From: Eledone cirrhosa
Lineage: Eukaryota
Assembly (NCBI GenBank): GCA_964016885.1
Contig: OZ024742.1
Coordinates: forward strand, 311,674,001-311,738,000
Length of the DNA: 64,000 nt
Reading direction: 5' to 3'
The first letter of the stretch is position 1, and every line of letters begins with the position of its first letter. Under the pieces are notes generated by a model. It was not told where the DNA came from, did not search any database, and saw only the letters and a list, made by a program, of their open reading frames with translations. Of this stretch, positions 1 through 64,000 are shown piece by piece. The position numbers and the translations under genes were made by a program.

Positions 1-14
1 TATATATATATATA

Positions 15-118
15 TTAAAATAACAGATTAAAGTTTAAGCAAAGAATCGCTGCTTTCACCCTTAACGGGATCTTCTGAAACTAACAAAGTCAATCTGTGA
101 ACGCAGAAGTGAATATTT
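15..118 (-). mobile_element. PLE pseudo-LTR fragment (family A) with hammerhead motif at 32-82
   Basis: Reverse complement reads AGTTT-CAGAAGA-TCCC-gttaa-GGGT-GAAA-GCA..TGC-TT-AAACT. The same sequence recurs at ~2935-3145(-), 13275-13490(+), 54110-54300(-) and 56370-56627(+). Abuts (TA)n. Confidence 0.75.
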
Positions 119-710
119 ATGGTTCTCGTTGATGGCACTGGCAAACCTGACTTCCCTCTATAAGGTTCCACCCGCTGACATTCTGAGTTTTACGATCACC
201 TCGGTACTAGATTTACTGACCTTTGATTTAACCCGATGCCAATAAAATACACCTCACACCATCTGGGAGACGTTTACTAACATGGAATTGCCTTAGCTCA
301 ATTAACCTCAAAATAAAATTAGTGTAAAAGATATTTACACTCAGGTCTTTTGTTCACCTCTCCCTTATTTTGAATATACATTACTCTGAATTTAGTTTAG
401 TTTTGTAACTATTCATAGAGCCATCCATAGTACATTTGGACTTTTTTGTCTATATTTCTGATTGTTTTATACTCAATTTTTGGAATTGACAGATTAGTTG
501 GTGAGCTATTTTTAGCGTTCCTACGAACCTGTCACCTGACCTCTTGTTGCCAATTTCATCCATGCCATTGCGTATGCATCTTTTTTAAGAAAACACATGT
601 ATTGGCTTGATGAAAAAAAAAAAATTACTTTATTGTCCGAGACTTTCCTCTGATGAAAAACGTGTCTATCAATGTTGATTGTTTTCATTAACAAAGATAA
701 TTAATTGTTT

Positions 711-888
711 CTACTTTAGGCACAAGGCCAGCAATTACCAGTGCATTACTGGTACTTTATTTTATCGACCCCGTAAGGATGAAAGGCAAAGTCAACCTCG
801 GCGGGATTTGAACTCAGATGGTAAAGGGACGTAACTATGCTGGAAAGCATGGCGTCCGACCCTCTACCGATACTGCCAATCCGCCGCC
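711..888 (-). mobile_element. tRNA-derived SINE (octopus-type, GCCTTTCATCC..GGGGTCGATAAA core)
   Basis: Minus strand has A-box TGGCAGTATCGG and B-box GAGTTCAAATCC. Near-identical copies at 17640, 29481 and 52553. Flanked by duplicated ATTAACAAAGATAATTAAT. Confidence 0.85.
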
Positions 889-1024
889 CTTATTAACAAT
901 TAACAATTAACAAAGATAATTAATATTGTTCTTGCATTTTGAATCTGCAGTGACGGAAAATCGACGTGAGTGTAAATATCTTTTACTCTAAATTTATTTT
1001 GCTGGCGTTTCACTTGTTCTGAAC

Positions 1025-1062
<38 letters not shown>

Positions 1063-1117
1063 TTCAGTAGGGAAATGTGAAGTGGAGTGAGCTAATACAT
1101 TAAATTGCCCCTCCAGC

Positions 1118-1168
<51 letters not shown>

Positions 1169-1205
1169 AAAGCAGCGATTCTTTGCTTAAACTTTAATCT
1201 GTTCT

Positions 1206-1252
<47 letters not shown>

Positions 1253-1256
<4 letters not shown>

Positions 1257-1355
1257 AAGTATGACCCCGACGGCAGAGCTCAAGCCGTGTCGACGGCTAT
1301 TTCTGAAATAGCCGTCGAAACGGTTTGAGCTCTGCCGTCGGGGTCATACTTTTTC
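1253..1355. mobile_element. Mini fold-back derived from a family-B-like PLE pLTR (half hammerhead)
   Basis: Near-perfect 103-bp palindrome between (TA)n tracts. The arm TAGCCGTCGAAACGG.TTGAGCTC.GCCGTCGGGGTC matches 39001-39037. Confidence 0.75.
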
Positions 1356-1370
1356 CTATATATATATATA

Positions 1371-1643
1371 GTGGAGGCACGTGGCCTAGTGGTAAGAGTG
1401 TTGGACTTACGATCATAATGTCGTGGGCTCGATTCCTGGGTTGCGTGTTGTGTTCTTGAGCAAAACACTTCATTTCACGTTGCTCCAATATACTCAGCTG
1501 AAAATGAGTACCTGGAGGTTTAACCCTGCGATGGGCTGGCGTCCTGTCCAGGGGGGAGTCTTGTACTCTCAATCGCTTCACGCCATGAAACCGGGATAAG
1601 CACCGGCCAAATGAGCCTTGTGGCTTAAGACAGACTTTAGACA
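1371..1643 (+). mobile_element. tRNA-derived SINE (second family)
   Basis: A-box TGGCCTAGTGG and B-box-like GGCTCGATTCC, followed by a TGTGTTCTTGAGCAAAACACTT core typical of invertebrate SINEs. Confidence 0.8.
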
Positions 1644-3571
1644 ATATATATATATATATATAAGAACAGATTAAAGTTTAAGCAAAGAATCGCTGCTTTC
1701 ACCCTGAAGGTTTCAGTCGTGAACTTATTTGCATGGGATGTAACACTGTCTTTGTTCAATTTCTGTGTATATTGTCAATTACGATTTTATTTGATGTATA
1801 TCTACATGCATATATTTTTTTATTTTATTAAATAACGTTACAAATGGGAGTGGAAATATAAACACATTTAATATCTATAAAGCATATAAATAAATTTACA
1901 GTAGAATAACATAACAAATATGTTTTAAATATATACATAAATAACATTAAAAATGCTTAGATAACATTATAAATTGCTCGCGATTCTGTCAGAAGGATAT
2001 GTTCATTTAATGTTGCAATATTAAAGAAAATGTAAAGGAAGAGGTGAACAACCGAGCCACCACCTTAGCAAAAGACAGCAGCGAGGAGTACTGGGCAACC
2101 TCTCTAATGATTTTTGAGGCAAGCCAGCACACTCGCAGTGTTACCTCGGGTGATAGCGATGTGCGCACAACATATGCTAGCAGAAAACCACCCGGCAGGG
2201 TGGTTTTTCTGCCAGTATTTATAATACATACTAGCAGTGTATCCCGGCGTTGCACGGGTAAGAACATTGGTATTATCACCTCCAATGAGAAACGTTTATT
2301 TGTGAGTGGCTGTTAAAAACTCACGAAAATATACCGACAGGAAACTTGTTTTATTTGGAGAAAATTAAGAAGTTGAAAGTACAGTTTAGCTGTCTACGTG
2401 CATTGTTCATAGAAATATTGTTGAGCCCCTTCTTTTCATACTCCTCTGTTTTGGCCTTTTGGAGTAAATGTGAAAGAGAAAGTCACAGGTTAAGTTGGCA
2501 GAAGGTTCTAGTGTCATAGCAATAAGGCGTAGGCTACTTACCTCAAAAGTTCATTTGCACTCTTTCCACTAAGTTACTCTTTCTCTCTATCCTTGTCGGT
2601 GCAGTCCCTTGCGAATTTCTCGCGTAGGCCTGGTGTAGATTTGCACCCGATCCATCTACCTGATGCACATGTCCACTTTGTACGGCTTTTGGAGGAAGGA
2701 GTGACCAGCAGTACGTTGTTCGGTATTATTACTAAAAGATGTAGCAGAGAATCCCGCGTGAACTAACAGCTCGAGAGGAAACTGTTTACCTCGAAGATTC
2801 ACTCGCCCTCGTTCTTGTCAATGCTCCGTTTAGTAGGTATTTGTTGGTCTACAGTTAGATGAATGGCGCACAAAGGGTTAATGTTTATTAACAAGAAGTG
2901 CAGCTGGGCTGGCTTGCCTCGCTTATATTATATATTAAAATAACAGATTAAAGTTTAAGCAAAAAATCGCTGCTTTCACCCTTAACGGGATCTTCTGAAA
3001 CTAAAAAAATCAATCTGTGAACGCAGAAGTAAATATTTCGAAAAGGTTGCAACCGAAGGAAAACATGAAGACGATACTTTGGTTCGTGAAGATGTTCCCT
3101 GGCAATGAACGGAAAATAGCGAACATAATACGTCATCAATGTTTGTCAGAATGTCGTAATGCAGACAGCCAGGCATACAGACAGATATTATAAGAGCGCG
3201 ACGGAGATGGATAACCGGCGCCTAACACCCCTTTAACAACAGAAAATTGAAAAATAAAAGACCGCAAGGAATATATAAATGCAAGTTTGAAGTCAATCGG
3301 AGTAGAAATGTGGATTTGTATAGACTTTGCAAGAATGAGGACACACACAGACAACTGCAGTTTTATATATATAGATAGCTAGTTTTTGTTTGTTTGTATG
3401 TCTGTTTGCGCGCGCGTGTGTGTGTATTTCTCTGTGTATGTGTGTGTATATCCTTCAACATATAGGCAACGCAACATAACTTTAAAAAAAACACTTTCAC
3501 TATAATGACAGGTTGTTGAGAACATTCAAAAACTGACGCCAAAATAGTTTAAAATATTCCTTTATTTACAG

Positions 3572-3886
3572 CTGAGGTTCACAAACGTTTTGGGCCACCG
3601 TCCCCCTCACGGCTACGTAATACCCTCAGCGCTTCCCACCCCTATATCCAGAGAGACCTACCTTTATGCAAATTGTAAATAATATATAATAAATAAAAAA
3701 ATTAATTTATTTGTAATAAATAATATAATATATACTATGTATAAATAAATATTATATATTTTTTATTCTACTATGTTTATATATAATATGTATTATTTGA
3801 TATTATAATATAGTATTATATCATCTCAACTCCCCACCGCCCCTTTAGGCTCCAGCCCCCCCCCCCGCGGACTTTGAGAACATCTG
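3572..3886. mobile_element. hAT-type MITE
   Basis: 8-bp TSD ATTTACAG at 3564-3571 and 3887-3894; imperfect TIRs CTGAGGTTCACAAA / TTTGAGAACATCTG. Confidence 0.7.
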
Positions 3887-3972
3887 ATTTACAGTATGTT
3901 AATGTTTTACACGGAAAAAGAACTCCCACGAAGCTACTAGATAGCAACCTGTTGATTTCAGAAATCCTCCAA

Positions 3973-4925
3973 TCTATATATATAAAACTGTGGTTGTCTG
4001 TCTGTCTATCGATTTTTGGCACACATCTCCTCTTAGAATCTCTCACGGAATTGCAGCGAAATTGCTATACTTGTACATTGAGCCCTAGCGAAGACATCGG
4101 AAAAAAAATAATTTCAAATTGACCCACCCTATGTGACGAAATCGAATATAATGTATCGATTTTTGAGCGTAAGTTATCAGTTATTTCCCTTTGTTCTGTT
4201 TACATTGAGCGTCTTACGTAAAAAATTACGCTGGCTTTCTCAGCGTTTAAAATGACATTAACACAATACACGAACGAACAGTTGTCGAGCCAGCAAAATA
4301 TTGACCTGCAAAATTCATCAGTTCGAACACTAAGCTTCCGTTTTGCTTCATTTCCATTTAAAAGCATTTTAAAACAATATTTTTACTTGAAAACAAGCCT
4401 ATTTAAAGACTACGTAAAACAAGCAAATATTTCGTCGTTAGGCGTGCAGACAGACAGTCGTGCAGACAGACAGTCGTGCAGAGAGGTGATATACGCGTGC
4501 AGACAGATAGTCGTGCAGAGAGGTGATATAGGCGTGCAGACAGACAGTCGTGCAGAGAGGTGATATAGGCGTGCAGACAGACAGTCGTGCAGAGAGGTGA
4601 TATAGGCGTGCAGACAGACATAACTGATAATTTGGTTACGCTAATGTTTTTCTCTGCGTTGCAGTGTTTACATATTCGATCTTTGTTAATAAATAACCAG
4701 TGCAGTTTTTATCCCCAGCATCCTCTTCTGTTATAACATTCGGGTTATCGTTATGTTTTCTTAACTTCATAAGGCATATTGTTGGTTGAGGGAATATTAA
4801 TCAAAAACACCACATGCAAGTCTGCACAGTAGACACTACAGTTTTTAAGCCAAAAAAGAAACTTAACATTGTAACTTTAACACAGCTACTGAGCGACCCC
4901 GAGCAACGCCGGGCTTTACTGCTAG
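3973..4925 (+). mobile_element. Non-autonomous Helitron
   Basis: 5' TCTATATATATAAAA, 3' hairpin CCCGAGCAACGCCGGG then CTAG, inserted between A and T. Internal ~38-bp minisatellite at 4441-4620. A related 5' end lies on the minus strand at ~3375 and a 3' end at ~2231-2258(-). Confidence 0.8.
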
Positions 4926-5361
4926 TAAACAATAAAACTTACTAACTAAATAATACACATAATGTGATTGTTGTAAATATATAGAACATGTCGAGACAAA
5001 TAAGTGCACAACTAACAAATACATTGTTATATTTGGGAATGGTCATGTTGTTCTAATATTGTAAAAAATAGTAAAACATACTCATTGTTTGGTTTGTTTT
5101 TCGCTTCATTATATTTTTATATTTTTTATAAATAACTAACAAAAGAGTCCGTCGTTGCCGGACACACCTTTCGCCACTTTAAATACCCCCTCCCCAACTC
5201 TCTCCTCAACATGGCTGTCTTTAAATCGCCCCCAGAACTCTGCTATTTTAGGAGAAAGCAAGATTTAAAGTATATGCTGACATGCTTCGGGAGCTAAATA
5301 ACTATGTATTAAATTTAAACAAAATCGGACGGAAACTGTCTGCATGCAGACAGATATTTTC

Positions 5362-5454
<93 letters not shown>

Positions 5455-5864
5455 GCTGCCAATCAATGTTTATCATTGATTGAAAGTTAAAAATATTAAT
5501 ATAAATATAATTTCTCAAAGTTCTTTCTCACACATTTCTGTGACATCTTCAGTTTTCTTATTTATTACGTAAATAAATACATTTAGCGCGTAAATATTAT
5601 GATAATGTACAAACAAAAAGTAAACAAACGAGCCAAAAATATAGCAAAACACAATGGGAATACATACAGAAATTAGTAAAAGTTTGGTGGAACATTCAAA
5701 CTGTAACATGACTAAATATAACATAAGGCAGTAAATGAGATCTAAGCAAGCGTGTTGTTTTGAAGATGGCGACTGAAGTTTGAAATTGAGTTAGAAATAG
5801 TAGCTTTCGCGGCATTTTGACAAGAGAAAATTAGCCTGATAGTGGGGTTTAAAACTCTCTAAAT

Positions 5865-6211
5865 CAGCGGTCGCCAACCTTTCGGACCTCACGAACCACT
5901 AAATTCATAATTTTAAATCCCGCGGACCACTAATATGAATTAATGTCCAATGGTCGAAACAATCCTGAAGCCTACGTGCGTCATATTTTCGATAGATGAT
6001 ACATATGTGTAACATTCTTTCATGGATGTTAGTTCTTTATTGAGGAGAAACATTTTTTAGGGATGTTATAAAATATATTTTAACCGAATATCATTTTTGT
6101 TTTATTATTAATTTAACATAAAAATTGCAAATAATGTCCACATTTTTATGTGGACCACCAAAATTTCCTTTCACCACCAGTGGTCCGTTGACCACCGGTT
6201 GGTGACCACTG
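5865..6211. mobile_element. hAT-type MITE nested in an older fold-back element
   Basis: 8-bp TSD CTCTAAAT at 5857-5864 and 6212-6219; TIRs CAGCGGTCGCCAACC / GGTTGGTGACCACTG. Confidence 0.85.
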
Positions 6212-6384
6212 CTCTAAATGGAAAAAGGGTGGGTTTTGAGAGGGTCTTAAACCACACTATCAGGCTAATTTTCTTTAGTAAAAATGCGGCGATACCTTCT
6301 ATTTCTAACTCAGTAAATAATATGTTCATAAAGGTAAAGTTGTTGTGCCAAAATGTGTGTGAGTTTGTGTTGCGCTAGCGACTG

Positions 6385-6662
6385 TTCCGATGACAAATGC
6401 TCCAGCTTGGTCAACAGAACAGCGCATTCATGAAATAAATGTGCATTCTGAGCATTCAATATACACGTGCACCTATAGCACAATTCTCGGGGAGATACAG
6501 CGTGACACAGTGTGTGATAAGGCTGGACCACTGACTTACAGCTACAACTTATTTTCCCCAGCTGAATGCACTGGAAACTGGAGAAATGTATTTCCGGGAA
6601 TCGAACCCACGTTCGTACGATCGAGAGCTGAACAACCTAACCACTAACCCACACGCCTCCAC
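6385..6662 (-). mobile_element. tRNA-derived SINE (third family, octopus-like body)
   Basis: Minus strand GTGGAGGCGTGTGGGTTAGTGG (A-box) ... GGTTCGATTCC (B-box), then a CCAGCCTTATCACACACTGTGTCACGCTG body. Confidence 0.7.
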
Positions 6663-7052
6663 AGTGTCAAAATAATAGAGAAAAAATTACACTAAATAAG
6701 CAAAAGGAAAATTCTAGAACGAGAATGTGTTGGTCAGCCAGAAGTCAAATCGAGGCAATGTATGAATAACATGAGTTTCTATAATGTTGGGTAGGCTCAA
6801 ACCGAAGCACAGTGCTTAGAGATGTACTAAGATCTTAAACGCTCTTCAAGCCGTTAAGTAATGATTAGTTAAAATAGTGTTAAACATAGCCACCTAATAT
6901 GCAAAATAAGACAGGTCGATTTTGTGAATCTGATAGTGTAAGTGCGATACGTTAACTGATATATAAAACAAAACATTTTTGGAACAGCTTTTTCGTGTCA
7001 AATTTCTACAAAATGAAATCCCAGTATATATATATATATACATATATATATA

Positions 7053-7131
<79 letters not shown>

Positions 7132-7303
7132 TGTGTATATATGCAAAAAGTTAATGAGGAAAAACAATACAGTACAATGATGATGTATATTAGTTTAACG
7201 CTTGATATAGTAGGAAAAGTGTCTAAACAATTCGGAGGTTAGTCCTTTGTCGGAAGCTAGAATGTGAAATAGCAGAAATAGAGTAAGAAAAGAAAGAATA
7301 TAC

Positions 7304-7343
<40 letters not shown>

Positions 7344-7348
<5 letters not shown>

Positions 7349-8162
7349 TTCAAAATATTAATAAAATAGATATTCTTGTGATCAATTATATTTTATTATA
7401 CATATTTCCGAGGTACTGAGTTAAGTTCAACAGTACGTCCTCATCAGATAAAATAAATGATACATGACATACCCTGACATAGTAGATGGTTAAGATTTAA
7501 TCATGGTAGTGATTAACTTATGACAAAACTCAATATTTATACCCTAATATTGAGAACAGGAGATAACATAATACAAATAATAGAGAGGGTGCGTGTAATA
7601 GAGTTTAAGAAATACATGGCATCAATATAACAGTTATAAACATTTTTTTAATTTTTAAAAACTACTGGAGAAAGAGGAGGGATAGGAAAGCATAGAGGAA
7701 GAAACAGCTGATGTGATAATATATTATTAGATGAAAGATGATTAAAGAGAGAGAGAGACAAAGGGGAGTAATTTATGTTCAAGTTTATATACACAGATCT
7801 CCATATAAGCAATACATGTCCAAAATAATATAGTTGGCGGTTAATTTTCAAAATATTTATGTTCTCAATATTAGGGTATAAATATTGAGTTTTGTCATGA
7901 GTTAATCACTACCATGACTAAATCTTAACCATCTACTATTTCAAGGTATGCCATGTATCATTTATTTTATCTGATGAGGACGTACTGTTGAACTTAACTC
8001 AGTACCTCTGAAATATGTATAATAAAAGATCACAAGGATATATATTTTGCTAATATTTTGAATCAATATTAATAACTGTGGAAAACATTTTTTGTTGAGT
8101 GCTTCCAATCTATTATATAACTCATTCTTTGATGTATTCATTGAACCTTGTTTAACTTTTAA

Positions 8163-8165
<3 letters not shown>
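7344..8165 (+). mobile_element. Fold-back PLE-end insertion with HHR (7965-8027 +; mirror copy ~7391-7453 -)
   Basis: TTTTAT-CTGATGA-GGACGTACTG..CAGTACCTCT-GAAA-TATGTA-TA-ATAAAA; ~210-bp inverted arms; (TA)n on both sides. Confidence 0.75.
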
Positions 8166-8258
<93 letters not shown>

Positions 8259-8344
8259 AAAATGTTCAAGACTGACTCTACTACCCAAAGTACTGAGTAC
8301 TCTGGTGCGTTATGGTCCACCTGATTCCTTACCACACTCCTTCG

Positions 8345-8399
<55 letters not shown>

Positions 8400-8401
<2 letters not shown>

Positions 8402-8622
8402 TAGAACACCGGAAGGTAATGTCCATAGTGGGAGAGCACTCAGTCCATGGGACGAGTTTTGTAGAAGAAGTAACACAACAGTTAGTTCACCATACCGAGA
8501 ACAATTGTTTCACCTTATGCGGATCTTCAGCTCGAATTTCGAGCTGTCCGAGCTGAAGATCCGCATAAGGTGAAACAATTGTTCCCGGTGTGATGAACTA
8601 ACTGTTGTATTACTACTTCTAT
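8400..8622 (-). mobile_element. Mini fold-back with minimal HHR (8548-8588 +; ~8495-8534 -)
   Basis: CCGAG-CTGAAGA-TCCGCATAAGGT-GAAA-CAATTG-TT-C(T/C)CGG, with palindromic stem III AACAATTGTT. Confidence 0.75.
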
Positions 8623-8624
8623 CT

Positions 8625-11371
<2,747 letters not shown>

Positions 11372-11379
<8 letters not shown>

Positions 11380-11687
11380 GTGAGGTTTTTTTTACAAAAT
11401 GAAAAATAACCGAGGTGTCCTACACGAGTGAAAGTATAAAGAAAAAGAGATGAAATCGAAAATGCAACTGGAGTCTTATTTTTTTAAAAAATATATATAT
11501 TTATTTTGTTCCTTTACCGGTTTCGCAGTTCTTCTACTTTTCAGATGTGAGAAAAACCACAGACCCTCCATCTCAACTCACCTTTTGAAAAGCAGAAGAA
11601 CTGCGAAACCGGCAAAGAAACCAAATAAATATATATATTTAAAAAAAAAATAAGACTCCAGTTGCATTTTCGATTTTATCTCTTTTT

Positions 11688-11693
<6 letters not shown>
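11372..11693 (-). mobile_element. Fold-back (family F) with U3:A8-variant HHR
   Basis: CCTT-TTGAAAA-GCAG-aagaa-CTGC-GAAA-CCGG-(T/C)A-AAG at 11581-11617(+); mirror copy at ~11510-11544(-); second copy at 48413-48628(-). Confidence 0.7.
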
Positions 11694-11757
<64 letters not shown>

Positions 11758-11760
<3 letters not shown>

Positions 11761-11985
11761 AAAAATGGAGTGCTGCGTGGTTGCACATGGGTTACATATG
11801 AATAAAATTAGTCCTTCATCAGTGATCTTCCAACCTTCATTGGTATTTCATCGCTTTAAAAATCATATACCTCTGGTTGGTGAGAGCAATAACTAAATAA
11901 AGTTATTGGGACAAGTAAAATAGGGTGAAACGAGCGAGAAATGTAAACAAACAACGATGGTATTGCAACGGAAAGATTTTATTTA
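11758..11985 (-). mobile_element. Fragment of the ORF-less TA-inserted family X
   Basis: Reverse complement contains GCGATGAAATACCAATGAAGGTTGGAAGATCACTGATGAAGGAC...CCACGCAGCAC, as at 47075-47160. Confidence 0.6.
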
Positions 11986-12057
11986 TATATATATATATAT
12001 AGATATATATATATATATATATATAGATATAAAGGTATATAAAGTTATAAATATATA

Positions 12058-13235
12058 TGTTTTGCATCGGGTCACTTTGTGGCTCAATGAAGAATTAATA
12101 AATTAAATAATCAGAGCTATATATCATAAAACATGTCCATAGAATCACCAGATAAAATATATACCGTTTCCTCTCCCAATTAGCATAATTAACCATATAA
12201 AAAATCAATTAGACCAAGCTATAAAAATAAAGGCTCCTATGAAGAAATCTCCGACAAATAACCGAAAGCAGCCCCTTCGCGGCGGCTACGACGGATCATT
12301 TATCGAATATTTCGACAGCATGTATGAATCGACCTGATATACAGTCAACTACACAGAATTAGGTGTAAAATAAACTAGAAGAAAAGGGTACATATTTAAT
12401 TACCTCTACCATGGTTTCATCCGCATTTTAAGACATGCGATAACATTGGATATCTAGAGCTTCGGATTCTTCAGGAAGTTAGCTCAAATTTAGACAATTA
12501 ATTTTCCAAAGTGATCGCGCCAAGAATACATTCAAAAATGGCTAAGAATCGTGACGTGAAGCGGTCAAGTTAGAAAGGATGTGATTAGTTGCTTACGGCT
12601 GGTAGGCTTTTTGCTAGAAAGCGCAGCCCAATACAGCCAAAATTGTATCTCAACCTAACGGGAGATTATTACATATATAATAATCTCCCGTTAGGTTGAG
12701 ATACAATTTTGAGATACAATTTTGGCTGTATTGGGCTGCGCTTTCTAGCAAAAAACCTACCAGCCGTAAGCAACTAATCACATCCTTTCTAACTTGACCG
12801 CTTCACGTCACGATTCTTAGCCATTTTTGAATGTATTCTTGGCGCGATCACTTTGGAAAATTAATTGTCTAAATTTGAGCTAACTTCCTGAAGAATCCGA
12901 AGCTCTAGATATCCAATGTTATCGGATGTCTTAAAATGCGGATGAAACCATGGTAGAGGTAATTAAATATGTACCCTTTTCTTCTAGTATATTTTACACC
13001 TAATTCTGTGTAGTTGACTGTATATCTGGTCGATTCATACATGCTGTCGAAATATTCGATAAATGATCCGTCGTAGCCGCCGCGAAGGGGCTGCTTTCGG
13101 TTATTTGTCGGAGATTTCATCATAGGAGCCTTTATTCTTATAGCTTGGTCTAATTGATTTTTTATATGGTTAATTATGCTAATTGGGAGAGGAAACGGTA
13201 TATATTTTATCTGGTGATTCTATGGACATGTTTTA

Positions 13236-13240
<5 letters not shown>
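12058..13240. mobile_element. ~1.1-kb fold-back PLE-end insertion with HHR (12883-12960 +; mirror copy ~12401-12480 -)
   Basis: ~550-bp near-perfect arms centred near 12677; ACTTC-CTGAAGA-ATCCG..CGGAT-GAAA-CCATGG-TA-GAGGT. Confidence 0.8.
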
Positions 13241-13279
<39 letters not shown>

Positions 13280-13537
13280 TTCGAAATATTTACTTCTGCG
13301 TTCACAGATTGATTTTTTTTTAGTTTCAGAAGATCCCGTTAAGGGTGAAAGCAGCGATTCTTTGCTTAAACTTTAATCTGTTATTCTAATAAATATTTTC
13401 TCTAGGGTTCTCATATATTTGATATATATTTATCCTTATCAAGCCCTCTTTGGATTTTAGTCTTCACATTTATTATTATTACTATTATTATTAATATATA
13501 TCTATATATCTATATATATATAACTGTTGTGTTACTA

Positions 13538-13623
<86 letters not shown>

Positions 13624-13627
<4 letters not shown>

Positions 13628-14021
13628 GGAGGTGAGTTTTATTGTAGTACAATAAAGCAATGCAGATATCGGATAAGAAGCACTCTACAGTTTGTAGGAC
13701 TGGAGTATACATAATATAAGATCAAAAGATGGTTAAAGGAGTTCCATGTATTTTATTATGCGCATTTCAAAAACAAACATCATCATGCAATAATATTTGT
13801 GTTTTCATCAGATAAAACAGGAGAACATGATATGAAGGCTAAAAAACACTTGTGGATAGTGCAGTTGATTTAAAACTGCACTATCCACAAGTGTTTTTTA
13901 GCCTTCATATCATGTTCTCCTGTTTTATCTGATGAAAACACAAATATTATTGCATGATGATGTTTGTTTTTGAAATGCGCATAATAAAATACATGGAACT
14001 CCTTTAACCATCTTTTGATCT

Positions 14022-14030
<9 letters not shown>
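13624..14030 (-). mobile_element. Fold-back family C insertion, HHR at 13923-13989(+) and mirror copy
   Basis: TTTTAT-CTGATGA-AAAC..GTTTTT-GAAA-TGCGCA-TA-ATAAAA; palindrome centred near 13871; tail on the left arm only. Confidence 0.8.
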
Positions 14031-14081
<51 letters not shown>

Positions 14082-14082
14082 T

Positions 14083-15365
<1,283 letters not shown>

Positions 15366-15371
15366 TATATA

Positions 15372-15611
15372 TATCGCCGTATTTTGACTAAAGAAATTAA
15401 AGAAAATTATTTAGGCTGATAGTGGGGTTAAGAACCCTCGGAGAAATGGAAAAAGATGAGTATTGACGTAAATACTCATCTTTTTCCATTTCTCCGAGGG
15501 TTCTTAACCCCACTATCAGGCTAAATAATTTTCTTTAATTTCTTTAGTCAGAATACGGCGATAGCTTACATTTATAATTTCAAACCCGCTCGCTGTTTCG
15601 AAAATATTCCT

Positions 15612-15616
<5 letters not shown>
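15372..15616. repeat. Fold-back element without a clear HHR (family also at 16335-16603 and ~5780-6312)
   Basis: ~95-bp near-perfect arms containing CTGATAGTGGGGTT..AACCCTCGGAGAAATGGAAAAAG; TA-flanked; extra tail on one side. Confidence 0.7.
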
Positions 15617-15659
<43 letters not shown>

Positions 15660-16125
15660 ACGAAGAGTATTTAATGTAACGAAAGGTATTAATAGTGGTT
15701 GTTAGATGAAATAAAAAGAATAGCTGATTTACTTCATATATAAAAAGGTTTACTTCACTTGAGTCAAAAAGAACAGTAAATAAGTTACCAGGAGTCGCGA
15801 AGATTGACGATGTTTTTTTGTTGTTGGTTCATGCGGCTGGTGTAGTCTGCGACCATGAGAAAGAGAGAGTAATGGTCTGTAGTTGTCTGTAGACCTCGGC
15901 GGCCTGAAGGTAGCGGTGAATCTTTCACATAGCTTGTCTGTATCGTGGTGCTTCGATCTCTCTGTGTAAAACGTGGGAAAATATAGTCTTTATATACCTG
16001 TCGCTTTCTGTCTCCCTCCCTCGAGGGATCTCCCACGCATGAACCTGTTTACGCCGAAAAGGATGGTGACCTAGAATTTGACTTTTAGGTGTCACCCAAG
16101 GTTCAGGGCGTGGACAGATTTCGCT

Positions 16126-16186
<61 letters not shown>

Positions 16187-16270
16187 AAACTGGAATGGGA
16201 ACAAAAACAGAGAGGCAGTACAAACAAAGGTTTATTAGTTTCACGCTCTTGAAAGGTGGGGGGGGGGGTG

Positions 16271-16307
<37 letters not shown>

Positions 16308-16884
16308 GTATATGTATATGTATATATATATATATATTAAACAAGCAAATTATAAACGTAAACATGTAAGTATTTTTTTGAAACGGTGCGCGAGTTTGAA
16401 ATTAGAAATTAGAAATTATAAGCTTTCACCGTATTTTAGACTAAAGAAATTTCTAGCCTCATAGTGGGGTTTATAAACCTCGGAGAAATGGAAAAAGATG
16501 AGTGTTGCCGTACGGCAACACTCATCTTTTTCCATTTCTCCGAGGTTTATAAACCCCACTATCAGGCTAGAAATTTCTTTAGTCTAAAATACGGTGAAAG
16601 CTTATATATATATGTGTTCTTTAATGCGAAGAAATACCGATGATAGTCAGAAGATCACTGATGATGGACAGTCCTGTTTCTTGCTCTATTTTTCATTCAT
16701 ATGTATCACATTCGCAACGACGCAGCACGCCATTTTTCATTCCTATAATTTGCCCCCTCGCTGCGACCTGTCTTTTTCTATCACCTTACTGCTATCCTCT
16801 CTCTATCTCTCTCCCCCTTCTCTCTTCTTGTACTTCTTATTTTCATTCACCCCCTCTGCTGGTCACACTCTCTCGGCTGGCCTC

Positions 16885-16962
<78 letters not shown>

Positions 16963-17143
16963 CACACATACACACACACACTCATATATATATACATGAA
17001 AAAATTCAGGACCCCAACGGCTGGGCTCAGGCCGTTTCAACAGCTAGATCCGAACACTGAATTGTTTCATATTACCCACTCTACTACCCCAAGTATCTAG
17101 TACTCTGGTGAGAAATCGTCTAACTGGTTTATACCGCTGCCAT

Positions 17144-17235
<92 letters not shown>

Positions 17236-17286
17236 CGATGAAATACCAATGATGGTTGGAAGATCACTGATGAAGGACTAACTTTA

Positions 17287-17324
<38 letters not shown>

Positions 17325-17327
<3 letters not shown>

Positions 17328-20016
17328 AGATAAATCTACCAAAATATACGGTAGTGTCCAATCCGTATGAAGAACTCAATGTAATCCAAATATCATGAAA
17401 AGAGAAGATGCATTCAAAAATTTTCGATGATAATCACAGGAAAACAGAGTCAAGATAAATTAATAAAAACAATGAATAAAAACAAGTTCCTTATATTAAA
17501 AAATTCATCATTTTACGATCGTTTCTAGGATATATATGTGTGTTGGTATGTATATCATATAGATCTATGTAAAAATATTACAAACTATCAGAGGAAATAT
17601 ACATACCTTCACATATATATGCTGTCTTCAGAAATAATTGTTTCTACTATTGGCACAAGGCCAGCGATTACCCAGTACATTACTGGTACTTTATTTTATC
17701 GACCCCGTAAGGATGAAAGGCAAAGTTAACCTCGGCGGGATTTGAACTCAGAATGGCAAGGGTCGTAACTCTATGCGTCAAAGCATGGCGTCCGACCCTC
17801 TACCGATACTGCCAATTCACCGTTAGAAATAATGATATTTGTTTATTGAAAAAAAAAAACAACAAAGATTTAATATAATATGTTTGTTTGGGAACAGGTT
17901 TTGAATTGACCAATAGAAAAGTAGTAAGAGGTCAAGTTGATAGAATATTAGTAGTAGAAATTTAATTTAGGGGTAGAGGAATGCAGACTTAAGTTTTGAA
18001 TGGGACTTAAGCTTTGAATGAAAAGAATACTTTGGGGATGAAAAGAGGTCAAGCCGGTGAGGGGTACACGAACTGTTGATGTTATTAAAGAAAAATGTTA
18101 ATGTTAAAACCGAAGCAGAGTAAAATTTTAGGGTAAAGGTATTAGTGAGAAATACCAATCTTATTTAAAACACAAGGAATTTAGATCTATAACAAGAAAT
18201 TAAATTAATTGATAGGTATACTTATAGGGATAAGCGAAGGAAAATAAAATTTTGGGATAAGTGTAGTAGTGAGAAATACCAATCTTATATAGACTACAAG
18301 GAATCTAGATTCATAACAGGAAATTAAATTAATTTATATGTATACTTTTAGGTATTAATTTTAGGAAAAGAGAGCTGTAAGAGGGAAATAAAATTATGAA
18401 GTTCTCTGTAGTAAAGTACTAATTATAGGTTAACTAAATAAAAAAAACTAATTATAATAATATGTAAAATATAAGTGTAAGGTGTATATTAATTAGGTTT
18501 ATAATATTTGAAAGTTCTTCTAATTCTATGATTGCAAGATATAATTAATTCTTGTCGCTTATTTAATAGGATATCTTTAGATTTCATTATTTCAAAAAGT
18601 TCCTGGGAGCATAATCTACACTTATATCTGTTATTTTGATAAGGGCTGGCCCTTTTGAGCACACTCCAGGTTGTAATCGATATTCTTTTTTCTATAATTA
18701 TTAATTGTTTCAGCCAAGGATGTTGTATTAGCTAATGCGGCATTTTAAAAACTATGTTTGTGGGTATTAAATCTTACTTTACATTGGTTAGACGTAGCTC
18801 CTATATATGAATAAGTTGAGTCCTTAGTGCTAATTTTACATTTATATACTATGTTATTAATAAGACAATTTGCCTTTAATGGGCAATTTCTTTTGTTTCT
18901 ACAGTTTTTGAAATAATGAAATCTAAGGATATCCTATTAAATAAGCGACAAGAATTAATTATATCTTGCAATCATAGAATTAGAAGAACTTTCAAATATT
19001 ATAAACCTAATTAATATACACCTTACACTTATATTTTACATATTATTATAATTAGTTTTTTTAATTTTGTTAATCTATAATTAGTACTTTACTACAGAAA
19101 ACTTCATAATTTTATTTCCCTCCTACAGCTCTCTTTTCCAAAAATTAATACCTAAAAGTATACATATAAATTAATTTATTTTCCTGTTATGAATCTAGAT
19201 TCCTTGTAGTCTATATAAGATTGGTATTTCTCACTACTACACTTATCCCAAAATTTTATTTTCCTTCGTTTTTAACAACATTCTTTAATAACATCTAACT
19301 CTTATTTATCACATCCATATGAATTAATATAAATTTATCCCTATAAGTATACCTATCAATTAATTTAATTTCTTGTTATAGATCTAAATTCCTTGTGTTT
19401 TAAATAAGATTGGTATTTCTCACTAATACCTTTACCCTAAAATTTTACTCTGCTTCGGTTTTAACATTAACATTTTTCTTTAATAACATCAAATTTTCGT
19501 GTACCCTTCACCGGCTTGACCTCTTTTCATCCCCAAAGTATTCTTTTCATTCAAAGTATTCTTCCCATTCAAAACTTAAGTCTGCATTCCTCTACCCCTA
19601 AATTAAATTTCTACTACTACTATTCTATCAACTTGGCCTCTTACTAATTTTCTATTGGTCAATTCAAAACCTGTTCCCAAACAAACCTATTATATTAAAT
19701 ATTTTTTTTTTTTTTTCAATAAACAAATATCATTATTTCTGTGACTTTGCCTTTCATCCTTACGGGGTCGATAAAATAAAGTACCAGTAATGCACTGGGT
19801 AATTGCTGGCCTTGTGCCTAAAGTAGAAACAATTATTTCTGAAGACAGCATATATATGTGAAGGTATGTATATTTCCTCTGATAGTTTGTAATATTTTTA
19901 CATAGATCTATATGATATACATACCAACACACATATATATCCTAGAAACGATCGTAAAATGATGAATTTTTTAATATAAGGAACTTGTTCTTTGTTTTTA
20001 TTCATTGTCTTTATGA

Positions 20017-20022
<6 letters not shown>
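17325..20022 (-). mobile_element. 2.7-kb fold-back Hydra-type PLE remnant carrying a SINE; HHR at 17508-17637(-) and 19833-19962(+)
   Basis: Minus strand ~18560-18905 translates NCRNKRNCPLKANCLINNIVYKCKI..YSYIGATS. HHR reads TTATTT-CTGAAGA-(~100-nt stem II)-GAAA-CGATCG-TA-AAATGA. Confidence 0.8.
17640..17823 (-). mobile_element. tRNA-derived SINE inserted in a PLE 3' UTR
   Basis: Same family as 711-888; AGAAATAAT duplicated on both sides; a head-less version lies in the mirror arm at 19741-19830. Confidence 0.85.
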
Positions 20023-20075
<53 letters not shown>

Positions 20076-20082
<7 letters not shown>

Positions 20083-21008
20083 GACGTAAAATAAGAAAAT
20101 ATCTTTTTAAAAAAAATTTTTAAAAAAATTTTTTACTTACTTAAATTTTCACTCCAACTAATTAGTTTCTGCAATGGGATAAAGACAGTTACGTAATCCA
20201 ACTGTCGAGAATTCATTGCGTCATCAGGGAGTCTATTCTCAGTTAAGTCTCCAGGCAATGCGCGGACACTGGCGGCTCATATAAAAATAATAATAATAAT
20301 TCGGTAGATCGAACAGCTTGCGAGGACTGGATTCTATGTACCGAAATTCTCACTGCTTCAAGTCAAATGGCCGATTCTAAAGAATCAATCACGTGACACA
20401 GAGGCTAGTTAGAAGGAATGGGATGGTAAGATGACTGACGCCTACTAACACCCCCAAAAAAATTTTTTTAGAAGTGGGTCGAGCAAACTTGTCAAAACCA
20501 CTTCTAAAAAAATTTTTTTGGGGGTGTTAGTAGGCGTCAGTCATCTTACCATCCCATTCCTTCTAACTAGCCTCTGTGTCACGTGATTGATTCTTTAGAA
20601 TCGGCCATTTGACTTGAAGCAGTGAGAATTTCGGTACATAGAATCCAGTCCTCGCAAGCTGTTCGATCTACCGAATTATTATTATTTTTATATGAGCCGC
20701 CAGTGTCCGCGCATTGCCTGGAGACTTAACTGAGAATAGACTCCCTGATGACGCAATGAATTCTCGACAGTTGGATTACGTAACTGTCTTTATCCCATTG
20801 CAGAAACTAATTAGTTGGAGTGAAAATTTAAGTAAGTAAAAAATTTTTTAAAAAATTTTTTTTAAAAAGATATTTTCTTATTTTACGTCCTCTATATTAT
20901 TGTTCTGCATTCTCCTGCATTGAACCACCTAGGTACTATGACATAACCTGTGTATTTGCTGGCATTGGCGGGCATCTGTGCGCTTATGTTAGTTGATATA
21001 TTAAATTA

Positions 21009-21011
<3 letters not shown>
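20076..21011 (+). mobile_element. Fold-back PLE-end insertion with HHR at 20740-20821(+) and mirror copy
   Basis: ~400-bp near-perfect arms; ACTCC-CTGATGA-CGCAATG..CATTGCA-GAAA-CTAATTAG-TT-GGAGT; ~115-nt tail on the right arm only. Confidence 0.85.
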
Positions 21012-22223
<1,212 letters not shown>

Positions 22224-23127
22224 TATATATATATATATGTATATATATACTTGGATTTTATTTTGTTGAAATTTGACACGGAAAAGCTGCTGCAAAAATG
22301 TCTTGATTTCAAATCTCGCCGAGGTTAGCTTTGCCTTTCATCCTTACGGGATGATAGAATAACGTACCAGTAATGCACTGGAATTTAATCCCCCCCCCCC
22401 CCAACAAAAAATGCCTTGTGTCTATAGTAGAAATAATTATGTATACACAAACACACACACATATATATATATCTGTACACACACATACATATATATATCT
22501 CCCATCTCCACATTTCTTGTGTGTATATATATGTGTGTATGTGTGTGTGTGTGCGTGTGTGTATGTGCGCGCGTGTGTGTATGTAGGGGGGGGGATTTGT
22601 TACATATCTACCAACTAGACACCTCCCTCATTCACCCTCCCAAGTTTAAAAAAAAAAACAAAACAAAAAAATAAAACTTTCCAACACAACCCACTTCGGT
22701 TATCTTTTCTTTATAAAAACGCCCTGCCTGAACATAGGCTGAATCCACCTTTTCTCCCGGTACACCAGCTATGTAAACTATACGACTGACTTCCAACGAA
22801 AGCATGTCAGATTGGCGCGTGCCGTGTAGAGAGACCAACAGATCCAGTTTCAAACTTTAAGCTTCTTTTCTTTTTAGTCTTTCTTTGTTTCTATTTCTGT
22901 TTCATACACAGCATAAGCTTATACTGACAAACCGGTTAACTGCTGTGTGATATGAATGGTGGTGGAGGTGGTGGAGGTGGGGTAACACACGTATATGTAT
23001 CTGTTAGATATACAAGCATGTGTATATGATTATGTCGATGACGGTGTGTGTGTGCGTGAGTTATGCGTGTACGTATGCTTAAATGCATGAAAAATACATT
23101 TACAGATATATACGCACACATACACGC

Positions 23128-23240
<113 letters not shown>

Positions 23241-23483
23241 AAGAAACAAGGTGCTGCGTGGTTACTTGATAAAGTGTATTTAGAAATAAAAGGAAAGCAC
23301 AAACGGGGGACAGTCCCTTCTTCAGTTGTCTGTTGGAGGTCACGGACATTTCAACGCATTCCTTATATCTATATATACATACATATATACATATATATAT
23401 ATACAAATATAAATTAGCGAGAATCGTATTTCGGCCATTGGAAATTAGCGAAAAACAACTTCTATATATATATATATATATAT

Positions 23484-23608
23484 AAAATTAAATCAAGGGT
23501 GTCATGTCTGAGAAACATGCGCCATATCCACTGCAGAATATGCTCAAAGATTCCAATGAATAGATCCGTGCATTTTATATCAACTAGAAATTGATTGACA
23601 TATATATA

Positions 23609-23685
<77 letters not shown>

Positions 23686-24106
23686 ACATATGAAACAAAT
23701 ACAGGGAATAATTTGTAAAGTGTGTAAGCACACACAGCTAGGTAGGTAACTAATTAAAGTTTAACTAGAACTTCAAATATAGATACCATTTAAAATGATT
23801 AATCTCCTTTGTATATATTTCATTAAATAAAGAAATATATTTCACCATCAATCTGTAAATCACAGCAGTTAAATCCCGGATGTTCATCAAAGGAGAAGAT
23901 TTGGTGAACATCCGGGATTTAACTGCTGTGATTTACAGATTGATGGTGAAATATATTTCTTTATTTAATGAAATATATACAAAGGAGATTAATAATTTTA
24001 AATGGTATCTATATTTGAATTTCTAGTTAAACTTTAATTAGTTACCTACCTAGCTGTGTGTGCTTACACACTTTACAAATTATTCCCTGTGATTGTTTCA
24101 TATGTT

Positions 24107-24181
<75 letters not shown>

Positions 24182-24422
24182 AACGAGTAGGACCCCGACG
24201 GCTGAGCTCAAGCCGTTTCGACGGCTAATTCTGGAGTCCAGAATTAGCCGTCGAAACGGCTCGAGCTCAGCCGTCGGGGTCCTACTCGTTCCTATTACCC
24301 ACTCTACTACCCTAAGTATTGAGTACTTTGGTGCGTTATGGTCCATCTGGTTCCTTACCACATTTCCTTCGTTATATATATAGATATATATATATATGTG
24401 TCAATCAATTTCTAGTTGATAT
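23484..24422 (-). mobile_element. Fold-back element with degenerate HHR, interrupted by a younger insertion
   Basis: Arms at 23680-23892 and 23900-24113; TGATGA-ACATC..GATGGT-GAAA-TATA-TT; the outer arm segment resumes at 24397-24422. Confidence 0.6.
24179..24373 (+). mobile_element. Mini fold-back of the family-B pLTR
   Basis: Direct arm AGTCCAGAATTAGCCG...CATTTCCTTCG matches 38991-39127; inverted arm at 24179-24235. Confidence 0.85.
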
Positions 24423-24556
24423 ATATATATATATATATATTAATATGTGTAGAAGTAAACAGTAAACCCATGTCTAAAATTACGAGGTTAGATTACACTA
24501 CAGTGTATCTATATGAGTTAATAACTCTATATTTTATTTGTATATATATATATATA

Positions 24557-24750
24557 TATTTAATATAGAAAAGGATTCTACAGGACTAGAACAGTTTCAT
24601 TCGGGAGAAATCATCAGGGCTTCTTGATGATTTCTCCCGAATGAAACAGTTCTAGTCCTGTAGAAGCCTTTTCTATATTAAATATCTATACTCTGCTTTG
24701 TATTGAGTACCTTACTTACTGTGGTTATCCCCGATTGAACCCGGGATAAA

Positions 24751-24752
<2 letters not shown>
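24557..24752 (+). mobile_element. Mini fold-back with HHR core
   Basis: (C/T)TGATGA-TTTC-tccc-GAAT-GAAAC..GTC on both arms; tail TACTC..ATTGAGTA; a tail copy lies at 28178-28270(-). Confidence 0.65.
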
Positions 24753-24824
<72 letters not shown>

Positions 24825-24846
24825 CATATATATATATATATATATA

Positions 24847-27800
24847 CGATATTAAATAAATGGAAACTATATTTATAAAACCATATTTATTTCATTATAT
24901 ATATTTCAGGGATATCATATTAACAATATGTTATGCCTTCTTCAGACAAAATACAATATAGACAGTTTTATAAATAAATAGATTTGACATACCGTTCAAC
25001 ATCGACTTGTATTTGAAAAGTTGATTTGGCAGTGAAAAATTGTAAACAGAAAGAAAGAAAGAAAGAAGGAAAGAAAGAAAGAAAACGAAGAAAAAGAAGA
25101 AATGCATGCAACTAAATAGAGAGATGGAAAGATAGATAAAGAGAAGAACTTCATGTAAAGAAACAGAGAGAGATATATAGAGAGTGGAAATAGATAGAGA
25201 TAGATATATATATAGAGAAAAGTAGGTAGTTGAACATCCGTTGAATGACGTATCAATGATACATTTATTTATTTATTTATTTATTTAGCTCTAGTATTAA
25301 TGTAAGGGAGATATATGTGGTTAGGAGAGAAACCAGCCGTTATATATAGAGAAAAAATGAAAAGTAGCCAGACATAGGCGAGGCAGAATTTAAAAACCCT
25401 ATGTTTCAATGTAGAAATATTAGTTCGTATAAAAAACAGGCACTATAATGTAAATATCAGTATTCATGAATGAGACACGTATCTATAATGTGTGAAAAGT
25501 AATGATCTTATGTCTAGTTTTAAAAATTCATGTTTATATGATAACTACAAACATCGATGTGAATTTACGTGATCAACTCTGCAAACTCCTATTTCACACG
25601 GAGAACATTCTCATTGTGCTATAAAAATTTAAGTATACATATATGTGTATATATACACATATATATAGAGTCTATATTAATTTTAACAATACTATTCTTG
25701 TCTTTACTCTACATGATTATCTATCAAGCAGAAATAGAGAACAGATTTCAATATATTAATAAAAATATCAGAAACAAAAACAAAAAATAAAAAATAATAA
25801 TAAATAAATAAAACAAAAACTAAAAAATATTACATATTAAAAATAAAAATATTAAAAAATATTAAAATAATAAAAATAAAAACATATTATGCCACGCAAA
25901 TCGACCACAAAGATCAACCCTTCAAAATTAATTGACAATATATTGCCAAGTTCATTATAAGCATCAGAGTCGAAAACAGATAAAACTAAAAATTATTTAC
26001 CAAATCACGTCTAGCAGAAATCATTTCAAAAGTTTAGGATACCCATTTGGTCTACATATGTTCTTATATTTAATATAGAAGTTTATCTAGTGTAACATTT
26101 ATTCGATATATTTGGAGCATCAACTTTTAGGGTAGTTTAATTTTTCATGAAGAATGTTTAAAATAAAAATAAAAAGAAGAGTAAATAGAAGAAATCGAAA
26201 GATTTATCGGCTAGTTTCATAAATAATTACAAATCAAACTAAATATATTACATTTTAAATTTAAATTTATATTTAAAAGTTGAGTTCAATCTATGTTTGC
26301 AGCAACTGAATAAATTTGTCCGTAGATTAAGGGAATTTTTAGATTTTAGTATAAAGAATATCTCCTCCGCTCAGAGGTCACATGTCTCGGAGGATGAATT
26401 AAAAGGAATCCCTCTTGAGACTATATTCCAAGCCGTCGAATATCTAACGTTATCTTGCCTAAGTTGCCAGAGTACGCCTGATAGTGCTGTTGAAGATTTT
26501 TTGCTTGGATCTGTGAAAGAATTATTGTGGTTATTATAGCGAAGTTTAAATTCCGTCGATGTGGAACCAACGTAGTTAAAAGAATTAGAGTCCGTTTTAA
26601 CATTACAGTTGTATATTATATTTTTAACTAAGCAGTTGTTATTTAACGGACATTTAGATCTATCTCTACAGTTACATTTGTTAACTTGTATATTATTTAT
26701 GCTATTATCGCTAGGTTTTAAGTTCCTATTATTTATTCTATTAATATTTTGTGCTAAATTTTTGGTGGATGAGTAGGTTAATTTTATAGTATGTCTATTG
26801 AAAATTGAGTGATACCTATGTGTTCTAGGGAAGCGATTATCAAGAGCTTTAAAAAATAGTTTAGCGATGTGGGTTTTAATGTTTAGTGAGAAAGGGGAGG
26901 CAAACCATATTATATTCCTAGTTCTATTTCTTTTTTGGCTTTTGGAATTATTGTAATGCTTTCTATTATAGTTGTTAAGGTTGTGGCCGTAATTCAAATA
27001 GTTGTTATTTTGTTTAGTTTGTCTATCATTATCTATGTACATAATTTTATCACTATATCCTGCTCTAGCTAACGCTTCATTGTAGTACTGGGCTTTTTCG
27101 TCGAAAATCTTTCTATTAGACGAGATTCTAGAGATACGTTTTTGAACAGAGTTTACTATAGTATTTTTACTATTTTATAGAGTTGATCACGTAAATTCAC
27201 ATCGATGTTTGTAGTTATCATATAAACATATGAATTTTTAAAACTAGACATAAGATCATTACTTTTCACACATTATAGATACGTGTCTCATTCATGAATA
27301 CTGATATTTACATTATAGTGCCTGTTTTTTATACGAACTAATATTTCTACATTGAAACATAGGGTTTTTAAATTCTGCCTCGCCTATGTCTGGCTACTTT
27401 TCATTTTTTCTCTATATATAACGGCTGGTTTCTCTCCTAACCACATATATCTCCCTTACATTAATACTAGAGCTAAATAAATAAATAAATAAATAAATGT
27501 ATCATTGATACGTCATTCAACGGATGTTCAACTACCTACTTTTCTCTATATATATATCTATCTCTATCTATTTCCACTCTCTATATATCTCTCTCTGTTT
27601 CTTTACATGAAGTTCTTCTCTTTATCTATCTTTCCATCTCTCTATTTAGTTGCATGCATTTCTTCTTTTTCTTCGTTTTCTTTCTTTCTTTCCTTCTTTC
27701 TTTCTTTCTTTCTGTTTACAATTTTTCACTGCCAAATCAACTTTTCAAATACAAGTCGATGTTGAACGGTATGTCAAATCTATTTATTTATAAAACTGTC

Positions 27801-28000
27801 TATATTGTATTTTGTCTGAAGAAGGCATAACATATTGTTAATATGATATCCCTGAAATATATATAATGAAATAAATATGGTTTTATAAATATAGTTTCCA
27901 TTTATTTAATATCGTAAATATACTCCAAATACTTGTTGAGTGCTTTTATATCAGTTATAAATATTTACTAGTTGTAACCCAACAATTTAAATATAACTTT

Positions 28001-28003
<3 letters not shown>
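24847..28003. mobile_element. Hydra-type PLE remnant with long inverted arm; HHR at 27808-27873(+) and mirror copy
   Basis: Minus-strand RT-thumb/EN at ~26256-27160 (CNCRDRSKCPLNNNC, YVGSTS); ~730-bp arms at 24847-25581 and 27176-27915. Confidence 0.85.
26256..27160 (-). pseudogene. PLE polyprotein 3' fragment (GIY-YIG), premature stop at 26371
   Basis: IIWFASPF, CxCx5Cx5C, NIIYNC..YVGST..FKLRYNNH. Confidence 0.85.
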
Positions 28004-28056
<53 letters not shown>

Positions 28057-28097
28057 AAACAGGGTATTAATATGTGTTATTAACTCTGCCTTTTATT

Positions 28098-28180
<83 letters not shown>

Positions 28181-28280
28181 TTTATCCTTGGTTCAATTAG
28201 GGGTAACCACAGTAAATAAGATACTCAATACAAAGCAGAGTATAGATATTTGATATAGAATAGGCTTCTATGTGTGTGTA

Positions 28281-28322
<42 letters not shown>

Positions 28323-28916
28323 ATACATAATACTTAATACATTTATGCCCTAGATAGATAGATATGTGTTTGTGTGTGTGTGTGTGTCTATGTGTCTGCG
28401 CGCACGCACGTGTGTATGGGGGTATGAGGGTATGTGTGTGTGCGTGTGCGTGTGCGTCTGCGTGTGTATGTAGGTGTGTGGGTGTGCGCATGTAGACATG
28501 TATGTATAAATAAGTGTGTATACCTGATCCCCAATACTTACTAACTCTGTATATATATGCATAAGGAAAGTATATACTTTCAGACGTTCAACCATCTGGC
28601 AGGAAGGTATACGAGAGCTAATAAGCTTGAAACTAGTACATCGTTCCTGTGTCAGTGTTGAACAAAAAGGTGACGTGGTTGCCTAAACACTGTACGGCGT
28701 AATTCTGGCTGTTTGTTTGTTTACCAACAAACCGAGCATTATAATAAATGTTCGGTAAACCGATACGTGCATATATATATGTGTGCATGTATGTATATAT
28801 ATACATACTACTGTACGTCTGTATACATATATGTATGTACGTATACATACATACTTACATTTAAGTAATGCCGTACTAAGAGTGAGAAATGAAATTTCGT
28901 TTCATTCTATACCATT

Positions 28917-28995
<79 letters not shown>

Positions 28996-29480
28996 AAAGG
29001 GGTAATGTGAGGAAGGGGAAGGAAGTGTGTTTGTGTATGTGATTTCATGCCTTTGTGTGAGGTGCCTGTGTGTATGAGTGCGTACAAGAGTTTATTACTA
29101 ACTGATGCTTACAGACGTTTTTCATTCTGTGGCTGCTTGGGTGTGTATGCCAGATGTGTGAGCGTAAGTGTGTATACCAGCGTGTGTGTGCGTATGCCAG
29201 CGTGTGTGTGCGTATGCCAGTGTGCGTGTCTATGTCAAAGTGTGCGTGTGTGCGTGAGCGCCGGGTGGATGGAGGTGGGTATGTGTGCTCGAGTGGAATG
29301 TTATAGCAGAAAGATTTACTAACAGTCAAAACAGATGTTAGCGCGTGCCTTAGACAACAACAACAACAGCAGTAGCAGCAGCGACAATAACAACAAGAAA
29401 ATGTTTATAGTCGGCTGAGAATTCGAAATTAAAACACACGAATTTAGTCATATACAATCATAAACAAAATCCATTAATCT

Positions 29481-29664
29481 GGCGGTGGATTGGCAGTATC
29501 GGTAGAGGGTCGGACGCCATGCTTTGACGTATAGAGTTACGGCCCTTGCCATTCTGAGTTCAAATCCCGCCGAGGTTAACTTTGCCTTTCATCCTTACGG
29601 GGTCGATAAAATAAAGTACCAGTAATGCACTGGGTATTTGCTGGCCTTGTGCCTAACGTAGAAA
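29481..29664 (+). mobile_element. tRNA-derived SINE with TSD
   Basis: A and B boxes as in 711-888; TSD CCATTAATCT at 29471 and 29665. Confidence 0.9.
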
Positions 29665-30647
29665 CCATTAATCTGGATACCTAAATATGGAATGTTACGC
29701 GATGCCCCCCCACCCCCACACACACACATACACAGCCCCGGCGGACAGGATGGAGGAGGCGTTCCCACGGAGGACGGCAAGGGAGACGCGCTGGAATAGT
29801 CATCCAACTCGCAGGGTTCACACCTGCGGCTGGCCAGCTCAGCGCCTAGGGCCTATGACATCAGAAGTCTCCAGGGGAGGTTTGTAGAGTTAGTAAGTAT
29901 TGGGGATCAGGTATACACACTTATTTATACATACATGTATTTCATGTATGTATACATGCACCCACCCACACACCCACATACACACGCACAGGCACACACC
30001 CCATACACACATGCGTGCGCGCACACACACATAGACACACATACACGCACACACAAACACATATCTATCTATCTAGGGCAGTTAAAATTCCCGATATGAG
30101 CTGATTCCATTGTAAAAGAATTCATTACCTTATTAATTTTAACTGCTCCTAGTTTGAGCTGCAAGCCGCCTCATATATACGACTGTTATTTCTAGCAGTA
30201 CGGTTATGAGACTAGTTAGATACTGTAAAACCATGTGCGTCACGCAGTCTTTTAAATTATTTAGAAGTGAAGCATATCAATTTGTCTCTGGATGTTTACT
30301 GAGGAGAGCGGGACATGATATTCCTACACTTATTTAACTCGAAACATATTTGGATCTTAAAGTTTAAACTTATCTACGGAACAGGTTTGATTTTGAAATT
30401 TAAATGTGTCTAAACATCACGGCCTCTTGGCAATACAGTTCGTCTTCGTTGATTTATTATTTTAAATCGATATGGACAAACTGTAGTATAATAATTAGTA
30501 TACTTCAATCTGGCTAAATTTTTCTTTTGCAATATATAAACAGATGTGTTGGTATCTGTGTTTCATCACATACATATTAATTTATACACTGCTCAGGGGG
30601 TAATTTCCTCCTTCGAGCTGATTCCATTGTAAAAGAATTCATTACCT

Positions 30648-30752
<105 letters not shown>

Positions 30753-30961
30753 CAACAAGGACGAATGGTTACTCCTTCATTACGTTTTTGGTTGGTGACG
30801 CACGTTTCACTATTGATCAGCTCAAGGTTCGATCTGTATCAATCTAGCCCGACTTGTATTATTATACTACACTCTGTCTAGCTCTACACCTCGATACCGA
30901 CGTGAACCTAAACATCGAGTACTCACCCGGGTGAATTTATAGTAACTCCGTGTTACACTCC

Positions 30962-30995
<34 letters not shown>

Positions 30996-32439
30996 GGAAA
31001 AAATGAAACGAATTTTCATTCCTCACTCTTAGTACGGCTGTTACTTAAATATAAGTATGTATACGTACATACATATATGTATACAGACGTACAGTAGTAT
31101 GTATGTATATATACGTACATGCACATATATATATATATGTACGTATGGATTCACCGAACATTTATTATAATGCTCGGTGTGTTTGTAAACAAACATCCCG
31201 AATTAAGCCGTACAGTGTCTAGCACCATCGTTGCTCATTTGTTCAACACTGAACATTAACGAAGAGATTAAAGGTAAAATTGGCCTCAGTGTTATTTGAT
31301 TTCTGAACATTTCGAAATTAAATATAACCAAATCTCCCTAAATCTCGCTCCACTCTCAAAATTTGAAGATGACTCATTGGGCTATTTACTCCCTCATATA
31401 AAACAAGACGAAATGGCCACGATGGGAATACCTTTAATCATAAGCCACTCTATCGTGGCTAGCCTAGGGACAAACAGAAGAGTGACAAAAAGAACACCAC
31501 CTTCTTCTTAGTCTTCTTTGAGACCACCACTACCACTTTAGCTAGTCTCAACGCCTTTGTTACCAATATCTAATCCAGATTACTATTGTAATCTCCCCCA
31601 GTCATCCACCATCACCAACATCTCCATTAGTAACTAACATTACCACTTCCACCATATCTAACACAATCACAACTATCACTATAATCACATCATCACAACT
31701 GCCTTTAAAATTTCACATTCTCCCCTACAAACTTTACCAGGATTACTACTAGCTACACCCCTATCTCCCTATCATTGGGATCCCGACTCACCACCAATCT
31801 TCCATAAAATACCTTCGCCTATCCTCTCTTTAACAATAACATCAACGCCATCATCATTACTATTATCAATATATCTTGAACCAGCTTCACACTTAGCTCT
31901 CTACAATACACTTCATTAAGTTCCCATAAAACATCGGAGCCATTCTATGAGAAACACTGAAAATAGTTTACCATATTAAGGAGAAATCTCGCTATCTGTT
32001 TCCGTTGACTTTGACATGTTGTTAGTGTTTTTAGTATAGCTGTTATTGTTACAATAGCTTGCGCTGCTGCGATTGTTGTTGATGGAAACATGAAGTGGCA
32101 AGAGATTGAGTTTCATTACGTGACTGGAGTGTAAAGTATATTATAGCGTTTTCTGGTTTGTCTTTGGGTAATATGGTTTAAGGAAACTAAAAATAAATTA
32201 CATTGAAGTAGTTTATTGTATGACTGTAATGTTGTTGTTCTTCAGTCTCAGGTCAGTCCTGATCCAGCAGACTTATGATCAAAGGTTTCCCGGTTGTGAA
32301 CATAGTCTTGGACTATATTCTGGAATGAGTTCTACTTTTTAAAGACAATATGGAGGTATTTGTGAGATGTATGGCTGTTGTTGTATATGACTGCTTTAGG
32401 CCAGCTCTAATAGAAAATTCTATGATCGAAGCATCCAAC

Positions 32440-33240
32440 TGGTGCGTATACTCAGTGTGTCCGAGCAGGCCACACACCACACATTCGTGAACCGGCATTC
32501 CTCCACCTCTGATGCCAGCTCAAAGCGTTTACGCGACCTTTTAATCGCCAAACTCATCGCCGGCTTCACCAGCACCGTCTGCCATGTTTTCGATCGGCAT
32601 CACAACTCCACAACGGTGTTTGGCTCAACGCAGTACTATAATTTGCGACTGAAATTCAACTCGACAGCGACTGCTTGCACATCGGTGTTTCCCCTGAAAC
32701 TAGGCCTCAGGGTCTGTGAGCCTCACAAATGTCGTTGTGGATCTATTGAATTTTTTAGGTCTCCACTCACTGCCATGCCGTTATAGTGCTGGCTGCCTCC
32801 CACGCCAGGCTTCCCTTCCCAGCTCGAGCTAGCGAGGCTGGGACGAGGGGACGGTAAAAGACCAGACGGCATGACAGTCTTTCCATTCCGCGCGGGTAGG
32901 CCCCTCATTTTGGATGCCATATGTTGTGACACCTCCTCCGGTAGCAACCTGATGTGTTCGGCTACCAGCCTAGGCTTCGCTACCCAATAAGCTGTTGAGG
33001 GCAAGCTGTCAAAGTATCTCTGACAGGTTTGTGGCTGAACCTGTGGCAGTGGGAACTTTCGGAGTTCTTGGCCGCCGGACCACATTCCTGCTTACTGCTA
33101 TCGGAGCAGAGCTGGCTACCTGCAAGTGCGAGTCCAACGAGGTGAAGTGACTGTTCCAGCGTGTTTCCCTCGCAGCCCTCCTCCGCGGCAGTATCTTCTC
33201 CATACTATCGGCCGAGACCACGAGGATGACTGTCCCTTAA
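32440..33240 (+). pseudogene. Degenerate CRE-like non-LTR retrotransposon C-terminus (restriction-like endonuclease)
   Basis: Translated pieces CEPHKCRCG, GKRPDGMTVFPFRAGRPLILD, KLSKY, PVAVGTFG, LFQRVSLA; a related fragment lies at ~29740-29850(-). Confidence 0.65.
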
Positions 33241-33366
33241 GATTTTGAATGTGGTGATAAACTGAGTAACTGTATAGAAATGAAACAAAACCTTGTCTGA
33301 TTGATAAAACATAAAATAAATTCGGAAAATAAATAAAAGGAGCTGGGTTATGAGATGTACAATACT

Positions 33367-33530
33367 TTTCTCCCTCTCCAACCGCTTACTCTCTTTCCAA
33401 CCTCTTACTCTCTCTCTCTTCGACCTCTTACTCTCTCTCTTTCCAACCTCTTACTCTCTCTCTCCGACCTCTTACTCTCTCTCTTTCCAATCTCTTACTC
33501 TCTCTCTCCGACCTCTTACTCTCTCTCAAA
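33367..33530 (+). repeat. ~21-25-bp pyrimidine-rich minisatellite
   Basis: Tandem CC(A/G)ACCTCTTACTCTCTCT units. Confidence 0.8.
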
Positions 33531-33655
33531 CTTCTCTCTCTCCAGCCTCTCCCTCTTTCTCTCTTCCCCTCCCTCTCTCAAACCTTTCTCTCTCTCCTCT
33601 CTCTTCCTCTCTTACTCTCTATCTTTCTTTAACCCCCTCTCTCTTCTACTTTAAC

Positions 33656-33687
<32 letters not shown>

Positions 33688-34319
33688 TCCACTCTCACTC
33701 TCTATCTCTCTCTAACCTGTCTCTCTCTCTCTCACTCTCTCGCCCCCTCTCCCCCTCTTCCTCTCTCCCTCTATCTGACAGTTGTTTTCTTTCACTGATC
33801 ATTTCTTTTTCTATTTCAATCTTTTTTGTTTATTACTTTTCTTTCTTTCTTTCTTACTTTCTTTCTTACTTTCTTTCTTCCTTTCTTTCTTCCTTTCTTT
33901 CTTCCTTTCTTTCTTTCTTTATATATCCCCCACCCATTCTTCTATTGGTATGTATGTATGTATGTATGTATGTATGTATGTATGTATGTATGTATGTATG
34001 TATGTATGTATGTATGTATGTATGTATGTATGTATGTATGTATGTATATATGCATGTATGTATGTAAGTATGTATGTATGTATGTATGTATGTATGTATG
34101 TATGTATGTATGTATATTTCTCTCTCTCTCATCTCTACCTCTCTCTTTATATATACATACTCATATATATATATAATATAATGATAGTGGCAAAGTGCTC
34201 AATAGTTAAAAACCAGAGCTAAACAATGTGTTAAGAAGCCATACAAAACTGAAAAGGTGGTCAAGAAGGCATAACCACCCAAGCCAAAAACCAAATCAAG
34301 CTAAACAGGTCAAAACAAA

Positions 34320-34351
<32 letters not shown>

Positions 34352-34377
34352 ATACATACACATATATGTATATATAC

Positions 34378-34446
<69 letters not shown>

Positions 34447-35674
34447 GGAACCAGTAAGACCCCGAAAGCTGAGCTCAAGCCGTTTCGACGGCTAATTCTG
34501 GACTAAATGAAAATTTATCCTGGTATTTAAATAGCCGATCTTCTCAAGGGGTAATTCCATATATGGTCAAAGTGATTGTCAAAAATCAGTAGTAATTCTG
34601 TGGTTGCAAATTAGTAGGGGAGATGGTGGCTAAACCTGCCAGTAGGAGAAAGAGGGGAGGGGTGGAGTAGACCCAATCAAGCGTTGGTAGTGCCAGCTAC
34701 AGCTGGGCATGAGGTCAAAGAAGATACAGGGGAGGGGGAGGGGGAGGAAGTCGGAACGGTAGGTAGAACAAAGAGGGGTAGAAATAGGAAAGAAAAAATA
34801 CTGAGAGTGAAGAAAAGCAAATAAGTGTAAAGAAAAAAGTAAAGTAAATTAAATTCTACGACCTAGGTGTCAGGCTATTGTTAGGCGAGAATAAAATAAA
34901 GAAAGAAAGAAAGAAGTAAAGAAATAAATAAATAAATAAATAAGGAAATAAGTAAAAGAACTAGGTGGGACGAAAAAGGCAAGGACCCTTTTAAGAGGTA
35001 TAAGTACGTAAATGATACGGTGACGGGTCAACAAAAGGGGCCAAAATACTAAAGAGACTACCACGAAATAAACAATAAAGGTTTCCATCCCGGGCCAGCA
35101 ACGACCCAGTGCAGCAAAGTGAACTTGTACGAGATAATAATTCTGAGTCCCGAGAAAAATATATACTAATGCTAACTCTAAAAGATCTAAAACAAGCTAC
35201 ATGAAAGTTCGTACGAAATAAAGGTAGAATACGGAGAAATAAATTCAGAATCCACCCCGCCCAGAAGAAAAGCGAAGCAAGAAATACTGAAACGAAAAAA
35301 TAAGGCATAAGTGCCACTAAGAAATATAGAGGGCACAGAGAATAGTGGGAGCGGTCGGAAAAAGGGGGCAAGTATCCGGGGTCTAAGCCAACTGCTATAA
35401 AGGGCGGAGTCCGCCAAATCTATCATAGACTAGGGGAGGGGGTGGTCCAGTATTAGCCGTCGAAACGGCTTGAGCTCAGCTGTCGGGGTCTTACTGGTTC
35501 CTATTACCCACTCTACTACCTCAAGTATTGAGTACTTTGGTGCGTTATGGTCCACCTGGTTCCTTACCACATTTCTTTCCTTATCTAGCTCCTACTCCCG
35601 TAGTAGAGCACTTTCCGACCCTACCACGCCGTATCCAGACTTTTCCGCTAAGCTCAATTCATTTCACCCGCACC

Positions 35675-37840
35675 ATGCGAAAACACAACATTGACTTCTC
35701 TACCAAGAACATCCCAATCCCACCGAAAAAACTTTACCTTCGGATGCTCACGCAAAAAATTGATCTATTTGCGAAAAGACTTAGATGGAGAACTTTTTTC
35801 TATGACAGATATTGCGACAACCAAGACTTCGGCACCAAGGAGAGATTCGGATTTATTACCTACAAATCTCCGCCCCTGAACCCCTTGCTCGCACCCTTCG
35901 AGAATGACCTCTTCCAACTGGTCAAGAACATTAAATTTAAAACCAGACACAACCAATTCCTACAAAAACTCCGTAGCAACTTAACAGAGTATGATAACAC
36001 AAATGACATCATGGTGCATTCGGATAAAACTGGGAACCTATACTTTGTCAACCCTGACAGATACCACACACTGATCAGGAGCAGCCTAAACTCCACCTAT
36101 AAAAAGGCCAACCACTCTTGCATCGAGGACATAAATCGAGATGGACAACAAATCACCTCCAGCCTCGGGGTCGCCGACCGCACGGAACCTCTAGACCCAC
36201 GGACACCATACTTCACACTGAAGGACCATAAATCCGATTTTGACCGTAAACCCTCTATCAGGCTTATTAACCCAACGAAGTCCGACATAGGGAGAATCAG
36301 CAAAAAAATCCTAGACCACGTGATACCAAAAGTCAAGCAACACACCCGACTTAGCCTATGGATCAACACCCAGGAAGTAATCTCCTGGTTCAGCAATATG
36401 GAGGATAAACGAGAAACTAAATTCATACAGTTCGACATAGAGAGCTACTATGCTTCAATCACCTTACCGCTACTTACTGCCGCCTTGGACTTCGCCGAAA
36501 CACTCGTGCCCATCACCGACCAGGAAAGAAAAATCATCCTCCACGCCAGGAAGACAGTCTTACTCTTTGACGACTCTAAATGGATAAAAAGAGCTCCCGA
36601 CTCACCCTTCGACGTCAGCATGGGCGCCACGGATTTGGCGGAGGTCACTGATCTTATAGGATTATTCCTAATAGCCAAACTCACTGATATGTTTCCTGCA
36701 TTCGGTGGTGGATTGTACCGTGATGATGGGCTCCTTACCCTTAAAGGGTATAACCCCAGTAGTACAGATCGGGTCCGGAAACAATTAATCAGATTCTTCC
36801 GCGACTGGGGATTTAAAATAACCCTACAAACGTCACTGACCCGAGTAAACTTCCTGGACGTAACCCTCGACCTCGAAAACGACCTGTACTACCCATACAG
36901 GAAACCTAATGACAATCTGCACTACATCCACCGCCGATCAAACCATCCTAGGAACATCACAAACAACCTGGTCAAAAACATCTCCCTCCGCATATCCCGT
37001 TTGTCAGCTAATGAGCGGATATTCGATGAACATGCGCCTTATTACAACCAGGCCCTCAAGCGGAGTGGTTTCCGGGAGGAAATATCCTACTGTCCAGCCC
37101 CCATTAGCGGAACCAGCAGGAGACACCACCGCTCACGCAATGTAACATGGTTCAATCCTCCCCACAACGCAGAGGTGACTACTCCCATCGGGAAACTATT
37201 CTTTAGGCTCATTGAAAAACACTTCCCATTACAACACCGCTACCACAACATAATTAACAAAAATACCATCAAACTCTCTTACAGCACTACACCAAACTTC
37301 GCACAAAACATCGTCTCCTCTAACAACAAAAAACTCAACCCCGATGGCAGAAATAACCTAAATAGCAGTGGAGAACCGACCAGGAGGTGTAACTGCCCGG
37401 ATAGATCTATTTGCCCACTCGACAATAGATGCAGAGACCGTAATGTGATCTACCAGTGCAACGTGAGGACGGATACCTCCAACAAAGCCTATATAGGACT
37501 TACCGCATGTGACTTCAAGACCCGGCTATACCAACATAGACATACCTTCCGAAACCCGGCCCGGCGTCACGCCACTACACTTTCGGGCCACATATGGGAC
37601 CTCAAGGACAACAACATCACCTATGATCTCACTTGGAGATTACTGTCCAGAGCCAATTCTTACACGGGAGGACGCCGTCCGTGCAATTTATGCTCGGAGG
37701 AAACTTTACAAATGCTGTTTTCGACGGACCAACTCCTAAACAAGAAAGATGAACTGGTTACTGCATGTAAACATAGATTGCGTAGGACTTACCTCGCCCT
37801 CAAACCCCATAATGACCCGGGGGGGGGGGGGGTAGACTAG
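35675..37840 (+). CDS. PLE reverse transcriptase / GIY-YIG endonuclease (~721 aa)
   Basis: CACCATG start (MRKHNIDFSTKNIP, matching the MQKQHLNISTKNIP start at 54060); SDKTGN, FIQFDIESYY, DVSMGA, GLYRDDGL, NFLDVT; CxCx5Cx5C linker; VIY..YIGLT..R..QH; terminal CxxC..CKH. Confidence 0.92.
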   Translation: MRKHNIDFSTKNIPIPPKKLYLRMLTQKIDLFAKRLRWRTFFYDRYCDNQDFGTKERFGFITYKSPPLNPLLAPFENDLFQLVKNIKFKTRHNQFLQKLRSNLTEYDNTNDIMVHSDKTGNLYFVNPDRYHTLIRSSLNSTYKKANHSCIEDINRDGQQITSSLGVADRTEPLDPRTPYFTLKDHKSDFDRKPSIRLINPTKSDIGRISKKILDHVIPKVKQHTRLSLWINTQEVISWFSNMEDKRETKFIQFDIESYYASITLPLLTAALDFAETLVPITDQERKIILHARKTVLLFDDSKWIKRAPDSPFDVSMGATDLAEVTDLIGLFLIAKLTDMFPAFGGGLYRDDGLLTLKGYNPSSTDRVRKQLIRFFRDWGFKITLQTSLTRVNFLDVTLDLENDLYYPYRKPNDNLHYIHRRSNHPRNITNNLVKNISLRISRLSANERIFDEHAPYYNQALKRSGFREEISYCPAPISGTSRRHHRSRNVTWFNPPHNAEVTTPIGKLFFRLIEKHFPLQHRYHNIINKNTIKLSYSTTPNFAQNIVSSNNKKLNPDGRNNLNSSGEPTRRCNCPDRSICPLDNRCRDRNVIYQCNVRTDTSNKAYIGLTACDFKTRLYQHRHTFRNPARRHATTLSGHIWDLKDNNITYDLTWRLLSRANSYTGGRRPCNLCSEETLQMLFSTDQLLNKKDELVTACKHRLRRTYLALKPHNDPGGGGVD

Positions 37841-38942
37841 GGCTATAACACCCCACTTGCCGATTTTGCAATGGGTAACCCCTGCTTGCCAAGGATGACG
37901 TAAGATCTTCTTTGTATTCTTTTATCGCTTCCTTTATTTCCTTCCCCCCTCTCTCCTTTGTCCTTCTACCCCAGCTCTTCTCCTTTGTCGGCGTCTTTTC
38001 TCGCCCACCCGAGGCTGCCCTTTGGCCCCATGTAGCCTTAGTACCCCCACCACCCCCTCCCCTAGTCTATGATAGATTTGGCGGACTCCGCCCTTTATAG
38101 CAGTTGGCTTAGACCCCGGATACTTGCCCCCTTTTTCCGACCGCTCCCACTATTCTCTGTGCCTTCTATATTTCTTAGTGGCACTTATGCCTTATTTTTT
38201 CGTTTCAGTATTTCTTGCTTCGCTTTTCTTCTGGGCGGGGTGGATTCTGAATTTATTTCTCCGTATTCTACCTTTATTTCGTACGAACTTTCATGTAGCT
38301 TGTTTTAGATCTTTTAGAGTTAGCATTAGTATATATTTTTCTCGGGACTCAGAATTATTATCTCGTACAAGTTCACTTTACTGCACTGGGTCGTTGCTGG
38401 CCCGGGATGGAAACCTTTATTGTTTATTTCGTGGTAGTCTCTTTAGTATTTTGGCCCCTTTTGTTGACCCGTCACCGTATCATTTACGTACTTATACCTC
38501 TTAAAAGGGTCCTTGCCTTTTTCGTCCCACCTAGTTCTTTTACTTATTTCCTTATTTATTTATTTATTTATTTCTTTACTTCTTTCTTTCTTTCTTTATT
38601 TTATTCTCGCCTAACAATAGCCTGACACCTAGGTCGTAGAATTTAATTTACTTTACTTTTTTCTTTACACTTATTTGCTTTTCTTCACTCTCAGTATTTT
38701 TTCTTTCCTATTTCTACCCCTCTTTGTTCTACCTACCGTTCCGACTTCCTCCCCCTCCCCCTCCCCTGTATCTTCTTTGCCATCATGCCCAGCTGTAGCT
38801 GGCACTACCAACGCTTGATTGGGTCTACTCCACCCCTCCCCTCTTTCTCCTACTGGCAGGTTTAGCCACCATCTCCCCTACTAATTTGCAACCACAGAAT
38901 TACTACTGATTTTTGACAATCACTTTGACCATATATGGAATT

Positions 38943-39036
38943 ACCCCTTGAGAAGATCGGCTATTTAAATACCAGGATAAATTTTCATTTAGTCCAGAAT
39001 TAGCCGTCGAAACGGCTTGAGCTCAGCTGTCGGGGT
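38943..39036 (+). ncRNA. Type I hammerhead ribozyme, U3:A8 core variant
   Basis: ACCCC-TTGAGAA-GA(T)CGGCTA-loop-TAGCCGTC-GAAA-CGGC-ttgagctca-GCTG-TC-GGGGT; copies at 59025-59118(+) and 34459-34552(-). Confidence 0.75.
38962..38995 (+). promoter_or_regulatory. Candidate Pol II core promoter (TATA-like + Inr) inside HHR stem II
   Basis: TATTTAAATA at 38962 and TTAGT with its A at 38991 (29 nt apart); two insertions begin at that A or the next base. Confidence 0.45.
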
Positions 39037-39127
39037 CTTACTGGTTCCTATTACCCACTCTACTACCTCAAGTATTGAGTACTTTGGTGCGTTATGGTCC
39101 ACCTGGTTCCTTACCACATTTCTTTCG

Positions 39128-39160
<33 letters not shown>

Positions 39161-39787
39161 TTTGTGTGTGTGTATGTGTGTGGTTGTCTATGTGTCTGTT
39201 TATGCATTTACCTATCTATGCATCGATCTAACGATTCTCTAAGCTTTTCTTTTTTTCTTTATTATTTATAAGTTCTTTATTAATTTTCTTTCTTTCTTTC
39301 TGTCGTTATTTATTTATTTATTTATTTATTTAATCATATATCTATCTATTATCACTCCCGCTTGTCTATTATTACTACATTCATTGATTTATATGTGGCA
39401 ATCTCCATGGCAACTGTGCCTCCTAATAGAGATGAGGGAACCATAAAAATAAATGTGGAATAGCCATCAATATAGAAAGATCCTACGTTCACTTTAAGCA
39501 CGCTAAATTATACTATAATGGTTGAATCCCTGTTTCCTGTTTCCATTGAAACTAGCCAGCCTTTTACCGGAAGTGACGACTTGCCTTGATGCTCATACTC
39601 TCATTGCTACGATCACGAACACATACTCAAAGATATACACACGCACATTATGTGTGTGTGTATGTATGTATGTATGTATGTATGTATGTATGTATGTATG
39701 TATGTATGTATGTATGTATGTATGTATGTATGTATGTATATGCATGTATATATATATATATATATATGTATGTATATATTTATATAT

Positions 39788-40009
39788 AAACCAGGTGGAC
39801 CATAACCCACCAGAGTACTAGATACTTGGGGTAGTAGAGTGGGTAATATGAAAAGATTCAGGACCCCGACGGCTGAGCTCCATCTAGCTGTCGAAACGGC
39901 CGGAGCTCAGCCGTCGGGGTCCTGAATCTTTTCATATTACCCACTCTACTACCCCAAGTATCGAGTACTCTGGTGGGTTATGGGTCACCTGGTTTTTTAC
40001 CACACCCTA

Positions 40010-40012
<3 letters not shown>
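39788..40012 (+). mobile_element. Mini fold-back of a family-B sister subfamily (also 16997-17147; tail only at 8257-8346)
   Basis: TAGCTGTCGAAACGGCCGGAGCTCAGCCGTCGGGGTC plus the ATTACCCACTCTACTACC tail; palindromic. Confidence 0.75.
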
Positions 40013-40065
<53 letters not shown>

Positions 40066-40178
40066 TAATTTAACGATAGTTATAGCTCTGATTTATCTAA
40101 ATTATTGAGCCCTCAGCCACTCATATCGGATTTGTTTATCGTTATTTCGTGAGCTGATTTTCCGATACTCGATTATTC

Positions 40179-42943
<2,765 letters not shown>

Positions 42944-42964
42944 ATATATATATATATATATATA

Positions 42965-45900
42965 TTTTTTTTCCCCCTATTCTTTGCATTATTCATTGAT
43001 TTATTTACTGTAATTTTTTTCAGCTTTTGAATTTTTGTTTATGTTTTTTCCATGATATCCTGTGTTCATCTCTGATTACGATTTTTTTGTTTTTTGTCCC
43101 TGCGTTCAAGTTGAATACTTTCCTCTCACGATATATTTTTTTGTTATTTTTTTGTTTTTTTGTTTGATTTTCCCTCCTCCGTCTCTGCTCACCCCTTCGC
43201 CCTTACCCCTTCGTCCCCCCAAAAAATCACACCCTTCCCTTCGCCTCTCTCTCCACCCTGCTTTTACTCCACGCCCACCATGCCAAGCCTGAGATCCTTT
43301 CTCCACCAACTCCACACCCGCCTCAAACTTTTCCTCACCCACTCCTCCCACCCTGCTATCTCCCTTCGGCCCTCAATCTCTCCTACCTTCTCTTCGCCAA
43401 AACCCGGCATTCCAACCACATCCATTTGCTCAGCCGCTGCCTCACCTCCACCTCATCCCCCTTGGCTTCCGACTACACTTCCACACCTCCCCCTCCGCTT
43501 CCCCTCCACCCAACGGATCCTCACCCGATCCTCGCGCCTCCTAATGCGCAACTCCATCCGCTCCTCCCTCTCCACCATCTGCAACCTTGACCACAAACTC
43601 ACCCCACCCTCCTCCACCTTAACTCCGCATGCCAGCCCTTCCTCGCCCACTCTATCTTCCCTTTCATCCAAAACCTCAACCACGACCTCTTCTCCTTCCT
43701 CACCTCCACCAAAGCCCTTAAGCTACACCCCGCCCCATCCCCGTGACCATCATCTTGGACGCCGGCACCAGGGCAATTTAGCACCCTGGACACGTTCGTT
43801 GACGCCTGCCGTAGCGCAGTAAATCGCTTCGACTTCCGCCACCGTTCCAAACGGAATAACATCTCACGGGGCGAACTCCTCGCTCTCCGCTCCCTCCGTA
43901 GCCGAGATGACATCGTCATCAAACCGGCGGACAAAGGAGGCGCCGTGGTGGTATGGCGCGCTGACCGCTACACGGCTGAAGCTCTCAGGCAGCTCCGTAA
44001 TCCCCTCTTCTACCGCCCTCTACCCTCTGACCCCACACCCCTCTATCAACAACAAGTTTCCTCCACTATCAAACACCTTGTCTCCTCCTCCCTCCTCCCT
44101 CCCATCGCTTCCCACCTCATCGTCCGCACCCCCGCACCCCTACTATCTACTTCCTCCCCAAACTCCACAAACCTGACAACCCCAGCCGCCCCATCGTCTC
44201 TGCTTGCAACTGCACCACTGAACACATCTCCGCCTTTCTTGACTCCATCCTCGCCCCCCTCGTCACCACCCTCCCCTCTCACATCTCCGACACCAACCAC
44301 GCCCTTCGCCTGTTCGACTCCTTCACTTTCCCACCCGACCCACATCCCCTCCTCTTCGCCCTAGATATCCAGTCCCTCTATACTGTCATCCCCCACGCCG
44401 ACGGCCTTCGTGCCCTCCGGCACTACCTCGACCTTCGCCCCTCCAACCCCCCCCCCCCCCCCATCACCCCCACACCCACCCTCCAAGCTGGTCCTCACCC
44501 TCAACTGCTTCTCCTTCTCGGGTGAGTTTTACCAACAGGTCACTGGGGTAGCCATGGACTCAAGAATGGGCCCAAACTATGCCAACCTTTTCGTTGGCCA
44601 TGTTGAGGCCCAAATCTTTGCCCAGTACACCGGCCCCACGCCCGAACTGTACGGTCGTTACATCGACGACTGTATTGGAGCCACGACCCTCACCCGAGAA
44701 CAGCTCGACTCCTTTCTCTCCTTCTTCTGCGCCTTCCACCCCACCCCCCACTTCACCACATCTATCTCCACCACCCACGTCCACTTCTTAGACATCTCCA
44801 TCGCCATCGACTCCTCCCACCGCTCCCTCATCACCTCCGCCTTCTTCAAACCCACCGACTCCCACTCCTACCTCGACTTCACCTCCTCCCACCCCACACA
44901 CACTAAACACTCTATTCCCTACTCCCAACTCCTCCGGATCCGCAGCCCCTGCAGCCGAGATGCTGATTTTGAGTCCCAAACCCTTTCCCTAGTCAGCCAT
45001 TTCATCCGGCGAGGTTACACCCCCTCTCCCTCGTCCACACCGCCTTCACTCGCGCCCGTGCTGTCCACCGCTCCACCGCTCTCACCCCACGCCACCGCAC
45101 ACCCACCCACCGTCTTCCCTTCCCTCTCACCTACCACCCTTCCACCTTACCCCTCCACCGCACCATCCTCCGCCTCTTCCGACGCCTCCAGTCCGACCCC
45201 CCATTTCCTCTTTCTTCCCATCCCCACCCCTCCCCTCCTTCAAACGCGCACGCAATCTCCGCACCCTCCTCGTCCACAGCTCCCTATCCCCCAATCACGC
45301 TCCCCCCGGTTCACTTCCCTGCTCCAGGCCTCGTTGCCACACCTGCCCCCACATCATCAACACCACCACCTTCCATGGTCCCAATGGCCACTCTCTCTCT
45401 GTCCGACACGCCTTCCGCTGCACCTCCTCCAACCTAGTCTATGGACTTCGCTGCAACCTACGTCGGACAGACTGGACGTCGCCTGGCGGACCGTTTCACG
45501 GAACACCTCCGGGATATTCGCCTCGGCGGGAGTTCCCCGATCGCTCGCCACTTTCGCTCCCCTGGACACTCCGCCCACCACCTCACAGTCTGTGGTCTAC
45601 TCCAATGCCATGGTACACCCGCGACCCGCCTCACGGTCGAACAACGCACCATTTTCACCCCCCCCCCCCTGTCTGAACTCCCCACCCCTATTCCTTTAGC
45701 CTTCGACCGGCCAGCTTCCCCCCACATTCCCCACTAACACCCCTAACACACTTCCCCTTTCACCGCCCCACCCCCTTCGCCCATCCCACAACTAACAATA
45801 CTAACACCCCCTTCCCTTTATCACACTATCCACACCCCCGCTTTCCACCCTTTCCCCACCACACGGAATACTAACACCCACTAACACCTCCTTTACCACA

Positions 45901-46525
45901 CACACACTCATCCAAACACGCACACACACACCAGTACACTACATTCCCTCCTCCGTCCCCAACACCTCTTCCCTCCCCCTCTCTCTCCCTCTCCCCGCTC
46001 CCCTACACCCCTTCACACACATCCCACTAACACCGCTACTAATATACACCCCGTCTCCCCACTTTACCCCCCCCCCCTCACACACCCATCCTATCCCCTG
46101 TCCACCGCACCTCCGCACACACAGTCTACACCACACTGACCTTACTCCACCTGTCATCCAGCTCTGCTGCTACCTCCTCTTCCTTTTCCTCCTCTACTTC
46201 TATCTCTTCACCTTGCCTTGACCCTCTGACCACTTCCTGTTGCGCGCGCACCCCACTTCCCTCCACTTCCGACTACCACCAACATTGGATTCCACACCAC
46301 TGGATACTTTTCCAGCCATCCACTCCATACCATGGAAAATATCCAGCATCCCTTCTCACACTCGATGGAACTACCTCAGCAACTTACCCACGAACATACA
46401 CTCACATTTTTTTCGCACCACGCCACCCACATCCACACCACATATAAACACAAACACACGTGCGTACCCCCACTTATATACACTCTTAACCTCCGGAATC
46501 CAGAACATGGAACCTCGTCCTTCTT

Positions 46526-46576
<51 letters not shown>

Positions 46577-46923
46577 GTACACCTACACACATACACAAAC
46601 ACCACCTTCAGCCTTCCCCGCTTCGACCCCCCGCCTCCCTCGCCCAACTCCACCCGCCACCACCCTTACATGCCTTACACCCTTCCACCACTTGCTCATC
46701 TTATTGTTAATTCTTATGTTTATTTTTCGTTTATTTTTATTTTTATTTTTATTTTTATTTTTATTTTTATTTGTTCTCCTTCCCCCTTTTTTCTAAATGT
46801 ATTTCCTATTTATCCTGAAGAAGGCCTTATTCCCGAAACGTCGTTCCCCCACTCTCAAAAGCGCGAACCTAATAAACCTTTATTTGTCTGCCTCTCTGTT
46901 TTGTTCCCGTATAAATTTGCACT
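42965..46923 (+). mobile_element. C-rich Neptune-like PLE, near full length, frameshifted; 3' HHR at ~46812-46843
   Basis: 3' end CTGAAGA-AGG-ccttatt-CCC-GAAAC-GTC then AATAAA; a related tail lies at 16183-16260(-). Confidence 0.85.
43280..45737 (+). pseudogene. PLE RT + GIY-YIG with multiple frameshifts
   Basis: IKPADKGGAVVVW, LPKLHK, LDIQSLYT, GVAMDSRMGP, GRYIDD, HFLDISI, KPTDSH, YVGQTGRRLADRFTEH. Confidence 0.9.
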
Positions 46924-46940
46924 ATATATATATATATATA

Positions 46941-47802
46941 TTTGACTCTTTCTTCCTCACTTTTCGTTGCTTCACCATCTTTGTTTGTTTACACTCTCGT
47001 GTCCCCTTTATTTACGTGTCCCAACGACTTTTTTTAGCCGTTGCTCGCACCAACCGGAGGTATATGGCCTTTAAAGCGATGAAATACCAATGATGGTTGG
47101 AAGATCACTGATGAAGGACTAACTTTATTCATATGTAACCCATTAGCAACCACGTAGCACGTTTATTCTCATATTTACACATATTTTTCCCCCGCTGTGA
47201 CCCGTCTATTTCGTTCTTACTGCTTCCTCTTTCTCTGTATCTTTACCCTCTCTAACAGTCACTCTCTCTGTTAGCCTCTTCCTCACCCTTCACTCACTCA
47301 CTCTCTGTTACTACCTCTCCTCCTCCTCCTTCTTTCCGTTTGACCTGTGCGTAATTCTTTTCTTTCGCACCTTTGGTCAGGCAGGTTCGCTTTTTCTCTC
47401 TCTCTCGTCTACGATTTCACAGAACTTATGTTCACCGAATTCACAGACCAGATTCCTTCTTCCTCCCGTTAGACCTGTACGGAATTCCTTCCTTGCTCAC
47501 ATTCCAACCAGGTTTGATGGTCTTTATTCTCTCTCGTTCACGATTTCACCGAACTTATATTCATGGAAATTTGGGACTTGACTCTTTCTTCCTCATTTTT
47601 CGTTGCTTCACCATCTTTGTTTGTTTACACTCTCGTGTCCCCTTTATTTACGTGTCCCAACGACTTTTTTTAGCCGTTGCTCGCACCAACCGGAGGTATA
47701 TGGTCTTTAAAGCGATGAAATACCAATGATGGTTGGAAGATCACTGATGAAGGACTAACTTTATTCATATGTAACCCATTAGCAACCACGCAGCACGTTT
47801 AT

Positions 47803-47808
<6 letters not shown>
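46941..47808 (+). mobile_element. ORF-less family X: 636-bp unit with a ~230-bp terminal direct repeat, in (TA)n
   Basis: 46942-47172 is repeated at 47578-47808; no protein motif. Confidence 0.65.
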
Positions 47809-47837
<29 letters not shown>

Positions 47838-48381
47838 CAACACACACACATACACACATACACCCCCCCACAACCCCACACATATATATATATATATACA
47901 GGAATGCAACACACACACATATGCGCACATGTGCATGCGCCCCCTACCCCCACCAATTATTTCTCTCTCCCCAAACTACCAAAACACACCTTTATTTGAA
48001 TATGCGCTACAATCTACGAGTATGTACATGTTATGTTTATCGCATATCGAAGTTTTTTCCTATATTGGTTGATATTTGATATCAACAGTGTAACATACTA
48101 TGTTAACTTTCATAGTAAATATTTTGTCATGACATAACTTTTTCTCCACATATCACTATTTGCCAATTGCTAGTATGTGTATCTAGAGACAGATTTCATA
48201 GGTCATTTTGTTGTAATCACTTTATAATTGTTGAAAGGTGTAAATGCAATATGACCTGCTTGGACTCAAATTGCATTTATGTAATCATTTTAGAGTGGAA
48301 AGAGCTAAACTAATCTCTACAACTAAATTGACCAAATTTTTCCTCTAACCCCAATTCGTAAATGCTTCTACTGCTCCTGTA

Positions 48382-48414
<33 letters not shown>

Positions 48415-48651
48415 TAGAAAGTGAGGTTTTTTTTACAAAATGAAAAATAACCGAGGTGTCCTACACGAGTGAAAGTATAAAGAAAAAAAGATGAAATCGA
48501 AAATGCAACTGGAGTCTTATTTTTTTTAAAAATATATATATTTATTTGGTTCCTTTACCGGTTTCGCAGTTCTTCTGCTTTTCAAAAGTAGAGTTGAGAT
48601 GGAGGGTCTGTGGTTCTTCTCACATCTGTATATATATATATATATACATAC

Positions 48652-51600
48652 AATATATTAATAAATGGAAACTATATTTATAAAACCATATTTATTTTAT
48701 TATATATATTTCAAGGGCAACCAAGGCAAATTATGGTGCGCTTTCATCAGATAAAATATAGATTTGTTTTATAAATAAATATTGACATGCACGTAAAATA
48801 TTAATTGAATTTAGCAACCACCTTTGGACTAGAGCAGATAGGGATAACAATTTCGATATCACTATGGGATCATCGGATTCGGCGCAATTAACAGATCTTG
48901 TGGGGCTTTTTATTAACAATACTTTACATAGGAAAATACCAGAGATAACCGGTGGTTTATATCGTGACGATATGCTATTGATTATTGAAAATAATAATAA
49001 TTGTGAAATAAATAGGAAAAGAAAAGAAATTATACAATTTTTTAATAGCGTTAATCTTAAAGTAGAAGTAGAGAATAATTATAAAATAGTTAATTTTTTT
49101 AGATGTAACTTTAAACCTTAATACTGGTCTTTATTATCCATTTCATAAAATCAATGAGAATTTAAACTATGTTAACTTTAATTCCAATCACCCCAGATCC
49201 GTTAAAAACACTACTGTAAATTCTGTGCAGCAACGTATTTCTAGAATTTCAGCGAATAAAAATATATTTGAAGATAAAGCACAATATTATAACGAAGCGT
49301 TAAGTAGAGCAGGCTATAGTAATGAAATTAAATACATTGATAATAAGGATGTGCCAATTAACCATAACTATAAATATAATTATAATAGGAAACCTTGCAC
49401 CAACTCGAAAATCAAAAGAAGAAATAGAACTAGAAATATATTATGGTTCGCTCCCCCTTTCTCATTAAGTATTAAAACTCCAATAGCTAAACTATTTTTT
49501 AAAGCTCTTGATAAGTGTTTTCCTAAGACACAGATATTACTCAATCTTTAATAGACATACTATTAAACTCTCATATTCCACCACTATGAATTTAGCGCAG
49601 AATATTAATAGAATTAATAATAGAAACTTAAAACCTAACCAGAATAACAGTAATACCTCCAGCAATATCCAATATAATGTTACGGCTCCCAATAATATAA
49701 ATTCAGATAAATGTAATTGTAGAAATAAATCTAACTGTCCTCTAAATAATAACTGTTTAGTTAAAAATATAGTATACAATTGTAATGTCAAAACCAATGA
49801 AAATTCCTTTAACTATGTCGGCTCTACTTCCAAAGACTTCAAATCTTGTTTCAATAACCATAAATGTTCCTTTACGAATATTGGTAAAAAATCTTCAACT
49901 TCTCTATCCAACTTATTATGGAACTTAAAATCCAAGAATATTAACTATTCTTTATCTTGGGAAATTATCTCCAAAGCTCCTTCATACACAGCTCTATCCA
50001 AAAATTGTTCCCTTTGCGTTGAAGAAATATTCTTTATACTAAAAAGTAAGAACTCTATTAATTTGCGTAATAATTTATTTAGTTCTTGTAAACATCGTTT
50101 AAACTCAACTTTTAGATATATATATAAAATGTAATATATGGTTAATCTCCTTTACATAATATTTTCTATATCCAACCACCTACAACTTCATCCTTCAGAT
50201 TATATCTATATATGATTCATATATATTTAATTTACTTTCTATTATCTCTACTTCATAAATACACTTTATATTATTACATTTATCAATTGATTATAACCTT
50301 TTTATATGACTATTTGAAATTCTTTTAATAAAAATTTTCCTTGAAAGACTTTCTGAAGGTTTTAGAAAATTCTTTGAAAGTTCCTTTGAAAGATATGGAA
50401 AAACCATTATTTTCATATCTTCCAATATTTTATATCTTCAAACATTTTTAATATATATCCAAATATTTATATATATGTGGAATAACATATGATTTTTATA
50501 TATATATGTGGAATAACCTATGGTTTATGTTTTAATTATATTCTTAAGATAAATTTTTTAACTTTATAACAATTATGACTTCTTATAAAATAACCTATGG
50601 TTTATGTTTTAATTATATTCTTAAGATAAATATATGACTTCTTATAACATAACATATGGTTTATGTTTTAATTATATTCTTAAGATAACATTTTTTTAAC
50701 TTTATAACATTTCTGACTTCTCATAAAAAATTTATGAAAAATAAAAAAAAATTTTTTTTTTGAAAGAAGGTTTTTTGAAGGTTTTTTTATGTATCCTTGG
50801 AGTCATTTGAGTTCTTAAAAAATCACTTCTAACTTCCTTTATACTTCCTTACTGTTTTTATAATATAATCAAGTAGTTATTCCTTTGTAAACTCTCGTAA
50901 ATTTTCATAAATTTTGAACTATTTGGATGTTTAAGTTTTGACTTACAACTATTAATAAATATAATTTTGCCAAACTTACTTTAATCAAATAAACTATACT
51001 AGATTTTCTCTAATGTAAAATGCTATATATTTATTTAAATAATTTATAATCCATAACATACACATCTAAACGAATATATTATTACTAATACATCCTAATA
51101 TAATATAAATACTTCTGTTTTAATTTTAATTTTTAATTTTTAATATTAATATTAAATTAAATTTTTAATATTAAGGTAAATTTTAATCTTTAATTTTGAT
51201 TTTTAATTTTTAATTTTAATTTTTTCAACTTATCATTATAAATATTATAATCACAACGTAATGAACCATACATTCTAAATATTATTCTTCCACGTTAATC
51301 TTATTTCTTCTTTCACTTAGATATATTCTTCCATTAATATTTATTTCTTCGTTCACTCTTGACTATCTTCACTATCACTATGTATAATCGTTTTTTCTTT
51401 CCTCTTCTCTCTTTCTCCTTCCTTTTCTTTTTCTTTTTCTTTTCTCTCTCCCTTACATATCCTCTTCTTCCAACAGTTTAATTTAAATAAACCGTTATCT
51501 TTTCAACTTTTCGGACACTCATTTGCATACTCACTCATAACTTTGTATTACCTTCAATAAAATATTATCTCCACTATCCAGGAAGCTCCAACCGTTAAGG

Positions 51601-51843
51601 TTGTCTTTTTCCGGGTATGTCAATATTTATTTATAAAACAAATTTGTATTTTATCTGATGAAAGCGCACCATAATTTGCCTTGGTTGCCCTTGAAATATA
51701 TATAATAAAATAAATATGGTTTTATAAATATAGTTTCCATTTATTAATATATTGTGTATTTACTCCACTAACTTGTTGAGTGCTTCATATCAGTTATAAA
51801 AATGTTTAAGCTTGTTGAATCCCAACAAATTAAATATAACCTC

Positions 51844-51847
<4 letters not shown>
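48652..51847 (+). mobile_element. 5'-truncated Hydra-type PLE with short inverted arm; HHR at 51647-51712
   Basis: 48652-48790 is the reverse complement of ~51618-51755; TATTTTAT-CTGATGA-AAG..CTT-GAAA-TATATA-TA-ATAAAATA. Confidence 0.88.
48820..50134 (+). pseudogene. PLE RT/EN with two frameshifts
   Basis: FDITMGSSDSAQLTDLVG, GLYRDD, ILWFAPPF, CNCRNKSNCPLNNNC, YVGST, CSLC..CKH. Confidence 0.88.
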
Positions 51848-51891
<44 letters not shown>

Positions 51892-52399
51892 CACAGGTCC
51901 CAAATAATAAAGGGGTGGGGTTGGACATTGCAAAAATTCTTATAAGAGGGGGTCGGGAATCGGTAATTGTATAGTGTACGTTCATAAATATGGGATATAG
52001 TGAGGGGGAGAGTTTTGTGGTTGTAGAGGGGTTGTGGAGGGGATAATAAGTGAGATATAGGGAGGAGGAGAGTTTGTTGGTGATTGATATAGAGAAGGGC
52101 ATTGGGGGAGATAGGTGTAGATAGGTATAGAGATGGGGATAGTTTACTGGTGATATGTAAAGTGAGGGTGATTGGGAGAGATAATATGTAGGTGGGGATG
52201 GGATGCAGGGTGAGGGTGTAGGGTGGTGGGGATGGTGTGTAGTGTGGGTGTGTAGCTCCCCACCAATAGTTATATTCTTCTCCCCAAACTACCAAAAAAA
52301 ACACATCGATATGTATTTGCGCTACAATTCATGTACATGTTATGTTTATCGCATAACGAAGTTGATATTAATATCACTGTAATATGTTATTTTAATTAT

Positions 52400-52545
52400 C
52401 ATAGTAAATATTTGTTGGCGTTCAAATGGATAAATTGTTGCTGCTTCCAACTCGTGCAACCAACATAGAGTTGACCGTGGGAGAAACACGTAGTAGAGAG
52501 ATCAAGTCCAACTATCTTGAGGGATTGAATCTGAGATTTGTTAAC
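52400..52545 (-). pseudogene. Helitron PIF1-type helicase fragment
   Basis: [31 protein letters not shown] corresponds to helicase motifs V-VI. Confidence 0.75.
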
Positions 52546-52552
52546 TGAAATA

Positions 52553-52739
52553 ATTGTTTCTACTTTTGGCACAAGGCCAGCAATTAACCAGTGCATTGCT
52601 GGTACTTTATTTTATCGACCCCCGTAGGGATGAAAGGCAAAGTTAAACTCGGTGGGATTTGAACTCAGAATGGCAAGGGAAGTAACTCTATGCGTCAAAG
52701 CATGGCGTCCGACCCTCTACCGTTACTGCCAACCCACCG
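52553..52739 (-). mobile_element. tRNA-derived SINE
   Basis: Same family as 711-888. Confidence 0.85.
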
Positions 52740-53227
52740 AAAACTTAGTTGGACTAGAAACTGAAGCCTCTTAAATTCAAATGGAACAGACACACATACA
52801 CTCACACAAATTTATAAAAAAACACACAGGCATATATTCATACAGCGTTTCATTATGTCATACAGCGTTTCATTTTGTCAGTCGTCACAGAAATGTATGT
52901 ATACTCACACACCCATACACTCACACACATATCTTGTCAGTCACCACATATGTTTATGTATGTGTAGATGTGTGTGTTTAATTCTCTGTGTATCTGATTA
53001 AATATTTACGTGAAGATGTGTTTGTATGTAAGTTACTAAGACACAACATACGTAACGAACGTGTAAACACACCCACCCACACACTCACTGACACACACAC
53101 GTTCATATACAACATGTGACGTCATTGTCGTCGTGTTATAAAATGTCCGTTTACTTATAGTTGACTATAGAAAGATTATTTTAGATAAAATGTTATATTG
53201 TTTTAATCCAAATGAAAATAAAAATTA

Positions 53228-56200
53228 CATGTTGTGAGCGTTTTAGCGAAATTGATAGCTCTAAGGAGAAGTGGTAAAGTGATGGAGGAGTAGTAATTAT
53301 TGGTGTCGAATTGGATAAAACGGCAATGTTCCTTGTTCCATATGCCGTTGAATCAATCAATCACCGCGAAAGAATTGTTCCACAGTGCAAGAGGGGCCAA
53401 ATTTCTAATTTCAGGTATAATTCTATCAAGAATCCTTTTACTAAATCTACCTAAATCGGACTTCGTAGGGTTAATAAGCCGAATAGAGGGGTTGTTCGGA
53501 AAATTGGATTTGTGATCCTTCAGGGTAAAGTGGAGAGAAATAGGGTCCAGAGGTTCAGTTCGGTCCAGGATGCTGAGATCGGAGGTGATTTTAAACCCAG
53601 CATCGTTGATTTCATTAATGACGCCCCGATTAGTTTTACGGTAATCCTTAGTTACAGCATTATGTGGCAATTGGTGGTAAGTACTGCGTTCTACTTCATA
53701 TAGATTGTCAGTTTTGTCGGAATGGACGTGCACAGCATTAGAATCCTTAATAGAACGAATTCTATTCTTCAGGTCCTGCTGGAAGGAATTACTCCTATTC
53801 CGAAATTTGATACTCCGTATGAGTTCCAAGACAACATTTTCTAAGGGTAGCAATGCTGGGTTACTCGGAGCGTTATTATAGGTTTTAAACCCAAATTTAT
53901 CCTGTTTGTTGTCTGCTTTTCCCTGGTTGTCGAAATAAAAGGCACGCCAACGCAACCTTTTAATGAAAGCGTCTGTTTTCTGTATCAGGAGTTTTAGGTA
54001 TGTTTTCCTGCTAGGTACGGGTATGTTCTTTGTAGAAATATTCAGATGTTGTTTCTGCATGATGAATATAAGTCAATAGAGGGCTCAACCGAGGGAGCCA
54101 AATAGTAATAATAATAAATTTGAAGACTAAAATCCAAAGAGGGCTCGATAAGGATAAATATATATCAAATATATAAGAGAACCGTAGAGCAAATATTTAT
54201 TAAAATAACAGATTTAAGTTTAAGCAAAGAATCGCTGCTTTCACCCTTAACGGATCTTCTGAAACTAACAAAGTCAATCTGTGAACGCAGAAGTGAATAT
54301 TTCAAAAAAATTTGCAACCGGAGGAAGACAGGAAGACGATACTTTGTTCGTGGAAACGTTCCCTGGCAAAGAACAGGAAAAAAACGAATATAATACGTCA
54401 TTATTTGGAGCGGTGAAAAACAATTACACGCAAAGACAAAACCACGTTTATGGTATAAATGAAGTTGTAGACTAATATTCTATTAGGTGGTTCATAGAGA
54501 CGTTCTCTGGCAATGAACTGAAAAAACGAAGATAATACGTCATATGTGGGGCGGGGAGAACAATTGCACGCAAAGACAAAACCACGTAAATGGTATAACT
54601 GTAGTGGTAGACTAAAATTCTAACTAGGAAACCGAATGATTCTCGGCTTCAGAGTTAAGAATAAAGTAAATAAAATACAGAGGTAATTGAAATTAAATAA
54701 ATACATACACGCATCCATATACGTACATACACAAGCATACGCTAAAACACTCGCCATAGGTATACAAATACACGCACGAACACAACCCCCCGCCCACACC
54801 CCCCCAAAAAAACCCGCACGCACAATACAGAACCCACGCAACGCCTGTACCGTACGCATACGAATGTATAAACCAAATACACATAACAAAATATATAAAT
54901 AAATATATACGCATATAACAAGCGCACACACATACCTACATGTAAATACACATACGTTCGGGGACGTACGTCAACAAAAACACAAAGTATACATATACAC
55001 ACACCCTACATACGTACGAACCCGCATACACACACAGACGCAAAACTCCAGTATACACATAACCAAAAGCATATGTACCAGAATATATAATATATACGCC
55101 ATAACATATACAATCAAATATACGTACGAGAAAGTATACGCACCTACACAAAACATACAGGTAATATATACTTACCTATACAAATAAGTAATGGTATAAA
55201 CATAACATATACTTAGCTACCACATCAAGACGTAAAATATCCGCGTATAGTTCGTACTATCCGTTAGGGTATAATGTGGGGCTGTAATACAGGAAAGTTT
55301 TGTGCAATTTATGTTTACAAGCCGAAATTGCCTCAGATTTTTTGTTTAAGATGTGGTCTTTGGCGTAGAGTATTTCCAGGGCCTCAGCGGCGCAGGGGTT
55401 ACATGGTCTTTTATTTCCGTTATACGATCTAGCCCTAGCTAGGATCTCCCAGTGTAACTTATATTGGGTGTGGTTGTCTTTTAGACTCCAGATATAAGCT
55501 GAAAGTGACGTCATATTACTTCTTAAAGGGTAACGAAAAGAACGGGTATGCATGTAAAGACGCTGCTTGAATCTATTGGCGGTTAACCCTATGTAGGCCC
55601 TACGTGGGTGTTTCAACCTTACATTTGTAGACAATGTTACTAGAGAGGCATTTCCCGGATAGGGGGCAGTCAACCCGATTCCTACAATTAGAGTTAGTAC
55701 TAACTACAGGGTTGCATGTGTTCCTACGGCTAGGTAGTTTAGCTAAATTTGAAGCTGTGATGTTATGTGCAAGCTTAGGAGTCGTAGAGTAAGAAATTTT
55801 AATAGTATTTCTATTAAAAATTTTACTATATTTATGTGTAGGGGGAAAATGCTTCGTAATTAGAAAGATCTTAGCTAATGGTGTGGCCACCTCCATATTA
55901 TATGGTGGGTTATAATGCGTCGGGATATATTTCTTTTAGGTCTATTCTCGTACTCTGTAAAAGCTACCTTATCGACAAATCCACTCCGAGCAAGAACTTC
56001 ATTGTAATATGTGGAATGGTCGTTGAAAATATGCTCGTTAGTAGATAGGCGGGAAAGCCTCAAAGAAACGTTTCTTACCAGGTTCTTGGTTATGCTGGCA
56101 GGATGGTTAGAATGCTTACTTATGTAATTAAGCGTATCATTCGGCTTTCGATACGGGTAATGGAAGCCATTCGATAAATTGAGGGTAACGTCGAGGTAAT

Positions 56201-56622
56201 TAACGACCGAGAGGTTGGCCTCAACCTGTATGGAGAGGTTGAAGCCTTTAAAGAAAGCTGTGAGTTCTTTTCTGAACCTGTCATAAGCACGTGGGCCGCA
56301 CTTAGTCATGGTCAAAAGACCATCATCACGGTACAAACCACCGCCTACGTTGGGGAATTCTTTGCCAGCGAACGTTTCCACGAACCAAAGTATCGTCTTC
56401 CTGTCTTCCTCCGGTTGCAACGTTTTTTTAAATATTCACTTCTGCGTTCACAGATTGACTTTGTTAGTTTCAGAAGATCCCGTTAAGGATGAAAGCAGCG
56501 ATTCTTTGCTTAAACTTTAATCTGTTATTTTAATAAATATTTGCTCTACCGTTCTTACATATTTGATATATATTTATCCTTATCGAGCCTCTTTGGATTT
56601 TAGTCTTCAAATTTATTATTAT

Positions 56623-56627
<5 letters not shown>
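53228..56627 (-). mobile_element. Hydra-type PLE family A, permuted partial tandem (3' half, pLTR, 5' part) plus an opposite-strand pLTR at 56370-56627
   Basis: Minus 56365->55257 encodes the RT C-half and EN (GLYRDDGL, YIGLTA, CNPC..CKH); pLTR/HHR at ~54110-54300; ORF start 54060->53228 (HSDKT, LINPTKSD). Confidence 0.85.
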
Positions 56628-56690
<63 letters not shown>

Positions 56691-56827
56691 CTGTCTTCTT
56701 CGTCTCAGTTATAGCGCACACCATCTCTCTCTTTCTCTCACACGCACAATATTTATTTATTTCCCTTTCATTATCTCTCTCCATGCCTACACACACACAC
56801 ACACACACACACTCACACATATATATA

Positions 56828-56910
<83 letters not shown>

Positions 56911-56991
56911 GTATATATATATTAAGACAGGGGGGAAGAAAAAATGGCTTCACTTGTGCTTTCAACAAATTTATTTTCTTCACAAAATCCA

Positions 56992-59209
56992 AAAACCATC
57001 CTAGGAACATCACAAACAACCTGGTCAAAAACATCTCCCTCCGCATATCCCGTTTGTCAGCTAATGAGCGGATATTCGATGAACATGCGCCTTATTACAA
57101 CCAGGCCCTCAAGCGGAGTGGTTTCCGGGAGGAAATATCCTACTGTCCAGCTCCCATTAGCGGAACCAGCAGGAGACACCGCCGCTCACGCAATGTAACA
57201 TGGTTCAATCCTCCCCACAACGCAGAGGTGACAACTCCCATCGGGAAACTATTCTTTAGGCTCATTGAAAAACACTTCCCATTACAACACCGCTACCACA
57301 ACATAATTAACAAAAATACCATCAAACTCTCTTACAGCACTACACCAAACTTCGCACAAAACATCGTCTCCTCTAACAACAAAAAACTCAACCCCGATGG
57401 CAGAAATAACCTAAATAGCAGTGGAGAACCGACCAGGAGGTGTAACTGCCCGGATAGATCTATTTGCCCACTCGACAATAGATGCAGAGACCGTAATGTG
57501 ATCTACCAGTGCAACGTGAGGACGGATACCTCCAACAAAGCCTATATAGGACTTACCGCATGTGACTTCAAGACCCGGCTATACCAACATAGACATACCT
57601 TCCGAAACCCGGCCCGGCGTCACGCCACTACACTTTCGGGCCACATATGGGACCTCAAGGACAACAACATCACCTATGATCTCACTTGGAGATTACTGTC
57701 CAGAGCCAATTCTTACACGGGAGGACGCCGTCCGTGCAATTTATGCTCGGAGGAAACTTTACAAATGCTGTTTTCGACGGACCAACTCCTAAACAAGAAA
57801 GATGAACTGGTTACTGCATGTAAACATAGATTGCGTAGGACTTACCTCGCCCTCAAACCCCATAATGACCGGGGGGGGGGGGGTAGACTAGGGCTATAAC
57901 ACCCCACTTGCCGATTTTGCAATGGGTAACCCCTGCTTGCCAAGGGAGACGTAAGATCTTCTTTGTATTCTTTTATCGCTTCCTTTATTTCCTTCCTTCC
58001 CCCCTCTCTCCTTAGTCCTTCTACCCCAGCTCTTCTCCTTTGTCGGCGTCTTTTCTCGCCCACCCGAGGCTGCCCTTTGGCCCCTTGTAGCCTTAGTACC
58101 CCCACCCCCTCCCCTAGTCTAGGATAGATTTGGCGGACTCCGCCCTTTATAGCAGTTGGTTTAGACCCCGGATACTTGTCCCCTTTTTCCGACCGCTCCC
58201 ACTATTCTCTGTGCCCTCTATATTTCTTAGTGGCACTTATGCCTTATTTTTTCGTTTCAGTATTTCTTTCTTCGCTTTTCTTTTGGGCGGGGTGGATTCT
58301 GAATTTATTCTTCCGTATTCTACCTTTACTTCGTACGAACTTTCATGTAGCTTGTTTTAGATCTTTTAGAGTTAGCATTAGTATATATTTTTCTCGGGAC
58401 TCAGAATTATTATCTCGTATTAGTTCACTTTGCTGCACTGGGTGGTTGCCGGAATTGTGCCCGGGATGGAAACCTTTATTGTTTATTTCGTGGTAGTCTC
58501 TTTAGTATTTTGGTCCCTTTTGTTGACCCGTCACCGTATCATTTACGTACTTATACCTCTTAAAAGAGTCCTCGCCTATTCCGTCCCACCTAGTTCTTTT
58601 ACTTATTTCGTTATTTCTTTATTTCTTTCTTTACTTCTTTCTTTCTTTATTTATTTATTTATTCTAGACTAACAATAGCTAGAGACCTAGGTCGTAGAAT
58701 TTAATTTACTTTACTTTTTTCTTTACACTCATTTGTTTTTCTTTACACTTATTTGCTTTTCTTCACTCTCAGTATTTTTTCTTTCCTATATATTTCTACC
58801 CCCCATTGTTCTACCTACCGTTCCGCTTCCTCCCCCTCCCCCTCCCCTGTATCTTCTTTGACCTCATGCCCAGCTGTAGCTGGCACTACAAACGCTTGAT
58901 TGGGGCTACTCCACCCCCTCCCCTCTTTCTCCTACTGGCAGGTTTAGCCACCATCTCCCCTACTAATTTGCAACCACAGAATTACTACTGATTTTTGACA
59001 ATCACTTTGACCATATATGGAATTACCCCTTGAGAAGATCGGCTATTTAAATACCAGGATAAATTTTCATTTAGTCCAGAATTAGCCGTCGAAACGGCTT
59101 GAGCTCAGCTGTCGGGGTCTTACTGGTTCCTATTACCCACTCTACTACCTCAAGTATTGAGTACTTTGGTGCGTTATGGTCCACCTGGTTCCTTACCACA
59201 TTTCCTTCG

Positions 59210-59211
<2 letters not shown>
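56992..59211 (+). mobile_element. 5'-truncated second copy of the family-B PLE
   Basis: Nearly identical to 36940-39128; EN domain intact; HHR at 59025-59118. Confidence 0.92.
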
Positions 59212-60520
<1,309 letters not shown>

Positions 60521-60601
60521 CACCGTTCATTCAGATATTCATGTGTATACATAGAAGAGGGGGGGGGGTAGTGAAATGGAATTTTACCTCCGAGTGTTAA
60601 T

Positions 60602-61090
60602 TCATTTTTTCGTGTTCAGTAGTGGTTTAAATTTTTCAATGAAGAATTCTTCTTTATATCTGCGGAAATGTTCGTTATCCGACCATATCTTGAAGAAAGG
60701 GAAGATTGTGAATTTTCCCTTCCCGCATGATGCAAAGTGTGCGCTACATGTGGTATTTCTGACTGTGGGGTCTTTAATCTGTTGTTTATGTACCCGGACT
60801 CTATCATGTAATCCCGTTCTGGTTTCCCCAATGTAATACTCTTTACACTGTGGACATGTTGCACAATATATTAGGTTTTTCGTTTTGCAGTTCATGTTAG
60901 CATTGACCTTGAAATTATCATGGTTTTTGAATGACAACTGTTTGCCCTCTTCGATGAGTTCACAGGTTCCACATCTAGGGTCCCTGCATTTCGTCACTTG
61001 CATTGATTCCATGTTGGTCGTAAATTTTGCCTTGGTAATTAGTTTTTTAAGGTTGGGTGCTTGGCGTCTGCTATAAATTATCTGCGTGTT
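60602..61090 (-). pseudogene. PLE GIY-YIG fragment
   Basis: CRDPRCGTC, NCKTKNLIYCATCPQCKEYYIGETR..RVRVH. Confidence 0.85.
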
Positions 61091-61600
61091 TGCCTGTGTA
61101 TCTGCCTGTGACCATTGTCAACACAAAAGCGATGCTAAAAGCTTTTTCCCCTGAATAAAGGAATTTTTCGAGAATGACCGGGGCAGGCCGCACTTGCTAG
61201 GTTTCTCCCCACCCAACCCTACTCACCGTCTCAACTCATTACTGCTATGAACACTTTTTCAACACACCTACACCCATGCACTTATTAAAAAGAAACCCCT
61301 ACCACACCACAGACATGTTAAATCCCTATATATAGAACAACACACCACATACACATCAGTTTGACAAGCGCACCTCAGCGTGAAAGGTCTTTCTAAAAAC
61401 GAAACAATACCTCCTACGTTAACCAAGAACTCCTAAGACCTAACCAACAACCAACAACTTAATTTATAAAATAATTTTTTTTAAGAAAAATTATTTTTGG
61501 ATTTTGTGAAGAAAATAAATTTGTTGAAAGCACAAGTGAAGCCATTTTTTCTTTCCCCCTGTCTTAATATACCTAACTGTACCAAGGATTACACACATTT

Positions 61601-61663
<63 letters not shown>

Positions 61664-61687
61664 CATACTATTTTATTTCTCATTCTT

Positions 61688-61723
61688 TCTTCTGATGAAG
61701 GACTAGCGTCCGAAACGTTAAGA
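61688..61723 (+). ncRNA. Minimal type I hammerhead ribozyme in the 5' pLTR of a Neptune-like PLE
   Basis: TCTT-CTGATGA-AGGAC-tagc-GTCC-GAAAC-GTT-AAGA; a decayed homologue lies at ~7225-7260(-). Confidence 0.8.
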
Positions 61724-62053
61724 TCCTCTTCCTGCTATATCAAGCGTTAACGTAATATGTACCTTCCATATACTGTACCGATTGCTTTGTTATTTCTATT
61801 TACCTTTTACGTACATATATATATATCAACGCTTACGTGGACCTCTCAAAATTCGTTGGATTTTCTGATTGGACTTTCACCTCGAAACTGGATACCAGCC
61901 CGGAGTACACCTGAACGTCCACCAGGAGATCTTTCGTATCTTTGAAATTTTCTTTGCTTCTTGCATTTAAATATTCCACGACTCTCTACTACTTTTCCTC
62001 TACTACATTCTTCTCACCCGTCCATTTTTCACTCCCACCCTAGTACCTTCAAT

Positions 62054-64000
62054 ATGTCCAATCCCAAATCTTTTCTCCGCCAGATCCATTCCACTCTCAA
62101 GCTCTTGCTCCAACCTCTCCCCCTATATACATCCAATCCTCCCTGCATCTCTCTAACCTCATCTTCACCAAAACACGATACAACAGTCACATCACATTTT
62201 AAGTCGCTGTCTCCACCACCACCTCATTTTCCGCGGTTTCCGACTCAAGTTTCCACCCACCTCTTACTCTGCTCCCACCACTGAGCCCATCCTTACCCGC
62301 TCCTCTCGTCAGCTCATGCGGGTGATCATTCGATCAACTCTCGCCCAAATCCGTTCTCTCGACCGAGATCTCCCCAAATCCTACCTCCATCTCTCCTCCA
62401 TTTGCCACCCTTTCCTCACCCAATCCCTTATCCAATTCATCCTTTACCTCAATCGCCTCCTTTTAAATTTCCTCACTTCCGCAAAAAACCATAAACTCGA
62501 CCCTCTCCGCTCCCCGCCTGCCGTCACCACCTATACTCATATCACCTCCAACCGTCAACTACCACTAAATCTGCACACGCTTTGCCCAACCACCTTGACC
62601 CCTCCGCTTCCGCCTCTTTCACTCCCTCACGTCCCTGCACTGTAGTTACCATACCCCAAGACCCACCACTCTCCGAACTGAGAGCTCCCTCCTCGCCCGT
62701 GGTTTGCGTTTTATACCAACCACATCTACCTGCGACGAGTTCCGCACACGTGCCGAAATTGAAAGGTTCTTCTGTCGATTAAAGCTGAAAGCTTTTTTTC
62801 ATCATCAACACGGACGGATGACTTCACTCGTCTCAGTCGCCGGCAATCACATTGGACCTTGACCTCTGGCCAGTTCAGCACCCTCGACTCCTTTGTCAAT
62901 ACTTGCCGGCGTACTGTGAATCGGTTCCGTTTCCATCAGCATTCTCGTCGCTCTAACATCACGCGAACTGAACTCTCCGCTCTTCGCAACCGTCGGTGTC
63001 GCGATGACATTGTCATCAAACCCGCTGACAAAGGTGGCGCTGTGGTGGTTTGGAGCGCTGACCTCTATAGGGCTGAGGCTTTCCGCCAGCTTCACAATAC
63101 CCTTTTTTAACGCCCTTAATATCCGACCCCACTCCTGGCTACCAACAACTCGTGTTCTCCACCATCCACAAGCTCATCTCCTCCTCTCACCTACCCCACA
63201 GCCACCAATCTTATTGTACGCACCCCTCGTACACCCACCATATACTTCCTCCCCAAAATACACAAACAAAATAATCCTGGCCGTCCTATCGTTTCTGCGT
63301 GCAACTGCCCCACAGAGATAATTTCTGAATATTTAGACACCATCCTCGCCCCGTTGGTCGGCTATCTCCCCTCCCACATCCACGATACAAATCATGCCCT
63401 TAGACTTTTCAACTCTTTCCCCTTCCCTCCTGGTCCCTCCCGCCTTCTCTTTACCCTGGACATCACTTCTTTCTATACCGCCATCCCACATGATGGCGGC
63501 CTCCGCGCTCTCCAGCACTACTACTCTTCTCCGTCTGGCTGAGCTTGTTCTCACCCTTAGTGGATTTTCTTTTTCGGGTGAATTTTACCAGAAGGTCTCT
63601 GGGGTAGCGATGGGAACCAGAATGGGTCCAATCTGTGCCAACTTTTTTGTTGGCTACGTCGAACCCCAGATCTTCTCCCAGTACGCTGGACCGACTCCTG
63701 AGCTATACGGTCGTTATATCGACGACTGTATCGGCGCCACCTCTCTATCACTAGAACAGCTCGACTGTTTTCTTTCTTTTGTCCAATCTTTCCATCCTGC
63801 TCTCAATTCACCGCCTCTGTCTCCGATTCTTCTGTCGCTTTTCTAGATATCTCTCTATCTATTAATCACTCTCACCACACCCTCTCTACTTCCATCTACA
63901 TTAAACCAACAGACTCCCAATCTTATCTCGACTTCACCTCCTCTCATCCAACCCACACCAAACACTCCATAGCCTATTCCCAATTTCTCCGTCTTCGTCG
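62054..64000 (+). pseudogene. Neptune-like PLE RT, frameshifted, runs off the window
   Basis: IKPADKGGAVVVW, YFLPKIHK, LDITSFYT, GVAMGTRMGP, GRYIDD; homologous to 43280-45737. Confidence 0.88.

Follow-up and report, generated by a model that had tools for sequence, protein, structure and literature searches.

Evidence for a probable capped RNA 5' end within a hammerhead ribozyme of a Penelope-like element from Eledone cirrhosa

The role of the hammerhead ribozymes found in Penelope-like elements (PLEs) is described as unclear (PMC8557442), and both the way in which the pLTR is rebuilt and the choice between a sense and an antisense template have been left open (PMC2377424, PMC3846280). Comparisons made here with these and other published systems refer to excerpts of the papers cited. 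Hydra-clade PLEs (PMC8557442) resemble the Eledone element described below in having a short single ORF with a C-terminal endonuclease, the motifs DKT, CxCX5C, CxxC and CxH, (TA)n targets, an inverted 5'-truncated arm, a tail, and a hammerhead in the pLTR. The 26 Hydra rows of File S2 in that paper list CUGANGA cores with a loop II between 3 and 10 nt long, whereas the Eledone element has a loop of 37 nt and a U3-A8 core; no mapping of a start site for the clade was found in the excerpts of PMC8557442. Penelope of D. virilis (PMC2377424, PMC4209133) has its transcription start and an initiator in the pLTR, a TATA-less promoter, a hammerhead in the same pLTR, and partial tandems, all of which find a likeness here. 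Combining the two papers places the Penelope start at 371, an intron at 416-491, and the beginning of helix I at the end of the intron. The Penelope ribozyme is therefore wholly downstream of the start, whereas the start proposed here would cut the Eledone ribozyme in two.

Several other systems bring promoters and ribozymes, or internal priming and inverted pLTRs, together. In Pr77/L1TcRz of L1Tc (PMC3383444) one short stretch of a retroelement is likewise both promoter and self-cleaving ribozyme, but the ribozyme is HDV-like, lies wholly downstream of +1 and cuts at +1, while in Eledone a hammerhead would be split by the start, with the predicted cut 41 nt downstream. PAc, the Poseidon element of Anolis (PMC11167929), is alike in that two internal sites of reverse transcriptase (RT) initiation bound the tail and both DNA strands are cut and extended, and uncleaved RNA is its main template; it differs in that the ORF begins at stem II, and no start mapping, head-to-head joining or cap footprint was found in the excerpts of that paper. 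Pen2a_Av of Adineta vaga (PMC3846280) has predicted TATA and Inr-like motifs in the pLTR, head-to-head inverted pLTRs and junction palindromes. There, however, the promoter is a prediction only, the palindromes are attributed to self-priming on an antisense template, and no relation to a ribozyme was found in the excerpts. NbRZ1 (PMC12029980) combines a promoter and a hammerhead in one repeat, but there transcription begins upstream and the RNA is cleaved. Newt satellite 2 and a schistosome satellite are hammerhead repeats with internal promoters (cited in PMC2220036).

A literature search for a transcription start inside a hammerhead returned no report; it was weighted towards open-access papers, and the hammerhead alignments of PMC4209133 may hold long-loop precedents. 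No mention of a start inside a ribozyme was found in the portions searched of bioRxiv 10.64898/2026.07.22.740005 or PMC7229834. Overlap of promoter and ribozyme (in L1Tc) and promoters in pLTRs are already known, and what would be new here is a hammerhead split by the start. Newt satellite 2, whose start presumably lies close to the 5' edge of its ribozyme, may be a nearer precedent.

The element and its hammerhead

The window (the whole 64,000-nt stretch of Eledone cirrhosa DNA analysed here) contains a full-length PLE whose flanks are all (TA)n. It consists of an inverted, 5'-truncated arm (34444-35446, minus strand; it corresponds to 38049-39051 and carries a whole hammerhead with the putative start site, both pointing outward), a short 5' pLTR (35445-35584, plus strand), a single ORF (35675-37840, plus strand), and a 3' pLTR that includes the 3' UTR (37841-39131, plus strand). 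Its family is referred to as B, and a sister family with 154 genome matches as C; E and F are other hammerhead families. A second family B 3' pLTR with a complete hammerhead lies at 57891-59217 (plus strand), behind a 5'-truncated ORF. Tandem arrays of family B sequence are also found elsewhere in the genome, at C2:356030076-356031889 and C1:91476607-91487253, with periods of 299 nt and about 3,543 nt, and the window holds two further PLE ORFs, apparently of different clades, at 40781-42718 (minus strand) and 43747-45699 (plus strand).

The ORF encodes 721 aa from its ATG, within a frame open from 35474, and is predicted to comprise an RT together with a C-terminal GIY-YIG-type endonuclease. 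A Pfam scan of the protein itself matched no family. It is about 40% identical to many proteins of about 700 aa (2,032 hits among 7,997 candidates scored), and the best hit contains PF01541. The motifs RWK, DKT, a CxCX5C linker, CxxC and CxH (as CKH) are present, and CCHH is absent by eye. From the ORF layout, the motifs listed in PMC8557442, and the possession of a pLTR with an inverted arm and a tail at a (TA)n target, the element is assigned, on motifs and structure, to the Hydra-clade PLEs. Its unit size of about 3.5 kb, taken from the spacing of ORF-linked matches, slightly exceeds the description of the clade (about 3 kb or less). It is worth adding that the leader at 35547-35588 contains an upstream ORF of 13 codons and, directly after the tail, a pyrimidine tract ending in TAG; this is a possible splice acceptor, comparable to the 5' UTR introns of Penelope and Chlamys-3. 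The contig runs over the 5' leader had no GT..AG joint and are uninformative as to the presence of an intron.

The hammerhead motif of the 3' pLTR (38943-39036, plus strand) is of type I. Stem I (38943-38947 with 39032-39036) is followed by the core TTGAGAA (38948-38954), stem II (38955-38963 with 39001-39008), a 37-nt loop II (38964-39000), GAAA (39009-39012), and a palindromic stem III (39013-39029), with the predicted cut after C39031. Positions are numbered below from +1 = A38991; on this scale GAAA is +19 to +22 and the predicted cut follows +41. The core nucleotides, G10.1-C11.1, the three stems and an NUH site are all present, the core being the U3-A8 variant that has been described for PLEs (PMC4209133). 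The minimum-energy fold is the three-way junction of a hammerhead, although its stability is not above that of shuffles (z -0.96), and an Rfam search at the gathering threshold gave no match anywhere in the window. Across subfamilies, core position 7 may be G, T, A or C, whereas most subfamilies conserve the other core positions, which is the pattern expected for a selected ribozyme. On this anatomy the motif is a type I hammerhead of the PLE kind, and is predicted to be self-cleaving. In some subfamilies of B the core reads CUGAGAA, with C3 mismatched to A8, so that cutting is not certain. These subfamilies have still yielded many copies, and cutting may be dispensable.

A 5' edge within loop II

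The 5' ends of family B copies were mapped using a 24-mer downstream of the ribozyme, for which the 3.0-Gb genome gives 23,294 perfect matches. The first 90 loci, most of which lie within 38 Mb of the start of one contig, gave 97 direct arms. It is striking that 56 of these end at -11 to +7 and none at -12 to -79, with 31 at +8 to +54 and 10 at -80 or beyond; the negative positions near the edge are partly due to extension into palindromic junctions, and ends at '-80' reflect the divergence of subfamilies as well as true ends. Where A+1 is present, 50 of 63 arms stop no more than 4 nt upstream, while of those that pass -5, 28 of 30 also run past the TATA position, so that there is no second edge. 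In the genome as a whole, 17,544 arms hold +1 to +25 and 4,652 continue to -5. Of four runs of unspecified type, two show contig depth stepping up at bin 38992, by about 13-fold and about 18-fold, although such contigs do not mark transcription starts. The degree to which 5' ends cluster far exceeds what chance would give, and the clustered truncation points that the earlier note had proposed are borne out both by the genome-wide counts and by the mapped arms. The two insertions that it had singled out also end at this site: the direct arm of the full-length copy starts at 35445, which is +2, and overlaps its inverted arm by 2 nt, and the direct arm of the short copy at 24177-24379 starts at 24235, which is +1.

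The initiator consensus is YYA+1, and nearly all family B variants, as well as family C, keep TYAGT at the edge, with an equal distance to GAAA. Family C combines the TTAGT register with a loop that differs from that of B and is rich in G+C. Among 30 family C arms, 18 end at -1 to +10 (two of these being palindromic mis-extensions), two at -7 and -13, and five at +14 to +32, and five run through. Judged from the sequences of the two families, the edge follows the initiator-like word and not the TATA-like box or the structure of the loop.

Upstream of the edge, the TATA-like box TATTTAAATA (38962-38971, plus strand) and the A of TTAGT at 38991 are located as the earlier note had described, with a spacing of 29 nt. 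The first TA of the box belongs to the 5' strand of stem II, in which its first letters are paired. When the 54-nt stretch was shuffled 100,000 times, 0.58% of the shuffles had a loose TATA..Inr pattern at this spacing, as did 13 of 1,041 tiles of 54 nt taken from non-repeat parts of the window; since the pattern was picked post hoc, the pair of motifs is modest evidence taken alone. The core promoter of TATA plus Inr type requires a conserved TATA box about 30 nt upstream, and this was not found: the word at -29 is TATTTAAATA, TATTCAAATA, TATTTATATA, TATTCATATA, TATTCATGTA or TATTTATTTA in the subfamilies of B, and family C, with the identical edge, has TAGATTCCCG. The box is likely to be dispensable or minor, and the need for it that had been proposed is not supported by the comparison. 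A candidate for an upstream promoter element is the palindrome CCATATATGG (38929-38938, plus strand, at -62), which we take to be a CArG-box-like motif. It is kept in families B and C despite differing flanks, with other copies at 34557 and 59011. A clean DPE at +28 to +32 was looked for by eye and none was seen. Internal Pol III promoters have A and B boxes of known consensus at tRNA-like spacing; such a promoter was rejected, the only A-box-like letters being at +29, with no B box by eye, and family C having TTTT before its tail.

A second line of evidence comes from the letter that precedes +1. The genomic letter at -1 is T or C, and when the sampled junctions were parsed a single untemplated G was seen beside A+1. 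We counted genome-wide, for truncation at +1 only, two types of junction in which a non-genomic letter stands at -1, and found 47 G, 4 A and 2 C in the first (n=53), and 67 G and 5 A in the second (n=72). Within the sample, three of 12 inserts adjoining +2 also end in G. So strong a bias to G makes point mutation of a perfect junction an unfavoured source. Untemplated G at the 5' ends of L1 and SVA has been read as a reverse-transcribed cap (PMC4859970).

The start is not one base. TTTT precedes +1 in 2,400 arms, where the genome has ATTT, and T runs of up to 18 are found before +1. In the TCAGT subfamily, which has C at -1, stopped arms mostly show C, and T at -1 occurs in one of nine arms, as against 45 of 74 (p 0.009, the arms not being independent). 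The rarity of T in this subfamily indicates that part of the upstream letters is templated. Pure A-tailing by the RT was rejected as the source of the T runs on the same ground, that they are partly templated, though the long runs need slippage or tailing. A further 1,560 arms reach A-4 with a different letter before it; some of these are mutated long copies and many are palindromic joints. TCATTT at -4 is a second initiator-like word, and G precedes A-4 in nine of the first 100 matches, two of the five viewed being clean, which makes for an uncertain sign of a cap at this site.

The hard edge, the extra G and the poor fit of stalling (below) together argue for a capped transcription start inside loop II of the hammerhead, to which we give a probability of about four in five. 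The start would be a small cluster at 38987-38991 (plus strand), with the main site at A+1 (38991, in TTAGT or TCAGT) and a minor one at A-4 (38987, in TCATTT). The proposal in the earlier note that transcription starts within the ribozyme thus stands as regards a fixed, probably capped, 5' end of the template in loop II, and is modified as regards a single base. Its corollary, that an RNA beginning at +1 would hold only half a ribozyme, follows from the position of this probable 5' end: only the 3' half would be present. The 5' pLTR of the full-length copy (+2 to +140) has just this 3' half and is without the upstream promoter sequence. One side observation concerns folding: for an RNA that begins at +1, the predicted fold pairs the 3' strand of stem II, now free, with the 5' strand of stem III (39002-39017), GAAA being capped in a hairpin, which is a possible inactive fold; a shorter fragment has a different predicted fold.

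The earlier note had gone further. In its full form, the model has a TATA-plus-Inr promoter drive short RNAs from 3' pLTRs and truncated copies, these RNAs being the templates of the short head-to-head copies, or minis. Taken jointly, dependence on TATA and an origin in short RNAs are doubtful, at perhaps the upper end of what we would call unlikely. The youngest subfamily does have the box at -29, and promoter-bearing arms far outnumber ORF-linked ones (4,652 against 234), so most +1 RNAs could come from loci without an ORF. Against this, the box is altered in other subfamilies and, with an unchanged edge, in family C, as listed above, and 3' ends are set at +60 and +140 whatever follows, and are therefore uninformative on the length of the RNA. 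Minis would need no special short RNA, as RT initiation at internal sites on the 5' end of a full-length RNA would give the same product; internal initiation has been described for PAc (PMC11167929). This model and the capped start favoured here share the internal start itself.

It is considerably less probable that the 5' end at +1 was made by processing of a longer RNA, whether by a host nuclease, by splicing or trans-splicing at the acceptor-like TTTTCATTTAG, or by recapping. The letters around +1/+2 do resemble a 3' splice site, introns are known in the 5' UTRs of PLEs (PMC2377424, PMC8557442), and two thirds of the ORF-linked copies extend upstream of +1, which is compatible with processing. 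Splicing, however, would remove an AG that the copies retain and should leave a constant upstream exon or leader, and the copies have none, on which grounds a splice acceptor at +1/+2 was rejected; nor does family C have the pyrimidine tract. The extra G requires a cap or recapping, and this argues against plain processing.

Stalling or pausing of the RT on longer read-through RNAs, at stem II or at a small hairpin in loop II, is an explanation of the clustering that the earlier note had itself raised, and it fits poorly enough to be rated improbable, slightly below processing. A hairpin in loop II (about -16 to +5, with A+1 bulged) is predicted in the window copy, many ends at +2 to +7 are compatible with stalling, and in family C a helix ending at -4 is predicted, with a cost of 1.8 kcal/mol. 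But the inner hairpin is not kept across the B subfamilies or in C, and folding of family B gives no barrier ahead of +1, freeing -8 to -1 costing 0.4 kcal/mol against 4.3 kcal/mol for stem I. Travelling 3' to 5', the RT would have to pass stem I and then stems III and II to reach the loop, and the entry to stem II (+17 to +22) accounts for the ends of only 4 of the 97 direct arms. In families E and F, which are unrelated families of the same genome with a long stem II, arms ending within stem or loop II number one of 30 and one of 30, the ends being elsewhere dispersed; these controls are non-coding tandem repeats that perhaps use other enzymes, and some of the sampled loci overlap. Stalling does not predict the extra G. 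Ends made by self-cleavage were rejected: arms starting at +42/+43, just past the predicted cut, number 4 of 97, at most a weak hint of cleavage.

Head-to-head minis and long copies

The mini at 24177-24379 (plus strand) consists of an inverted arm, +60 to +3, and a direct arm, +1 to +140, which overlap by 1 nt. Three others had been described as folding just upstream of GAAA. This applies to the palindromic mini of an older B subfamily (1249-1359, given in the note as 1253-1355), whose arms are joined at +5/+7, while in the other two only one arm comes near the site: the family C mini at 39788-40012 joins +28 to +8, its direct arm starting at +8, and in the mini of family C type at 16997-17147 the inverted arm reaches TCAGT and the direct arm starts far downstream.

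The 3' ends are fixed. Inverted arms meet (TA)n at +60 (39050..39051, plus strand; 81 of 183 arms) and direct arms at +140 (39130..39131, plus strand; 71 of 183 arms), two putative RT start sites that bound the tail, +61 to +140. The inner junctions, by contrast with these fixed ends, vary widely: overlaps, losses and small inserts occur, and +1 may be reached by the direct arm, by the inverted arm or by both. Both arms carry the letters of the same subfamily in 38 of 41 minis (shuffle mean 15.6), which fits one template and equally fits subfamilies active at different times.

These features are better fitted by two target-primed cDNAs, begun at two internal sites, in the way that PAc does in vitro, and joined head to head, than by fold-back self-priming, possibly on an antisense template and with the edge as the priming or fold-back site: that model, published for the palindromes of rotifer PLEs (PMC3846280), is compatible with the palindromes common at mini junctions and with the subfamily letters common to both arms, but the longer arm is now one and now the other, minis occur in which both arms reach +1 and no loop intervenes, the extra G lies 5' of the sense strand, and both outer ends are fixed TA-matched sites, so that it is the least probable of the readings considered.

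With a capped start in loop II, the life of the element is probably as follows. RNA polymerase II would start at A38991, with some RNAs likely beginning up to 4 nt earlier. The capped RNA, with only the 3' half of the ribozyme at its 5' end, would be uncut there, and a complete ribozyme would occur only where RNA reads through a pLTR from upstream, that is, at the 3' end of a full-length RNA or in tandem copies. During insertion, the two ends of a (TA)n break would probably prime the RT at the internal sites +60 and +140, each cDNA would run off the capped 5' end, at times copying the cap as the extra G, and head-to-head joining of the two cDNAs, with a few letters lost or inserted, would produce the palindromic minis.

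Long copies fit less simply. Of 30 5' pLTRs examined among the 234 ORF-linked matches, 10 start at or downstream of the edge (six of these within +15) and 20 extend upstream of +1; seven of the 20 reach past the 1.5 kb examined, units of about 3.54 kb being found in arrays, and these ends reflect the divergence of subfamilies as well as true ends. Many long copies therefore did not arise by simple run-off of a +1 RNA, and read-through RNA, circles or template jumps may often have been their source.

We tentatively suggest, as a possibility well short of an even chance, that the start site acts as a switch for the ribozyme, allowing an LTR-like replication without LTRs. The capped 5' end would be left uncut, and the 3' end would be trimmed at +41 by the complete ribozyme there, to leave a 41-nt terminal repeat. 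The RT would start within the 5' repeat and proceed to the cap, the strong-stop cDNA being what is seen in the thousands of minis, and would then jump to the 3' repeat, rebuilding the upstream promoter and giving partial tandems. A 3' cut at the predicted position would strip the 3' repeat of its two RT start sites and leave the 41-nt terminal repeat, which would make a strong-stop jump natural. It is also conceivable that the 5' half-ribozyme of the 3' UTR base-pairs with the capped 5' end and cuts it in a two-strand format.

A start inside the ribozyme, if real, would explain how a translated, capped RNA escapes self-cleavage at its 5' end, cutting being limited to read-through copies. The transcript of a partial tandem could not then be circularised by double cutting, contrary to the proposal in PMC4209133. 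The insertions would amount to a fossil map of 5' ends that points to a capped sense template, and provide exact coordinates for tests on these relatives of telomerase.

Other hammerhead families

Four further families with hammerheads were noted. Two are retrozyme-like and, like the minis, form head-to-head insertions. Family F, at 21082-22215, has tandem units of about 485 nt whose hammerhead has a long stem II; its arms lie head to head, and it has 619 matches. Family E has units of about 591 nt, also in tandem, with a U3-A8 hammerhead and a long loop II (5,134 matches); its 5' ends are dispersed, and one copy starts 17 nt before GAAA. Non-LTR retrozymes are made of tandem units that each carry a complete hammerhead, as E and F are; the minis, which are head to head and are without the 5' half, differ from them in this. 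A third family (12118-13244, L090 type) has hammerheads with a long and fast-changing loop II in inverted arms, and three relatives have not retained its TATA-like letters. At 9462-10883 there are copies, both tandem and inverted, of a family whose CUGAUGA hammerhead has a short loop.
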